NCBI GenBank assembly: GCA_964560225.1
Contig: CAZLLD010000002.1
Coordinates: forward strand, 11,713 to 75,712
Length of the DNA: 64,000 nucleotides
Direction of reading: 5' to 3'
DNA from: an uncultured Bacteroidales bacterium
GTDB lineage: Bacteria > Bacteroidota > Bacteroidia > Bacteroidales > UBA10428
The notes beneath the pieces were generated by a model. That model did no database searches. It worked only from the letters and a program-made list of their open reading frames with translations, and was not told the origin of the DNA. This document shows positions 1-64,000 of the stretch, piece after piece (the first letter of the stretch is position 1; every line of letters starts with the position of its first letter). The translations under genes and the position numbers were made by a program.

Positions 1-106
1 CACTTAAAGATCGCTTCAGCGCATTCCCTGCGACACTTTCCTGCAAAGATTCCTCAATAATACCGGATAGTGACTTGGTGCGCCACAGGGATTGTCCGAT
101 CTTCAT
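1..106 (-). CDS. Partial CDS (N-terminus only, runs off the left edge), amino-acid-permease-like
   Basis: ATG at 106-104 on the minus strand opens a frame with no stop to position 1: MKIGQSLWRTKSLSGIIEESLQESVAGNALKRSLS. The RTKS...LKRSL pattern parallels the N-terminus of the APC permease at 24491..25942 (MDLFRTKPIGQLLAEAGDKEHGLKRAL). Too short for the ORF track. Confidence 0.35.
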   Translation of the reverse strand, partial: MKIGQSLWRTKSLSGIIEESLQESVAGNALKRSLS

Positions 107-211
107 AAACGGTAGTAATTGTCCGTTTTAAAGATAATACAATTGGCGTTTACACCATCTTTTTTATAGCTCCAAAAAAACTTTGAAAATGATTTGATTC
201 AGCCGAAAGCA

Positions 212-1135
212 TTACGGTTGCAAAGGAATGGCCTTTCTGTTAGCGCCCAAATACATTCCGGTGGCCAGCAATACCTCGGCAGTACCGGTACATCCGTTTG
301 AAAATTCAAGAAGTGCCGTGCCCAGCTCCGGCAATTTGTTGTTTTTTACACCTACCGCCCTGATTAGCGCCATACCGGAAACCGGGTTCCGGCGGCAGGA
401 TGGAGTAACTTCAAGTTCCAATAAGCCCTGCTGAATAATCTCGGCATCATGATTATCAACCTCTATGAGCTGACCGCCGCCGGTAATGGTGTAGTCATCG
501 TCCTGCACATTTCCCGGAGTTGTGTTCTGATCCACCGTAATCAGGTAAGCATCCTGTTCAATGGCAACGTATACATCGTTGGGACAAGGATTGTCAAGCC
601 GCGTGTATTCACTTTCTATCTCCCAGGTACTCAGGTTGATCTGAAGTATTGATTCCTGGTCGGGATTCAGGCAGATGTCCTGGCTGGCAAGGGCAACCCT
701 GAGCAGTCCGTGTTCGTCAAGAATAACCGGTATCGTTTTAATGGCCAGCAGGTCAAATGTGGTAGTTTCCGTCTGATAATCAGTAAAAAGAAGGGTCAGA
801 ATACCGCAATTTTCGCTGGCCCACAAGGCGGCAATAGTTATTCCGGATACTTTTTCATTGGACGTGATAAAATCAGATTCACCCTGAAGATCAACCTGCA
901 TCAGGGTAGTGCAAGGAAAACCAGCATTGCTGCGGATTGTGTTGACATTCTGAAAAGTTTGTCCCGATATTGATGCAACAGCAAGCGAAGCCGCATATCC
1001 TGTGTTCACTGAGGTTTGTATGGTCTCTGTCAGGTTTCCGGTATCTGGGTCCCTGAGGTATTCCTTCACCTGCTTGCAGGATGAACCGGTAAGTGTAAAA
1101 AGTAATACCAGCAATATGATGAAAAGTGTTTTCAT
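212..1135 (-). CDS. Hypothetical lipoprotein
   Basis: 307-aa ORF. N-terminal signal with lipobox-like LTGSSC (MKTLFIILLVLLFTLTGSSCKQ). No family recognised. Confidence 0.6.
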   Translation of the reverse strand: MKTLFIILLVLLFTLTGSSCKQVKEYLRDPDTGNLTETIQTSVNTGYAASLAVASISGQTFQNVNTIRSNAGFPCTTLMQVDLQGESDFITSNEKVSGITIAALWASENCGILTLLFTDYQTETTTFDLLAIKTIPVILDEHGLLRVALASQDICLNPDQESILQINLSTWEIESEYTRLDNPCPNDVYVAIEQDAYLITVDQNTTPGNVQDDDYTITGGGQLIEVDNHDAEIIQQGLLELEVTPSCRRNPVSGMALIRAVGVKNNKLPELGTALLEFSNGCTGTAEVLLATGMYLGANRKAIPLQP

Positions 1136-1267
1136 GGTACTGCTTCATTAAACTGGCTTCAGTTTGACAGATAGTTATACTGATTTTATTTGTAAGATGT
1201 TACTATAATCGTTGCTTAATAAATAGAACAAATTGATGGCTTTCGATTATATGTAAATTATTTTGTT

Positions 1268-1275
1268 TATTTTTG
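1268..1275 (+). promoter_or_regulatory. Candidate Bacteroidota -7 box (TAnnTTTG)
   Basis: TATTTTTG lies 34 nt upstream of the cold-shock gene ATG. No clear -33 TTTG. Confidence 0.3.
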
Positions 1276-1308
1276 CAGCCATTATTTTATTTATTATTTA
1301 TTACCATT

Positions 1309-1500
1309 ATGAAAGAAGGAAAAGTAAAATTTTTCAATGAATCAAAAGGATTCGGATTTATTAAAGACAACGACACCAATGAAGAGCATTTTGTGCACGT
1401 CAGCGGACTGATCGACAAAATCAATGAAGATGATGAAGTTACATTTGAACTTCAACAGGGTCGCAAAGGATTGAACGCGGTAAACGTTAAATTGGCATAA
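1309..1500 (+). CDS. Cold-shock protein (CspA family, CSD)
   Basis: MKEGKVKFFNESKGFGFIKDNDTNEEHFVHVSGL contains the RNP1 (KGFGFI) and RNP2-like (FVHVS) motifs. I chose the ATG at 1309 over the track's upstream non-ATG start at 1273. Confidence 0.9.
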   Translation: MKEGKVKFFNESKGFGFIKDNDTNEEHFVHVSGLIDKINEDDEVTFELQQGRKGLNAVNVKLA

Positions 1501-1531
1501 TTGTAAATTCAATATACCAGCATTCAGTTGA

Positions 1532-1557
1532 GGTCGCCAAAATGGCGACCTTTTTTT
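1532..1557 (+). terminator. Rho-independent terminator
   Basis: GGTCGCCA (1532-1539) / TGGCGACC (1543-1550), 3-nt loop, followed by T7. Confidence 0.8.
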
Positions 1558-1579
1558 ATTTTTCAGGATTCAAATTACT

Positions 1580-2299
1580 TCATTTGCTGCCGAATACCTT
1601 TCTGAGAATTTCTGTGGTACGTGCCACAGGATCTTTCCTGATTTTTAGCTCTTCTTTGGCAATCATTACAAATAGTCCCTGAATGGCATTATCAGTAACA
1701 TAAGCAGCCAGATCGGGATTCATCTTTTCAACCAGCGGTATCTTGTTATAGGCAGTGATGAGTTCACTCCAATATTTGGTGGCGTTTACTTTATCCAGCG
1801 AATTCCGGATAACCGGTTTGAATTTTTCATTGAGTTGCAGCGAGGTGGTTTTTTGCAGATACAGGGTGGCAGCATTATCCGGTCCCTTTACAATATTTAT
1901 GGCATCCATGATGGTCATCCCGGTGATGGCCGAAACAAAAATGGATTTGGCTTCTTTTGCAGCATCTTCGGCAGCCCGGTTGATTGATAGAATGGCTTTG
2001 TCAACCTGGTTTCCAAGTCCTACGGCCCGCAACTTGCTTTCAATGTTGGCTGCCTCTGGTGGAAAAGGAATTTTGATTTCAGTATTTTTGAAATATCCGT
2101 CAACAACTGACACAATGCTTACTCCCTCGTTGGTTCCTTTAATTAATGCTTCCCGGATGCCCTGTGCAGCTTCGCCCTCGGTATAGCCACCGGTTGGTGT
2201 ACCCACAGCTTTCGACAGATCCTGCAACAACTGGGTATTTCCGCATGAGCCAACAAGCAGCGAAACAAGCAGGAACTTAATGATAGACGGTCTTTTCAT
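1580..2299 (-). CDS. DUF4197-like lipoprotein
   Basis: Start taken at MKRPSIIKFLLVSLLVGSCGN (signal plus lipobox Cys). The helical ~230-aa body resembles the DUF4197 family from memory. Confidence 0.55.
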   Translation of the reverse strand: MKRPSIIKFLLVSLLVGSCGNTQLLQDLSKAVGTPTGGYTEGEAAQGIREALIKGTNEGVSIVSVVDGYFKNTEIKIPFPPEAANIESKLRAVGLGNQVDKAILSINRAAEDAAKEAKSIFVSAITGMTIMDAINIVKGPDNAATLYLQKTTSLQLNEKFKPVIRNSLDKVNATKYWSELITAYNKIPLVEKMNPDLAAYVTDNAIQGLFVMIAKEELKIRKDPVARTTEILRKVFGSK

Positions 2300-2428
2300 A
2301 TTAATAAGTTTTATTGTTATGGAATGATTCGGGATAAACTTGCTAAACATTACAAAATTTGTAAATATATTCGCTATTCTGAAAGTTAATTTACGAAAAT
2401 TACCAGAAATAATAAACCCTGAATTATC

Positions 2429-4063
2429 ATGAATGAGAAAGTTTCCATCAGTCCAAGCGGAGAAAAATTCCCCTTACCCAAATCTGAAGATTATCAACTT
2501 GAATTCGAACAACTTAAGAAGCGTGTTGAAAAAGAACGAGCTGAAAACCGTGAAATAGTTGTTGTCATGGGACTCGGATTTGTTGGTGCAGTTATGGCTG
2601 CCATCGTTGCCGATACAGTGGATGAAAAAGGCAAACCGGGCAAGTTTGTCATTGGCATGCAGCGGCCAAGCGTGCGAAGTTATTGGAAAATTCCACTACT
2701 CAACCGCGGTGTATCTCCCGTTAAGGCCGAGGATCCTGAAGTTGACCCCATGATTGAACGCTGTGTCAATGTAAAAAAAACACTGATGGCAACCTACACC
2801 TATGATGTGCTGAAACTGGCCGATGTGGTGGTGGTAGACGTGCAGTGTGATTATGTCAAGAAAGACCTGGGGAATGTGAGAACCGGGCAAACTGACATGG
2901 CAGCACTTGAAGCCTCAATCAGTGTTATTGCTGAACATATCCCCGCAAATGCGCTTGTACTGATTGAAACTACTGTTGCTCCTGGAACCACCGAGCAGGT
3001 GGCTTATCCTATTATGAAAAAGGCCTTCAGGCAAAGGGGAATAACAAGCGATCCGCTGCTGGCCCATAGTTATGAACGTGTGATGCCCGGTCGCGATTAT
3101 GTTGCCAGCATCCGTGATTTCTGGCGCGTTTGCAGCGGCATCAACGAAGAAGCCAAAAAACGGGTTGTGAAATTCCTCAACGAGGTGCTCAATACCAAGA
3201 AATTCCCGCTTACGGTGATGGACAGGCCCATCGAATCAGAAACGGCCAAAATCGTAGAGAACAGTTATCGCGCCACTATCCTGGCCTTTCTGGATGAATG
3301 GAGCCTTTATGCTGAACGAAACGGAGTCGACCTGATCAAGGTGATCAAAGCTATTAAAATGCGGCCTACACACAGCAACATCATCTTTCCGGGCCCAGGA
3401 GTGGGTGGGTATTGCCTGCCTAAAGACGGCGGACTGGGGGTTTGGGCTTATAAACACATCCTGGGTTTTGATGATAAGATCTTTAAGATTACCCCAATGG
3501 CCATCGACATCAACGATACCCGTGGAATGCATGTTGGCCAGCTAACCCGGGATGCACTCAGGAATATGGGCCGTCCGGTGGCTTCTGCCGACGTTTTGAT
3601 TCTGGGAGCGGCATATCGCGAAGATGTAGGAGATACCCGTTACAGTGGCTCAGAAATAGTAATCCGGAAGCTCACGGAAATGGGTGCTGAAATCAGGGTG
3701 CATGATCCCTACGTCGATCACTGGTGGGAGTTTGAACAGCAGGATTCCTATCCCGATGTGGGGCAGAGTAAAGCACGCTTCTTCCGCAACCAGGAGAAAT
3801 TAAAAGATCTGCGTATCGAAAAGGATCTGAAAAAAGCACTGAAAGGCGCCGAGGCTGTTGTTTTTGCCGTAAGGCACCAGGAGTACCTGAAGCTGAAACC
3901 CGAAGAAGTGGTGAAATTTATCGGTCAACCTGCAGCCATTATTGATTGCTTTGGCATACTCTCTGATGACGACATCAGGCAGTATTTCCTCATGGGTTGT
4001 GAAGTAAAAGGATTGGGACGCGGCCACATCCAAAGGATTAAAGATGAGATCCGAAAGGCATAA
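2429..4063 (+). CDS. Nucleotide-sugar dehydrogenase (UDP-glucose/GDP-mannose dehydrogenase family), long form
   Basis: Rossmann motif GLGFVGAVMA, catalytic-Cys motif GGYCLPKD, and a C-terminal UDP-binding-domain-like region (LGAAYREDVGDTRYS). 544 aa. Confidence 0.8.
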   Translation: MNEKVSISPSGEKFPLPKSEDYQLEFEQLKKRVEKERAENREIVVVMGLGFVGAVMAAIVADTVDEKGKPGKFVIGMQRPSVRSYWKIPLLNRGVSPVKAEDPEVDPMIERCVNVKKTLMATYTYDVLKLADVVVVDVQCDYVKKDLGNVRTGQTDMAALEASISVIAEHIPANALVLIETTVAPGTTEQVAYPIMKKAFRQRGITSDPLLAHSYERVMPGRDYVASIRDFWRVCSGINEEAKKRVVKFLNEVLNTKKFPLTVMDRPIESETAKIVENSYRATILAFLDEWSLYAERNGVDLIKVIKAIKMRPTHSNIIFPGPGVGGYCLPKDGGLGVWAYKHILGFDDKIFKITPMAIDINDTRGMHVGQLTRDALRNMGRPVASADVLILGAAYREDVGDTRYSGSEIVIRKLTEMGAEIRVHDPYVDHWWEFEQQDSYPDVGQSKARFFRNQEKLKDLRIEKDLKKALKGAEAVVFAVRHQEYLKLKPEEVVKFIGQPAAIIDCFGILSDDDIRQYFLMGCEVKGLGRGHIQRIKDEIRKA

Positions 4064-4163
4064 GAATTAACCGTTTATTGCGTTAATGAATGACTGTATA
4101 CTTAAATTAGTTGTTTTCAGGATGATTTGAATATGACTGATAATCAATACATAAACCCAAATC

Positions 4164-4535
4164 ATGACAACCGTTTATATCTATCTGCGTTCGGTAAAGG
4201 CCGATGGTAAAGAAGCATTGGCCTTGTTTGATTCAAACCGTGGCGGTGCAATCAATAACCTGATAACTGAAGTTCCCGCCGGGACAAGAATTATCTGGCG
4301 ACCCGATTGCTGCAGCGGAATTGAAAACATTGTTTCCATCAGGTCGAAATCGGGCAAAGGCAATGTATTCACCTCGGAACCAAAAAAGAAATTGTTTTGC
4401 CGTGGTTTGGTGCTTCAACTTGAAAAAACTGCCATAGGTGAAGAAGCGTATTTCATTGAGTACCTCTCATCACAGGGTGAAAAAATGAGAATAGATCCTT
4501 ACATCAAAATCAAACCGCCTGAAGGTCAACCATGA
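4164..4535 (+). CDS. Hypothetical small protein
   Basis: 123-aa ORF with no recognisable family. Its stop overlaps the start of the next gene (ATGA at 4532-4535). Confidence 0.5.
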   Translation: MTTVYIYLRSVKADGKEALALFDSNRGGAINNLITEVPAGTRIIWRPDCCSGIENIVSIRSKSGKGNVFTSEPKKKLFCRGLVLQLEKTAIGEEAYFIEYLSSQGEKMRIDPYIKIKPPEGQP

Positions 4536-6436
4536 TCTGTCGCTGCCTGGCTGTTACTCTTATTGCCATCATTATTGCAATAAAACCCCTCTACGCGTGG
4601 CAGGTCCACGTTGTGGATAGCCTTTTGCATATCATTCATCAGGAACCGGAAGATGATTCCGACCGGAAATACGATTTGCTCTGTCAGATTGCTGCAGTTT
4701 CATCAAATGCCGATACCATTGTGAAATACAGCGAACAGGCTGTGATTATGGCAGAAACACTCGGCAAAAGCCAGGCCCGGGCTTTTACCTACAAAGGTAT
4801 CGGGTACCTCAATTCCGGAAGGCTTGCTGCTGCACTGGAATGCTTTCTGAATGCTGCCGGTGAGTATGAAAAATTCAATAATGCAATCGGATTGGCAACG
4901 GCATACACATATGTCTCCCAAACCTACAGCATGCAGGGAAACCATGGCAATGAGCGGTTTTATCTTAAAAAAGCGATTGAAATCTTTACGCGCGAGAAAG
5001 ATACCATTAATCTGGCCTCTGCACTGCATAACCTGGGATATTCAAATTACATTACGGGGCAATACGATACGGCTTTGACGCTGTTTAAAAGAACGGGGGA
5101 AATATACAAGAAACTTGGATATCTGTCTGAATATGCCTATACCATTGGAAATTCGGGATTGGTATATTCGCAAATGGCCACTTTGGATCTGGCTGAAGAC
5201 TACCTGTTAAAGGCTGTTGAAATGCTCCAACTACAGGGTGATGAATATGCTGTTGCCGAATATATGATTGAATATGCCTGGGTTCTTCAACGAAAAGGAA
5301 AACTAGCAGAAGCTCTTCAATACGCCAGAACAGGTTTTCAGAAAGCTACCACCAACCGGATTCTTGAGCTTGAACGTGATGCTGCTTATCGCCTGGCTCA
5401 ATTGTATCAGGCTTCGGTCAGGTTCGACAGTGCATACCATTACCTGTCGCTTTATATCAGTACAAACGACAGCATTAAGAACATCGAGAATGTTCAGAAA
5501 ATGGCTGATCTGAGAACCGGATTTGAAGTGGCCAAAAAGCAGACTGAGGTAGATGTACTCCAGAAGAACAGAATTATTCAACTGATAGTTATCGGAAGTC
5601 TTGCCCTCATCCTCTTGCTGGCAGGTTGGCTTATTGTTATGTATTACAGGAATCTTACAAGATTGAGAAAACTTACCAATGACCTCAGGGAACGCAAAAC
5701 ATTGCTTGAAAACCAAAGCACAGAACTCAGGGAACTTAACCGCATCAAGGACAAATTCTTTTCGGTTGTTTCGCATGACCTCAGAGGACCCATCAGTTCT
5801 ATCGGCGGAATTTCACACATGATCCGGGAAAGTATGGAACATGACAACAAGGCGCTGCTTCATGAAATAACCAGCTATATTGATCAGACTGTTTTTTCTC
5901 TGACCGGACTCCTTGAGAACCTGCTGAACTGGGCACAAAGCCAGCAGGGAAGATTTCCCTACAACGAAACGGAAATCGATACCAAAGAGCTGATCACAGA
6001 GGTAGCGAGGTTATTCTCTACCATTGCCGTACTAAAAGACATCCGCATCAACCTGAAGCTCCGCGACAATTTGTCGATTCCGGGAGACCGCAACAGCATG
6101 ATGATGATTATCCGCAACCTGGTGAGCAATGCTATCAAGTTCACCAAAGCAAATGGCATGATAAGCATTACTACAAGCCTTACAGACGATGGTCTGGCAG
6201 AAATTGTGGTATCTGACAATGGTGTTGGTATTCCGGAAGACAAATTACCCTGGCTGTTTGAATTTAAAGAAAACAAAAGTACATACGGAACCGACAAGGA
6301 AAAAGGGGTTGGACTGGGACTGAGTCTGGTGAATGAGTTTGTAAAAATGAACAAGGGCTCTATCCATGTGAACAGTACAGTAGGTAAAGGAACGAGTTTT
6401 GTTATCCGTTTTGCCTCAGTTCGGGCAGGGAATTAA
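4532..6436 (+). CDS. TPR-repeat sensor histidine kinase
   Basis: N-terminal signal/TM, TPR-like repeats, a TM helix (IIQLIVIGSLALILLLAGWLIVMYY), a coiled coil, the HisKA H-box FFSVVSHDLRGP, and HATPase_c N/G boxes (NLVSNAIKFT, DNGVGIP, GVGLGL). Confidence 0.85.
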   Translation: MICRCLAVTLIAIIIAIKPLYAWQVHVVDSLLHIIHQEPEDDSDRKYDLLCQIAAVSSNADTIVKYSEQAVIMAETLGKSQARAFTYKGIGYLNSGRLAAALECFLNAAGEYEKFNNAIGLATAYTYVSQTYSMQGNHGNERFYLKKAIEIFTREKDTINLASALHNLGYSNYITGQYDTALTLFKRTGEIYKKLGYLSEYAYTIGNSGLVYSQMATLDLAEDYLLKAVEMLQLQGDEYAVAEYMIEYAWVLQRKGKLAEALQYARTGFQKATTNRILELERDAAYRLAQLYQASVRFDSAYHYLSLYISTNDSIKNIENVQKMADLRTGFEVAKKQTEVDVLQKNRIIQLIVIGSLALILLLAGWLIVMYYRNLTRLRKLTNDLRERKTLLENQSTELRELNRIKDKFFSVVSHDLRGPISSIGGISHMIRESMEHDNKALLHEITSYIDQTVFSLTGLLENLLNWAQSQQGRFPYNETEIDTKELITEVARLFSTIAVLKDIRINLKLRDNLSIPGDRNSMMMIIRNLVSNAIKFTKANGMISITTSLTDDGLAEIVVSDNGVGIPEDKLPWLFEFKENKSTYGTDKEKGVGLGLSLVNEFVKMNKGSIHVNSTVGKGTSFVIRFASVRAGN

Positions 6437-6444
6437 CCTGTATC

Positions 6445-8235
6445 TCATTCTTGTTTCAGTTTCAAGATCGAATAACTTTGCCCCGGCATGGTAACCGATA
6501 TTTGTTTCCCGGAACGGTTCAGCTTTAATTCTTTCCCGGCCAGCAGCAAAGTATTTCGGTAATCAATGTTCAGTTCAAAATCAGCATTCACCTCTTTTGC
6601 CGAAGGATTCAGCATTACCAGCACCACATCCTGATCTTTGGCCCTGGCATAGATAAAGGGATAGGTGTTTTCTTTAGCATAAAGCGGAACGAACTCAGCG
6701 TAATCAGCCAGGGCAGGTTCGGAGTGCTTCAGCTGAATCAGTCTGCGTGTTCGGTTCAGCAATGAATTGCTGTCTTTCTCCTGTGCTTCCACATAGGGTG
6801 CATTATCGGCGGTATCAACGGGAAGATACAACTTTTCGGCAGCAGCAGTTGAAAAGCCCAGGTTATCAGCATTGCTCCATTGCATGGGTGTGCGCGCACC
6901 GTTACGGGGCCGGTAGGCACCTTCAACCTGCGGCCAGCTATCAGGCAGCTGTCGCATTCCAATTTCATTGCCATAATAAATAAATGGGGCACCGGGCATG
7001 GTGAGTCCGAATGCATAAATGATTTCCAGGTCATTATCGCTTCTGTTGTTACCCAGCCGGGCATTGTCGTGATTACCCAACGGCAGGCAGATGTATCCTT
7101 TTCCGGTAGTAGGCATATATTGCTCCATGTATTTTTCCAGGAAGTGGGTGATATTGCCTTTACCTTCCTTGTCAAAGAAACTGTTGCCTTCCGAATAGCC
7201 ATTCAAAATGCGCCAGCTTTCTTTCTGAAACAGATCATTGTATCCATCGAACCAATGAAAGAAATCAGCATGGAAACAGCCATCGAGTGCCGAAACCGGA
7301 TTCGACCATTCCGCTACCATAAAGGCATCCGGAAATTCTTCTTTCAGCATGGCCCTGATTTCCTGCCAGAACTTCTTGGTGGCATTTTCATGGGTATTGT
7401 AGAATTGCGGATTGCCTGCAATATTGGCTGTTTTCACCAGGGCCCCGGCCATGTCAGCCCTGAAGCCATCAGCACCCATTTTCATCCAGAAGCGAACCAC
7501 ATTTTTCATTTCCTCACGCATGGCCAGCACATCCGGATGATCTACCGGAAGCTGCCATTTCATGGTAGAGTCGGGCAGGGCAAAGCCATAATTCAAGGCC
7601 GGCTGGCAATAATAAAAGTTCCGCATGTATTGCCCGTTTCGGGTGCCATAGCCCTTGATAAAAGCATCCCGGTATGCAGCAGGAGGATTCAGCCAGAGAT
7701 TGTCGGTCCAGATATACCAGTTGGAATACTTGTTTGACTCCTGTTGCGCCGAGGCTTTAAACCAGGGGTGTTCCATGGAGGTGTAGCTGGCCACAAAATC
7801 GAACAGTATTCGCAATCCTCTTTTATGCGCTTCCTCAAACAGTTTTTTTGCATCCTCATTGGTTCCATATCGGGGAGCCACTTTGTAATAATCGGAAATA
7901 TCATAACCGGCATCACAAAAAGGCGATTCAAAAAATGGGTTGATCCATACCGCATCCACTCCAAGGCTTTTCACGTAACCGAGTTTCTGAATAATTCCTT
8001 TCAGATCACCTATGCCGTCACCGTCTGAATCATAAAATGTTTGGGGATATATCTGGTAGAAGACGGCCTGGTTAACCCAGGCGGGACAATCAGGTATTGT
8101 ATATTTCCCGGTTATCTGGTTGGAAAATAGTGCATTGGTTTCATTTTTAGGATTACTGCATTGGATTACAAGCAGGAACACAACCAGTATTGCGGCTGTT
8201 TGGACCGGGTTTTTACACAAAGCGTTAAAATTCAT
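6445..8235 (-). CDS. Glycoside hydrolase family 13 (alpha-amylase family; alpha-glucosidase/oligo-1,6-glucosidase-like)
   Basis: DSDGDGIGDLKGIIQKLGYVKSLGVDAVWINPFFESP, GADGFRADMA, MVAEWS and LGNHDNAR correspond to GH13 conserved regions. An N-terminal signal is present. Confidence 0.85.
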   Translation of the reverse strand: MNFNALCKNPVQTAAILVVFLLVIQCSNPKNETNALFSNQITGKYTIPDCPAWVNQAVFYQIYPQTFYDSDGDGIGDLKGIIQKLGYVKSLGVDAVWINPFFESPFCDAGYDISDYYKVAPRYGTNEDAKKLFEEAHKRGLRILFDFVASYTSMEHPWFKASAQQESNKYSNWYIWTDNLWLNPPAAYRDAFIKGYGTRNGQYMRNFYYCQPALNYGFALPDSTMKWQLPVDHPDVLAMREEMKNVVRFWMKMGADGFRADMAGALVKTANIAGNPQFYNTHENATKKFWQEIRAMLKEEFPDAFMVAEWSNPVSALDGCFHADFFHWFDGYNDLFQKESWRILNGYSEGNSFFDKEGKGNITHFLEKYMEQYMPTTGKGYICLPLGNHDNARLGNNRSDNDLEIIYAFGLTMPGAPFIYYGNEIGMRQLPDSWPQVEGAYRPRNGARTPMQWSNADNLGFSTAAAEKLYLPVDTADNAPYVEAQEKDSNSLLNRTRRLIQLKHSEPALADYAEFVPLYAKENTYPFIYARAKDQDVVLVMLNPSAKEVNADFELNIDYRNTLLLAGKELKLNRSGKQISVTMPGQSYSILKLKQE

Positions 8236-8354
8236 GATATTAAAATTTGTGGTTTCAGCTAATCAAAAATAGCGAATTATAGAAACCAGATACACCAAAA
8301 AGGATATATCTATGTGCCATTTTTACCCAAAAGACAATCAAAATATTGCTGAAA

Positions 8355-8672
8355 TTAAAACCTGTAAAACAGACCTATGCCCATAGCTGGCAACAGGGTT
8401 GTGAAACCTGTTTCATTGTATTGCTTCAGATCGCTTTCTTTCATGGAGCCGTCGGCCATACTGTTGGCAATGGCACATCCAAACCAGTATTCATGCCGGA
8501 GCTGCTCAACCTGCACCTTATCGCCGGGTTTTGCTTTTATAATTGGTTTTCCCATACGGTATTTGGCAATCGAATCGCTAATGCCTGCATATTGTGCTTC
8601 TGCACTGCTGTTTTCGTTGATCTGGATCAAAGCGGACAGTCGCACGATAAGGATTCCTTTTACAATAGGCAT
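8355..8672 (-). pseudogene. Possible remnant of a GH10-like (xylanase-family) gene N-terminus
   Basis: KYRMGKPIIKAKPGDKVQVEQLRHEYWFGCAIAN resembles, from memory, the N-terminal region of COG3693/GH10-like proteins. The ORF stops after ~105 aa instead of ~350. It lies in a 600-nt gap between divergent genes. Confidence 0.3.
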
Positions 8673-8837
8673 TTGTTTTTTTGTTGGAAACTAAAATTAA
8701 TGAATCTAGCTACAGGATTTTGTTAATAGACCCTTAAAAATCATTTCGACATATTCAGAGCTGTTGTTAATGATTCGTTTATTTTCAATACTTTTATTAC
8801 CTATAATTTTCATAAAAAATAAACAACCCACAATTCT

Positions 8838-10256
8838 ATGAAAAAACTATCAATTTTCGTTTTGCCTCTCATCATGCTGGTAATGAGTTCATGTGATAAA
8901 TCGAACCCTGTACTTACCATTGAGGGTGGCAAGGTAATCGGAGTACAAACCGCAACAGAAGGAATTATTGCATATAAGGGCATTCCTTTTGCAGCGCCTC
9001 CTGTAGGCGATTTGCGTTGGAAAGAGCCCCAGCCGGTTATTCCCTGGGAAGGTGTGATGACAGCTGACTCTTTCGGTGCTGCTGCCATGCAGGTAACCTG
9101 GAATCCCAATAGTTTTTACGGCCGCGAATGGCGGGCAAGCGGATCGGTTCCTTTTGATGAAGATTGCCTTTACCTGAATGTTTGGACCTCTGCGGCTGGT
9201 AAAACTGATAAGAAACTTCCGGTTGCCATGTGGATACACGGTGGTGGATACCGCGAAGGTTTTGGCTTTGAACCGGAAATGGACGGCGGAGAAGATTGGG
9301 CCTCCAGGGGTGTAGTCTTTGTATCTGTAACTTACCGTTTGGGTATACTGGGATTCTTTTCACACCCCCTGCTTTCAGAAGAAAGTCCTAACGGGGTTTC
9401 AGGGAATTATGGATTGATGGATCAGGCTGCTGCACTGAAATGGATTCTCAAGAACATAGAACAGTTTGGCGGTGACCCAAATAACATCACCATCTTTGGT
9501 CAGAGTGCCGGAGCCGGAAGTGTTCAGTCGTTATGTGCATCGCCCCAAACCAAAGGTTTGTTGAGCAAGGCAATTAGCATGAGCGGTGGCGGACTGGGTG
9601 ACAGAAGACCTGGTCAGCCCCTGGATACGGCTCAATTAGCCAATAAAGCCATGATGGATTTCTTTGGGAAAACTACCCTGGAAGCTATGCGCGCCCTTTC
9701 ATTTGATGAACTTACTCAAATGTCAAAGGAATATGCTGATACAACCAAGAAACGCTTATTCCTGTCACCTGTAATCGACAATTATTTTCTGACCGGAACT
9801 TTCAGCGATTTGGCCCGTGCTGATGAAATTGCCGACGTTCCTTATATTTTTGGTTTTACCGCCAACGATATGTTTGATATGCGCCAGGCAGTGGCAGATT
9901 TCTGCCTGCTTCGGGAAGAAAAAAGTGATAAGCCTGCCTATGCCTATTTGTTTATGCGTCAGCTGCCGGGTGATTCTGCCGGTGCTTTTCACTCTTCTGA
10001 TTTGTGGTATACGTTTCACTCGCTAAGGCATAGCTGGAGGCCTTTCACACAAGCTGACCATGATTTGAGCCTGAAGATAGTTGATTACTGGACCAACTTC
10101 GTTAAGTTCGGAAATCCGAATGGCCAGGAAGAGGGGATATGGAAGCCATACACAACAGCTACACCCGAATATATGATATTTGATGTAGTTCAGGATTCGG
10201 CAGTATGCAAAATGACCCGTACACCGGAGTTTTTGGGTGCTGCTAAATTGCAGTAG
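8838..10256 (+). CDS. Carboxylesterase type B (para-nitrobenzyl-esterase-like), secreted
   Basis: Signal/lipobox (LVMSSC), oxyanion IHGGGY, nucleophile elbow GQSAGA, and EDCLYLNVW. Confidence 0.85.
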   Translation: MKKLSIFVLPLIMLVMSSCDKSNPVLTIEGGKVIGVQTATEGIIAYKGIPFAAPPVGDLRWKEPQPVIPWEGVMTADSFGAAAMQVTWNPNSFYGREWRASGSVPFDEDCLYLNVWTSAAGKTDKKLPVAMWIHGGGYREGFGFEPEMDGGEDWASRGVVFVSVTYRLGILGFFSHPLLSEESPNGVSGNYGLMDQAAALKWILKNIEQFGGDPNNITIFGQSAGAGSVQSLCASPQTKGLLSKAISMSGGGLGDRRPGQPLDTAQLANKAMMDFFGKTTLEAMRALSFDELTQMSKEYADTTKKRLFLSPVIDNYFLTGTFSDLARADEIADVPYIFGFTANDMFDMRQAVADFCLLREEKSDKPAYAYLFMRQLPGDSAGAFHSSDLWYTFHSLRHSWRPFTQADHDLSLKIVDYWTNFVKFGNPNGQEEGIWKPYTTATPEYMIFDVVQDSAVCKMTRTPEFLGAAKLQ

Positions 10257-10283
10257 AAGCAGTTAAAATACAGAATAAAAAAG

Positions 10284-10310
10284 GCCTGGTTTGTAACCAG
10301 GCTTTTTTTT
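10284..10310. terminator. Bidirectional rho-independent terminator
   Basis: GCCTGGTT (10284-10291) / AACCAGGC (10295-10302), flanked by an A-run upstream and T8 downstream. It lies between convergent genes. Confidence 0.75.
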
Positions 10311-10386
10311 ATTGATGAAATCCCGATAAATTCAGCACATGTGTTTTGAATAAGCTGACGACTGAAGCTACCTATTTGTTTTACAT

Positions 10387-10776
10387 TCAACTTATTCCGG
10401 CTTTCTTTCGGTCTTCAAAAATAGCATCTTTTGCAGCTTGCAATGAATTGGCCTCTCCTGTTGACACATTATAACGGGAACCACTGGTTTTGATAAATAT
10501 GCCAGTAGATAAATCAGGATTAATACGATATGAATAGCGGGTATAGGTACCAACCACTTTGGCTCTGGATTGACCCCATTCTACTGAAACCCCTGCCTTA
10601 ACATAGAAATCATTAAGAATCATTACGGTGTCCATTTTCCTGTTGAATTTTGTCATATAGTCAACCCATTGGTTTTCCCATACTTTAACATCTTCCAAAG
10701 TTTCTATTCTCCAATGTGGAGTTGCAATCACAATATCATCGGCCTCATCATGTTGAAAATCAATTATTCCTTTCAT
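10387..10776 (-). CDS. Hypothetical protein
   Basis: 129-aa ORF with no signal peptide and no family recognised. Confidence 0.5.
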   Translation of the reverse strand: MKGIIDFQHDEADDIVIATPHWRIETLEDVKVWENQWVDYMTKFNRKMDTVMILNDFYVKAGVSVEWGQSRAKVVGTYTRYSYRINPDLSTGIFIKTSGSRYNVSTGEANSLQAAKDAIFEDRKKAGIS

Positions 10777-10880
10777 AATTCAATTATTTAAGTTATTAGA
10801 TAAGATTAAATTAATAATTCCGGTTAATAGAAATAATGTGGAAGTTAGGAAATATATTTTTTTTAAGCAAAATCAGGTAT

Positions 10881-11990
10881 TTATTGATGAAAACCCATAG
10901 CGTTCAGCTCATGTGCCCTGAATATATTGTATTTTTCCTGGTCAAGCGGGTAATCCCAACTGCCCAGGCTGTGGTATATATTGCCGCCAAATCCGGTTTT
11001 AAATTTGTACAAACCATATAAAGGATGCGACTTCATGGGGCCGGGTGCCACTCCAAACATATCATATGACCTGCAACCCAATTCTTTACAAACTGTAATG
11101 GCTTTCCACTGAAGTGCATAGGAAGGCATCAGATTGCGGTGGTCTGAAGAGGATGCGCCATACATAAAGGTTCCCCGGTCCTGCGAAATAACCAGGAACA
11201 TAGCAGCCAAAGGTTTATTCTGGTATTCCGCAACCAGTAGCTTTACTCTTGCAGGCGACAGTGTATCATCGGCATTGGCGTGCATGATCGACTCGAAGTA
11301 TCGCTTGTTATGCAAAACAAATCGATTGCGAGCTGCCGACTCAGCGTACAGGTTATACCACGTCTCAAGACATTCAGGACCGGCAAGCTTTACCGTTACG
11401 CCTTTCTTTTCGGCCAGCCTGATATTATACCGGGTCTTTGGCTTCATGCTATTCAGTATGTTCTGGTGATCACGCAACAGGTTGATGTATATGGTACTCG
11501 ATGGCAGGCTGTTGCCGTGAGCCTTTTGAAAGTTTTTTTTAACTGTGGAATAGTTGAACCTGAATTCCTGAGTGAGCGCTTCAGGTTCTCCTTTCCAGTT
11601 TCCCTGACTGTCGTAATTATCATCGTCTTTAGCCCAATACGATTCCCAGCATAATTCATAACGGATCATGAGACACTGCTTTGGCAGATAAGAACGAAGG
11701 CACTCTGATAATTCTTCCAGAAAAGGGCCCTGATATTCTTCCCGGGGTTCCAGTTCGGGACCATAAGGTACATGGGCAATGGCATGGTTGCTGTCAAGAA
11801 ACCTTAAAATAACCAGCATATCCGAACGATTTTTCCAATCGCTTTCACAAAAATCCTTGTAAGGTTTAAATTCAACGGCAAATGAAGACAAGCCCAGGTT
11901 TCTTTTCACCAGCGACCAAAATGCTGTTTGCTGGACGATCGGCGTAGAAAAAAGCAGGTCGGTGTCTTTTCTTATTATTTGGTGTAGCAT
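10881..11990 (-). CDS. FemAB-family (peptidoglycan bridge-formation / aminoacyl-transferase-like) protein
   Basis: Overall pattern and the C-terminal block MPSYALQWKAITVCKELGCRSYDMFGVAP are typical of PF02388-type proteins (recognition from memory). Confidence 0.65.
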   Translation of the reverse strand: MLHQIIRKDTDLLFSTPIVQQTAFWSLVKRNLGLSSFAVEFKPYKDFCESDWKNRSDMLVILRFLDSNHAIAHVPYGPELEPREEYQGPFLEELSECLRSYLPKQCLMIRYELCWESYWAKDDDNYDSQGNWKGEPEALTQEFRFNYSTVKKNFQKAHGNSLPSSTIYINLLRDHQNILNSMKPKTRYNIRLAEKKGVTVKLAGPECLETWYNLYAESAARNRFVLHNKRYFESIMHANADDTLSPARVKLLVAEYQNKPLAAMFLVISQDRGTFMYGASSSDHRNLMPSYALQWKAITVCKELGCRSYDMFGVAPGPMKSHPLYGLYKFKTGFGGNIYHSLGSWDYPLDQEKYNIFRAHELNAMGFHQ

Positions 11991-12299
11991 AACATAGGCG
12001 GTTAATGGATTTAAAAACAGAATGGCCGGTAAGTAAACCGGCTTGTGAAAAAATAAATGTTAACAGGATTGAACTTCTACAGCATGCGAATGCACAAAAA
12101 TTTCAAAATTGAAGCCCAAACGATCTTCCGGTAATGAAAATTCAGAAAATAATATGTTCTCAGGTTGTAACGCATCCTGGCTTATTAAGATCTGGCAAAC
12201 ATAATCAATTATTTACAAAAAGGCTGTCTTTTCTGGCTGGTATATGATTGTTACAATTATAAGCAGGATAATTCTCAGTGTTTTCATATTTTGGATATT

Positions 12300-13250
12300 C
12301 TATTTTTTATACAACACCCGGTATGCCCTCATCCAGGCAACCGGAATGCATGACTGGTGTGTTTCATCGGGGAAAACCTGGGTCTCCACTTTGAACCCCC
12401 GATATTTTCTGGATGCCAGTTGGGTTGCCATCTGGTTCATATTTGCGATGGTAAGTGAGTCTTCAGCTCCGCCTGCAGTCATGTATAGCATTGCATTCAA
12501 ATCGTTGTGCCGGGCTGCATATTCCTGCTCATAAGTGTAAAGGATTCCCTTATCATATCCGATTGAAGGGCTGCCGGCATAGTAAAGGCTGAACAGGTCA
12601 GGTCGCGTGAACAATACATACAATGAAAACAAGCCTCCGTAGGAGTAACCACCAAGGGCCCTCCCTGTTGATGAAACACGGTAATTTGATTCCACCAATG
12701 GAAAAACCTCTTTTTCTATACATTCCAGGAATTTTGCAGCACCTCCGGTCTTCACTTCAATCTGCCTGCCTGTAGATTTCGAAAATACGCCTGTCCAGTA
12801 GGTATCCGACGACGGGATATTGGTCGGCGTGAGATCTCTTGTCCTCCATGCTCCCCAGTCGCCCATATCGCTAATCTTATATCCTATGCCTACCACGAAA
12901 ATTTCAGGTTCGACAATAAAAGGCACTTCAAACAGCCTCACTATATTGGCTACCAGCGGAAACGCGATGTTTGCATCCGTACCGTACCAGCATGGGAAAA
13001 TCTTCAGTGTATCCTTATAATAGCCGGCGGGAATTTTAATATAAAGCACCATTTCCTGACCCAGAATTTCCGAATAAAAGGATCGGGTTTCAGTTAACGG
13101 TACAGGAACCAAGGCAGTGTTATTCTCATCAGTTGCTGCAGGCTGATTTTGTGAAAATGCATTTGGGATTTCGGTAACGAAGAGCGATAGAAAAATAAAC
13201 AATGCTAAGGCGGGTTTACCGGCCAGAAGGCGAATTGTTCTCATATTCAC
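12300..13250 (-). CDS. Alpha/beta-hydrolase, putative esterase (PF00756-like), secreted
   Basis: Signal peptide. Nucleophile elbow GYSYGG in LGGYSYGGLFSL. Layout resembles enterochelin-esterase-like proteins. Confidence 0.7.
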   Translation of the reverse strand: MNMRTIRLLAGKPALALFIFLSLFVTEIPNAFSQNQPAATDENNTALVPVPLTETRSFYSEILGQEMVLYIKIPAGYYKDTLKIFPCWYGTDANIAFPLVANIVRLFEVPFIVEPEIFVVGIGYKISDMGDWGAWRTRDLTPTNIPSSDTYWTGVFSKSTGRQIEVKTGGAAKFLECIEKEVFPLVESNYRVSSTGRALGGYSYGGLFSLYVLFTRPDLFSLYYAGSPSIGYDKGILYTYEQEYAARHNDLNAMLYMTAGGAEDSLTIANMNQMATQLASRKYRGFKVETQVFPDETHQSCIPVAWMRAYRVLYKK

Positions 13251-13335
13251 TCAATTTTAGGATTTGGGTATAATGCTATTAAAGTTAGCATTAAATGGCT
13301 GGAATTGCACCTAAATTACGTGGGAAAAATACTCC

Positions 13336-14034
13336 TTACCTGTAATGCTGAAAGAGTCCCCCATAGGAAACACTGAAGTTAAATAGCCAACCGGTAAAAT
13401 AGGGTGTATGTGTTACATCTGAGTTATTCATATCATACCAATTCAGACTGGTTACAGAAGGGATAAAGACATTGATGCCGAAGCGCAGGTAATGCTCCAG
13501 CTTTTTCTTTGTTAAAGTCTCACCTTTTGGTAAATTGCCCATTTTTAAGTCTGTGGTAATTCCAAAGCCATAGGTATAACCAGTGCGCATACCTAACAAG
13601 TCATCTCCAACCTGAATATTTTTCGATTCGAATTCACTATAGGAAAGGGATACATTGGGTATGATTCTTAGTATTTCCCTCTCAATGATGGCCAAACCCA
13701 GTGATATGCCGGCAATATCCATTCTGTATTTATTGCCTGCGGGCCATGTGGTTTCTTTATAGTTCAGTTCAGTCTGCAGTTTTCCGCCGCCCAGATTATA
13801 GAAACCGGAAACGTGCAAACGGGAATAACGCAAATCCAGGTTGGTTACAAATAATGCCGTGCTGGTATAATAATCGGCAAAGCCTCCAATAACCAAAGCA
13901 CCACCGGCGCCTGCTGATAACCCCACGCCCCACGATCGTTTCTGTGTGCTGCTATTCTCTGTTGAATTGTTTTGGGCAAAAGCAGATAATCCAAATAAGA
14001 TGAATACTCCGAATGACAGATAGAATTTTTTCAT
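13336..14034 (-). CDS. Outer-membrane beta-barrel (porin-family) protein
   Basis: Signal peptide (MKKFYLSFGVFILFGLSAFAQ), alternating beta-strand pattern, and an aromatic-rich C-terminus (YGGLFQHYR). Confidence 0.6.
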   Translation of the reverse strand: MKKFYLSFGVFILFGLSAFAQNNSTENSSTQKRSWGVGLSAGAGGALVIGGFADYYTSTALFVTNLDLRYSRLHVSGFYNLGGGKLQTELNYKETTWPAGNKYRMDIAGISLGLAIIEREILRIIPNVSLSYSEFESKNIQVGDDLLGMRTGYTYGFGITTDLKMGNLPKGETLTKKKLEHYLRFGINVFIPSVTSLNWYDMNNSDVTHTPYFTGWLFNFSVSYGGLFQHYR

Positions 14035-14139
14035 TTTGAAAGGTTTTGGTTGTAGATAGAATAATGAACTGAAGTAAAAATAAACAAGAATAAGAAGAAT
14101 TCATAAATGATCGAAACCATTTGTGAGGAGTTACCTTTT

Positions 14140-14300
14140 TAATCCCGGTCGGACTCCTTGGAAGTCGCTTCTGATTGCCTGCATTGAGTCATTAAGGCTT
14201 CCTACAGTGGGTAGGTAGTTTCAAACTACGGGTTAAAAAAGCTTAGTAACAAACTAAGCTTAGCGGGGAGCTCCATGAAGCTAAACTTAACTTAGCGGGT
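14140..14300 (-). repeat. Intergenic nested-hairpin element, copy A
   Basis: Shares ordered blocks with 15240-15425: GTAGTTTCAAACTACGGGTTAAAAAAGCTTAGT (30/33 identical to copy B), GGGAGCT, and AGCTAAACTTAACTTAGCGGG. Begins 25 nt after the stop of 14324..15082. Confidence 0.7.
14233..14261 (-). terminator. Rho-independent terminator embedded in repeat copy A
   Basis: Minus strand: AAGCTTAGT-TTGTT-ACTAAGCTT (perfect 9-bp stem) followed by TTTTTT. Confidence 0.6.
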
Positions 14301-14323
14301 TTCAATGCTTTTTTTCTTCATTC

Positions 14324-15082
14324 TTAGTTCCGTAATAAGTTCAAAAAATAACCAATCAGGATAAAGACAAACAAATAGGACATGTACCCTAAAATAATTA
14401 CTGCTAATGACTTCATATAGTTAATCAACTTTTTCTTGCCAAAGAACTGTCCGATCGCCCACATAAGATACAGAAAGAAAACTAACATGACACCAAGTGC
14501 AATAAATCCATTGTTTGTTACTTTCCCACTAACAAAAGCCAATGACAGTATTAATGTGGCTTCACCCAGAATAAAGCAAAGTATAACTATAATTTCATAT
14601 ATATTGTAGTTCCGGACAAAGATCCTGATCCATAGAGCCATGAAAATGCCTATAATCAAATTGGCATATCCGATATTGTTATTCAACCACACTCCAAAAT
14701 CACCGGTGCTGACCTTGCCTTGCAATCCTTGAATTTTATCAACATTGAAGTAGCTGTATTCAATATTTAAAAAATACGAAATCAGGGAAAGAATTATTGA
14801 AGTAAAGATCAGAAAAACAATAGGTTTCACATGCCTGTCCCGGTTCTCGAATAGAAACTCCCGGATTGATTTCCCGGGTCTTATTAAGAATTCTTTTGTC
14901 GTATAAAGAAATCCCCTGTCAAGATTAAAGATTTCCTGAACTTGTTGAGAAAAGTAGCGTCTGTCAATCCTTTCCAATTCTGATCTTTGCTCTGATATTG
15001 GAATAACTTGGTTATCGATATGTTGGTTGCAGTTTTTACCGGCAGTCATTTGTTTGGGTGAATTATAAAGTTCATGATGCAA
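14324..15082 (-). CDS. Multi-pass membrane protein, DUF3667-like
   Basis: FLYTTKEFLIRPGKSIREFL followed by about five TM helices resembles DUF3667 from memory. The usual N-terminal CxxC zinc-ribbon is not evident. Confidence 0.5.
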   Translation of the reverse strand: MHHELYNSPKQMTAGKNCNQHIDNQVIPISEQRSELERIDRRYFSQQVQEIFNLDRGFLYTTKEFLIRPGKSIREFLFENRDRHVKPIVFLIFTSIILSLISYFLNIEYSYFNVDKIQGLQGKVSTGDFGVWLNNNIGYANLIIGIFMALWIRIFVRNYNIYEIIVILCFILGEATLILSLAFVSGKVTNNGFIALGVMLVFFLYLMWAIGQFFGKKKLINYMKSLAVIILGYMSYLFVFILIGYFLNLLRN

Positions 15083-15239
15083 TATTAGTTAACGGACAGC
15101 AGTATGGCTAGTAAGTGATTGCTAATTTTTTACCAATGTTAACTAATTATCCCGGAATGCAAGGTAACTTTAATCCAATTTCAGGCCCCGGCCGGGGTCG
15201 CATGTTTCATTTGGCCATTATTTTCTATACACATCGGAT

Positions 15240-15425
15240 TCCTCCGGAGTCTTCGCCTGTTTAACGGAGTAGGGGACTGAACCTGGTTTTCGAAAGGGGA
15301 GTGGGGTTTGTAGTTACAAACTACAGGTTAATAAAGCTTAGTTGCAACCGATCAAAGGGAGCTCAGCCCTGCCTGGCGGAGCGGCAGCGCAGGCAGGGAA
15401 GCTACACTAAGCTTAGCGGGGACAC
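15240..15425 (-). repeat. Intergenic nested-hairpin element, copy B
   Basis: Same blocks as copy A. AAGCTTAGT (15334-15342) / ACTAAGCTT (15406-15414) enclose a GC-rich 9-bp stem, CCCTGCCTG (15367-15375) / CAGGCAGGG (15390-15398). Begins 63 nt after the stop of 15485..15997. Confidence 0.7.
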
Positions 15426-15484
15426 AATTTACCTTAAACACGCTATTGGGCATTCGTGCTTAATTATATCAATTATACACGAGA

Positions 15485-15997
15485 TTATTTGATTTTTCTC
15501 TTATTTACCTTCTCAGATTCAATAAGAGCCTTTCTTAAGTATGAATATGCTAGAGTAAATATTAACAGACATAACAAAAACACAAAAAAGGATAATAATA
15601 AGTTGCCATGGTTATTCTTTTTTAAAAACATTAATGTTGATATACTTAAAAAGACAAAGGAAATAAATAGGTGCCTATACATAATCATTGGCCTTCTAAT
15701 GCTTAACAAATCTATATCCTTAGCATCCTTAATATCGTTAATAAATTGTTCAAAGTATTTAGGATATAAAAGCCACAAAACTCTTTGAAATGAATAATGA
15801 ATAGATAATCCTAATATAAATGAAATGAAAACTAAAATAATGAAAATCAGAAGAGTATTATTAAAAATAAAATCAACTTTTACATTAAGCGAATTATCCG
15901 AGAAAACCTGATAAAATAGAAAAGCACTTATTAAATATACACTTCCTGGAAGTGTAAAATGAATGACTTCTTTAGACCATTTTGCAAAATCGTCCAT
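15485..15997 (-). CDS. Hypothetical 4-TM membrane protein in an AT-rich island
   Basis: 170-aa ORF with four hydrophobic helices and a basic C-terminus (KVNKRKIK). No family recognised. Strand choice rests on ORF length and TM pattern only. Confidence 0.45.
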   Translation of the reverse strand: MDDFAKWSKEVIHFTLPGSVYLISAFLFYQVFSDNSLNVKVDFIFNNTLLIFIILVFISFILGLSIHYSFQRVLWLLYPKYFEQFINDIKDAKDIDLLSIRRPMIMYRHLFISFVFLSISTLMFLKKNNHGNLLLSFFVFLLCLLIFTLAYSYLRKALIESEKVNKRKIK

Positions 15998-16155
15998 TAT
16001 ATTATTATGTGAAAAGAAATTTTTCCATCAGCATCATGCCCATACAGTTCAAAATACTTACTAAAGATAAGTATATTTTCCTTTTATTAAAAAATTCATC
16101 AAGTTCTCATTCATACTCATTATCGAATTCCTTTGGCGGATCCAGTTTTTCAATA

Positions 16156-16360
16156 AAAATATTTGCTTTAACATAACATCTGCCGATATCGAACTGAGGC
16201 AAAGCCTCAATCCAATAAAATGATTATTTAAATTGATTCTACTCGAAAATTTGCTTTAACATAAAATCTGCCGTTATCGGACTCCGCTGACGCTTCGTCG
16301 CGATAACTGATTTTATGTTAAGTATCCGGTTGACTCCGCTTGGGCTTCGTCAACCGGCTA
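16156..16360 (-). repeat. Tandem direct repeat plus two hairpins with a shared GAC-GAA-GC/GC-GGA-GUC core
   Basis: TTTGCTTTAACATAA.ATCTGCCG.TATCG.ACT occurs at 16262 and 16250+ (31/34 identical, ~88-90-nt period). Nested hairpin 16258-16319. Second hairpin 16326-16357. Confidence 0.7.
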
Positions 16361-16435
16361 CACGCAAATTTTCTGCGGCCGAAATTTTCTTTTCTAATGT
16401 CCTATAATTAATATTATGTTAAATAGAATTATCAA

Positions 16436-16467
16436 AGAAAAAGGGAAACGGTTTCGCTTCCCTTTTT
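16436..16467 (-). terminator. Rho-independent terminator (T-runs on both strands)
   Basis: Minus strand: GGGAAGCG-AAAC-CGTTTCCC then TTTTTC, 13 nt after the stop of 16475..17785. Confidence 0.75.
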
Positions 16468-16474
16468 GCGGTTA

Positions 16475-17785
16475 TTAGATTTCGCCAATGCGTTTGATAA
16501 CACTTTCGCGTTCGCTGTCCATTTTCAACCGGTAATAAACCGTTTTCAATGTTTCCAGGGCGCTTTTCTTTTCGTTGGGATCATTACTCGAAGTGCTTGC
16601 TTTTTCCATGTAAGGAATTACCTTTTTCAAAATTTCGTCTCCTTCTTTCTGCTTCTTTTCAAATTCATTGTTGTCCATAATTTTGGAGGCTTCCTCATAG
16701 ATTTTTACAGCCTGGTTGTAATACAATACTGCCAGGTTGTAATTGGCGTTGAAGAAATTCGGATTCTTTTCAAGACAACTCATATAGGCCTTTTCAGCAT
16801 CTTCACTGCGATCCAGCTTTTCATACAGCGTACCTTCAGTGAAATAATAGGAAATGTTTTCAGGATCACCTTCTTTTGCTTTATTGATCATCTCCAGAGC
16901 CTGAGGAACCTGTTTTGAATCAATATAGTAGTTGATCATTTCAATCATGATCGACTGGTCTTCGGGATATTTTGTAAATCCTTCGCGGATTACCTCAACA
17001 CCCTTAGCTGTGTCACCGCAGGCAAAAAAAGCCTGTTTGCGGAACACATAAAGAAGTGGATCTTTATAGTTATGTGAGGCAGTTTCTTCAAATAATTTGC
17101 TGGCTGTAGCAAAATCCTTATTCTCATATGCAGCGCGACCTGCAAAATACATGATGATGGTATCAACCCTGCCTTTCATTACCGGCAGCTTGTTCAGATC
17201 AATTATGCTGATAAAATTCTTTTGTGATGCCGCAAAATCACCTTTCTCATAAGCATTAATGGCTACATTCTGGTAAGCACTCTTCAGTGTTTCAACAACA
17301 GATTTGACATCGGCGTCGGCTTTGCCATCGGAATTCAGTTTGATGGCTTCATCAAGAGCCTTTTTTGCTTCAGGAAGCGGATTGGGATGTATTTTATCGG
17401 TCTCAATCCACTCATCGAGTTGACCGTTCCTGAAAATAAGGTTTACCCGCTCATAAATGTATGCTTGCATCTGGTCATTGCCATCCGTGTAAGTCTTTAT
17501 TTCCTTAGGCTCTTTTAGGAACAACTTAGCCTGTTCTGGTGGCATGCCTCTGGTTAACAAGTCGTTGTGAACGTTAAAAGCCTCAAGAAATACCTTTGCA
17601 CGAGAAGTCCAAGTTTTGGCCTTGGTATTCTTTTTTGCATTCTGGATATCTGCATCCGATTTTTCAATTTTCTTCTGCAACCCTGTATAGTTCAAAATGG
17701 TTGTAGATTCACCCGGTGCCTGAGCATTCAGGTTAACTCCAGCATAAAGAAAGATCGAAATAAGAAACAAAGTGATACGCTTCAT
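16475..17785 (-). CDS. Tetratricopeptide-repeat protein, secreted
   Basis: Signal peptide (MKRITLFLISIFLYAGVNLNAQA) and multiple TPR-like A/Y/F-periodic helices (e.g. YNLAVLYYNQAVKIYEEA). Confidence 0.75.
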   Translation of the reverse strand: MKRITLFLISIFLYAGVNLNAQAPGESTTILNYTGLQKKIEKSDADIQNAKKNTKAKTWTSRAKVFLEAFNVHNDLLTRGMPPEQAKLFLKEPKEIKTYTDGNDQMQAYIYERVNLIFRNGQLDEWIETDKIHPNPLPEAKKALDEAIKLNSDGKADADVKSVVETLKSAYQNVAINAYEKGDFAASQKNFISIIDLNKLPVMKGRVDTIIMYFAGRAAYENKDFATASKLFEETASHNYKDPLLYVFRKQAFFACGDTAKGVEVIREGFTKYPEDQSIMIEMINYYIDSKQVPQALEMINKAKEGDPENISYYFTEGTLYEKLDRSEDAEKAYMSCLEKNPNFFNANYNLAVLYYNQAVKIYEEASKIMDNNEFEKKQKEGDEILKKVIPYMEKASTSSNDPNEKKSALETLKTVYYRLKMDSERESVIKRIGEI

Positions 17786-17844
17786 TGTATTTGTTTTTAA
17801 TTTGTTTAGTTAATTCTGTATTGTATGAATATCAAAAATTTTGC

Positions 17845-17852
17845 CAAATATA
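17845..17852 (-). promoter_or_regulatory. Candidate -7 box (TAnnTTTG)
   Basis: TATATTTG on the minus strand, 60 nt upstream of the ATG at 17785. Confidence 0.3.
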
Positions 17853-17889
17853 ATTTGTATTTACTTATTGTCCAAAATTACCCAGAATA

Positions 17890-20397
17890 TTAGGCAGTTA
17901 AATCATCCTTTTCATTGCCTGCCACATCATCAGCTCCTCTCTCCTCGCCTTCTTCTGCAGAACCCACCACATCAGTCACAGCAGCAATTGAATCGCCGCT
18001 GCGGATGTTGATCAGCCTGACACCCTGGGTAGCTCTTCCCATAAGCCTTAGATTGGCCACTGCCAGCCGGATGGTGAGCCCGGATTTGTTGATGATCATG
18101 ATGTCATCCTTGTCGGTAACCGATTTAATGGCTATGAGCAGTCCGGTTTTATCGGTTATGTTGATGGTTTTCACCCCTTTACCACCCCTGTTGGTCACCC
18201 GGTAATCCTCCAGCTCAGTTCTTTTTCCATAGCCTTTTTCAGATACGACCAGGATTGACCTGGAGGGATCGTCAATGCAAACCATGCCGATAGCTACATC
18301 TTGCTCATCGTCGAACCTGACCCCGGTCACCCCGGATGCAGTTCTGCCTATAGGCCTTACCTTTTTTTCGGAAAACCTGATGGCTTTTCCTGAACGGGTG
18401 GCAATGAGGATCTCACTGTTGCCGCTGGTAAGCTGTGCCTCCAGGAGGCTGTCGCCTTCCCTGATATTGATGGCATTGATGCCGTTTTGCCTGGGTCGTG
18501 AATAGGCTTCAAGCGAAGTTTTCTTTATGATACCTTTCACGGTGCACAGCATGATGAAATTGTTTTTTATATAGTCTTCATCAATAAGACTCTTGACATT
18601 GATAAAGGCTTTCACCGTATCGCCCTGCTCAATGTTGAGCAGATTCTGAATGGCCCTGCCCTTGGATGTTTTTGTTCCCTCGGGAATTTCAAAAACCTTC
18701 AGCCAGAAACACCTTCCCTTTTCAGTGAAAAACAGCATGGTGTTGTGCATGGTGGCATGGTACATGTGTTCGAGGTAATCCTCGTCCCTGGTTTCGGAAC
18801 CTTTGGAACCCTTGCCTCCCCTGGCCTGCGTTCTGAATTCAGTCAGCGGTGTGCGTTTGATATACCCCAGGCGGGAAATGGTGATGATCATGTCGTCATC
18901 GGCGTAAAAATCCTCAGGATTGAATTCACCGGCATCGGGTACAATGGTGGTGCGGCGTTCATCGCCGTAACTTTCCATCACTTCTGTAAGCTCGTCTTTG
19001 ATTACCTGCATACGCATGGCTTCACTTTCGAGCAAGCTCTTCAGGTAGGCAATGGTTTTAAGAAGCTCTTCATACTCCAGCCGTATTTTGTCGCGCTCCA
19101 GTCCGGTGAGCCTTTGCAGCCTCATTTCCAATATGGCTTTGGCCTGTGCTTCAGAAAGGTTGAAGGTGGCAACCAGGCCGTCTTTTGCTTCATCGGGGTT
19201 TTTTGATGCCCTGATCAGGCTGATTACGGCATCCAGGTTGTCCAGGGCAATCAGCAAACCTTCGAGGATGTGGGCTTTCTTCTCCGATTCGTCCAGGTCG
19301 TATTTAGTTCTGCGGATTACCACATCGTGGCGGTGCTCCACAAAGTAACGGATGCTGTGGTACAGGTTCAGCAGCTTGGGTCTGCCGTGAACAAGGGCTA
19401 TGTTGTTCACGTTGAAGGCAGTTTGCATTTGTGTATGCTTGTACAGGTTATTCAGTACCACATTGGCCTGTGCTTCCTTCTTGCAGATGATTACCACCCG
19501 GATTCCGTTCCGGTCTGATTCGTCATTGATATATGAAATGCCCTCGAGTTTCTTGTCATTGATCAGTTCTGCTATCTTACGGATCATCTCGGCCTTATTC
19601 ACCTGGTAGGGCACTTCTTTAACAACAATCACCTCGCGACCGCTTGATGTTACTTCAATCTCGGTGCGTGCCCGCATAACAATACGTCCCCTGCCGGTTT
19701 CAAAAGCTTCTTTGATCCCCTGCAAACCATATATAATACCACCGGTAGGAAAATCCGGCCCTTTCATATGGATCATCAATTCTTCTGTGGTAATCTCCGG
19801 GTTGTCGATATAGGCAATTATCGCCCTGCACACTTCCTTCAGGTTGTGGGGAGGCATGTTGGTGGCCATGCCCACGGCAATACCTGAAGCACCATTTACA
19901 AGCAACTGGGGAATTTTTGACGGCAAAACGGTGGGTTCCTGCAGCGTGTCATCAAAGTTCAGCTGGAAATCAACCGTATTTTTGTCAATATCTGACAGCA
20001 TTTCCTCAGCCACCTTCCGCAGCCTGGCTTCGGTATATCGCATGGCAGCGGGACTGTCGCCGTCCATCGAACCAAAGTTGCCCTGTCCTTCCACCAGCGG
20101 GTAGCGGAGCGACCAATCCTGGGCCATCCTCACCATGGCATCATAAACCGATGAATCACCATGGGGGTGGTATTTTCCCAGGACCTCCCCGACAATACGG
20201 GCCGATTTCTTATAGGGACGATTTGAGAGTACGCCTAAATCCTGCATTCCAAAAAGAACCCTGCGGTGCACAGGTTTCAACCCGTCTCTCACATCGGGCA
20301 AAGCACGTGAAACAATAACCGACATCGAATAATCGATGTAGGCCGACTTCATCTCCTCCTCAATATTTATCGGTATAATCTTTTCTCCTTCAGCCAT
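17890..20397 (-). CDS. gyrA: DNA gyrase subunit A
   Basis: [31 protein letters not shown], the QRDR-region motif [17 protein letters not shown], the active-site AAMRYTE, and a C-terminal beta-pinwheel with GRATQGV-type repeats. Confidence 0.97.
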
Positions 20398-20545
20398 TTT
20401 TAGTGTTATGTTTTAGCAATATTAACAAAGGTGAAAACGCTTCATTAAATCAAGCAGCTAATGTAGGATTTTATTGCCTTTTAACCGTTTTTTTTTGAAT
20501 GTTTATATTAACAATTGCTGTTAAAAAACGTTAGTAATAAATTAG

Positions 20546-20553
20546 TATATTTG
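20546..20553 (+). promoter_or_regulatory. Candidate -7 box (TAnnTTTG)
   Basis: TATATTTG lies 44 nt upstream of the clpC ATG. Confidence 0.3.
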
Positions 20554-20596
20554 CTTTGTAAAACACAATCTGCAAAAGAAAACGAATTGATATTTT

Positions 20597-23167
20597 ATGG
20601 ATGCGAAGTTCTCTCAAAGAATTAAAGATGTACTTTCTTTTAGTAAAGAAGAAGCCATAAGGCTGGGAAATAAAGAAATAGCTCCCGAGCACATGTTGCT
20701 GGGCATTCTGCGTGAAGGCGAAGGTGTGGCCATTGATATTCTTGTTTCATTGGGAGCCAATCTTTACCAGCTGAAAAAAGATATTGAAACCATTATTTCG
20801 CCTGCCGGTCCTATCAAGGTTACAGAAACAGAAAATGTACCGCTGTTGAAAACATCGGAACGGATACTGAAACTGGTTTACCTCGAGGCCAAATCGTTGA
20901 AGAAAAGCACCATTGATACCGGGCACCTGTTGCTTGCCATAATTAAGGATGAAAGCACTCCTGTTTCACGAATCATGGCGGAGCACAATATTGATTATGA
21001 AAAGGTAAGAAGGGAATTGCTCAACGAGCACATGGCCGACAGTGAAGACAATGAGCCCCGGGCCGATTATCCGCATGAAGAGGACGAGTCAATGGGATCA
21101 TTTGGTTCTCCGGGCGGAGGCAAGGGACCTAATCCGGAACCTGGTCCCAAATCGAATTCCGATACCCCGGTGCTCGATAATTTCGGTGTCGATCTGACCA
21201 AAGCCGCTGAGGAAGACCGTCTCGACCCCATTGTAGGACGCGAGAAGGAAATCGAAAGACTGGCACAAATTCTCAGCAGGCGCAAGAAAAACAATCCCAT
21301 CCTGATCGGCGAACCCGGTGTGGGAAAATCAGCCATCGTGGAAGGACTTGCCTTACGGATCATTCAGAAAAAGGTATCCCGGGTTCTTTTTGGCAAGCGT
21401 GTGGTAACCCTTGACCTGGCTTCCATTGTTGCCGGAACCAAGTACCGCGGACAGTTTGAGGAACGCATGAAGGCCATTCTGAATGAGCTTTCAAAAACTT
21501 CCAATGTGGTGCTGTTTATCGATGAAATTCACACCATTGTGGGTGCCGGAGGCGCCACCGGTTCACTCGATGCCGCCAACATGCTGAAGCCTGCCCTGGC
21601 CCGGGGTGATATCCAGTGTATCGGAGCCACCACGCTTGACGAATACAGGCAACAGATTGAAAAAGACGGTGCTTTGGAGCGCCGGTTCCAGAAAGTAATG
21701 GTTGAACCCACCTCTCCGGAGGAAACTATAGAGATCCTGAATAATGTCAAGGAGCGCTATGAAGACCACCACAACGTGATTTATACTCCTGAGGCCATTG
21801 ATGCCTGTGTTAAGCTCACCAACCGGTATATTTCCGACAGGCACCTGCCCGATAAGGCTATTGACGCACTGGATGAATCGGGTTCCCGGGTACACATCTC
21901 CAACATACATGTGCCCGAGATGATCATTGAACTCGAAAAGAAAATTGAAGAAACCAAGAAGGAGAAGATCAAAGCCGTTAAAAACCAGAACTTCGAGAAA
22001 GCTGCCAGCTTCAGGGATAAGGAAAAGGAATTCCTTGAAGGACTGGAAGACGAAAAGCTCAAATGGGAAAAGGAGTTAACCCGCAACCGTCAGGTGGTTG
22101 ACGCTGAGAAAGTAGCTGAAGTAGTGGCTATGATGACCGGCGTTCCGGTGCAGCGAATTGCCCTGGAGGAAGGTCAGCGCCTGTTGAAAATGGGCGATGA
22201 ACTTAAAGGAAGTGTAATCGGACAGGACGAAGCCATTGAAAAAGTGGTGAAATCCATTCAACGTAACCGGGCCGGACTGAAGGACCCGAATAAACCCATC
22301 GGTACCTTTATCTTTTTAGGTCCCACCGGAGTTGGAAAAACCCAACTTGCCAAGGTGCTGGCGCATTACCTTTTTGATTCATTCAACAACCTGATCCGCA
22401 TTGATATGAGCGAATACATGGAGAAATTCTCTGTGTCGCGACTGGTCGGAGCGCCTCCGGGTTATATTGGTTACGAAGAAGGCGGACAGCTTACTGAAAA
22501 GGTTCGCAGACGTCCTTACAGCGTAGTGCTTCTCGATGAAATTGAAAAAGCACACCCCGATGTATACAACATATTGCTTCAGGTGCTTGATGAAGGCCAG
22601 CTAACCGACAGCCTGGGCCGTAAGGTCGATTTTCGGAATACCATTGTGATTATGACCTCAAACATTGGAACCCGCCAGCTGAAGGATTTCGGTCAGGGTG
22701 TGGGATTCTCCACCAAATCGAAACAGGAAACATCTAATGAATATGCCAAAAGCGTGATCCAGAATGCACTGAAGAAGGCATTTTCACCCGAGTTCCTAAA
22801 CCGTATTGACGATGTGGTTATTTTCAATACGCTCACACAGCAAGATATTCATAAGATCATTGATATTGAGCTCAAAGGCCTGTATGCCAGAATTATTGCC
22901 ATGGGCTACCAGTTGAAAATGTCGGATACGGCAAAGGATTTTATTGCCGAGAAGGGTTACGACGTTCAGTTTGGAGCCCGGCCGCTGAAACGAGCCATAC
23001 AGAAATACCTTGAAGATCCCATGGCCGAAGTGATCATCAAATCGAACATGAAGGAAGGTGATACCATTGTGATCGGGTTCAACAAAAAGAAGGAAGAAGT
23101 CACGATGAAAGTTCTTCATTCAGAGGAAGCTACTGATACGGCCCTGAGTGAGGCAGATGAGGCTTGA
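20597..23167 (+). CDS. clpC: ATP-dependent Clp protease ATP-binding subunit ClpC (Clp/Hsp100 class I)
   Basis: Two Clp_N repeats, two Walker A motifs ([17 protein letters not shown]), a UVR-like linker ([14 protein letters not shown]), and the ClpB D2-small domain. Confidence 0.93.
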
Positions 23168-23169
23168 TA

Positions 23170-24465
23170 TTACAAGGCTTCACCCATCAGGTCGAATGCT
23201 TCGGCTCCTGTGATGCGCACCTGGTAAAAATTTCCGGTAACGAGGTTCTTCTTTTCGGTATGAATGAGGACCTCGTTATCAATTTCAGGAGAATCCGATT
23301 CTGTTCTTCCGGTGAAGTACTCCCCTTCCCTACCATCAACCAATACTTTAATTAAGCTCCCTATTTTATTATGATTTAATTCTGTAGATATCTTTTGCTG
23401 TATCTCCATCAGCTCTCCGGCACGAGCTTTTTTGGTTTTCTCGCGAATGACATCGGCATATTTCTTTGCTGCCCAGGTACCATCTTCTTCAGAATAAGTG
23501 AAAACACCCAGCCGGTCGAATTTTATGGTTTCAATGAAACGTTTCAGTTCCTTAAAAGCACCTGCAGTTTCACCCGGATGCCCGGTAATAAAGGTAGTAC
23601 GCAGGGTGATATCAGGTATTTCCCTGCGTATGTAATCAATGAGATCAAGGTCGCTTTGGTGGGTATGGCCCCTGCGCATCATACGAAGCACTTCATCACT
23701 GGCATGCTGAAAGGGAATATCAAGGTATTTGCAGATGTTTGCTCTTTCTTTCATCACCCCGATGACCTCTCGTGGGAAGTTGGCCGGGTAGGCGTAATGC
23801 AGCCTGATCCACTGAATGCCGCTGATATCCGATAATTTCCGGAGCAGCTCGGGCAATGCCTGTTTACTGTATAGGTCCTTTCCGTACATGGAAAGATCCT
23901 GTGCTATCAGGATCAGCTCTTTCACTCCCTTCTGTGCAAGCAACCGGGCTTCCTGCACCAGTAATTCCATGGGTCGCGAAACATGCTTACCGCGAATGAG
24001 CGGAATGGCACAAAAAGCACATTTTCGGTCACATCCTTCAGAGATCTTCAGATAGGCATAATGGCCGGGTGTAGTCAGCAAACGCTCACCCAAAAGATCG
24101 CGCCTGTAATTTAAACCAAGATGTTGAATGATAACTTCTAAATCATTAACTCCGAAATACTTGTCAACATCAGGTATTTCCTGTTCCAGGTCTTTCTTAT
24201 ACCTTTCTGACAGGCATCCCATTACATAAACCTGCTGAATCAATCCTTCTTCCTTGGCCCTGATGAATCTGAGAATGGTATCGATAGATTCCTGTTTGGC
24301 ATCCCGGATAAAGCCGCAGGTATTGATGATCACGGTTTTTGCAAGGAAACCTTCGGCATTGTGAAGCACCTTCACGTTGTTTGATTCAAGCTGCCTGAGG
24401 AGGAATTCCGAATCAACCACGTTTTTGGAGCATCCCAGGGTGATGATGTTTATTGCGGTTTTCAT
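23170..24465 (-). CDS. rimO: Ribosomal protein S12 methylthiotransferase
   Basis: UPF0004 N-domain (INIITLGCSKNVVDSE), radical-SAM CxxxCxxC (CDRKCAFC), and a C-terminal TRAM domain. Confidence 0.92.
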   Translation of the reverse strand: MKTAINIITLGCSKNVVDSEFLLRQLESNNVKVLHNAEGFLAKTVIINTCGFIRDAKQESIDTILRFIRAKEEGLIQQVYVMGCLSERYKKDLEQEIPDVDKYFGVNDLEVIIQHLGLNYRRDLLGERLLTTPGHYAYLKISEGCDRKCAFCAIPLIRGKHVSRPMELLVQEARLLAQKGVKELILIAQDLSMYGKDLYSKQALPELLRKLSDISGIQWIRLHYAYPANFPREVIGVMKERANICKYLDIPFQHASDEVLRMMRRGHTHQSDLDLIDYIRREIPDITLRTTFITGHPGETAGAFKELKRFIETIKFDRLGVFTYSEEDGTWAAKKYADVIREKTKKARAGELMEIQQKISTELNHNKIGSLIKVLVDGREGEYFTGRTESDSPEIDNEVLIHTEKKNLVTGNFYQVRITGAEAFDLMGEAL

Positions 24466-24490
24466 TCAATTTACGGAATTTCCGGGGAAC

Positions 24491-25942
24491 TCATTCATCT
24501 TTGGCCAGCCTGCTCCTTTTCCTGCTGTAAAAGAAGTAAATCAGCAAACCGGCGGCCATCCAAATCAGCAAGCGTTCCCAGGTTTCCCAGGGCAGGCTGA
24601 ACATCTGCAGCAGGCATACAGCTGCCCCTGCCAACGGAATCCAGGGAACCCAGGGCGTTCTGAAAGGCCGTGCTACATCGGGGCGCTTCTTTCGTAAAAT
24701 AATGACACTGATACATACTATGGTGAATGCCAGCAGCGTACCAATTGAAACCAGTTCGCTCAGTATGTGAATGGGAAGCAAACCTGCAATAAAACAGGCC
24801 ACTATGCCGGTAACAATGGTGGTAATATAAGGTGTTCTGAAGCGGGGATGCACTTTAGAAAAGCTTTTGGGCAGCAACCCGTCATTAGCCATGGTAAAGA
24901 AAATGCGGGGTTGACCCATGAGCATCACCAGGATAACCGAACTCAGACCGGCAATTGCTCCAAGTTTAATCAATGGCCGCAGCCATAACAATGCCTCTCC
25001 GGTTTTGTCAATTGCCAGCGCCAGCGGAGCAGGCACATTCAGGTTGGTATAATGTTCAATTCCGGTTAACACGGCAGAAACCAACACATATAAAACAGTA
25101 CATATGAGCAGCGATCCCAGAATACCTTTGGGCATGTCGCGCTGCGGATTTTTGGCTTCCTGGGCAGCAGTGGATACGGCATCAAAACCAATATAGGCAA
25201 AGAATATAACAGCTGCACCCCGCAGCACACCCGTGATGCCAAAATTTCCGAATTCACCTGTGGTATTGGGTGGTATAAAGGGTGTCCAGTTGGAAGTGTC
25301 GATAAACGAAAGCCCGAATCCGATGAAAAGCAGGATTACAATTACTTTTACTGCGACGATGATGTTGTTGAAACCGGCTGATTCTTTGATGCCGATTACC
25401 AGCAATGTGGAAAGCAGCGCGATAATGAACACGGCAGGAAAGTTGATGATGCTTCCGGTGAGTATCCATCCCTGACCTTTGATGTGATCGATGGGAGCAT
25501 TGCATAAGGCGTCCGGAATATGAACACCATAATCGTTCAAAAAACTGACCATATAACCCGACCAACCCACAGCAACCGTGGATGAGGCAAACAGGTACTC
25601 GAGGATCAGGTCCCATCCTATAATCCATGCAACGAATTCACCCAGCGTGGCATAGGAATAGGTATAAGCGCTTCCTGAAATGGGAATCATAGAGGCGAAT
25701 TCAGCATAACAGAGCCCGGCAAAAACACAACCCAAAGCAGAGATGAGGAAAGAAAGCACAAGAGCAGGACCGGCGAAATTAGCAGCCACCGTTCCGGTAA
25801 GCACAAAAATGCCTGTGCCGATGATGGCGCCAATTCCCAGGAAAACCAGGCTGGTCCCACCGAGCGCTCTTTTCAGACCATGTTCCTTGTCACCGGCTTC
25901 AGCCAGTAATTGCCCGATGGGTTTCGTTCTGAATAAATCCAT
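24491..25942 (-). CDS. Amino acid permease (APC superfamily, cationic-amino-acid-transporter-like)
   Basis: About 12 TM helices. N-terminal LKRALGGTSLVFLGIGAIIGTGIFVLTG signature. Confidence 0.9.
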   Translation of the reverse strand: MDLFRTKPIGQLLAEAGDKEHGLKRALGGTSLVFLGIGAIIGTGIFVLTGTVAANFAGPALVLSFLISALGCVFAGLCYAEFASMIPISGSAYTYSYATLGEFVAWIIGWDLILEYLFASSTVAVGWSGYMVSFLNDYGVHIPDALCNAPIDHIKGQGWILTGSIINFPAVFIIALLSTLLVIGIKESAGFNNIIVAVKVIVILLFIGFGLSFIDTSNWTPFIPPNTTGEFGNFGITGVLRGAAVIFFAYIGFDAVSTAAQEAKNPQRDMPKGILGSLLICTVLYVLVSAVLTGIEHYTNLNVPAPLALAIDKTGEALLWLRPLIKLGAIAGLSSVILVMLMGQPRIFFTMANDGLLPKSFSKVHPRFRTPYITTIVTGIVACFIAGLLPIHILSELVSIGTLLAFTIVCISVIILRKKRPDVARPFRTPWVPWIPLAGAAVCLLQMFSLPWETWERLLIWMAAGLLIYFFYSRKRSRLAKDE

Positions 25943-26008
25943 ATTTTTTGCGTTAGGGTTACTTTGTCCGCATCAAATATATTCTTTCCTGGAATTAAAT
26001 AATGTGAA

Positions 26009-26962
26009 TCAGGAAAAAAACAAAGCTTCAACAAAGGCATTTTTATCAAACAGATGCAGGTCCTCCATCTTCTCACCGATTCCAATGTAACGGACCGGAA
26101 TCTTAAACTGGTCGGATATGCCGATTACCACTCCGCCCTTGGCAGTGCCGTCGAGTTTGGTGATAGCCAGTGCATTTACCTGGGTAGCTTCGGTAAATTG
26201 TCTGGCTTGTTCAAAGGCATTTTGTCCGGTTGATCCGTCAAGCACCAGGAGTACTTCATGAGGTGCATCGGGGATGACCTTCTGTACTACCCTTCTGATC
26301 TTGGTAAGCTCATTCATCAGGTTGACTTTGTTGTGCAACCGGCCTGCAGTATCAATAATAACCACGTCAGCGTCATTAGCCATGGCTGAACTCACCGTAT
26401 CGTAGGCCACCGAAGCCGGATCGCTTCCCATTTGCTGCTTGACAACGGGAACTCCAACCCGTTCAGCCCAGATGGAAAGCTGATCAACAGCTGCTGCACG
26501 GAAGGTATCTGCTGCACCCAGGAAAACTTTCTTGCCGGCTCTCTTATATTGCCAGGCAAGTTTGCCGATGGTGGTGGTTTTACCAACGCCGTTCACGCCA
26601 ACCACCATCACTACATAGGGTTTTTGCTCAAAGTCGGCGGTGAAGTCAGTTGCCTGTCCCGCCTTGTTTTCTTCAAGAAGTGCGCAGATCTCCTCTTTGA
26701 GAATCAGGTTCAGTTCATCGGTATTCATGAATTTATCGCGGTTCACGCGTTTCTGAATGCGATCGATGATCCGCAAGGTGGTATTAACGCCTACATCAGA
26801 TGAAATCAGTGCTTCTTCCAGGTTGTCGAGTACCTCGTCATCCACAGTGGATTTGCCCATTACTGCACGGGAAATCCGTTTGAGAACGCTTTCCTTGGTT
26901 TTTTCAAGACCATGGTTGAGGTCCTCTTTATTTGCCTTGCTGAATATTCCGAAAAATGCCAT
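26009..26962 (-). CDS. ftsY: Signal recognition particle-docking protein FtsY
   Basis: NG domain with GVNGVGKTTTIGKLA, DTAGRLH and TKLDGTAKGG. Start taken at MAFFGIFSK (26962) rather than the track's 27034. Confidence 0.93.
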   Translation of the reverse strand: MAFFGIFSKANKEDLNHGLEKTKESVLKRISRAVMGKSTVDDEVLDNLEEALISSDVGVNTTLRIIDRIQKRVNRDKFMNTDELNLILKEEICALLEENKAGQATDFTADFEQKPYVVMVVGVNGVGKTTTIGKLAWQYKRAGKKVFLGAADTFRAAAVDQLSIWAERVGVPVVKQQMGSDPASVAYDTVSSAMANDADVVIIDTAGRLHNKVNLMNELTKIRRVVQKVIPDAPHEVLLVLDGSTGQNAFEQARQFTEATQVNALAITKLDGTAKGGVVIGISDQFKIPVRYIGIGEKMEDLHLFDKNAFVEALFFS

Positions 26963-27047
26963 GACTGACCGGGTTGATATGAGTGGTATCGAAAAAAAAA
27001 GGCTTTCTTGTGCAAAGAAAGCCAATTTATCCAAAAATTCAGATATC

Positions 27048-27203
27048 TTATTTCTGAGTAAAATAGTCTTTGATGTGGTCTACATGCACCATTTCTTCCT
27101 TGAACTGGTACGAACCGGATTTAGGTGATTTCACCATTTTTATGCATTTGGTAAAAGTTTTACCTGCTCCGGTCTTTAATGTTGCGATTACTTTTTTTGC
27201 CAT
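27048..27203 (-). CDS. DUF4295-family small protein (51 aa), absent from the ORF track
   Basis: Own translation: MAKKVIATLKTGAGKTFTKCIKMVKSPKSGSYQFKEEMVHVDHIKDYFTQK. It starts 6 nt after the rpmG stop. Position and sequence match the small conserved gene that follows rpmG in Bacteroidota (from memory). Confidence 0.7.
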   Translation of the reverse strand: MAKKVIATLKTGAGKTFTKCIKMVKSPKSGSYQFKEEMVHVDHIKDYFTQK

Positions 27204-27209
27204 GACTTA

Positions 27210-27392
27210 CTACTTGATTTCTTTGTGAACAGTTACTTTTTTGAGTGTCGGATTGTACTTCTTCAGCTCAATCCGGTCAGGAGTATTCTTCCTGTTCTTG
27301 GTGGTAATGTACCTCGACATGCCGGGCACACCACTGTTCTTGTGTTCGGTGCACTCAAGAATCACCTGTATTCTGTTACCTTTCTTTGCCAT
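27210..27392 (-). CDS. rpmG: 50S ribosomal protein L33
   Basis: [60 protein letters not shown]. Confidence 0.95.
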
Positions 27393-27410
27393 ATCCTGAT
27401 GTGCTATGTG

Positions 27411-27653
27411 TTAAATACTATTGATAAAACCTTTGGCTTTGGCTTCTTCCAGGGCCTTTTTCAAGCCAACCTTGTTGATGAGCCTGATTCCTGCAGCCGA
27501 AACCCTTAAATTAACCCAACGGTTCTCTTCCTGAAGGAAAAGCTTTTTGTCAAACAGGTTGACATCAAAGGTTCTTTTGGTTCTGCGCTTGGAATGTGAA
27601 ACATTGTTGCCCACCATCGCAGTTTTTCCCGTAATCTGACAAATTCTTGACAT
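27411..27653 (-). CDS. rpmB: 50S ribosomal protein L28
   Basis: [33 protein letters not shown]. Confidence 0.95.
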
Positions 27654-27740
27654 TTCTATAATCAGTTTATACGCTTTCTAAAAACAGGTTGCAAAGAACG
27701 TTATTTTTTTTTAAATATTCAAGAGTCGGGATAAAAATAT

Positions 27741-28988
27741 TTATAAACAATTCATTATCTCTTTACGCAGTATGAAAAGTGCTGTAATTGCTGCCTTTTG
27801 CATATTGCGGCCACGATCTTCGCCCAAGTTATAAAGATGTGATACAATTCTTTTCTTTGAGGCCACGGCAATCCATGTGGTGCCTACCGGTTTTTCTTCT
27901 GTAGCGCCGGTTGGCCCGGCAATTCCGCTCACAGCAACCGCAAAATCAGTGTTGAATTTGGTTCGTGCGCCTTCTGCCATTTGTTCTACCACAGGCTGGC
28001 TGACTGCACCGTTCATGATCAGTGAATAAGGACTTACATTCAGCTGGCTGGTTTTTACATCATTTGAATAGGCCACCACACCACCCTGGTAATAAGCTGA
28101 AGAGCCGGGTATGGAGGTGATCATAAAACTGATGAGCCCGCCTGTGCAGCTTTCTGCTGTGGATAAGGACAAGTTATTGTCATTTAACAAATTACCCACA
28201 ACCACTTCAAGTTTATCCTCATCATAGCCGAAAACATGTGCGCCGATCATTTGTTCAAGCTTGGCAGTTTGGTTATCAATTAAAGCTTTCAGTCCGGTTT
28301 TATCCCCTGCAGTTGTACCGGTTATTCTCAACCGCAGTATTCCCGGAGAAGGCAGGTATGCCAGTTTCAGGTTGGCGGGCAGGGCATGTTCCCAGTCGCA
28401 GATCAGTACAGCCATTTGCGATTCGGGCACGCCGCAGGTAAGTATGGTTTTGTGCATGATGGCCGGAAGATTGAACTTCAGTTTTAATTGCTGTTCCATG
28501 GCTTCCTTGTATATGGCCTTCATTTCATAAGGCACACCGGGCAGCGCAACGAATTCCTTACGGTTCTTGCTGAACCACATTCCCGGGGCTGTTCCGGCAC
28601 TGTTGTGAAGCACCTGACAATTGTCGGGCAACTCGGCCTGGCTGATGTTGCGGTCATTCATGGCAACGCCCCTCAACTGAAGCAGGGTTTCAATATGTTC
28701 AAGAACCTGCTGGTTTCTGATCAACTTTGAGTCAAAATACTCCGCCAGGGTGTGTTTGGTGATGTCATCGCTGGTTGGGCCCAGTCCGCCTGTTGTGATG
28801 ATCAACTCTGCCCTTTCTGATGCATCATCCAATGCTCTGATGATGCTTTCTCTTGTATCGGAAACCGAGGTAATCTGAGCAACCCGGATGCCCAGTTTAT
28901 TCAGTTCAGTGGCAAGCCAGGCGGAATTGGTGTCGACAACCTGGCCGATGAGCAATTCATCTCCGATGGTGATAATTTCTGCGTTCAT
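27741..28988 (-). CDS. cinA: Competence/damage-inducible protein CinA (MoCF-binding domain plus nicotinamide-nucleotide amidohydrolase PncC domain)
   Basis: MNAEIITIGDELLIGQVVDTNSAWL start, with the C-terminal CinA domain (ESCTGG..., AVSGIAGP). The track's longer ORF runs through hairpins and a tRNA gene, so the ATG at 28988 is used. Confidence 0.9.
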   Translation of the reverse strand: MNAEIITIGDELLIGQVVDTNSAWLATELNKLGIRVAQITSVSDTRESIIRALDDASERAELIITTGGLGPTSDDITKHTLAEYFDSKLIRNQQVLEHIETLLQLRGVAMNDRNISQAELPDNCQVLHNSAGTAPGMWFSKNRKEFVALPGVPYEMKAIYKEAMEQQLKLKFNLPAIMHKTILTCGVPESQMAVLICDWEHALPANLKLAYLPSPGILRLRITGTTAGDKTGLKALIDNQTAKLEQMIGAHVFGYDEDKLEVVVGNLLNDNNLSLSTAESCTGGLISFMITSIPGSSAYYQGGVVAYSNDVKTSQLNVSPYSLIMNGAVSQPVVEQMAEGARTKFNTDFAVAVSGIAGPTGATEEKPVGTTWIAVASKKRIVSHLYNLGEDRGRNMQKAAITALFILRKEIMNCL

Positions 28989-29005
28989 ATTATTGGTACA
29001 AAAAT

Positions 29006-29080
29006 GTAGAGACGCATGATCATGCGTCTTTTGTATAGGATGTCCAAACATGAGAGAGACGCATGATGATGCGTCTCTAC
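29006..29080 (-). repeat. Twin palindromic hairpins (likely tRNA-operon terminator or regulatory structure)
   Basis: AGACGCATGATCATGCGTCT (29010-29029) is a perfect 20-nt palindrome. AGAGACGCAT-GATG-ATGCGTCTCT lies at 29055-29078. The outer arms GTAGAGACGCAT (29006-29017) and ATGCGTCTCTAC (29069-29080) can also pair with each other. Confidence 0.7.
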
Positions 29081-29083
29081 AAG

Positions 29084-29156
29084 AGCGGCAAACGGGTCTC
29101 GAACCCGCGACCTTGAGCTTGGGAAGCTCACGCTCTACCAACTGAGCTACTGCCGC
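29084..29156 (-). tRNA. tRNA-Gly (anticodon CCC)
   Basis: Minus strand: GCGGCAGTAGCTCAGTTGGTAGAGCGTGAGCTTCCCAAGCTCAAGGTCGCGGGTTCGAGACCCGTTTGCCGCT. Cloverleaf checked by hand. Anticodon loop TTCCCAA, discriminator U. Confidence 0.9.
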
Positions 29157-29160
29157 ATTG

Positions 29161-29232
29161 AGCCTCTCAGGGGATTTGAACCCCCGACCTGCGGTTTACG
29201 AAACCGCTGCTCTACCGCTGAGCTAAAGAGGC
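29161..29232 (-). tRNA. tRNA-Thr (anticodon CGT)
   Basis: Minus strand: GCCTCTTTAGCTCAGCGGTAGAGCAGCGGTTTCGTAAACCGCAGGTCGGGGGTTCAAATCCCCTGAGAGGCT. Anticodon loop TTCGTAA. Confidence 0.9.
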
Positions 29233-29254
29233 CTGAAATGATTTTCGGGGGTGA

Positions 29255-29262
29255 CAAAAATA
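29255..29262 (-). promoter_or_regulatory. Candidate -7 box (TAnnTTTG) for the tRNA-Thr/Gly pair
   Basis: TATTTTTG on the minus strand, ending 22 nt upstream of the tRNA-Thr 5' end. Confidence 0.35.
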
Positions 29263-29336
29263 GAAATAATTAAGCATGAAGCAAAGAAATGATCACAAAA
29301 AGATGTCGCTTCATAACATCTGCATTTCGTGCAAGA

Positions 29337-30563
29337 TTATTTCTGAAGTGCCCTGATTCGCTGCAACAGTGTGGGATGTGAATAATGAAAGAAAACATAG
29401 GCCGGATGTGGTGTGAGATTGCTCAGGTTTTTTGATGAAAGTTTCTTTAGCGCATTGACCAGGGCTACTGGATTACTGTGGTCTTTAACAAATCGGTCGG
29501 CTGCATATTCATTCCGGCGCGAGATCTGGTTCATCAGCAAACCGGTAAGCAGGGAAACCGGACTGTACAACATACCGAATGCAATCAGACCCAGGTGAAA
29601 ACTGGGACCATCGCCACCCAATGCTTCTGACAATGCCGGGTTGCTGATCAGCAGCGACAATATGAAAAGTGTGATTCCGGTTTGCACAATACCGGCCATC
29701 AGGCCATAAAGCATGTGTTTTTTCTTGTAATGACCTATTTCATGGGCCAGTACGGCTACAATCTCATCGGTTGAGAGGTCGTTTATAAGGGTATCGTAAA
29801 GTACCACGCGCTTTTTCGGCCCAAGCCCGGTAAAATACGCATTGGCCTTTGCCGAACGTTTCGATCCGTCAATTACATAAATGTTCACCAGCTTAAAGCC
29901 CACCCGATCGCTGAAAGCCTTGATGGCATCACGCAGTTCCCCTTCGGACAAAGGAGTTTGCTTGTTAAAAAGAGGTACAATGAGTGATGAATAGAACATG
30001 GACATAAATACGGTGAAAACAAAAGCCAGTGCCCAGGCGTAAATCCAGAACATCACACCGGTCTTCTGGTAAAACCAGACAACAATTGCCAGCAAGCCTC
30101 CCCCGATAACGGCACCCAACAACAAGCCTTTGATTTTATCTAATATAAAGGTACGTGGTGTGGTGCGGTTGAATCCAAACTTCTCTTCAATAACAAAGGT
30201 ATCATATACCGAAAAAGGGGTGCCAATCAGGTCCATGGCTACGGCCAGAATTCCGAAAAAAACAAGCACCAGCAATACAGGATGCGCAGTGATGTCCCTG
30301 GCCCATCCGTCAACCAAGGCAAACCCGCCCAAAAAGAGCATGAGTATAATGACGACAAAATTAAAAGTGCTGGTAATTGAAGAAAACCGGTCGTTCACCC
30401 ACTTGTATTCCTGTTGTTTGCGATAGTGATCTGCATCAAACACATCTTTCAGTTCTTCGGGCAGTTCCGGATTCAGGCTTTTCCGGTTCAGATAATCCAG
30501 ATAGCGTTCCAGTACAAAATCCGCAGTGATAATAGCAACTATAATAATAAACACAGTGCTCAT
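29337..30563 (-). CDS. M48-family zinc metallopeptidase (Ste24/HtpX-like)
   Basis: Multi-pass membrane N-half. HEIGHYKKKH (HExxH) zinc motif, with a downstream EYAAD-type third ligand region. Confidence 0.85.
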   Translation of the reverse strand: MSTVFIIIVAIITADFVLERYLDYLNRKSLNPELPEELKDVFDADHYRKQQEYKWVNDRFSSITSTFNFVVIILMLFLGGFALVDGWARDITAHPVLLVLVFFGILAVAMDLIGTPFSVYDTFVIEEKFGFNRTTPRTFILDKIKGLLLGAVIGGGLLAIVVWFYQKTGVMFWIYAWALAFVFTVFMSMFYSSLIVPLFNKQTPLSEGELRDAIKAFSDRVGFKLVNIYVIDGSKRSAKANAYFTGLGPKKRVVLYDTLINDLSTDEIVAVLAHEIGHYKKKHMLYGLMAGIVQTGITLFILSLLISNPALSEALGGDGPSFHLGLIAFGMLYSPVSLLTGLLMNQISRRNEYAADRFVKDHSNPVALVNALKKLSSKNLSNLTPHPAYVFFHYSHPTLLQRIRALQK

Positions 30564-30577
30564 CTTAATATATTTCT

Positions 30578-31558
30578 TTACTTCTCAATTCCGTTCATTT
30601 GCATTTCAAGCTTGTCTCTTGTGTCCATTCGGATCATCAGCAGCTTACTGTAAATATCCATATTGTTATCACTGACCAGACTGTCGGCATAGGCTGCCCA
30701 AAGAACGGCCTGATCCAGTATATCGTCACGCTCATAGGCTAAAGCTATATTAAAAGATGCCCTGGCTGCAAGTGTTTTGTTATCTGTTTCTGAAAGTGCA
30801 TTCCAAATTGTGGCTGCCTCACCCCACTGATCTTTCAGTGCCAGCCTGGCTGCTTTCCTCATGTCGCCTCCCGGTCCTGAATAAAAGTAACGTGGCACAT
30901 TTGTCCAATAAGGGCTTAGTTTTCGCCCCGAACTTTGCCCACTCAAATAACAGGCATCATACAACAGTTGTTCCAATCCCGAAAGTCCGGAAAAGACTGG
31001 TACATTCAACGTGTCAGCAAATTCATAGGTGAAAACAGCTGATTCCTTTTCAGGCATGCAAAGCACCCATTTGGTGTAGTTCAATATATTGTAATTGCTT
31101 TGCGAATAGGATTCACCATTGTCGAAAAAGTAATATTTATTAACGGCATCATAAGCGACTGCCTTACTGAGGAAAAGCACTGCATCGGTGGTATCATGTT
31201 TGCAAATTCGGGCAACGTCTTCCCACATCAACCTGTTTTTGTAATAGGAAGAATCTGAAAAAACAACTTTATCAAACCGCGGCGAATGCGACAGCAGGTC
31301 ATACATGCCGTGCAGGTAACCCATTTTGATTTCTTTGATATCCGTTTTGGGACTCAAAATCACATGAGAGAGGCTGTCGAAAACACCGGGTTTAGCGTAA
31401 TATCCGGGAACAGGCAGCATAGAGATGCGCTGCGCTGTTGCAGGCACGATAACTTCTGCCGGTTCCAGTATGCTAATCGTTACGCTGTATGGCAAACACG
31501 AGCCAATCAGTGTAACGAGCAAAATCAATAATAAAGGTAGGGTTGGAAAACGAGACAT
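30578..31558 (-). CDS. Hypothetical lipoprotein with TPR-like C-terminus
   Basis: Signal plus Cys (LVTLIGSCLP). C-terminal helical repeat (WGEAATIWNALSE...FNIALAYERDD). Family not securely recognised. Confidence 0.5.
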   Translation of the reverse strand: MSRFPTLPLLLILLVTLIGSCLPYSVTISILEPAEVIVPATAQRISMLPVPGYYAKPGVFDSLSHVILSPKTDIKEIKMGYLHGMYDLLSHSPRFDKVVFSDSSYYKNRLMWEDVARICKHDTTDAVLFLSKAVAYDAVNKYYFFDNGESYSQSNYNILNYTKWVLCMPEKESAVFTYEFADTLNVPVFSGLSGLEQLLYDACYLSGQSSGRKLSPYWTNVPRYFYSGPGGDMRKAARLALKDQWGEAATIWNALSETDNKTLAARASFNIALAYERDDILDQAVLWAAYADSLVSDNNMDIYSKLLMIRMDTRDKLEMQMNGIEK

Positions 31559-31562
31559 CGTG

Positions 31563-32309
31563 TTATGTCCTCATTCCGCCACAAACACCGATCACCTGTC
31601 CGTTTACATAGGATGAAAGATCAGATGCCAGGAACAAGGCAACCTTGGCTACTTCTTCAGGAGTACCGCCACGCCTCATGGGAATCTTATCTTCCCATAT
31701 CTTTTTCACCTCTTCGGGAAGCTTGTGGGTCATTTCGGTGACGATGAATCCCGGGGCAATGGCATTGCACCGGATGTTGCGGGAACCCAGTTCAATAGCC
31801 ATTGACTTGGTAAAACCGATCATACCAGCCTTAGAAGCCGAATAATTGGCCTGACTGATATTTCCACCAACGCCAACAACTGAACTCATGTTAATAATGG
31901 ATCCGCTTTGCTTTTTAATCATGATCATTTGAACGGCCTTGGTAAAGTTGAACACCGACTTCAGGTTCACATTAATAACGGTATCCCATTGCTGTTCGGT
32001 CATCCGCATCAGGAAAGCATCCATGGTGATACCTGCATTGTTTACAAGAATATCCACCGTACCGAAATCGTTTACGATATTTTTCACAACGCTATCGGTA
32101 TCAGCAAAATTGCTGGCATCTGATGCGTAAACCTTGCATTTAACACCCAGTGCAGTAACCTGTTTCTCGGTTTCCAGGGCATTGTCGTCAATTCTCAGAT
32201 CGGTGATGGCCACATTGGCGCCTTCTTTGGCAAATGCAATGGCAATTGCCTTTCCAATTCCCCGTGCAGCACCTGTAACAACAGCAGTTTTTCCTTCAAG
32301 TAATTTCAT
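31563..32309 (-). CDS. fabG: 3-oxoacyl-[acyl-carrier-protein] reductase
   Basis: TGAARGIG cofactor motif, NNAG, the catalytic S...YxxxK (YSASKAG), and 248 aa with a typical FabG C-terminus GQVIGVCGGMRT. Confidence 0.88.
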   Translation of the reverse strand: MKLLEGKTAVVTGAARGIGKAIAIAFAKEGANVAITDLRIDDNALETEKQVTALGVKCKVYASDASNFADTDSVVKNIVNDFGTVDILVNNAGITMDAFLMRMTEQQWDTVINVNLKSVFNFTKAVQMIMIKKQSGSIINMSSVVGVGGNISQANYSASKAGMIGFTKSMAIELGSRNIRCNAIAPGFIVTEMTHKLPEEVKKIWEDKIPMRRGGTPEEVAKVALFLASDLSSYVNGQVIGVCGGMRT

Positions 32310-32407
32310 GATAGTTTCAATATGTTTATGAATTAATGATGCAAAAGTAAAAGAAATATTGTGAATGCTAATTTACATAATCAGTCAAGAATGGCTGAAT
32401 GTATTAA

Positions 32408-33646
32408 CTAAAGGCTAAATTTCAGCATAATAGAGAATACACTGGATTTGATTTTCGTTGAGGTTAATTTGTTTGTACCAGTTAAAGGCTGGAAACCCTG
32501 CATGAATCCTGCTTCAAGGCACACATTACGGGCATTTCCCAATAAAAACTCAGCACCAAAAGCGCCATGAAAACCCAGTTCACCTTTGTAACTAAAATCT
32601 GATAAATTCTCTGTATAAACACTTGAGCCGTGCATTTTTTCAGAATACCGCTTGTAAGACTGAGTTAGCAGAAATGATTTATAACCTCCGGCTTTTACAT
32701 AAGGATGAAAATGGTGTTTTCCAAAAGTAAACTTCAGGGCTACAGGTACCTGGATGGAAGAAAAATCGAACAGTATATCGTCTTGTGAATTATTTGTTTG
32801 CACATATTCCGAAAAACCATAATAAGAATCGGTGACATATAGCAAAGAGAGATCAATGGAAACAAGTTCAGATTTTCGGGAAAGACGTTGATTAATAAAT
32901 AATCCACCCACTGGTCTGTAACTACTGTTAAATTCAGCCTGTTTAAAATAGGGAGTGTATCTGTCTCCTGGTATATCGATCGTCAGGAATTGATACCCAA
33001 ATATAAAACCAACTTTCATCAGCGGGTTCGTTCTGGTCACCGAAAAGTCTTTGATAAAATTTATTTTTGAAGACTGATGAAAGGTTCTTACTGCCATCTG
33101 TGACAGCTCTGCGGATTCAGTTATCAGGGCTTTAACGGATGGTGGTTCATAGGTTGTAGAATTGGCAGAAACCTGAAAAGATCCTGACTCACTTAACAGA
33201 TAACTTAATAAATCCTTATAGTTACTAAATTCTTTGCCTCCCGGAATAGTATTTCTGTTTTTATTCAGTTTGACAAAACCGGTGAGATCATTTTCGATAT
33301 ACAAAGGAGAATGAGTTTTTCCAGGGATAATGTATAGGCTCAGAGTTCCTTTTACCAGACATTCGAAAAAAGACTTTTTGTTGCCTGTTTGCTTTGATTC
33401 AAAATGGCGACCGTTCCTGAAACCATATGCGCGCAGCTTGTCTGCGCTATATGCCATCTCCTGGGCTATGTCGAATCGCTTGAAAAGGCATTCTTTACCA
33501 AATTTACCTTCAGTACTATAAAATACCTGACCACTGAGTGAGTCACCATTATTCTTGATAATATAACCTGGCCTGAATCCAATCTGAGCATCAATATTTG
33601 ATAATATCAGCAGTAAAACCCCGGTTAATAGTATTGTTTTCTTCAT
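32408..33646 (-). CDS. Hypothetical secreted protein with a C-terminal beta-barrel-like region
   Basis: Signal peptide (MKKTILLTGVLLLILSNIDAQ). Alternating-strand C-terminal half ending in F-S-L. Confidence 0.5.
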   Translation of the reverse strand: MKKTILLTGVLLLILSNIDAQIGFRPGYIIKNNGDSLSGQVFYSTEGKFGKECLFKRFDIAQEMAYSADKLRAYGFRNGRHFESKQTGNKKSFFECLVKGTLSLYIIPGKTHSPLYIENDLTGFVKLNKNRNTIPGGKEFSNYKDLLSYLLSESGSFQVSANSTTYEPPSVKALITESAELSQMAVRTFHQSSKINFIKDFSVTRTNPLMKVGFIFGYQFLTIDIPGDRYTPYFKQAEFNSSYRPVGGLFINQRLSRKSELVSIDLSLLYVTDSYYGFSEYVQTNNSQDDILFDFSSIQVPVALKFTFGKHHFHPYVKAGGYKSFLLTQSYKRYSEKMHGSSVYTENLSDFSYKGELGFHGAFGAEFLLGNARNVCLEAGFMQGFQPLTGTNKLTSTKIKSSVFSIMLKFSL

Positions 33647-33817
33647 TACAGTTTAGTAAAATCGAGCGTTTTAAACTTACAAAAAAAAATAATGCAGCCA
33701 ATTATTTTGAAGATTATTTGAGAATTTCACAGTGTTAACTGAAAACAACAATTCAGCACGTGGTTATCATGTATGATTATTTTACTTATTTTAGAAGCCA
33801 TTATTTGGTTACGCAGA

Positions 33818-35716
33818 ATGAAAAATAAGATATCTCTTGCTCAGACAGCATTATTTATGTTTCTTCTGATATTGGCTTGTCAGAAGGAAGATACCGTGGA
33901 ACGTGAATATCCGCAAATCAGAACAAGTGCTGTTAATCACATCACAGCCGATGGCGCCCGTTTTAATGCTGAAATCATCAGTGGGGATATTGAAAGCATA
34001 TCCGAATACGGATTTGTTTGGGGTTTAACCTCCACACTTAGCATTCAGGGCTCAGAGAAAGTAGTGATTGGCAGTGTTCCTTCGGGCAATGATTTCTATA
34101 GCGACATTACTTATGCTTTGGAGGAAATGAAAGATTACTATGTTCGATCCTATGTTAAAGCCGGTGAGTTAACCATTTATGGTGATGCAGTAAAATTCAA
34201 GAGTTTGGGTAGTCAGGCACCGGTAATCACTGATTTTGAACCCAAGTCAGCAACCTGGGGGGATACAGTAACTATATATGGGAAAAATTTCAGCAACCAG
34301 AATCAAACCAATGTAGTTTTCTTTGGCGCAACGAAAGGAATCATTCTGAAAAGCACAAATGAAGAAATACAGGTTATTGTTCCTAACTCCCTGAATAAAA
34401 TTACAACATTTATTGCTGTTGAAGTTTTTGGAAACAGATATTTAACAAATGAATCATTCAGATTATTAACCCCGGGAATAATAAGCTCAATTAATGAAAC
34501 TGATGTAACATGGGGTGATACAATAGAGTTAACGGGAAATTTTCCATTTATGACTCATACCATTAAGATTGAAATTGGTAATGTTAGTGCCTTTATCATT
34601 GAGTCTTACGAAAACAGAATGATTATTTCGGTACCAGAAAATGTAATTTATTCGGATTCAGTATCAGTTGTATTAAATATTGATGGACATAAAATCGCTG
34701 CACCTGAAAAAGTTCATCTTAAGGAGCCATTTATAGCAGCTATTAATCCAACAATTTTTGGCTGGGGTGATACTATAGAATTGAAAGGTATTTTTCATCC
34801 CGTTTTGGAGAATAACAAAGTATTATTCTCTAATATTTCCGCAAAAATATTGGAATCTAGCAATTCTGAAATCAAATGCATCGTCCCTCATAGTATTTCC
34901 GGTCATGAATGCCGGTTAAGTGTTTCAGTTAATAATTTCATATATGACTTGCCTTTACCGGTCATTCTTTCCGGACCTATTGTTAATTCAGTATCACCAA
35001 ACAAAGGTGTTGTTGGAAAAACCATTACCATTACAGGAAAATATTTCAAGGAGAACAATACTTTTATTAAGATCAATGGAGTAAATTCAACTGTAAGTTC
35101 ATTTAATCCTAATGTAATAACTTCAATAATTCCAAATGAAGCTAATAGAGGTAATGCTTCTATTGAAGTTTCGGTATATAATAAAAAAATTACTATTGAT
35201 AATACAATATTTCTTTTTAAGCCTGAAATTATTGATTTTTCTCCTAAGCTAGGATCTTATGGTGATACAATAACTATTATAGGTTATGACTTTAATCCTT
35301 TGGATATAGTTGTGAATGTTCGTAATTATTTTCAAGAGATCATTGAAGTCAATTCTGAAAGAGTAAAAATCATAGCAAGGGATAATATATCTTGTCTTGA
35401 TAATAGGATTGATATTCAGACGTACGGTAAAACTATATCCGCTACTGACAATTTTTTCATCCCTGAGCCCATTATCACATCATATACACCCACGCATGGA
35501 ACACATGGCGATACCATAACTATAACCGGCGATTTCTTTGATCCGGGAAAAGCTGAGGGTGACTTAATTTTTATGGGAGGCAATTCTCCTAAAGTTATTA
35601 GTATGACTAATAATGAAATTAAGTTTACAGTACCCTATTTAAATGAAGGTGATTTCATTATTGGTTTGGGTTTATGTAAAGGTATTGATCTGGGCCCCTT
35701 TCATTATGAAGATTAA
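33818..35716 (+). CDS. IPT/TIG-repeat lipoprotein (six repeats)
   Basis: Start at MKNKISLAQTALFMFLLILACQ (lipobox); an alternative ATG exists at 33773. Six ~80-aa repeats carry P.I..F.P....GDTITI.G..F (e.g. PVITDFEPKSATWGDTVTIYGKNF, PEIIDFSPKLGSYGDTITIIGYDF). Confidence 0.75.
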   Translation: MKNKISLAQTALFMFLLILACQKEDTVEREYPQIRTSAVNHITADGARFNAEIISGDIESISEYGFVWGLTSTLSIQGSEKVVIGSVPSGNDFYSDITYALEEMKDYYVRSYVKAGELTIYGDAVKFKSLGSQAPVITDFEPKSATWGDTVTIYGKNFSNQNQTNVVFFGATKGIILKSTNEEIQVIVPNSLNKITTFIAVEVFGNRYLTNESFRLLTPGIISSINETDVTWGDTIELTGNFPFMTHTIKIEIGNVSAFIIESYENRMIISVPENVIYSDSVSVVLNIDGHKIAAPEKVHLKEPFIAAINPTIFGWGDTIELKGIFHPVLENNKVLFSNISAKILESSNSEIKCIVPHSISGHECRLSVSVNNFIYDLPLPVILSGPIVNSVSPNKGVVGKTITITGKYFKENNTFIKINGVNSTVSSFNPNVITSIIPNEANRGNASIEVSVYNKKITIDNTIFLFKPEIIDFSPKLGSYGDTITIIGYDFNPLDIVVNVRNYFQEIIEVNSERVKIIARDNISCLDNRIDIQTYGKTISATDNFFIPEPIITSYTPTHGTHGDTITITGDFFDPGKAEGDLIFMGGNSPKVISMTNNEIKFTVPYLNEGDFIIGLGLCKGIDLGPFHYED

Positions 35717-35740
35717 ACAATATACTTAGCAGTTTACATT

Positions 35741-37696
35741 ATGAGGTTTTCAATTACAATTTTGATTTTTTTCTTTTTCACATGTTTTACTGCCCTGTCC
35801 CAAACCTCCCCCATCACCTTTGGTGATTTGTCACGGGCGGACCTTGAGACTAAGCCCTACCCACAGGAAAAAGGAGCCGAGGCGGCTGTTCTGTTTGATT
35901 ATGCCACTGCCAAGATGATTTACAATGACGGATTTAAGATTGAATTTACAAGACATGTAAGGATAAAAATATTCAAAGCAGCTGGTTATGACCAGGCTAA
36001 CATTCAAATTCCCTATACTGCGGAAGACAGGTTGTCAGACCTTAAAGCCTTTACACATAACCTCGAAAATGATCAGCCGGTAAAAGTTGCTGTTGGCAAA
36101 AAGCAGTTCTACAGGGAAAAGGTTAATGCTTATCGGAATGTGACCAGGTTTTCTTTTCCGAATGTAAGAGAAGGATCGGTAATTGAATACATCTATACCA
36201 TTACACAAGATGAGATCAGAGGTTTCAGGTCGATGCGATTTCAACGTAATATTCCGGTAAGATCTTTCCAATACTGGGCCACCTATCCGGAATTCTTCAG
36301 GTATAACATTAATTTGAATCACAACAATATCGTCAACCAGGAACACAACAGTGTGAATGGTTTTTACAATAACCGTTCCAGCAGGTTTCACGTGTATCTG
36401 TGGTCCGGTAGTAATCTTCCCGCTTTCCAGGCCGAGCCCATGATGCCGGAGAGTGACGAATACCTTGCCGGTGTGGATTTCGCACTTACCGATGTCAACT
36501 TTCCGGGTGGCAATTACTATGAGATTTCCCCCACCTATGCCAAACTAACGGAAAAGCTGCTGAACAACAGTATGGTCGGAGGGCAGATTAATAACAAACT
36601 ACTTTTCTCTGCTACAATCAAGGAAATCACCCATGAGGATGATGCCCCGCTGAAGAAAATGCAGTCTGTCTACAGCTATGTGCAGCAGCATATGCAATGG
36701 AACGGATATGACCAGGTGATACCCGATGTATCATTAAATAAGGCACACCGTGTAGCGACAGGCACCAATGCCGAGATCAACCTGTTGCTGGTGAACATGC
36801 TCAGAACCGCAGGAATCCAGGCTGATCCGGTGGTGCTGAGTACACGTGAAAACGGGCGAATCAATACTTTTGTGGCCATTGCCAACAATCTCGACTACCT
36901 GATATGCATTGCCAACATAAACGGAAAGGATTATCTTCTTGACGCCACCGATAAATTCCGGCCGGCTGGTATATTGCCCTTTAAATGTTTGAACATTGAG
37001 GGATGGGTGTTGAATCCCACACGTGGACGGTGGGTGAAATTACTGAATGAAGAGAGTTATACGACCCGGGAACACTATGACCTGAAGTTAAACAGCAATG
37101 GAGAATTTGAAGGGCACGCTGTTATTTCATTCTCGGGCTATGATGCCGTTGATCTTCGACGGCTTCTTTATAATGAAGGTGAAGAAGGGTTTCGGGAAGA
37201 GGTTTTTGCTGAAGCCGGGAATCTGACCATCTCAAACATGGTGTTTCAGCATACCGACAGCCTGGAGTCTCCCTTACGGTTAACTTTCAATGTGAAGTTC
37301 AGGCATTTGCTGCAAAAGGCAGACCAGATGGTGTTCTTCAGACCTATGATCAGTCTTTTTGGTGATTATGTGAATTCATGGGTCAAAGATGAGAGGAATT
37401 TTCCAATCGACAGAGGATGTCCTACCTTTGATAGTTTAACTTGCATCATTCATCTTCCTGACAATTACGTGGTTGAAGAATTGCCAAAATCCGCTAAGAT
37501 CATCCTTCCCAATCAGGAAGCGAAATTCGAATTGGGAAATACCTATGCAGACAATGTATTAACAATTACCAGTAACCTTACTGTATCCAAAACCAGGTTT
37601 GAAACCAATGAATATCAATCATTTCGTGAGTTTTACACACAAGTAAATAAGAAGTGTAATGAAATGATTATTATGAAAATAGCAGACAGTAATTAA
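35741..37696 (+). CDS. DUF3857 / transglutaminase-like-fold protein, catalytic residues substituted
   Basis: Signal peptide. Architecture is parallel to the next gene. The position of the TGase Cys motif reads GTNAEINLLLVNMLRTAGI (no Cys). Confidence 0.65.
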   Translation: MRFSITILIFFFFTCFTALSQTSPITFGDLSRADLETKPYPQEKGAEAAVLFDYATAKMIYNDGFKIEFTRHVRIKIFKAAGYDQANIQIPYTAEDRLSDLKAFTHNLENDQPVKVAVGKKQFYREKVNAYRNVTRFSFPNVREGSVIEYIYTITQDEIRGFRSMRFQRNIPVRSFQYWATYPEFFRYNINLNHNNIVNQEHNSVNGFYNNRSSRFHVYLWSGSNLPAFQAEPMMPESDEYLAGVDFALTDVNFPGGNYYEISPTYAKLTEKLLNNSMVGGQINNKLLFSATIKEITHEDDAPLKKMQSVYSYVQQHMQWNGYDQVIPDVSLNKAHRVATGTNAEINLLLVNMLRTAGIQADPVVLSTRENGRINTFVAIANNLDYLICIANINGKDYLLDATDKFRPAGILPFKCLNIEGWVLNPTRGRWVKLLNEESYTTREHYDLKLNSNGEFEGHAVISFSGYDAVDLRRLLYNEGEEGFREEVFAEAGNLTISNMVFQHTDSLESPLRLTFNVKFRHLLQKADQMVFFRPMISLFGDYVNSWVKDERNFPIDRGCPTFDSLTCIIHLPDNYVVEELPKSAKIILPNQEAKFELGNTYADNVLTITSNLTVSKTRFETNEYQSFREFYTQVNKKCNEMIIMKIADSN

Positions 37697-37715
37697 TTTA
37701 TTACTTCATTACTTC

Positions 37716-39608
37716 ATGAAACTTTTAATCATCGCATTGTTATCCACCACAATTCTGGCGCAGGATTTCTTCGCCCAGTCACCATATCATGTTGATTCTA
37801 TCCCAATCCATTTGCGCACTGGTGCTATAGCAGTCATCCGATCCAACCAAATAAAGGTTACTGTCATAAATGAAGAGAAAAGCCATTTGGAAGTAAAGCA
37901 GGTAATTACGCTGCTCAATGAGAACGCAGAGGATTTGTTGAACGTGAACATCCCCTATAATGACCTGAGGAAAGTTAATTCTGTTAGTGCCTGTGCTTAT
38001 AACAAAGAAGGTAAACTTATATGGACGCTTCAAAAGATGAACATTGTTGATATGCGTGATTTTAGTGGTCCCGAAATGTTAAGTAATGACAGGAAAAAAG
38101 CCTTTCTGATACCCTCATATAATTACCCTTTTACAATAGAGTATTCATACAAAATGACCTTGAATGATATCTTTCTCAGTTCGACTTTCTTCCTGAACAA
38201 TGATCCCGAAGTATCTGTTGAAGAATCAGGTCTGCAGTATATCATTCCGGTAAATGTGGGGTTCAATTACAAAGCAGTGAACCTAAACACTCCGACTGAT
38301 AGCTTTCTCATGAAAGACAGACTTTACCTGTCATGGAAAGAAGATAACCTGCCTACTGGCAGACAAAGATTATTTGCGCCTGCACTTGAGGAAAAATTGC
38401 CTGTAATATATGCTACCCCTGTAAATGTCGATCTGGACGGATACAAAGGCCGGTTTGATACCTGGCAAAGTTATGGCTCCTGGATGAGTGAGTTAATCAA
38501 AGATAGGGATGTTTTAGATAGGGTTTATGCGGACGAAGCCATGGCACTGGTGAAAAATATCCCTGAACGAAGGGAAAAAATTAAAGTATTGTATGAATAC
38601 ATGCAAAAGCATACCCGTTATTTCTCCATTTCATTTGGCATTGGAGGAAAACAGCCCATTCATGCCAATGAAGTTGCTAAGAATGGTTATGGTGATTGCA
38701 AAGCGCTTTCTAATTATATGAAAGCACTGCTAAAAGCAGTAGGTATTGAATCTTATTATACATTAGTAAAAGCAGGAGAAGGTGTTAAGATTCAAAGCAA
38801 TTTTCCGTGTAATCAATTCAATCATGCTATTCTTTGTGTTCCGGAGAAAAATGATACCATTTGGCTGGAATGTACGGATCAGACTTCTCCATTCAACTAT
38901 CTTGGAAGCTTCACCTGCGACAGGGATGTACTGGCTGTGACTTCAGAAGGTGGAAAAATACTCCATACACCTTCCTATGGCCGTGATTTTAATATTGTAA
39001 ACACATACTCCGATATCAAAGTATACAGTACAGGCAATGCAGATGTCAATGTTAGATTTGAACAATGGGGATTGAGATACGATGACCTCTTCGCTATCTC
39101 AGAAAGTAAACCCGATGTTAGAAAACTATGGCTTGCCAATCAGTTTGGCTCTGCTGCATTCGACATCAAAAAAGAAGAATTCCTTCTCAAAAAGAATTCT
39201 GCAATACCGTCAGCAACGGCCGTATTTGATATTCACCTCAGAGACCTTGCCGCCAAAAGCAGCAAATTGCTTTTCCTTTCACCATCTTTTATTTCCGGGG
39301 TATCATATATATGGGATGATCCCTGTGAAATAGAACTTGATATGGACTATCAGCAAAACGATACGGCAAAAATTGAAATACCTATCGGATACGATATCGA
39401 ATTCCTGCCTGAAGACAAAAACATTACGACTAAATTCGGGCATTACTCAAGCCAAATAAAGACTGAAGATAAATACATCTATTATACAAGAAAACTAACC
39501 TTTAACAAAGCTACTTACCCTCATGAAGCATATCGGGAATTTTACAACTTTATCACAGATATCGCAACAGCCGAGAGACAAATGTTAGTACTAAAATCAG
39601 TTTATTAA
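37716..39608 (+). CDS. DUF3857 / transglutaminase-core / DUF3858-type protein
   Basis: Signal peptide. GYGDCKALSNYMKALLKAVGI (Cys), FNHAILCV (His) and WLECTDQ (Asp) fit the transglutaminase-core triad. Confidence 0.7.
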   Translation: MKLLIIALLSTTILAQDFFAQSPYHVDSIPIHLRTGAIAVIRSNQIKVTVINEEKSHLEVKQVITLLNENAEDLLNVNIPYNDLRKVNSVSACAYNKEGKLIWTLQKMNIVDMRDFSGPEMLSNDRKKAFLIPSYNYPFTIEYSYKMTLNDIFLSSTFFLNNDPEVSVEESGLQYIIPVNVGFNYKAVNLNTPTDSFLMKDRLYLSWKEDNLPTGRQRLFAPALEEKLPVIYATPVNVDLDGYKGRFDTWQSYGSWMSELIKDRDVLDRVYADEAMALVKNIPERREKIKVLYEYMQKHTRYFSISFGIGGKQPIHANEVAKNGYGDCKALSNYMKALLKAVGIESYYTLVKAGEGVKIQSNFPCNQFNHAILCVPEKNDTIWLECTDQTSPFNYLGSFTCDRDVLAVTSEGGKILHTPSYGRDFNIVNTYSDIKVYSTGNADVNVRFEQWGLRYDDLFAISESKPDVRKLWLANQFGSAAFDIKKEEFLLKKNSAIPSATAVFDIHLRDLAAKSSKLLFLSPSFISGVSYIWDDPCEIELDMDYQQNDTAKIEIPIGYDIEFLPEDKNITTKFGHYSSQIKTEDKYIYYTRKLTFNKATYPHEAYREFYNFITDIATAERQMLVLKSVY

Positions 39609-39613
39609 TTGTT

Positions 39614-41809
39614 TCAATAACCCGGATCCACTCTGCTCACCTTGAAAACGCCTTTGATGGCGGCCAGTCTTCCCATGAGTGATTCCAAGTGTGCGGTATC
39701 GCGGATGGTAATCTTGAGACGGCCCCTGAATATGCCTGTTTCCGTGTCGAAATTCATCGATCTCAGGCTGATCTTCAAATCTTTGGTAAGCACATTGGAA
39801 ATGTTGTTGAGTATGTTCGGATCGTTCTCTCCCTGTATATTAACTTCAACTGTAAATAAGGTTTCCTTTCCTCCTGATTTCCAACGCGCTTTAACTACCC
39901 GGTAACCATATTTGGAAATCAGTTGGGCGGCATTTGGACAATTCAGCCGGTGTACCTTAATACCTTCACTTACAGTAACAAAACCGAAGATTTCATCGCC
40001 AAAAATGGGATTGCAGCATTTGGCCAGTTTGAAATCAACGTTGGCCAGCTTGTCATCAATGACCAGAAAGTCTTCCGATTTAATCAGCGATTCAGCCTGC
40101 TGTTGAACCGGTGCTTCAGTTTCCACAACATGCTTTTCGGTTTCAACCGGTTCCTGAAGCAATTCCTTGATGTGGGCCAGGTCAATCTCTTCGCCGGCAA
40201 TCTGAAAATAGAGATCCTGGGCGGTTTTAAATTTATACGCCTTGAGCAGCTTGCGAACGGTTTCGTCGGAAAAAGGTATTTTCCAGTTCTTCAACCGCCT
40301 GATGAGTATTTCCCGTCCGTTTTCCGCTTGTTTTACACGGGCTTCGTTGAGCTTGAAACGTATTTTGGTTTTGGCTTTGGAGGTGACAACGAAATTGAGC
40401 CAGTCCATTTTGGGCGTCTGGTTCTTGGAGGTCAGCACCTCCACACGGTCACCGTTTTGCATCACATGCCTGATGGGCACAACCTTTGCGTTCACTTTGG
40501 CTCCAGTGCACATGGAGCCCACTTCGGAATGTATGTCATAGGCAAAATCGAGTACGGTGGCCCCGGAAGGAAATTTTCTCAGATCGCCCTTGGGGGTGAA
40601 CACAAAGATTTCTTTGGAATACAGGCTCAGCTTGAAATCATCGAGAAATTCACCAGCATCGGGTTCCGGTGTTTCCAACACCTCCCTGATCCGTTTCAGC
40701 CATTCTTCCAAACCTTGTTCTCCTTCAAGTCCTTTATACTTCCAGTGGGCTGCGAATCCCTTCTCGGCAATTTCATTCATTCTTTCGGTTCTGATCTGTA
40801 CCTCCACCCAGCGGCCGTCGGGACCCACTACGGTGGTGTGAAGCGACTCGTAACCGTTGGTTTTTGGAACCGAGATCCAGTCGCGCAGCCTCTTGGGATT
40901 GGGCTGGTATAAGTCGGTCACCGTGCTGTAGACCTGCCAGCAATCGGCTTTTTCGTTTTTCAGTTCGCTGTTCAGGATGATTCGTATGGCAAACAGGTCA
41001 TAGATGTCTTCAAAAGCCACTCCCTTGTTGATCATTTTATTCCAGATAGAATGGATGGATTTGGGTCGCCCTTTGATTTCAAAGGAGAAACCCTGATTTT
41101 TCAGCGTTTCTTCAACGGGCTTGATGAATTCACCGATGAATTGTTTGCGGTCACGCATGGTTTGAGCCAGCTTGCGCGCAATGGAATCATACGTTTTGCG
41201 ATCGGACACCTTGAGCGCCAGGTCTTCCATTTCCGATTTGATGATGTAAAATCCGAGGCGGTGTGCAAGGGGGGCATACAGGTACGAGGCTTCCGAAGCA
41301 ATGCGAATCTGCTCTTCCTGTGGCAGTTCTTTCATGGAGCGCATCTCGTATAGATGCCCGGCAATTTTTATCAGGATAACCCGTACATCCCCAGCCAGGT
41401 TCAGCAGCAGGTTGCGGAAATTTTCGGCCTGTGGTGCCAGTGCGTTACTCCCGAAGGTGCGGATGGAGTTCAGTCCGCCGGTAATAACGGACACCGGTTT
41501 GCCATAGTTTTTTTCAATTTCTGCCAGGGTGGTTTTCTCTTTCCTGAGGACCCTCAGCAAGAATATACTTAATACGGATGTCACTCCCAGCCCGATTTCG
41601 CTCACAGCTATTTCAGAAATTTCTATGGCTGCTAAGGCCTGCCGCTGTCCTTCAAAATCCTCCGGGCCGTTAATGCAATTGATCATGGCATTGCAGGCAT
41701 CCCTGATTTTTGAGTAATCCCGGATTCCTTTGCTTTTTCGGATCAGCCGGATGAGTTTCTCAAACTTGTTTCTGATTTTCTGAATATGTTCGGGGTGTTT
41801 AACAGGCAT
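39614..41809 (-). CDS. relA: RelA/SpoT-homologue (p)ppGpp synthetase, RelA-like (degenerate hydrolase domain)
   Basis: Synthetase block RPKSIHSIWNKM...YESLHTTVVGPDGRWVEVQIRTERMNEIAEKGFAAHWKYK, plus TGS and C-terminal ACT regions. The HD motif positions read FLLRVLRKE and AGHLYEM. Confidence 0.9.
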   Translation of the reverse strand: MPVKHPEHIQKIRNKFEKLIRLIRKSKGIRDYSKIRDACNAMINCINGPEDFEGQRQALAAIEISEIAVSEIGLGVTSVLSIFLLRVLRKEKTTLAEIEKNYGKPVSVITGGLNSIRTFGSNALAPQAENFRNLLLNLAGDVRVILIKIAGHLYEMRSMKELPQEEQIRIASEASYLYAPLAHRLGFYIIKSEMEDLALKVSDRKTYDSIARKLAQTMRDRKQFIGEFIKPVEETLKNQGFSFEIKGRPKSIHSIWNKMINKGVAFEDIYDLFAIRIILNSELKNEKADCWQVYSTVTDLYQPNPKRLRDWISVPKTNGYESLHTTVVGPDGRWVEVQIRTERMNEIAEKGFAAHWKYKGLEGEQGLEEWLKRIREVLETPEPDAGEFLDDFKLSLYSKEIFVFTPKGDLRKFPSGATVLDFAYDIHSEVGSMCTGAKVNAKVVPIRHVMQNGDRVEVLTSKNQTPKMDWLNFVVTSKAKTKIRFKLNEARVKQAENGREILIRRLKNWKIPFSDETVRKLLKAYKFKTAQDLYFQIAGEEIDLAHIKELLQEPVETEKHVVETEAPVQQQAESLIKSEDFLVIDDKLANVDFKLAKCCNPIFGDEIFGFVTVSEGIKVHRLNCPNAAQLISKYGYRVVKARWKSGGKETLFTVEVNIQGENDPNILNNISNVLTKDLKISLRSMNFDTETGIFRGRLKITIRDTAHLESLMGRLAAIKGVFKVSRVDPGY

Positions 41810-41889
41810 GAAAGTCAGTCTTGATACATGGTTTATGCAAAGTTAGTTTTTTTGTGTATTTTTATCAGCCCTGTTCACAATTATAATTT

Positions 41890-42435
41890 ATGGCAACAAA
41901 CAGACAGGCAGCGCCGATTTTACTGCAGCAGGTGAAGGAACACCTGGGTGATTCAAGCAAAAAACTTAACGAGTTAACTGTCAACATGGTAATTGATAAT
42001 CCTTTATTAATTGAACCTTTACTTGAGATTTCACTTTACGAGCGTGAACCGTGGTCGCAACGCGCATCCAGGGTATTGTCGGTTTATTTCTGCAGATTTC
42101 CTGAAATGCTGAAACCTCATGTTGGCAGGATCCTCACTCACCTCAGCAAACTGAAATCAGAAGGTCCGCTGCGCAATTTTTTGAAAATCTTTTCAGAAGT
42201 ACCGTTGAACCTGGGCAATAAAAACAAGTCGATTCTGCTGAACCTGTGCTTTGATTGCATGTCCGAAGAATGTTCCATAGCTGTTAAGGCTTACAGCATG
42301 GATATTCTTTACCATTTCAGTACGGAAATTCCGGAAATCAAAAATGAGCTTTACCACCTGATTGAATCGCAAATGCCTGATTTTTCGGCTGGATTGAAAA
42401 GCCGTGGAAAAAAAATATTAAAAAAACTTGCCTGA
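41890..42435 (+). CDS. Hypothetical all-helical (HEAT-like) protein
   Basis: 181-aa ORF, divergent from the RSH gene. No family recognised. Confidence 0.45.
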   Translation: MATNRQAAPILLQQVKEHLGDSSKKLNELTVNMVIDNPLLIEPLLEISLYEREPWSQRASRVLSVYFCRFPEMLKPHVGRILTHLSKLKSEGPLRNFLKIFSEVPLNLGNKNKSILLNLCFDCMSEECSIAVKAYSMDILYHFSTEIPEIKNELYHLIESQMPDFSAGLKSRGKKILKKLA

Positions 42436-42466
42436 TCCCTAATAGTCTTTACCTGAATAGACTTAT

Positions 42467-43126
42467 TTACTGCATTTCCAGGAGCAACGGGTACAGATCA
42501 CTCACCCGTGTAGCTATGTAATCGGGATTGCATGCAGTTATTTCTGCTTCCGTTGTGAAACCGTAAGTAACACCAATTGAATCGATTTCGAGTTCCGCGG
42601 CAGCCTCAATGTCATACCGGGTATCGCCAACTACAACCACGGAATCCGGATCTTGAATGCCGTTTCTTCGCAAAATACCGGCAACCAGATCTACTTTGGC
42701 CGCATGGTTTCCCTGGTAATCGGCACCGCTTATTTCCTGAAAATACCTGCTGATTCCGAAATAATCCAGTACCTGATTGGCAAATATCTGGTACTTGGCT
42801 GTGGCTACATACAACAAAACGCCTTCGCGGTTGAGCTGCTCCAGCAGTTCTTTGATGCCATCATATAAAGAATTCTCAAACAAGCCTTTAGAGGAATAAT
42901 ACTCACGAAATACTTGAACTGCTCTCTCGTTATCTGTTCCCCGCAATTTGAACAGATCCGAAAAACCTTTTTGAAGGGAAGGCCCGATCAGTGTTTTAAT
43001 TGCCTCATTTCCCGGGTTTGCTAACCCTAGTTTTTCAAAAGTATAGTAGTAGGCATTATAAATACCGGGTCGTGAATCGGACAAGGTGCCGTCGAGGTCA
43101 AAAATTACATGTTTGTATTTGTACAT
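42467..43126 (-). CDS. HAD-superfamily hydrolase (phosphoglycolate-phosphatase-like, subfamily IA)
   Basis: Motif I VIFDLDGTLSDS, motif II ATAK, and motif IV VVVGDTRYD. Confidence 0.85.
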   Translation of the reverse strand: MYKYKHVIFDLDGTLSDSRPGIYNAYYYTFEKLGLANPGNEAIKTLIGPSLQKGFSDLFKLRGTDNERAVQVFREYYSSKGLFENSLYDGIKELLEQLNREGVLLYVATAKYQIFANQVLDYFGISRYFQEISGADYQGNHAAKVDLVAGILRRNGIQDPDSVVVVGDTRYDIEAAAELEIDSIGVTYGFTTEAEITACNPDYIATRVSDLYPLLLEMQ

Positions 43127-43255
43127 TGCTGTAAATATGCTATTTTTATCGGTTCAGAATTGTCTGAACGGTTGCAATTTGACCGGCAAAGATAGGAGGA
43201 TTAATTAATTCCTGTTGATACTAACAACCATAATTAACTAACTAAAACTAACAAA

Positions 43256-43606
43256 ATGGGAAAAGGAGATAAAAAAACCAAGAGAGGAAAGTTATTCCAG
43301 GGTTCATTCGGTGTAAGAAGGCCAAAAAAGGCTGCAAAAGCTAAGAAGCAGGGGGTGCCGGTTGCCGATAAGAAAAAGGAAGTCAAAGAAGTAAAGGTTC
43401 CAAAAGAAGTAAAAATGCCGAAAGAAGTGAAGGAACCTGTTGAAGTTGTTGAGGTTAATGAAACTCCTAAGGAAGTTAAAGAAACCAAAAAGGTTGAAAA
43501 AGTTGTTAAAGAGCCGAAAGCTGCAAAAGAAACTGCAAAACCTGCAAAGGCCGCTGCAACAACTAAGAAAGAAACCAAACCAAAAAAAACGGAAAGTAAG
43601 GAATAA
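43256..43606 (+). CDS. Ribosomal protein THX-like N-terminus fused to a Lys/Glu-rich low-complexity tail
   Basis: MGKGDKKTKRGKLFQGSFGVRRPKK closely parallels Thermus THX ([25 protein letters not shown], from memory). About 90 aa of KEVK/PKEVK-type repeats follow. Confidence 0.6.
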   Translation: MGKGDKKTKRGKLFQGSFGVRRPKKAAKAKKQGVPVADKKKEVKEVKVPKEVKMPKEVKEPVEVVEVNETPKEVKETKKVEKVVKEPKAAKETAKPAKAAATTKKETKPKKTESKE

Positions 43607-44823
43607 TGAGGAAGGATCAGGTCAGGCAGGAAACGCTTGCGGTCAGGTTACAGGCACACCGTTCAAAACACAAGGAGCACAGTGTGCCTGTTTATGAAAC
43701 GTCAAGTTTCATTTTCGACAGTGCTGAGGAAGCCCGGGATGTTTTTATTGACGAAAGCAAGGGTTTTATGTACTCGCGGTATGCGAATCCCAACACCGAT
43801 GAGCTCATCACCAAGCTTTGTGCTTTGGAAGGAGCTGAAGATGGGGTAGCCACTGCATCAGGGATGGCAGCCGTATTTTTGAGCATGGCATCCATTTTAA
43901 GACCCGGAGATCATGTGGTGGCTGGCCGCCAGATTTTTGGGGCTACCCATACCCTGCTCACACAAATCCTGTCGAGATGGGGCATTTCTCACACCTATGC
44001 TGATATTAACAACAAGCGTGAATGGGAAAACGCCATCCTTCCCACCACCCGCCTGCTATATGCCGAAACGCCTACAAATCCTGGTATGGATATCATTGAT
44101 CTGAAATGGCTTGGAAGGCTTGCCAAAAAGAACAATTTATACCTGGTAATCGACAACAGCTTTGCCTCTCCGCTAATCCAGAATCCCATCAGGTTCGGTG
44201 CCGATTTGGTGGTTCATTCCACCACCAAATTCATCGACGGCCAGGGCCGCACCATGGGAGGTGCCGTATTGGGAAACAAGGAAACCATGGCCGATGTAAG
44301 GTTGCTGGCAAAGGTAACTGGGCCGGTCATGTCGCCGCATAACGCATGGATTCTCTCAAAAAGTCTGGAAACACTGGCCGCTCGTATGGAGAAGCATTGC
44401 AGCAACGCGCATCAACTGGCTTTATTTTTGGAAAAGAAACCGGGGATAGCTCGGGTCAGATATCCTTTTCTGCCTTCTCATCCACAATACGAAGTGGCAA
44501 AAAAGCAGATGACCCTGGGGGGAGGTCTTTTATCTGTTGAAATCAGGGGTGGCGCCAAAAAAGCCATGGACCTGATCAACAACCTGAAACTGGTTTCAGT
44601 TTCTTCTAACCTGGGAGATACAAGAACAATTGTCACCCATCCTGCAACTACAACCCATTCAAAATTATCTCCCGAAGAAAGAAAGCTGTCCGGGATAACC
44701 GACGGCATGATCAGGGTTTCGGTAGGACTTGAACATATTGATGATTTGTTGGCTGATTTTGATCAGGCATTAAAAGCCATTAAAAGCAGTACTAAAACAA
44801 AAAACCCGACCCGTCGTAAGTGA
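43606..44823 (+). CDS. PLP-dependent Cys/Met-metabolism enzyme (O-acetyl/O-succinylhomoserine sulfhydrylase or cystathionine gamma-synthase family)
   Basis: PVYETSSFIFDSAEEA, ASGMAAV, and the PLP-lysine block HSTTKFIDGQGRTMGG. The ATG overlaps the preceding stop (TAATG). Confidence 0.88.
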   Translation: MRKDQVRQETLAVRLQAHRSKHKEHSVPVYETSSFIFDSAEEARDVFIDESKGFMYSRYANPNTDELITKLCALEGAEDGVATASGMAAVFLSMASILRPGDHVVAGRQIFGATHTLLTQILSRWGISHTYADINNKREWENAILPTTRLLYAETPTNPGMDIIDLKWLGRLAKKNNLYLVIDNSFASPLIQNPIRFGADLVVHSTTKFIDGQGRTMGGAVLGNKETMADVRLLAKVTGPVMSPHNAWILSKSLETLAARMEKHCSNAHQLALFLEKKPGIARVRYPFLPSHPQYEVAKKQMTLGGGLLSVEIRGGAKKAMDLINNLKLVSVSSNLGDTRTIVTHPATTTHSKLSPEERKLSGITDGMIRVSVGLEHIDDLLADFDQALKAIKSSTKTKNPTRRK

Positions 44824-44837
44824 CTGTCAGGTTTTTG

Positions 44838-44910
44838 TCGGTCCGGAGGGGCTCGAACCCTCGACCCCATGATTAAGAGTCACGTGCTCTACCAGCTGAG
44901 CTACGGACCG
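44838..44910 (-). tRNA. tRNA-Lys (anticodon CTT)
   Basis: Minus strand: CGGTCCGTAGCTCAGCTGGTAGAGCACGTGACTCTTAATCATGGGGTCGAGGGTTCGAGCCCCTCCGGACCGA. Anticodon loop CTCTTAA. Confidence 0.9.
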
Positions 44911-44968
44911 AAAGCGGGTGCAAATTTAGTAATATTTCGAAAAAAGCAAGTTTTATTTTGAGATTGTT

Positions 44969-45883
44969 TTGGAAGCATTTGATAATTGCCTGTTGTGTCC
45001 CAGAAATTGCGGGGTGAACCGCAATGCCGGTGAAACGGGTTATTGCGGATGTGATGCCGGATTCCATATCGCCTCAATTTGTATACACCAGGGTGAAGAG
45101 CCACCTATTAGCGGAACAAAAGGAATTTGCAATGTTTTTTTTACGGGGTGCAACCTGCAGTGCCTCTATTGTCAGAATTATCAGATCAGCTGCCGGAAAA
45201 ACCGGAACCAGGATCAGAAATACACTCTTGCTGAAATCACCGGGCAGATCATCAACATACTCAATCAGGGTATTGAAGCCGTGGGTTTCGTGTCTCCCAC
45301 CCACTTCACCCCGCATGTCAGGGCCATCATCCATGAATTGCACAAATCGGGGTATACTCCCATTACGGTATACAATTCAAACGGATATGATAAGGTGGAG
45401 ATTCTTAATGGTTTAGAGGGTTTAATTGATGTTTATCTTCCCGATTTCAAGTACCTTGATCCTGATACTGCACTGAAATATTCGGGAGCGAAAGACTATC
45501 CCGAACATGCTCAAAAAGCACTCAAAGAAATGTTCAGGCAAAAGGGAAGTACGGTGGTAGTCAATGAAAACGGACAGGCAGTAACCGGAATGATCATCAG
45601 GCATCTGGTATTGCCTGGGCAATCTAAAGATTCCACCCAGATTCTGAAGTGGATTGCTGAAGAATTATCACCTTCCATGAGTATTTCCCTGATGTCGCAG
45701 TATTATCCCACTCCCGGTGTTGCCAGGTATTCGCAATTGGGCAGGAAGATCAGCGCCGCAGAATACCAGGAGGTATTGGATGCAATGGAGGCAATGGGAT
45801 TTCACAAGGGATGGATCCAGGATTTTGAAAGTTCGGGGAATTACCGGCCGGATTTTGACAAAGAACATCCGTTTGAGACATAG
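44969..45883 (+). CDS. Radical SAM protein (PflX / pyruvate-formate-lyase-activase-like)
   Basis: N-terminal Cys cluster (CLLCPRNCGVNR...GYCG) and the radical-SAM CNLQCLYCQN motif. Confidence 0.8.
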   Translation: MEAFDNCLLCPRNCGVNRNAGETGYCGCDAGFHIASICIHQGEEPPISGTKGICNVFFTGCNLQCLYCQNYQISCRKNRNQDQKYTLAEITGQIINILNQGIEAVGFVSPTHFTPHVRAIIHELHKSGYTPITVYNSNGYDKVEILNGLEGLIDVYLPDFKYLDPDTALKYSGAKDYPEHAQKALKEMFRQKGSTVVVNENGQAVTGMIIRHLVLPGQSKDSTQILKWIAEELSPSMSISLMSQYYPTPGVARYSQLGRKISAAEYQEVLDAMEAMGFHKGWIQDFESSGNYRPDFDKEHPFET

Positions 45884-45901
45884 AAAGCTTTTTTAAATAT
45901 C

Positions 45902-45929
45902 AAAAAAAGCGAAGTCAGGAGACTCCGCT
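45902..45929 (-). terminator. Rho-independent terminator
   Basis: Minus strand: AGCGGAGTC-TCCT-GACTTCGCT (9 bp, one G.U) then T7. It serves the minus-strand DUF4252 gene. On the plus strand the stem has an A.C mismatch and no T-run. Confidence 0.65.
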
Positions 45930-46014
45930 TAGCTCTCGGAATTGATATTTACCACCATACGCTTGGCGCAGTTTGCAACTACGCCTTCCAAATTGGCTTT
46001 TGAACGGCCTCGCC

Positions 46015-46539
46015 CTACTCTTTCATTTTTTCCAGGTTCTCCATTCCTTCAATATTCATGCTTTTGGCCAGTTTCGAGATGTTCTTCATGTCGATATCAC
46101 CCTGGATGCTGATGAGCACACTCTCATTCTTGCCGCCGATGACCATCAGCAATTCGGCGATTTTCCGGTTTTTATCTTCCTTTGCGTAGAATTTGATATC
46201 CTGATCTTTCTCCTTAACTACCATGATTTCCTTGTAGGGTGATGAGGGAATGACTTTCATGATCTCCTGGTAGAGGTTTACCGGGGCCGGTGTGGCCGGA
46301 TCATCGTCGGTAACCAGGATTTTTATACAGTCGAGTTTGCTGATAACCTCGTTCATGTCGTCGTCAGATTTCGCACCGGCATCGTTGCTGCGGAACATAT
46401 CAAACATGTACTTGGAAATGTACACCGAGGTATATCCTTCAGCGCCGGAGTATTTATCAAATAGCTTATCCATGATGCTTTGAGCCTGCAATCCGGCTGA
46501 CAGTGCCAAAAATCCGGTAACCATTAGGATTGTTTTCAT
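46015..46539 (-). CDS. DUF4252-family secreted protein
   Basis: Signal peptide. LFDKYSGAEGYTSVYISKYMF and a C-terminal ...IQGDIDMKNISKLAKSM pattern typical of DUF4252 (from memory). Confidence 0.7.
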   Translation of the reverse strand: MKTILMVTGFLALSAGLQAQSIMDKLFDKYSGAEGYTSVYISKYMFDMFRSNDAGAKSDDDMNEVISKLDCIKILVTDDDPATPAPVNLYQEIMKVIPSSPYKEIMVVKEKDQDIKFYAKEDKNRKIAELLMVIGGKNESVLISIQGDIDMKNISKLAKSMNIEGMENLEKMKE

Positions 46540-46546
46540 GACTTAT

Positions 46547-47116
46547 TTATTTTTTCAGATTTGACGATTGGTTAATTATGGAAACCAAGTTCAACATACC
46601 CAGGCTTTCATCCATTTTACCCAGATTCTGGAGTTGATCGGTTCCTGTATTTATTTTAGAGACGTTGTTTAAAGGTTCGAGTCCTCTGTTCATTTTCTGT
46701 GAAATATACATCAATGCTTTTTGTGTTTCCTGGTACGCCAGTTGCGGATCATTATAGGTATCTTTCACTTGCTGGTGCCGGAACTGGTTGACAAGAATAA
46801 CTGAAAGACCGATTGCCATTGCAATTGAGGCTGCCATCAGCAGGTGCCTGAGCGGCATCCGGGTTTTCTTTTCTCCATTCGTTTCCAGGCTCATGATCCT
46901 GTTCATGATTTTAGTTTCCAGAGCCTCATTTTCTGCCGGAGACAACAAATTCTGATCGAGCAGGTTGAAAAAGGCCCTGTAAGGAATCAGGTCTTCTTCA
47001 ATGGGCTGATCGCCTGTAAAGCAATCTCTGAGTGTACGCTCTTCATCCAATGTGGTAGCGCCCTCAAAGTACCTTGCCAGCAGTTGTCTGATTCGGTTTG
47101 TGTCCATCTGATTCAT
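46547..47116 (-). CDS. Putative membrane-anchored anti-sigma-like protein
   Basis: Start at MNQMDTNRIRQLLARYFEGATTLDEERTLRDCF. A single TM helix (LLMAASIAMAIGLSVILV). Lies immediately downstream of, and overlaps, the ECF sigma gene. Confidence 0.55.
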   Translation of the reverse strand: MNQMDTNRIRQLLARYFEGATTLDEERTLRDCFTGDQPIEEDLIPYRAFFNLLDQNLLSPAENEALETKIMNRIMSLETNGEKKTRMPLRHLLMAASIAMAIGLSVILVNQFRHQQVKDTYNDPQLAYQETQKALMYISQKMNRGLEPLNNVSKINTGTDQLQNLGKMDESLGMLNLVSIINQSSNLKK

Positions 47117-47609
47117 ACTTTTGCATTGCTTCTTTAATGTGATTGCGTGCTCTCGAAAGGTTAACCCGAATAGCATTAACCTGCATATCCATTACTTCGC
47201 TTATATCTTCAAATTCAAGTCCTTCAAACTCTCTCAACTGAACTATTTGACGCTGTTGTTCAGGAAGCTGATCCAGTATCTGTTTCAGCAAGCCCAGCTT
47301 ATCATTGTTTTCCAGGATCCGGTGCGGATCATCGTTTTCCGAGCGCCTGTCAAACCATTTCTGGTAGCTTTCAATATAAACCGGCTTTCGTGCTTTGATC
47401 CGGTCGAGGCACCAGTTTCTGGTCATTTTCATTGCAAAAGCTTCGACGCTTTTCAGCGATTCCAGAGAATCCCTGATTTTCCAGAGTTTCAAATATACTT
47501 CCTGAACCGTATCCTCAGCTTCACTTTTATCCCTAAGCAGCAGGCAGGCAAAGCGGTATAGTTTCCCGCTCAATGGCAGCATGTTCTTTTTAAATTCATT
47601 TGCATCCAT
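47064..47609 (-). CDS. ECF-type RNA polymerase sigma-70 family factor
   Basis: Region 2 (AEDTVQEVYLKLWK) and region 4 HTH (LPEQQRQIVQLREFEGLEFEDISEVMDMQVNAIRVNLSRAR). Confidence 0.88.
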   Translation of the reverse strand: MDANEFKKNMLPLSGKLYRFACLLLRDKSEAEDTVQEVYLKLWKIRDSLESLKSVEAFAMKMTRNWCLDRIKARKPVYIESYQKWFDRRSENDDPHRILENNDKLGLLKQILDQLPEQQRQIVQLREFEGLEFEDISEVMDMQVNAIRVNLSRARNHIKEAMQKYESDGHKPNQTTAGKVL

Positions 47610-47645
47610 AGGATCTGCCTGTTAAACCGACTTAGGTAAAGTTAA

Positions 47646-48158
47646 TTACTTTTCCAGCTTTTTCAGGTGTTCGAATCCTTTCATCTGGTACTTACCTGCC
47701 ATGTCGGCCATTTCGCTCAGCAGTATGTCGCCCTTTACCTGTATGAGCGCGTTTTCATCATTGCCTCCGGCCAGTATCAGGATTTCTGCAATACGGCCGT
47801 TGTTTTCCTTCATCAGGATCACCACGTCTTCACCTTCCTGTTTCACACTCAACATTTCCTTGTAAACTGATTTGTCGAGTTTGTCATACAATTCTGACCG
47901 CAAATTGACACCGGCTGGTTTGTCACAGCCTTTATCAATAGCCAGTATTCTGATTTCCGACAAGGTAGAAGCGATGGTGGTATCGCGGCGTTCGGCTTCG
48001 AACTGCGTCATGAGCTTCAGCATATCACCGGTTACATTTACCGTGGTAAATCCTGCAACCTTGTTATATTTTTCAAACAAGGCACTAACCGGGTCTTTCT
48101 GGGCTGAGACAGCTCCCGAAATACAGAGGATGATCAATCCAAGCGTTATTTTTTTCAT
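47646..48158 (-). CDS. DUF4252-family secreted protein (second copy)
   Basis: Signal peptide. LFEKYNKVAGFTTVNVTGDML... and ...VKGDILLSEMADMAGKY, parallel to 46015..46539. Confidence 0.7.
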   Translation of the reverse strand: MKKITLGLIILCISGAVSAQKDPVSALFEKYNKVAGFTTVNVTGDMLKLMTQFEAERRDTTIASTLSEIRILAIDKGCDKPAGVNLRSELYDKLDKSVYKEMLSVKQEGEDVVILMKENNGRIAEILILAGGNDENALIQVKGDILLSEMADMAGKYQMKGFEHLKKLEK

Positions 48159-48295
48159 ATCGGATGTTTTAAAGTTAGTGGTTAATCTCTTGGTATGAGA
48201 AAGACGAACAGTCAGGCATAATATTACAGTTAATTAACGGTATTTTATTTTTCTCAAATAATTGGCATAATTCATGCAATCATTAAGCGAAATAT

Positions 48296-48303
48296 TATTT
48301 TTG
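48296..48303 (+). promoter_or_regulatory. Candidate -7 box (TAnnTTTG)
   Basis: TATTTTTG lies 33 nt upstream of the ATG at 48336. Confidence 0.3.
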
Positions 48304-48335
48304 TAATCTATTCATTCAATTCAAAACCAACAACC

Positions 48336-49073
48336 ATGAAAAAACTATTCACAGTTCTCTTGTTCTCGATGATGGTGACCTTCGCCTGGTCACAAACCGT
48401 TGATGAAATCATCGGCAAGTATTTTGAAAATGCAGGCGGAATGCAGAAAATGAAAGACATGAAAACCCTCATGATGAAGGGTAAGATGTCTACACCGCAG
48501 GGCGACCTGTCATTGGAAATATCCCGGAAAGCACCCAATAAAATGATGCAGACAATTGATATTATGGGACAAAAAATAATCCAGGCCTATGACGGACAAA
48601 CTGCCTGGATGGTCAACCCACTTTCAGGGGAAACCAAACCGCAGAAGGTGCCTGCTGAACAAGCGGGTTCCATGTTGGAACAAGCTGAACTGGAAGATCC
48701 TTTTATTGATTATGCCAAAAAAGGCTATGAAGTAACTTATGAAGGTACCGGGGATGTAGAAGGAGTGAAATGCTATATTCTGAAACTTACCAGGAATAAG
48801 GGTAAAGGCGATGCCGAAAGCGTAGCAAGTTATTATCTTGACTGTGATACCTATCTGCCTCTGATGGTGAAACAGAATACAAATGCCGGCGCCATGGGCA
48901 TGGTTGAAGTTGATGCCGTTATGAGCGATTACCGTGATGCCGGTGACGGAATCATGATGCCTTTCAGCATTGAGCAGAAAATGGGCGGACAGACAGCAAT
49001 GAACATCAAATTAGATACCATTGAAATCAACAAGGAAATTGCAGATGACATTTTCACTTATAAAGGTGAATAA
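48336..49073 (+). CDS. Secreted protein, LolA-like / outer-membrane lipoprotein-sorting-like fold (putative)
   Basis: Signal peptide (MKKLFTVLLFSMMVTFAWSQ). ~245-aa beta-rich protein whose N-terminal IIGKYFENAGG pattern is seen in LolA-like families. Weak recognition. Confidence 0.45.
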   Translation: MKKLFTVLLFSMMVTFAWSQTVDEIIGKYFENAGGMQKMKDMKTLMMKGKMSTPQGDLSLEISRKAPNKMMQTIDIMGQKIIQAYDGQTAWMVNPLSGETKPQKVPAEQAGSMLEQAELEDPFIDYAKKGYEVTYEGTGDVEGVKCYILKLTRNKGKGDAESVASYYLDCDTYLPLMVKQNTNAGAMGMVEVDAVMSDYRDAGDGIMMPFSIEQKMGGQTAMNIKLDTIEINKEIADDIFTYKGE

Positions 49074-49092
49074 TCTATAATAACCAAAAAAA

Positions 49093-49118
49093 AGCCCCGG
49101 AACAACCGGGGCTTTTTT
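49093..49118. terminator. Bidirectional rho-independent terminator
   Basis: AGCCCCGG (49093-49100) / CCGGGGCT (49106-49113), with A8 upstream and T6 downstream. It lies between convergent genes and overlaps the stop codon at 49117. Confidence 0.8.
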
Positions 49119-49524
49119 ATTTGAAATACTTTCTTACCTTTTCCAGGAAAAACTCGGGAGCACGCTTGGGCCGGCGGGTTTTTGCATCCACAAAAGCCAG
49201 AATGGTATTCCCCTTACAAACCAGTTGGTATTGTTCGTTATATATTTCGTAATCGATATCCAGCTTGATTTCCGGAAGTTTGTTCATAATTGACTTCACT
49301 ACCAGCAACTCATCATAGCGGGCCGGATTCTTGTAATCGACATGAAGGCTTCTTACTGGCATGATGATGCCCATGTCTTCGATATCTCTGTAACTCAGTC
49401 CCAGCGATCGGATCATGTCGGTGCGTGACACCTCGAAATACTCGGGATAATGTCCGTAATACATATATCCCATCCGATCGGTTTCTCCATAGCGCACGCG
49501 GATTTTTGTCTCACTGCTATACAT
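49117..49524 (-). CDS. Acyl-CoA thioesterase (4HBT / YbgC family)
   Basis: Hot-dog fold signature IRVRYGETDRMGYMYYGHYPEYFEVSRTD. 135 aa. Confidence 0.85.
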   Translation of the reverse strand: MYSSETKIRVRYGETDRMGYMYYGHYPEYFEVSRTDMIRSLGLSYRDIEDMGIIMPVRSLHVDYKNPARYDELLVVKSIMNKLPEIKLDIDYEIYNEQYQLVCKGNTILAFVDAKTRRPKRAPEFFLEKVRKYFK

Positions 49525-49559
49525 CTTGGTTCTTGGCTCTTGAATCTTGGTTCTATTAT

Positions 49560-50366
49560 CTACTTCAACGGGCTTTCCGGTTCATTGGCCATTTTCACAT
49601 AAGCGGCATATTCCAGGAACCTTGGGGCAATACGCTTAACCAATGCGGTCATTTTGCCTTCAAGGGTGAGGATCACGTAATTTCTCCTGCGGTGCAATGC
49701 CCTGATGATAGCTCGTGCCACTTCTTCCGGAAGCATCATTTTTTCTTCCTCGCGGGGCGTAAATCCCTGGGGCAGTCCATTGGCAGTAAGCGCTTTTTTT
49801 CGGATATCTGATTTGGTGAAACCGGCACAAAGAATCAGTACATGCAGTCCGTTTTTCAGGTTCTCGATCCGCAGGGTTTCCAGGAAACCGTGCAGTGCAT
49901 ATTTCGAAGCCGAATAGCCCGTTCTTCCTGGCAATCCAACAAATCCCGCTACAGATGATACGCCAACAACCGAACCTTTGCTGTTGATCAGATGAGGCAA
50001 GGCATACTTGGTGCAGTTCACCGCACCCCAGAAATTCACATCAAACAATTGCCTGAGTACCCCGAGGTCAACATCCTTAAAAAGGGCGCGCATGGACAGG
50101 CCGGCATTGTTAATCAGGATATCAATCCTTCCGTATTTTTCAATGGTTTTATCGATCAGGTTTCTGCAATCTTCCTCAACGGTAACATCTGTAGTCACTG
50201 CCAATGCATTATAGCCCGATGACCGTAGATTTTCTTCAATTTTCTTTAACTCACTGTCTCTTCGCGCTGCAAGCACAACCTTTGCACCTTCCTTTGCAAA
50301 AGCTTCAGCAGTGGCCAGTCCGATACCCGAAGAAGCACCGGTGACAATGACAACTTTATCTTTCAT
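49560..50366 (-). CDS. Short-chain dehydrogenase/reductase (SDR)
   Basis: Start at MKDKVVIVTGASSGIGLA (TGxxxGxG). NNAG and YSASKYAL (YxxxK). Confidence 0.88.
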   Translation of the reverse strand: MKDKVVIVTGASSGIGLATAEAFAKEGAKVVLAARRDSELKKIEENLRSSGYNALAVTTDVTVEEDCRNLIDKTIEKYGRIDILINNAGLSMRALFKDVDLGVLRQLFDVNFWGAVNCTKYALPHLINSKGSVVGVSSVAGFVGLPGRTGYSASKYALHGFLETLRIENLKNGLHVLILCAGFTKSDIRKKALTANGLPQGFTPREEEKMMLPEEVARAIIRALHRRRNYVILTLEGKMTALVKRIAPRFLEYAAYVKMANEPESPLK

Positions 50367-50486
50367 ATGGGAATCACTTATTCGGCCATAAAAATAGTAA
50401 TAAACAGTAACAGTGTTCACCTTTACATTTGAATTTTATGGTCAATTATAAAACTTAATGGTAATTTTGCCCTGAAAATTCACAAC

Positions 50487-51779
50487 ATGATTGGCACCAA
50501 TCAACCGCTGGCAGACCGTATGCGACCTAAAGACCTGAATGACTATGTTGGTCAGGAGCATCTCGTTGGAGAAGGGTCTATCCTGAGAACCAGCATAGAA
50601 AGCGGCAACATACCGTCGTTCATACTATGGGGTCCACCGGGCGTTGGAAAAACCACACTGGCCCGCATTATAGCCCGCCAGTTAAACCGTCCATTCTTTC
50701 AGCTCAGTGCAGTGCATGCCGGGGTTAAAGATGTTCGTGAAACCATTGAAAAGGCAAAGCAACAGCAGTTCTTCAACAAACCATCTGCCATCCTGTTCAT
50801 CGATGAAATTCACCGTTTCAACAAGTCGCAGCAGGATTCGTTGCTGGGTTCAGTAGAACAGGGTATAGTAACGCTCATTGGGGCAACCACAGAAAATCCC
50901 TCATTTGAAGTCATCTCTCCCCTGCTCTCGCGCTGCCAGGTATACGTACTGAAATCGTTGGGTAAGGAGGAACTGACCCGGATCCTTACCCGGGCAATTA
51001 CGGCAGACAGCTATCTCAAAGAGCTGAAAATTCGGGTAGATGAATCCAATGCGCTGTTCAAGCTTTCAGGCGGTGATGCCCGCAAGCTCATGAACATGCT
51101 TGAGCTTGTAGTAAGCACGCTTTCAGCCGGCAATTCAAAAGAAATCGTGATCAGCGACAAGTTGGTTATGGAAATCATTCAGGAGAAAATTGCCATTTAC
51201 GATAAAAGCGGTGAGCAGCATTACGACATCATTTCAGCATTTATCAAATCATTGAGAGGCAGTGATCCGAACGCTGCTGTATACTGGCTGGCGCGCATGG
51301 TTGAAGGGGGTGAGGATCCGAAGTTCATTGCGCGCCGAATGGTGATTCTGGCTGCCGAAGATATCGGACTGGCCAACCCGAACGCGCTGCTTCTTGCCAC
51401 CTCATGTTTTGAAGCTATTAACCTGATCGGCTGGCCGGAATCGCGGATCATTCTTTCGGAAACGGCGCTTTACCTGGCCACTTCACCCAAAAGCAATTCG
51501 GCTTACCAGGCTATCAATGAAGCCCAAAACCTGATCAGGGAAACGGGCGACCTGCCAGTACCTTTAAATATAAGGAATGCGCCTACCTCACTGATGAAAG
51601 ATCTGGGTTATGGCGACGGGTACAAATACGCCCATAACTACACCGGGAACTTCACTCGCGAAGAATTTCTGCCGGAAGAAATCCGGAACAAGGTGTTTTA
51701 TGAACCGCAAAACAATGCCCGGGAAGCAGAAATCAGGAATAAGATGGCCGCTTTCTGGAAAGGAAAATACGAGTATTAA
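50487..51779 (+). CDS. rarA: Replication-associated recombination protein A (AAA+ ATPase)
   Basis: LADRMRPKDLNDYVGQEHL, Walker A GPPGVGKTT, Walker B FIDEIHRFNK, and the MgsA C-terminal domain (HYDIISAFIKSLRGSDPNAAVYWLARM). Confidence 0.93.
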   Translation: MIGTNQPLADRMRPKDLNDYVGQEHLVGEGSILRTSIESGNIPSFILWGPPGVGKTTLARIIARQLNRPFFQLSAVHAGVKDVRETIEKAKQQQFFNKPSAILFIDEIHRFNKSQQDSLLGSVEQGIVTLIGATTENPSFEVISPLLSRCQVYVLKSLGKEELTRILTRAITADSYLKELKIRVDESNALFKLSGGDARKLMNMLELVVSTLSAGNSKEIVISDKLVMEIIQEKIAIYDKSGEQHYDIISAFIKSLRGSDPNAAVYWLARMVEGGEDPKFIARRMVILAAEDIGLANPNALLLATSCFEAINLIGWPESRIILSETALYLATSPKSNSAYQAINEAQNLIRETGDLPVPLNIRNAPTSLMKDLGYGDGYKYAHNYTGNFTREEFLPEEIRNKVFYEPQNNAREAEIRNKMAAFWKGKYEY

Positions 51780-51798
51780 AGAATTATCAGCACTCCAT

Positions 51799-52626
51799 AT
51801 GGAAACCATCAGAACAATTCCCCAGATCAGGCATACCGCTTCGGGCATATTTTTTCTCATTGCCGGACCCTGTGTTGTTGAAAGCCGCGAACTGTGTTTC
51901 GAAATAGCGGAAAAAATAATCAAAATAACTGACCGGCTTGAGATACCCTATATTTTTAAGAGTTCATACAAAAAGGCCAACCGCTCGAGATCAGATTCAT
52001 TTACCGGAATCGGGGACAAAGCCGGGTTGGAAATTCTCAGAGATCTGAGACGGGATTTAAGAATCCCTGTACTTACAGATATTCATTCAACTGAAGAAGC
52101 CTATTTTGCTTCGCAGTATGTTGATGTACTGCAAATTCCTGCTTTTTTATGCAGGCAAACCGACCTTTTGGTGGCGGCTGCCAAAACAGGAAAAGCAGTT
52201 AATATCAAAAAGGGACAGTTTCTTTCGCCCGAATCCATGAAGTTTGCCGCTGATAAAGTGGTTCAGGCAGGGAACAACCAGGTGATGCTTACCGACCGGG
52301 GAGTAATGTACGGTTATCATGATCTGATTGTTGATTTCAGGGGTATTCCTGAAATGAGGAAAATGGGATATCCGGTAATACTTGACATAACCCATTCTCT
52401 TCAGCAGCCCAATCAAAACACAGGCTTAACGGGTGGCAAGCCTGAACTGATTGAAACCATGGCCAGGGCAGCTATAGCCGTGGGTGTTGATGGTTTGTTT
52501 CTGGAAACCCATCCCGAGCCGATGTTGGCCAAAAGCGACGGAGCCAATATGCTGAAACTGGACTTGCTTGAAAACCTGCTGGAGAAGCTGGTGAGAATCA
52601 GAAAGACCGTGAATGGCTTTGAATAA
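51799..52626 (+). CDS. kdsA: 3-deoxy-8-phosphooctulonate (KDO-8-P) synthase
   Basis: Start at METIRTIPQI (ATG 51799). FFLIAGPCVVES, FKSSYKKANRS, QIPAFLCRQTDLL and DITHSLQ. The track's longer ORF overlaps rarA and is not used. Confidence 0.93.
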   Translation: METIRTIPQIRHTASGIFFLIAGPCVVESRELCFEIAEKIIKITDRLEIPYIFKSSYKKANRSRSDSFTGIGDKAGLEILRDLRRDLRIPVLTDIHSTEEAYFASQYVDVLQIPAFLCRQTDLLVAAAKTGKAVNIKKGQFLSPESMKFAADKVVQAGNNQVMLTDRGVMYGYHDLIVDFRGIPEMRKMGYPVILDITHSLQQPNQNTGLTGGKPELIETMARAAIAVGVDGLFLETHPEPMLAKSDGANMLKLDLLENLLEKLVRIRKTVNGFE

Positions 52627-52811
52627 GAACAGGTGTTCAAGGCATTCGTGGCAATCGATACTTTTTCAACAGCTTATATCACAGAAAATCAGTACTATAG
52701 CTTTATAAGTTTTTTTTTATCAACAAATTATTGCACAGGTGTTGCATTTATTAACATTTTTTATACTTTTACAACACATTAACCCTAACGATTTAACCTA
52801 TAATTACCAGA

Positions 52812-52846
52812 AGAGGGTGTTTCTTTGATGAAGCACCCTCTTTTTA
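52812..52846. terminator. Hairpin plus T-run (terminator-like), large loop
   Basis: AGAGGGTG (52812-52819) / CACCCTCT (52834-52841), 14-nt loop, then TTTTTAT. It is 186 nt after the kdsA stop and 33 nt after the minus-strand kinase stop. Confidence 0.5.
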
Positions 52847-52877
52847 TATTTATGCAAATTGTTTTGTCATCATTAGT

Positions 52878-55001
52878 TTAGGCGCCATGGTTGTTTTTGG
52901 GTACTGCGAAATAGAAGACAGATCCTCCCTCTTTCTTGCTTTCAAACCACAACCGCCCCCCCATAATTTCAGCAATCTTGCGTGCATAATACAGTCCAAG
53001 TCCGGTTCCTCCGAATTTTCTTTTAGCCGACTCATCTATCTGGCGGAATTTTTCAAAAACAATTTCCTTCAACTCTTCAGGGATGCCAATTCCGGTATCC
53101 TCCACATAAAAGACCATAAAATCATGATTTTCCCGGCATCCGTAATGAATAGTTCCTTTATTGGTGAACTTCACTGCATTGTCAAGCACATGCCACATCA
53201 CCTGCTGCATTCGCACCGGATCAGCCGTTACAGTTTCCTGGACGGTATGGGGATGATCGATGACCACGTTGATAAATGGCTTGTTCTTTCGTGCCATGTT
53301 TTCAATTACGGGTTCATTAAGTTGATTGAGAAAATGCCAGATATTCACACGCGAAGGATGCAGTACCAGTGTTCCTGATTCAATTTTAGAAGTATCGATC
53401 AGGTCCTCAATCATGTTGATCAGTATCCGGTTGTTCTTTACTACTTGTTCGTTGTATTCCTTTCGTTTCTCAGGTGTGATGTCATTGCGCAGCAGCAAGC
53501 CCGAAAACCCTGTAATAGCATTAAGCGGCGTTCTGATCTCATGACTCATATTGGCTATGAATGCCGATTTCAGGCGGTCAGATTCTTCGGCTCTCAGCTT
53601 GGCCTTCTCAAGCTCACGAGTTCTTTCGATAACACGTTCTTCGAGGTTCTCCTTGATGCTGATCAGTTCTTGCTCAGCTTTCAATCTTTCATCAATTTCG
53701 CCGGTGAGCCGATCGTTGGCTTTTTTCAAAATCCTGCTGTAATAAATACTCACCCCAATAATAATCAGGGTAAGAATCACAATGGATGCCAGCGTAATTG
53801 TCCTTCGGATCATGTCTTTCACAGCTTCCTGCCTTTCTTTCATCAGGTTGTTGATTTCCCTGTCCTTCATCTCGGTCTTAACCCGCATTTCCACATCGGC
53901 AACGCTTTCCTGAACATGATTGCTATACATGGAATCATACAGCGTCTGGTAATCCTTCAACTCTTCAAAAGCGCTTTTGTAATCACCCAGTGAAAAATAA
54001 ACATCAGAAAGCTCTTTATGGCAATCAGCCTGGTTTTCTACCAGTGAAATCATCCGGGAGTAATGAAGACTTTTCTGAAGGTGTTCAAGGGCTTTTTCAT
54101 AGGATCCGGTTTTTCTGAACACCGAACCCATGCTGATATAACTGTAGGCAATGCCGTATTTATAATTCTCATTTAAGGAGATCGCCAATGCCTTCTTATA
54201 ATATGACAGGCTTTTGGCGAAATCGGACTGCTCTTCGTACGAACTTCCCAGATTGAGATACATCATGGCCATTGAAAGACTGTCTTTGATCTCTTCGTAC
54301 ACCTTCAGGGCCGAAAGGTAATAGCCCAGCGCTTCACGGTACTTCTTGTCATCGCTTAGGATAATTCCGATATTCTGCATGATGGAAGCCTCACCTTCCC
54401 TGTTCTTTTCAATCCGGTACAAATCGAGCGCCTTGCGGTAATAATCCATGGCTTCCGAAGGCCGGTTCATTTCGGAATACAACACGCCGATATTTTGATA
54501 GCTAAGTGCAATCAGCCTGTTATCGGGAATATCCATGGCCAGCTTCAGGGCGGCATGATACGACCTGATGGCCTCATCGTAAATCCCCATATTAAAGGAT
54601 GTAAGACCATATAAATTATGCGTGTAGGCCTTTTTTAAAGAATCACCAGTTTGTTTATATATTTCAAGCAAATTCCTGATGTTTTTTAATGCATCGGGAT
54701 ATTGTTCAATGTCATACTGGAAGTTGGCAATCACTTCAATGGCAGCTGCTTCATCTGCCAATGAACTATTGGCCTTGGCCAGCAGCAGGGCTTCACGTGC
54801 ATATATCAGGCAACTGTCGCTTTTAACTGATGCAAAATAAGAGGCTTTTTTAATTAAAAGGTCCAACTTTCGTTTCTCTGACGCCAAAACCGGGCGCTCT
54901 CCTGATCCGTCATTATCAGGCTTACACCATGCTGGTATGAGGAGTAATGCAGACAGGGCAACAGTCAGTATGGTTTTTATCAGGTGCATGAAGTAACTCA
55001 A
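52878..55001 (-). CDS. TPR-repeat sensor histidine kinase
   Basis: Signal, about ten TPR-like repeats, a TM helix ([20 protein letters not shown]), a coiled coil, the H-box [16 protein letters not shown], and HATPase_c (DTGIGIP, GGTGLGL). Confidence 0.85.
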
Positions 55002-55108
55002 CTTCTATAATATTTTGAATACGAAAATAATGAACCAGAGTTGTGCTTTTCGAATTGAAATGCAATTTCATGAGTTCACATTTCATGAATTCAATACTTT
55101 ATACTAAA

Positions 55109-55501
55109 AAAAACAGCAAACCTGTAAGCCGGATTCTGTTTCCTGGTTCCTTGCGGAGCCCGGATCTCCATCATTTGTCTGATCGATCTACCCCCCGGTA
55201 TCAGGCGAGCAACCCTTGGCACCGGTATACGTGATCTTTCAACCCGCAAGACGGACAGCTTATGATGTCACCACCATAACTGGCAGGCTCTTACCCTGCC
55301 TTCTCACCCTTGCTCCGGTTTGGAATGATGCAGATTTTACCAGGTAAAACCCGCAGATCCCATGCCGGGGCGGTCATTCTCTTCTCCGAACCTATGCCCT
55401 CACGAACATCTTCCATTTCGGAAGTGCGGTGCTCTGCGTTGTCCGGACTTTCCTCCCCGCTCCGGAGAACCGGAACGGAGCGATGAAGCGGCTTGCTGCT
55501 T
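55109..55501 (-). ncRNA. rnpB: RNase P RNA (bacterial type A)
   Basis: Minus strand carries GGAGGAAAGTCCGGAC (CR-I), GGTAAGAGCCTGCC, CCGGAGCAAGG and ACAGAATCCGGCTTA (CR-V). P1 pairs AGCAGCAAGCC (55490-55500) with GGTTTGCTGTT (55112-55122). A U-run follows. Confidence 0.9.
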
Positions 55502-56569
55502 TTATTCATGCACCAGATGCACCATGGTGGCTCCAAATCCATACTCCCTGAATGATGCATCCTGATATATAAATTGAGGGTATTTCTCCTGCAATTCTTT
55601 TCTGATTTGCATTTTTAAGGTTCCCTGACCAATGCCATGAATGATCACCAGCCTGCGCATGTTTTTACCGATGGCTTCTTCAATGGCCCCATGAAAGCGA
55701 CTCATCTGGAGAGACAGGATGGCTGCCGGGGTTAACTGGCTGTTTTTCATAGTAATTTCGTCCAGGTGCAAATCCACTTCAAGTGTGTCGGAACTTTCTT
55801 CTTTCTTTTTCTGCCTGCCTTCGCGTGAGTTATCAGCCTCATTCTTCAATGCTTTGACCTCATCGGGTACAACAATCTCATCGGAAACATCAGGCAGTTC
55901 ATCACCGGCTACAGTAAACAATACTGCTTTTTCAACAAAGTAGTCGTTTTCTCTGAAATAACTTTCCTTGCTGAAATTCACCAGGTTCAGACTAATCAGT
56001 TTATCAACAGGCGCTTTTTTCATGTATCTTCCCCGACTCAGAAAAAGTGCCTGAACATGGATGTCACTGATTTTACTGAGCGTGGTATGGTCGAATGATG
56101 CAATATAACATTTCGTATCCGGTTCAATCATACCTGAAGAGATATAATGCAGCACACCTGCTGTTTTTTCTCCCATTTGATAATACAAAGAGTATGCCGA
56201 ATCATTGATCAGATAACATGCCAGGTTGCTTGCAAAAACCGGACCGGGGTTTTCCGGAACAATACCCAGCAACAACTGAACCGGAGTATCGGCAGGCAGG
56301 TTGGCCGGCAATTCAACAACCACGGCCTTTTCTGTCTTTTTCGGCTCACTTTGCCTTGATTTTACAGGTGCAGGCTTTGCGGGCTGGATCTCATCCTGCT
56401 CCCTGTTAACCGTAAAACCTCCGGCAATCACAAGTTCTTTTTCACTTACCGGTATTTCAAATCCGTCTTCGGTAAGTACATATACCTGTCCCTGCTGATC
56501 ATAACGAATCACACTGCCGCCACCCACATCATTGAGAAAACGAACCCGGTCACCTTTTTTAAACTTCAT
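55502..56569 (-). CDS. Smr-domain protein (DUF2027-type N-region plus C-terminal Smr/MutS2-like nuclease domain)
   Basis: Start at MKFKKGDRVRFLNDVGGG. C-terminal Smr block LVIIHGIGQGTLKMQIRKELQ. Confidence 0.75.
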   Translation of the reverse strand: MKFKKGDRVRFLNDVGGGSVIRYDQQGQVYVLTEDGFEIPVSEKELVIAGGFTVNREQDEIQPAKPAPVKSRQSEPKKTEKAVVVELPANLPADTPVQLLLGIVPENPGPVFASNLACYLINDSAYSLYYQMGEKTAGVLHYISSGMIEPDTKCYIASFDHTTLSKISDIHVQALFLSRGRYMKKAPVDKLISLNLVNFSKESYFRENDYFVEKAVLFTVAGDELPDVSDEIVVPDEVKALKNEADNSREGRQKKKEESSDTLEVDLHLDEITMKNSQLTPAAILSLQMSRFHGAIEEAIGKNMRRLVIIHGIGQGTLKMQIRKELQEKYPQFIYQDASFREYGFGATMVHLVHE

Positions 56570-56619
56570 AGTTGCCCTGTAATTTGCAGTGCAAAAATAG
56601 TTAATTTTGCGGGCCAATT

Positions 56620-57852
56620 ATGACCACCTTGAAACCATTTGAAAATATTCGTCCCGACCAATATGATTATGAGCTCCCTGATGATCGCATTGCTTTGTTC
56701 CCGGCTGAAACCAGAGATCTTTCCAAATTGCTGATCAGAAGCCGCGACGGAGCACTCAGCCAGGATGTTTTCAGCAATATTGCCTCCTATTTGCCCAAAG
56801 GCACCAACCTGTTCTTCAACAACTCAAAAGTAATTCCTGCCCGGTTGATATTCACCAAAGAAACCGGTTCCAGGGTTGAAATATTCTGTCTCAGACCCCT
56901 GCAACCTTCAAATTATACTCAATCACTGTCATCTGCCGGATCCTGCACATGGGAATGTATGGTTGGCAATTTGAAACGGTTTGGCAATGAACCGCTTCAA
57001 ATGGATATAAATATCAACAAAGAGAAGATCTTTCTGAAAGCGGAAAAAACATCACAACAAGGTAATATGGTCAAGGTGCTGTTTACCTGGAATGGCCCCG
57101 GTGTTAGTTTTGCTGAAATACTTGACCATGCCGGAAAAACTCCGCTACCGCCCTACATTAAAAGAGAGGTTACCGCGATGGACAGGTTCCGGTACCAAAC
57201 CATCTATTCACAACACGAGGGATCTGTTGCAGCACCCACAGCCGGCTTACATTTTACCGATCAGGTATTTCATTCGCTGGCAGAAAAAAACATTACCTGC
57301 CACCAGATCACCTTACATGTGGGTGCCGGCACATTCCAGCCAGTTAAAGCAGACAGGATCACGGAACACAAAATGCATGGTGAAGATATTGTGGTTAATT
57401 CCAGCCTGCTGAACCTTCTTTCAGGACTTCCCGGACGAGTTGCCTGTGTTGGCACTACTTCTGTGCGTACTCTTGAAAGTTTGTACTGGCTGGGAGTCAA
57501 AATCATCAAATCAGGGAACCCGGATCCTGCAGAACTGAAGCTCGATCAATGGGAGGCCTATCATCTCGATGGTTCCCATACACTGAAGGAATCATTTGAA
57601 GCGTTTGCAACGTGGTTCAGCAAGCAAAAATGCGAGGAATTAACTGCTTCTACCAGCCTGATGATTTTACCCGGGTACCGGTTCAGGGTTACAGATACGC
57701 TGATAACTAATTTTCATCAGCCCCGCAGCACTCTGTTGCTGCTTATTGCCGCATTTATAGGTGAATCGTGGAAAGAAACCTATTCCTATGCACTTGAAAA
57801 CGGATTCAGGTTTCTGAGCTATGGTGACAGCTCTCTATTCTTTAACAGTTGA
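56620..57852 (+). CDS. queA: S-adenosylmethionine:tRNA ribosyltransferase-isomerase
   Basis: DYELPDDRIALFPAETRDLSKLL, PLPPYIKR, YQTIYS...GSVAAPTAGLHFT, TLHVGAGTF and VGTTSVRTLES. Confidence 0.9.
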   Translation: MTTLKPFENIRPDQYDYELPDDRIALFPAETRDLSKLLIRSRDGALSQDVFSNIASYLPKGTNLFFNNSKVIPARLIFTKETGSRVEIFCLRPLQPSNYTQSLSSAGSCTWECMVGNLKRFGNEPLQMDININKEKIFLKAEKTSQQGNMVKVLFTWNGPGVSFAEILDHAGKTPLPPYIKREVTAMDRFRYQTIYSQHEGSVAAPTAGLHFTDQVFHSLAEKNITCHQITLHVGAGTFQPVKADRITEHKMHGEDIVVNSSLLNLLSGLPGRVACVGTTSVRTLESLYWLGVKIIKSGNPDPAELKLDQWEAYHLDGSHTLKESFEAFATWFSKQKCEELTASTSLMILPGYRFRVTDTLITNFHQPRSTLLLLIAAFIGESWKETYSYALENGFRFLSYGDSSLFFNS

Positions 57853-57858
57853 GTATTG

Positions 57859-58899
57859 CTAACGATTCAAAAGTCGCTTCAGCAAAGAAGCAAAATTTTC
57901 TATATCTTCTTCAGTTGTATCAAACGAGGTCATCCACCTTACTTCGTTCCGGCTTTCGTCCCACATATAAAAAAAATACTGATCCATCAACGGCTTGATA
58001 ATTCGTTCGGGGATAATTGCAAATACCGCATTGGATTGTACCTTTTGGGTCACCTGTACTCCGGTCAAATCTTTCACACGATCATACAGTAGCTGTGCCA
58101 TTCTGTTGGCATGTTGCGCGTTCATTTTCCAAATGTTGCTTTCGAGATAGGCAGTAAACTGTGCTCCAATGAAACGCATTTTCGAAATTAACTGTGTACT
58201 TTGCTTCCGGTAGTATCTGAAATCCTTTGCCAGTTCCCTGTTGAAAAACACAACAGCCTCACCAAACATCATCCCGTTTTTGGTCCCGCCAAAAGACAAT
58301 ACATCTACACCGGCCTCGGCGGTAAATTCCCTGAAACCAAGATCCAGGCTTACTGCGGCATTGGCAATCCGGGCTCCGTCGGCATGCAGATAAAGTCCGT
58401 ATTCCTTTGCCAGTTTCGACAATGCTTTTATTTCTCCCGGTGTATAAACCGTGCCCATTTCAGTCGACTGGCTGATGGAGATCACCCCGGGTTGTGCATG
58501 ATGTTCAAATCCGAAACCATGCAGGTGTTTTTTCACCGCATCAGGAGTAAGTTTCCCATCGGGTGTGTCAACAGTAAGCAGTTTGCAGTTGCAGAACTTT
58601 TCCGGTGCACCGCATTCATCAACGTTGATATGTGATGTTGATGCACAGATCACCGAATTTATTGATTTGGTGAGCGAAGCAAGGCTTAGTACATTGGCTC
58701 CCGTACCTGTGAGAACAAAATACACATCGATCCCTTCACTGAAGTATTTCCTGAAAGCTTTTTCTGCATTTCTGGTGTATATATCATCGCCATAGGCTAT
58801 AACATGCCCTGCATTGGCTTGCTGAATTGCCTCTAGCAATAAGGGATGAATACCTGCGTTATTGTCACTTGCAAAACCGCGTGTAATGCTTGAATTCAT
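57859..58899 (-). CDS. ltaE: Low-specificity L-threonine aldolase (beta-eliminating lyase family, PLP)
   Basis: FASDNNAGIHP, YGDD and the PLP-lysine region LSFGGTKNG. ~346 aa. Confidence 0.85.
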   Translation of the reverse strand: MNSSITRGFASDNNAGIHPLLLEAIQQANAGHVIAYGDDIYTRNAEKAFRKYFSEGIDVYFVLTGTGANVLSLASLTKSINSVICASTSHINVDECGAPEKFCNCKLLTVDTPDGKLTPDAVKKHLHGFGFEHHAQPGVISISQSTEMGTVYTPGEIKALSKLAKEYGLYLHADGARIANAAVSLDLGFREFTAEAGVDVLSFGGTKNGMMFGEAVVFFNRELAKDFRYYRKQSTQLISKMRFIGAQFTAYLESNIWKMNAQHANRMAQLLYDRVKDLTGVQVTQKVQSNAVFAIIPERIIKPLMDQYFFYMWDESRNEVRWMTSFDTTEEDIENFASLLKRLLNR

Positions 58900-58952
58900 T
58901 GTTCAGCTATTGAACCGGAAATGTAGAAAAAAAACAGAAGTGAGGGCTTTAT

Positions 58953-59447
58953 TTACCTGTCTTTTTTTTCACTGGCAACAAATTCAAGGGCAAGTGAATT
59001 GATACAATACCTGAGGCCAGTGGGTTTCGGCCCATCATCAAAAACATGTCCGAGGTGCGATCCGCACCGGGCACAAAGTACTTCGGTACGCAACATACCA
59101 TGGCTTTTGTCGGTCTGCAACACGATGGTCTTTTTGCTGCGGGCATCATAGAAACTCGGCCAACCGCTTCCCGAATCATACTTTGTATCGGAATCAAACA
59201 AATGGTTTCCACAAGCTGCACATTGGTAATGTCCCTTCTGATAAAAATTGTAGTATTTACCACTTCCCGGCAGCTCAGTAGCTTTCAACCGGCATATATT
59301 ATACTGTTCGGGAGTCAGTTTTGCTTTCCATTCAGCTTCACTTTTAATCACTTGATCCATTTCTTTGTTGTTGGTAGTTTGTTGCCCGCTCACTGTTATG
59401 AGTTTCAAAAGGAGTATCGATAAAACAATAAACCGCTTCATGATCAT
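58953..59447 (-). CDS. msrB: Peptide-methionine (R)-S-oxide reductase MsrB with N-terminal signal peptide
   Basis: Two CxxC zinc motifs (CAAC, CARC), [15 protein letters not shown], and the catalytic RYCINS. N-terminus [23 protein letters not shown]. Confidence 0.9.
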
Positions 59448-59583
59448 ATATTATAGTTTTTTGGCAGGCAGTCCGGGCAAATAATGAATGATGGTTTCAC
59501 TCGTTATCTTGTGTGCTTTGGGCATGCCCTGCAAAGCCTGCATAATAATAACAACCAAACAGGATAATAGTTGAAAGCATTTA

Positions 59584-59591
59584 CTATTTTT
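59584..59591 (+). promoter_or_regulatory. Candidate -7 box (TAnnTTTG)
   Basis: TATTTTTG lies 66 nt upstream of the ATG at 59657. Confidence 0.3.
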
Positions 59592-59656
59592 GCTACGTTT
59601 TTGTCACCTGAGCTTTTAATTCAAATTTCGAATTATTACTGTTACATTTTTGTTTT

Positions 59657-62248
59657 ATGTTGCGAATTGCATTATTTAGCATAGCCTTTGTGCTATTTGC
59701 GGTTAATCTGAATGCTCAGATTTCTGAAGGTGGAACCCCTTATTCCTTCTCACTTTTCAGCTTGAAAAGCACCAAATCAGTTCCTGTAATCGGTTTGGAA
59801 AAACTGGATATTGAGAAACTCAGGAATGATGCAATTCAAAATAACCTGCCCTGTCGTTTCGGAATTTACAAGGATACACTGATTGATCTGAAAGCCAGGG
59901 CAAAAGTGGATTTAATCAATGGGATAGGCAAGATTTGGAGACTTGAGATCCGAAACGAAACAGCACTTTCACTGCAGGTTACTTTTAACGAATTTGTGGT
60001 ACCCGAAGGAGCTGAATTGTTTCTTTACAATGAGGACAGAACACTTATTTCAGGTGCTTTTACAAAGCGCAACATGCGCGATGATTTACAGTTTGTAATT
60101 GCAGATTTCAGAGGAAACCATGTTATACTTGAATACTTTGAACCTGACAATCCGGAATACGAAGGTCAACTTACTATTGCTTCGCTTGGGCAGGGTTATG
60201 AAGATCCTTTTCTATCGGAAAGTGCAGGCCTCGAATTTATCAATATCAATTGTCCCGAAGGCAAAGATGCTCAGATGATCAAACATGCCGTTTGCCGAAT
60301 GGCTTTTAGATCAGGAGGTGCCGAATCCTATTGTTCTGGTGCCCTTATCAACAATATCAAGCAGGATGAAACTCCCTTTTTTCTGACAGCCAATCACTGC
60401 ATCAACACGAGTTTGGAAGCTTCAAGTTTAATTACTTATTTCAATTACGAGGTAACAGGTTGTAATGGCGATCTGGCAGATTATAAGACGCTTACCGGCG
60501 GAGCTACTTTGCTTACCACCGGCGAATCTTCTGATTTTACATTGCTTAAACTTAAAGAGAACCCGCCTGTTTCATATCAACCCTATTTTGCAGGCTGGAA
60601 TGCTTACGATTCTGCTGACAACTATGTCACCAGTGTTCACGTTCCGTTCCAACAAACCAAAAAAATATCTATTGAATATGACAGCATATTCTCATGCCCT
60701 ATTGAGGTCACCTGGGATGATGAATCGGTATCACCCATCGGGAGCCATTGGGTAGTTGCGTTTGATCTGGGAAAATCTGTTGGTGGCTCATCAGGCGGAC
60801 CGCTTTTTAATAAGCATAACCAGATCATAGGCCAACTGCATGGCGGTGATGACGATTTCAAGTTTTACGGCAAAATGAGCCATTCCTATAACTTGAAAAG
60901 TAGAAACTATCCTTCGATACGCAGTTTTGTTGATCCCGACTCAACCGGCATTATGGAATTGGGCGGATACAGCCCCGAAAACATTGCTCCGGATGCTTTT
61001 TTCACTGCAGAAGCAGAACTGGTTTGTGTCAATACACCTGTACGTTTTAAAGATTATTCCGCTTTTGGTCCTTATGACAGAAAGTGGAATATTACGCCGG
61101 CGACGTTTTCGTTTCTTGAAGGCACCTCTGAAACTTCAGCCGACCCGGTTGTTGAGTTTCATGACAACGCAAGTTATACCGTTAACCTTGAACTTTCAGT
61201 TGGTGGATTGCTTAAATCTACTGAATCAATGATCATCAAAGCTGGCAACGAAATTGCAATAGGCGTCACTTCCAGGGTGCCTGATGAAATGTGCGACTGT
61301 GATTTTGATTCAGTTATGTTGGTTGGAAAAGGCGGGGATGAATACAGCTGGGAATTGGCAACAGGTGCAGAGGAAATATTAAGATTGAGCAGAACATCGG
61401 GAGACACTGTTTACGTTTCCAGAAAACCTGGTTTTATAGCCAGCGATAATTATGAGGTAAATGTTATTGTATCCGGAACAAAAAACACCTGCTCCGGGAC
61501 AAATCAGTTTCTGATGTCAATCCTGAAACCCTTTAATGACAACATCGGCAATGCTGTTCAATTGGGCTTTGGGAAAACCGATGATTACACCAATGTTTGT
61601 GCTACCACCGAAGAAGGAGAACCTTTTCCTCCTTTTACTTCCTGTACATCACAAATGTCGTGGTGCGACGAATGCCTGAATGGAACCGGAATTCTCCAAA
61701 ACAGTGTTTGGTTTAAATTTATACCTGAAGAAACTGGAAAAATCAGTATTTCATCAACCGGATTCGACAATCAGATAGCTTTGTATGATGCCGAATCTGC
61801 TGAATCGTTGCTCAACAACAACTACGTTTTGTTAGCTGCCAATGACGACCGGTCCAGTTCCGATCCCAGGCCTTTGATAAGATCCCAATCAGTCATAGCA
61901 GGAAAAACATATTGGATTCAGGTTGACGGAAGTTACTGTGGTGCTGTGGATGACTTTTATCTGGTTATTACAGACCTTACTACAGGTATCCTGAAAACCG
62001 AATCCGAAAATCTGGAGATTTATCCCCAGCCAGCTTTCGGTCAGGTAAAAATTAAAGGAGAAGAGCTTTCAGGTTCTGATGTGAAAATCATCGTTTACAG
62101 TGTTTCCGGTCAACAGGTGTTCTCCGGGAGTGCAGCTGTTGCTGATGGCGAAATTCTCTTCGATGTATCTTTCCTGGAATCGGGAGTGTATATTTTGAGC
62201 ATGAATACCGGCAACCGGTTGTATATTTCCAGAATGATCAAAAACTGA
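59657..62248 (+). CDS. Secreted trypsin-fold serine endopeptidase with PKD-like and PPC-like domains and a T9SS C-terminal sorting domain
   Basis: Signal peptide. Catalytic triad context: FLTANHC (His), SDFTLLKL (Asp), GGSSGGPLF (Ser). C-terminus LEIYPQPAFGQVKIKG...GVYILSMNTGNRLYISRMIKN is typical of the Por secretion tail. Confidence 0.8.
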   Translation: MLRIALFSIAFVLFAVNLNAQISEGGTPYSFSLFSLKSTKSVPVIGLEKLDIEKLRNDAIQNNLPCRFGIYKDTLIDLKARAKVDLINGIGKIWRLEIRNETALSLQVTFNEFVVPEGAELFLYNEDRTLISGAFTKRNMRDDLQFVIADFRGNHVILEYFEPDNPEYEGQLTIASLGQGYEDPFLSESAGLEFININCPEGKDAQMIKHAVCRMAFRSGGAESYCSGALINNIKQDETPFFLTANHCINTSLEASSLITYFNYEVTGCNGDLADYKTLTGGATLLTTGESSDFTLLKLKENPPVSYQPYFAGWNAYDSADNYVTSVHVPFQQTKKISIEYDSIFSCPIEVTWDDESVSPIGSHWVVAFDLGKSVGGSSGGPLFNKHNQIIGQLHGGDDDFKFYGKMSHSYNLKSRNYPSIRSFVDPDSTGIMELGGYSPENIAPDAFFTAEAELVCVNTPVRFKDYSAFGPYDRKWNITPATFSFLEGTSETSADPVVEFHDNASYTVNLELSVGGLLKSTESMIIKAGNEIAIGVTSRVPDEMCDCDFDSVMLVGKGGDEYSWELATGAEEILRLSRTSGDTVYVSRKPGFIASDNYEVNVIVSGTKNTCSGTNQFLMSILKPFNDNIGNAVQLGFGKTDDYTNVCATTEEGEPFPPFTSCTSQMSWCDECLNGTGILQNSVWFKFIPEETGKISISSTGFDNQIALYDAESAESLLNNNYVLLAANDDRSSSDPRPLIRSQSVIAGKTYWIQVDGSYCGAVDDFYLVITDLTTGILKTESENLEIYPQPAFGQVKIKGEELSGSDVKIIVYSVSGQQVFSGSAAVADGEILFDVSFLESGVYILSMNTGNRLYISRMIKN

Positions 62249-62259
62249 CTTTTTTCTGC

Positions 62260-63297
62260 ATGCCCGAAAAAGAGGATTTGATTGGTTGCACCCAGGCTGA
62301 TATTGCGGTTCTGGTGAGATCTTGTGAAATGCCGGGATATACATCAAAACAACTTACCCAATGGCTTTACAAGAAGAAGATTGCTTCTATTGATGAAATG
62401 ACCAATCTTTCAAAGGCTGTAAGAGAAAAACTGAAGGAATTATATGTTTTAGGTTTATCAGCGCCTGAAAAAGTCCAGGTTTCATCCGACGGCACTAAAA
62501 AATACCTGTTCAGAGTCGGGAATGGCAGATATGTTGAATCGGTTTTTATACCTGAAACCGATCGTTCAACGCTTTGCATTTCTACGCAGGTGGGCTGTCA
62601 GATGGGTTGTGCATTCTGCATGACAGGCAAACAGGGTTTTCATGGCAACCTGTCAGCAGGGGAAATCCTGAACCAAATCATGTCGCTTCCTGAAAGAGAC
62701 AGCCTGACCAATTTTGTGTTTATGGGCATGGGTGAACCGCTCGCCAATACGGGGAATTTATTGAAGTGCCTTGAGATCATGACTTCATCGTATGGATTTT
62801 GCATCAGCCCGTCGCGCATAACAGTTTCTACAATTGGTGTAATTCCCGGTATGGAGCAAATCATTAGCCATAGCCGTTGTCATATCGCTGTAAGCCTGCA
62901 TACCCCTTTTGAAGATGAGCGACTGCAAATAATGCCTTCTGAAAAAGTTTTTCCAATAAAGCGGGTTGTGGAATTACTCAGAAAGAGTAATATTGAAAGG
63001 CAACGCAGAATTTCCTTTGAATATATCATGTTCAAAGATTTTAATGATACGGCACGACATGTTAACGGGCTCACCAGGCTTCTCAACGGACTCCGGTGCA
63101 GAATCAACCTGATCCGCTTTCACCCTGTTCCCGGGGTGCCATTTGAAAGCTCAGATGAAGATACCATTCAGTGGTTCAAACAAAGGCTCAATGAAAAAGG
63201 GTTGCTCACTACCATACGAGCATCACGCGGACTTGATATTCTTGCCGCATGCGGGATGCTTTCTACCAGGCACCAGCGTCGGGAGTCTGATGAATAA
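62260..63297 (+). CDS. rlmN: 23S rRNA (adenine2503-C2)-methyltransferase / tRNA m2A37 methyltransferase
   Basis: Radical-SAM CQMGCAFCMTG, GMGEPLAN, and the C-terminal conserved Cys region (GLDILAACGML). Confidence 0.92.
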   Translation: MPEKEDLIGCTQADIAVLVRSCEMPGYTSKQLTQWLYKKKIASIDEMTNLSKAVREKLKELYVLGLSAPEKVQVSSDGTKKYLFRVGNGRYVESVFIPETDRSTLCISTQVGCQMGCAFCMTGKQGFHGNLSAGEILNQIMSLPERDSLTNFVFMGMGEPLANTGNLLKCLEIMTSSYGFCISPSRITVSTIGVIPGMEQIISHSRCHIAVSLHTPFEDERLQIMPSEKVFPIKRVVELLRKSNIERQRRISFEYIMFKDFNDTARHVNGLTRLLNGLRCRINLIRFHPVPGVPFESSDEDTIQWFKQRLNEKGLLTTIRASRGLDILAACGMLSTRHQRRESDE

Positions 63298-63308
63298 CTC
63301 ATGGCAGT

Positions 63309-64000
63309 TCATTCCTTGGCTGCTTTTCTTTTTTCAATCAGTTCAATGGCTTCTTGGGTACTCATTTTCTTACCTTCAGAATAGGCCACTACAAAGGCTT
63401 TTTTAATATTGATCTCAATCATCGTGGCTTCAGCTTCTTCAAAAGTTTTGTAGCGTCCGATTGAGTACTTATACCAGTTTTCTTCATAAATCATGTCAAT
63501 GGGAATGTTGCCTTTGTATAACAGGTTCAGGTATTCTTCACTCAAAGGCATGGTATGTGCTGCAATCTGAACCTTAAATATGACTTCCTTAAGCAGTGTG
63601 GAATCCACAACGGTTTCCTTGTCAACTGTGGCAAATATATCTTTGGGCGGCTCATGAACATTCGGATCTTTCATGATTTTTACTACTTCCTCTAATGACA
63701 GGTCATCTTCCCAGCCGTAATTATATTCTACAGGGTAATCGGTACATATTTGCAATGATCTTCCCTGATCACGCACTGCAAGTTTTTCATATCCCATGGC
63801 GTCCTTCATGATGGCAAGTGCGTAATCGAAGCGATCGGCGTCTTCTGCCTGTTGCCTTCGGATGAGTGAACGGTTGTAACTTTTCAGTGCTGTGCCCTGG
63901 TAATACCTGGCTTTTTCCATTCCTGCAGCCCGGTGATTGGTTCGGTTCATCTTATTCCAGAAGCTTTCATTCTTTAATTTGAATACATAAAAAACAATGC
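63309..64000 (-). CDS. SPOR-like-domain protein, partial (frame stays open to the right edge)
   Basis: C-terminal FKVQIAAHTMPLS...YKYSIGRYKTFEEAEATMIEINIKKAFVVAY resembles a SPOR domain. I checked that no stop occurs between 63950 and 64000 in this frame, so the true start is probably outside the window. Confidence 0.55.
   Translation of the reverse strand, partial: IVFYVFKLKNESFWNKMNRTNHRAAGMEKARYYQGTALKSYNRSLIRRQQAEDADRFDYALAIMKDAMGYEKLAVRDQGRSLQICTDYPVEYNYGWEDDLSLEEVVKIMKDPNVHEPPKDIFATVDKETVVDSTLLKEVIFKVQIAAHTMPLSEEYLNLLYKGNIPIDMIYEENWYKYSIGRYKTFEEAEATMIEINIKKAFVVAYSEGKKMSTQEAIELIEKRKAAKE

Follow-up and report, generated by a model that had tools for sequence, protein, structure and literature searches.

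Organisation of the locus

The stretch of DNA analysed here (the window, 64 kb from an uncultured Bacteroidales bacterium) contains, downstream of gyrA and a TPR gene, a co-oriented and hypervariable row of unrelated accessory genes that starts about 130-400 nt from the chromosomal dif site, on its XerC-arm side (Table 1). The gene content between the conserved flanks is different in every genome compared (the window and six relatives); among the genes are those for hydrolases and for small membrane proteins, as well as a Ubl-E1-JAB-E2 operon. These cassettes have a GC content of 26-36%, compared with 45-50% in the flanks, and their protein products are mutually unrelated by BLASTP. The gene for the 170-aa hydrophobic protein was called in four Logan contigs. 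The DUF3667 membrane protein has 241 aa from the ATG at 15049, and a 57-nt leader is included in its cassette. No BLASTP similarity was detected between these two products, in agreement with the original prediction that the two genes are not obviously homologous. The predicted outer-membrane-type protein of 232 aa marks the distal end of the array both in the window and in two relatives. It is restricted to the clade, as a search of 5.8 billion proteins gave just 4 homologues.

The DUF3667 cassette illustrates how the array varies. Its counterpart in the relative L043 has 92% amino acid identity and approximately 93% DNA identity and lies between different flanks; the homology starts abruptly at 15106 and ends at the stop codon. 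The upstream neighbour of this cassette is a Ubl-E1-JAB-E2-AAA operon in L043 and the 170-aa gene in the window, and the multi-gene operon cassette of L043 has no repeat of the kind described below after it. Pfam scans of the non-overlapped window ORFs of at least 150 aa identified no recombinase or transposase domain, which bears out the earlier remark that the window has no integrase, and neither Phage_integrase nor any other recombinase was present among the called genes around the arrays of the relatives.

Table 1. Coordinates of the features of the dif-adjacent array in the window (E, junction repeat; hp, hairpin).
Feature	Position	Strand	Remarks
Distal array boundary: 232-aa predicted outer-membrane-type protein and conserved leader	13336..14126	-	
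E copy A, homologous unit (approximate extent)	14127..14300	-	Module mapping, nhmmer, folding
Copy A module M4	14127-14147	-	
Copy A M3a-like segment	~14148-14170	-	
Copy A M2 fragment	14171-14206	-	
Copy A hp1	14215-14229	-	M1 deleted after hp1
Copy A hp2	14239-14261	-	TTTTTT next
Copy A partial 5' unit	14279-14299	-	Precedes complete short-type core
Cassette 2, DUF3667 membrane protein	14324..15106	-	PF12412, E 1e-11
E copy B, homologous unit (approximate extent)	15186..15421	-	nhmmer 83 bits, E 3e-24; folding, module mapping
Copy B M3b hairpin	15186-15211	-	
Copy B module M3a	15219-15251	-	
Copy B module M1	15266-15306	-	
Copy B hp1	15310-15324	-	
Copy B long hairpin hp2, outer stem	15334-15342/15406-15414	-	
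Copy B 'ins' module	15344-15366	-	Followed by T-rich linker
Copy B apical GC hairpin	15367-15398	-	CCCTGCCTG/CAGGCAGGG
Copy B 5' end, CCCCGCTAAGCTTAG	15400-15421	- (gene-sense)	
Cassette ORF 1, 170-aa hydrophobic protein	15485..15997	-	No family hit; ~26% GC
Inverted XerD-arm-like repeat (CTTTAACATAA at 16166)	16161..16193	+	
Y-shaped three-way inverted-repeat structure	16245..16373	-	Between dif and first cassette
Chromosomal dif, ATGTCCTATAA-TTAATA-TTATGTTAAAT	16397-16424	+	Proximal array anchor
Strong hairpin terminator of the TPR gene (16475-17785)	16443..16470	-	Divides core genome from dif and array

Sequence and anatomy of the E repeat

Both cassettes of the window are followed by a copy of a non-coding repeat, here termed E, which lies 24 nt (copy A, ORF 14324) and 63 nt (copy B, ORF 15485) beyond the stop of a minus-strand gene, as had been proposed. 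Direct reading and a pattern search reproduced the reported identity at 30 of 33 positions between 14215-14247 and 15310-15342; both fit GTAGTTWCAAACTACRGGTTAAWAAAGCTTAGT with 0 mismatches, and this pattern has no third match in the 64 kb (0.00 expected from 100 shuffles). The identity reaches 84% over 44 nt, and the segments 14209-14252 and 15304-15347 are homologous. In addition, the exact 17-mer ACTAAGCTTAGCGGGGA is present at 14253 and at 15406, and CTTAGCGGG occurs three times in the window, always at E copies (0.16 expected). The remaining details of the original prediction were recovered as well. The 9-bp inverted repeat AAGCTTAGT/ACTAAGCTT leaves an interior of 5 nt in copy A (14239-14261) and of 63 nt in copy B (15334-15414), copy B carries the extra GC-rich stem, and the GACTCC/GGAGTC segments farther along both copies (~14148-14170 and 15237-15255) correspond to module M3a.

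Read on the gene-sense strand, E is arranged as a 5' hairpin (hp2), a T-rich linker, a second hairpin (hp1) and the optional modules M1-M4, with hairpins that share a TAGTT-NNN-AACTA palindrome (TAGTTTGTAACTA). The repeat is modular and reaches approximately 380 nt, with up to about 300 nt of conserved modules past the hairpin core. The homologous units of the window (Table 1) are larger than those of the original prediction, which also lacked the context of the adjacent dif site. The 5' edge of E, (C)CCCGCTAAGCTTAG, is sharp in 7 of 10 copies. The 3' edge is not fixed, as modules are variably truncated or deleted among copies, and homologous or illegitimate recombination is therefore a better fit than precise site-specific exchange. 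Neither E nor the region ahead of most cassette ORFs contains the Bacteroidetes -7 promoter motif TAnnTTTG, so that E is not obviously a promoter module. Single-strand folding of the cores was more stable than that of shuffled sequences, with z scores of -4.2 to -4.5 for copy A and -2.8 to -3.9 for copy B.

Small GC-rich hairpins (CCTGCCTG...CAGGCAGG) sit as insertions within hairpin loops. An antisense ORF starting with MGFVVTNYRLIK in copy B and in the relative L008 was considered and rejected as coding sequence, given its in-frame stop in copy A.

Distribution of E in related genomes

To map E, blastn, an nhmmer profile and module mapping were applied to the window and to six relatives (L008, L010, L011, L017, L041 and L043). 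These are contigs from MAGs or metagenomes, all from a single narrow clade, and include no complete genome. Further copies were found with this search, all of them in one locus. The window has two copies, L008 two in tandem, L010 five, L011 one, L017 one (without a cassette), L041 one together with a degenerate copy, and L043 three. The cassette-like layout that had been proposed is borne out by these relatives, in which as many as five copies occupy this locus, separated by genes that differ. All copies found lie in the interval between dif and the distal genes and in the gene-sense orientation; blastn and nhmmer detected none outside the dif locus in the 64 kb or in approximately 90 kb of flanking sequence of the relatives. 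The expectation that copies always sit just 3' of short ORFs held for about half of them, which lie 0-95 nt past the stop of an unrelated ORF, and failed for about 6 of about 15, which have no ORF directly upstream (including copies in L011, L017 and L043). In L008 the units of a 57-nt tandem E-E abut each other. Identity among E copies is 76-93%, compared with 88-92% in the dif-proximal non-coding region and 62-75% at third-codon positions of the TPR gene, and E is thus conserved above synonymous sites.

Beyond these genomes, an exact-pattern scan of GTDB representatives returned only chance matches in Saccharibacteria nusG coding sequence, with a pattern that spanned the variable linker and was a poor test. 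In JGI metagenomes, all matches to an M1 pattern were chance ones within atpH coding sequence. E was found neither in viral contigs (scans) nor in plasmids and phages (blastn), and a full-text literature search with E sequences returned nothing relevant. Rfam had no match to E at gathering or permissive thresholds (E-values up to 10); hits to group II D5 (15.7 bits) and snoR9 were dismissed as meaningless, and ARAGORN gave no indication of a tRNA-like origin.

Short-read assemblies break within E sequences. Near E in L010, a hairpin pair scores 36.7 bits against the Rfam family Acido-Lenti-1 (gathering score 37), a motif associated with mobile elements.

The dif site and its surroundings

The position of dif is supported by conservation of the 28-mer, by an 11/11 match of its XerD arm to E. 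coli dif, by a sign change in GC skew and by the presence of its 21-mer in 22 viral contigs (as inverted pairs in two). Across 7 genomes, the most distant at 61% TPR identity, the 28-mer is kept and its flanks diverge; the changes amount to at most 2 substitutions in the XerC arm, and in L043 the site is present except for its first base. One arm of the Y-shaped structure contains a second site, dif2 (16296-16323, ACTTAACATAA-AATCAG-TTATCGCGACG), which is paired with an inverted XerD-arm copy at 16254-16281. This structure folds with z = -8.1 on both strands, and its 46 pairs include 2 compensatory changes across 4 genomes; a compensated stem is seen in L042. The inverted XerD-arm-like repeat at 16161..16193 is the final conserved sequence ahead of the unique DNA of the first cassette, which always begins directly after an XerD-arm-like TTATGTTAAAG repeat. 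Sites with both Xer arms were limited to dif and dif2, and none was detected at E copies or at the distal end of the array. To the eye, E modules M2-M3 run parallel to the dif2 hairpin (AATCAG...CGAAG...GGAGTCCGAT), but Smith-Waterman scores against shuffles gave z <=2.4 and no homology is claimed.

Alternative explanations

One alternative is that E is an ordinary intrinsic terminator that was duplicated along with adjacent sequence, in a plastic region near the terminus, and has no role in mobility; this is a lesser possibility and fairly unlikely. The suggestion of a structured terminator is plausible for the 5' hairpin and its T-rich tract, which follows hp2 in about 10 of 12 copies (in copy A as AAGCTTAGTTTGTTACTAAGCTTTTTTAACC), and it accords with the copies that lie shortly behind a stop codon and with the one compensatory and several G-U changes tolerated on the sense strand. 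However, a consensus terminator scan of the window made no call at the E hairpins, whose stems are AT-rich (3 G-C pairs in 9). Duplication of terminators also leaves unexplained why E has modules M1-M4 (100-300 nt more), a sharp 5' edge and a second palindrome, why some copies are in tandem or lack an ORF, why E is conserved above synonymous sites across genomes, and why it keeps to one locus, other window genes having other terminators. A cis-acting structured RNA (a 3'-UTR stabiliser or regulator) or an sRNA gene repeated after each cassette would fit the conservation, the stable folding and the location 3' of ORFs. This is nevertheless highly improbable, given the lack of an Rfam match, the ORF-less copies and the lack of a conserved upstream promoter. 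Both cores fold better than shuffled sequences, and the covariation expected of a conserved RNA was not significant: 91.9% of cells are paired and 38-42 of 500 shuffles were equal, from 10-13 near-identical copies that give low power. Broken pairs are as frequent as wobble pairs in the alignment, and the palindromes appear to be kept as sequence, not as pairing. The lone double change in the covariation set came from a non-homologous row, and one more compensatory pair was seen by eye in L043. Wobble changes counted by hand (5 of G-T type, 3 of A-C type) did not differ significantly and allow no inference of the folding strand. Alternatively, E may be a selfish small palindromic repeat (REP/BIME- or MITE-like) that has piled up in a permissive, gene-poor region. 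Like pneumococcal BOX, enterobacterial REP/BIME and Neisseria Correia elements, it is non-coding and hairpin-rich, has variably present sub-modules, and lies at gene 3' ends as a possible terminator or stabiliser. The start of hp1, GTAG, is one that we take to be REP-like from the REP/RAYT literature, and the GC-rich insertions in loops, the assembly breaks and the near-threshold Acido-Lenti-1 score would also suit such an origin. Those families, in contrast, have tens to hundreds of genome-wide copies in both orientations, whereas E was seen at one locus in one orientation, with no copy elsewhere in the 64 kb, in the flanks of the relatives or in the wider collections searched, and with no RAYT or transposase gene in the window. 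Such a selfish origin is distinctly unlikely.

The cassette arrangement itself invites comparison with integrons and with elements that use the host Xer system. The original prediction raised an attC-like site in a cluster lacking an integrase (CALIN), and the locus is like integron arrays, such as the Vibrio VCR super-integrons, in its one-directional, unrelated, mostly small and apparently promoter-less ORFs, many of which are followed by a related imperfect palindrome of 55-110 nt whose ends are conserved and whose centre varies. Moreover, the repeats are similar within the locus, cassette content varies from strain to strain among close relatives, and the E hairpin (23-81 nt, with a basal stem of 9-10 perfect pairs) is within attC length. 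However, no RYYYAAC...GTTRRRY pair 50-150 nt apart was detected on either strand of positions 13900-16500 or of the L008, L010 and L011 arrays, as the original prediction had already remarked for canonical boxes; the nearest analogue, GCTTAGT/ACTAAGC, is without the AAC/GTT triplets. Beyond the basal stem come a one-sided bulge of 16 nt and a 4-bp AGCT stem, with neither L boxes nor extrahelical bases, which is not attC geometry, and no IntI is encoded in the window. In addition, E is much longer than attC and modular, running hundreds of nucleotides past the hairpin to an unfixed 3' boundary, and its locus is anchored at dif, whereas integrons are anchored at attI/intI. Integrons are also very rare in Bacteroidetes (PMC9024848). 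The layout is therefore integron-like while none of the integron hallmarks tested (boxes, fold, IntI) was found; the cassette-like idea is supported, the attC idea is not, and the attC/CALIN reading is close to refuted. Accretion of the IMEX type, in which host XerC/XerD would integrate cassettes at dif and E would either belong to the attachment/accessory region or be an attachment site in decay, is unlikely too, though less so. The array as a whole lies at dif, integrase-less DNA is stacked beside it, and dif2 with its inverted XerD-arm repeats forms a forked hairpin at the dif-proximal end that is reminiscent of CTX-phi attP(+), as in the CTX-phi/RS1/TLC/VGJ-phi arrays of Vibrio cholerae. 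The start of first-cassette DNA at an XerD-arm-like repeat and the dif 21-mer in viral contigs point the same way, and dif-like integration of integrase-less elements (microviruses) has already been proposed in Bacteroidales (PMC3091885). Unlike those phage or satellite genomes, each internal unit of this array is a single gene or a small operon, and the units are not individually flanked by attL/attR with XerC and XerD arms. The E separators have no recognisable XerC/XerD core (a single copy has an XerD-arm-like linker, matching at 9/11), internal cassettes and the distal end are without a flanking dif-like site, and the apparent M2-M3 colinearity with the dif2 hairpin lacks statistical significance. 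Acinetobacter pdif modules are likewise discrete accessory-gene modules thought to be mobile without their own recombinase in an Xer/dif context, but they have inverted 28-bp XerC/D sites at their ends and are mostly plasmid-borne, whereas the boundaries here are E repeats without Xer cores.

A probable junction repeat of a dif-adjacent cassette array

On balance, E is probably a lineage-specific, modular, non-coding junction repeat of the dif-adjacent cassette array, which would act as a terminator or insulator and as a substrate for cassette gain, loss and shuffling. In this scheme, hp2 with its 9-10 bp stem, the T-rich tract and the second TAGTT-NNN-AACTA hairpin probably end or insulate each cassette transcript. 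The E sequences shared between cassettes would then serve as substrates for insertion, deletion and reshuffling, which could proceed by recombination between E copies or by Campbell-type insertion of E-bearing circles; a site-specific recombinase acting near dif, as opposed to an integron integrase on attC, is a further option. A bolder extension, tentative and rather doubtful, is that E and the Y-shaped dif2 hairpin together form an undescribed integrase-less cassette-capture platform at dif. Such a platform would be a functional analogue of the integron, in which host Xer or another recombinase recognising TAGTT-NNN-AACTA palindromes stacks and shuffles accessory and defence genes.

To our knowledge, integrons and IMEXs are the two known routes by which foreign genes are stacked at a fixed address without an integrase for each gene, and we know of Xer-exploiting elements in Bacteroidetes only as conjecture. 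The locus described here joins an integron-like layout to an IMEX-like address without the defining sites of either, and the cassettes of one strain include a ubiquitin-like, defence-type operon. If E repeats are recombination substrates, this would be a new way for members of a major host-associated and environmental phylum to acquire accessory genes, and a tractable one, as the platform would be merely a few hundred bases. Even the most conservative reading yields a defined dif site for the lineage, a conserved structured element beside it and a terminus-proximal region that is a cassette hotspot.

Module M1 contains a G-rich motif, GAGTAGGGG, which is oriented toward dif and is a candidate for a KOPS-like reading.

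Two copies of a repeat at the array junctions

The modular non-coding repeat E marks the junctions of a strain-variable array of co-oriented accessory genes (cassettes) anchored at dif, the chromosome dimer-resolution site. All the evidence comes from contigs of MAGs and metagenomes within a single narrow clade. The original prediction described homologous 33-nt segments in two copies of E, and in a pattern search each fits the degenerate pattern without mismatch; no further match occurs in the 64 kb, even with 3 mismatches (shuffle expectation 0.00). A repeat finder extended the match between copies to 44 nt (84% identity) and returned the 17-mer ACTAAGCTTAGCGGGGA exactly in both, and the window contains CTTAGCGGG three times, always at E copies, against 0.16 expected. 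The finer details were also recovered: the arms of the 9-bp inverted repeat are 5 nt apart in copy A and 63 nt apart in copy B, the additional GC stem of copy B and the GACTCC/GGAGTC segments are present, the stop codons of the two flanking ORFs lie 24 nt and 63 nt from the element, and their products (a DUF3667 membrane protein and a 170-aa hydrophobic orphan) are mutually unrelated. The finding is real, and of more interest than a duplicated terminator.

In gene sense (the minus strand of the window), 7 of 10 E copies have a sharp 5' boundary at (C)CCCGCTAAGCTTAG. The hairpin hp2 (AAGCTTAGT...ACTAAGCTT) comes next, with a loop of 5-7 nt in the short type (copy A) and a 40-70-nt insertion bearing its own GC hairpin in the long type (copy B). 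A T-rich, otherwise variable linker of 8-10 nt leads to a second hairpin, hp1 (GTAGTTTGNAACTAC), and then ATACCCC. Short-type hp2 and hp1 have in common the 13-bp palindrome TAGTT-NNN-AACTA, at a spacing of 28-29 bp. Variably present 3' of hp1 are the modules M1 (CACTCCCCTTTCGAAAACC...TCCCCTACTCC), M2, M3a (the GACTCC/GGAGTC segment), M3b (GCGACCCCGGCCGGGGTCG) and M4. Copy B carries M1-M3a-M3b, copy A lacks M1 and carries M2(part)-M3a'-M4, and the fullest copy, on contig L010 of a related genome, has every module. In several copies the 5' part is partially duplicated in tandem. On L008 two E cores follow each other as a clean 57-nt tandem. Its four TAGTTTGTAACTA-type palindromes are spaced 28-29 bp apart, the units abut without intervening sequence, and CCCC stands at both unit boundaries; the tandem may represent an 'empty cassette' or the scar of a deletion.

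Coordinates of the repeat, the dif region and other features of the locus
Feature	Contig	Position	Remark
E copy A	window	~14127-14300	minus strand
E copy B	window	~15186-15421	minus strand
33-nt segments	window	14215-14247; 15310-15342	copies A and B
M1	window	15266-15306	
TPR gene	window	16475-17785	upstream of array
232-aa orphan gene	window	13336-14034	closes array
dif	window	16397-16424	28 bp
dif2	window	16296-16323	second dif-like site
Y-shaped structure	window	16245-16373	
Y-shaped structure	L008	11381-11522	
Y-shaped structure	L010	3058-3200	
Y-shaped structure	L011	11405-11545	
Y-shaped structure	L017, L042, L043		reduced
Fullest E copy	L010	6183-6560	
Tandem E-E	L008	11816-11925	
Small GC-rich hairpins	window	15367-15398	
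Small GC-rich hairpins	L010	~3320-3340; 5097-5118; 7222-7243	
Small GC-rich hairpin	L043	9714-9743	
Six-gene operon	L043	1029-8309	
Leader hairpin pair	L010	4089-4133	
RNase P RNA, class A	window	55109-55499	171.6 bits; housekeeping, unrelated to E
tRNA genes (three)	window	29084-29232; 44838-44910	housekeeping, unrelated to E

Occurrence in related genomes

Syntenic contigs were fetched via the conserved TPR gene. The order rpmB...ftsY...clpB-gyrA-TPR is kept in genomes with a TPR protein 81-85% identical, and the gene content 3' of TPR is different in every genome compared. The window array comprises the 170-aa gene, DUF3667 and a 232-aa outer-membrane-type orphan; that of L010 has genes of 129, 157, 249, 146 (reverse strand) and 659 aa (arabinofuranosidase-like), then the same 232-aa orphan; L008 keeps a truncated version of the 129-aa gene ahead of the orphan; and L011 has a spacer without an ORF, then a hydrolase. 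The 232-aa predicted outer-membrane-type protein is itself clade-restricted: a search of 5.8 billion clustered proteins gives just four homologues.

Using blastn, module mapping and an nhmmer profile, E was found in the window, L010 (five copies), L008 (two in tandem) and L011, always 3' of TPR and always in gene sense. One copy and no cassette are present in L017 (TPR 71% identical), and no copy was found in L018 and L042 (TPR 61-62% identical). No copy lies beyond the locus, either within the 64 kb of the window or among the relatives' flanks; to that extent E is not a dispersed repeat. The predicted cassette-like layout is borne out, given that relatives carry E copies with differing genes in the same stretch. 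E belongs to a strain-variable, co-oriented gene array, and its copies do not always sit 3' of an ORF: ORF-less copies occur in L011, L017 and L043 (two).

The dif site and the adjacent Y-shaped structure

The dif site lies straight after the TPR terminator and reads ATTTAACATAA-TATTAA-TTATAGGACAT on the sense strand (ATGTCCTATAA-TTAATA-TTATGTTAAAT on the window plus strand). Compared with E. coli dif in the same orientation (ATTTAACATAA-TATACA-TTATGCGCACC), the XerD arm is identical at 11/11 positions and TTAT of the XerC arm is retained. The 28-mer is kept in seven genomes with at most 2 substitutions, all in the XerC arm, including relatives down to 61-71% TPR identity, and the DNA flanking it diverges among them. 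GC skew is positive left of the locus and mostly negative right of it, with dif at the sign change. The dif core 21-mer ATTTAACATAATATTAATTAT also occurs in 22 viral contigs (L019-L040, IMG/VR), with perfect inverted pairs ~85-115 nt apart in L024 and L034, which suggests, from sequence, Xer-exploiting (IMEX-like) viruses that would use this dif type. Proteobacteria-like dif sites have been predicted in Bacteroidetes, and dif-directed integration of integrase-less microviruses has been proposed in Bacteroidales (PMC3025954, PMC3091885).

Between dif and the first cassette, ~25 nt past dif, lies a conserved Y-shaped three-way inverted-repeat structure. Its folding z is -8.1 on both strands; 46 pairs form, of which 2 show compensatory changes across four genomes, and L042 adds another compensated stem. 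In one arm, dif2 pairs with an inverted copy of the XerD arm around a bulged centre, which recalls the forked hairpin of CTX-phi attP(+). An XerD-arm-like TTATGTTAAAG repeat directly precedes the unique DNA of the first cassette in every genome.

Evidence for cassette mobility, and constraint

L043 carries a homologue of the DUF3667 cassette at 92% identity. This contig starts one base within dif and continues with a reduced Y hairpin, two ORF-less E copies, a six-gene operon, DUF3667 and the start of a long-type E at the contig end. The homology begins abruptly at CATACTGCTG (window 15106), 57 nt 5' of the ATG, and runs at ~93% identity through the stop codon; upstream of 15106 the two contigs have no similarity, and DUF3667 thus occurs in the same dif-adjacent array with wholly different neighbours. 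The operon encodes a 72-aa protein, a ThiF-type E1, a JAB protein, an E2-like protein, a 140-aa protein and a 1348-aa double-AAA ATPase, and has PADLOC E1-E2 and JAB matches; it is a ubiquitin-like (Ubl) conjugation system, a type connected with defence against phages.

Cassette DNA has a GC content of 26-36%, whereas the flanks have 45-50%. Contigs from independent short-read assemblies (L001-L005, L013, L041 and L043) end within E, the dif-proximal repeats or dif (window ~14129, 16214-16283), consistent with graph breaks induced by repeats or strain variation. Between genomes, identity is 62-75% at TPR third-codon positions, 88-92% in the dif-proximal non-coding region and 76-93% among E copies, whether orthologous or paralogous; copy B and L010c are 93% identical despite different flanking genes. 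Because its identity exceeds that of TPR third-codon positions, E is under selection or homogenised by exchange, and is not a decaying scar.

In L010, the leader of one cassette contains a hairpin pair with a score of 36.7 bits against Rfam Acido-Lenti-1 (gathering score 37, E = 1e-5), a motif linked to mobile elements; the pair is absent from the window.

Identity and proposed function of E

E is not a canonical attC, and an attC-like integron site, one of the identities originally offered, is very unlikely: R''/R' boxes occur on neither strand of any array, the hairpin geometry is wrong and the scanned window ORFs of 150 aa or more include no IntI; integrons are also very rare in Bacteroidetes (PMC9024848). 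Nor is E a dif-like site, since both Xer arms occur only in dif and dif2, and the by-eye alignment of M2-M3 with the dif2 hairpin is not significant. Among 10-13 near-identical copies, covariation lent no significant support to a conserved RNA structure: 91.9% of cells pair, yet 38-42 of 500 shuffles do equally well, and broken pairs are as common as wobble pairs. A tRNA origin is not supported, and E is not an obvious promoter. Rfam gave no match on the E elements of the window, even at E = 10, its only matches there being RNase P RNA and three tRNAs, all away from E. Viral contigs, GTDB genomes and JGI metagenomes, scanned with exact patterns, yielded nothing or chance matches within coding genes; the pattern used on the genomes spanned the most variable part of E. 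A blastn comparison with plasmids and phages found nothing. Of known systems the closest are integron/CALIN arrays, which share the layout but not the sites, and IMEX arrays at dif, which share the address but not the junctions.

The bare description, in which E punctuates a cassette array next to dif, can be held with considerable confidence. From its position and form, hp2 with its T-tract, backed by hp1, would end or insulate the transcript of each cassette, which is the simplest reading; a consensus terminator scan did not call it. The shared sequence may also be the substrate on which cassettes are gained, lost and reshuffled. Its sharp 5' edge, the E-E tandem and its confinement to one address point to a directed process; its uneven 3' side and the mosaic of modules point to copies recombining with one another, homologously or illegitimately. 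With dif, dif2 and the forked hairpin next to the array, a part for the Xer machinery or for single-stranded intermediates would be an attractive idea. The composite reading, a dif-anchored junction repeat that is both terminator or insulator and exchange substrate, is mildly favoured, and a genuinely new dif-anchored cassette-capture platform seems unlikely.

Small GC-rich hairpins (CCTGCCTG...CAGGCAGG) look like insertions into E hairpin loops and into one dif-proximal repeat, in the manner of a very small secondary insertion element that is limited to this locus. M1 contains G-rich octamers pointing toward dif (plus strand GGAGTAGGGGA... and GGGGAGTGGGG). They resemble the FtsK-orienting KOPS/SRS motifs (GAGTAGGG, compared with GGGNAGGG and GAGAAGGG), and such candidate octamers could bear on the tolerance of insertions beside dif.
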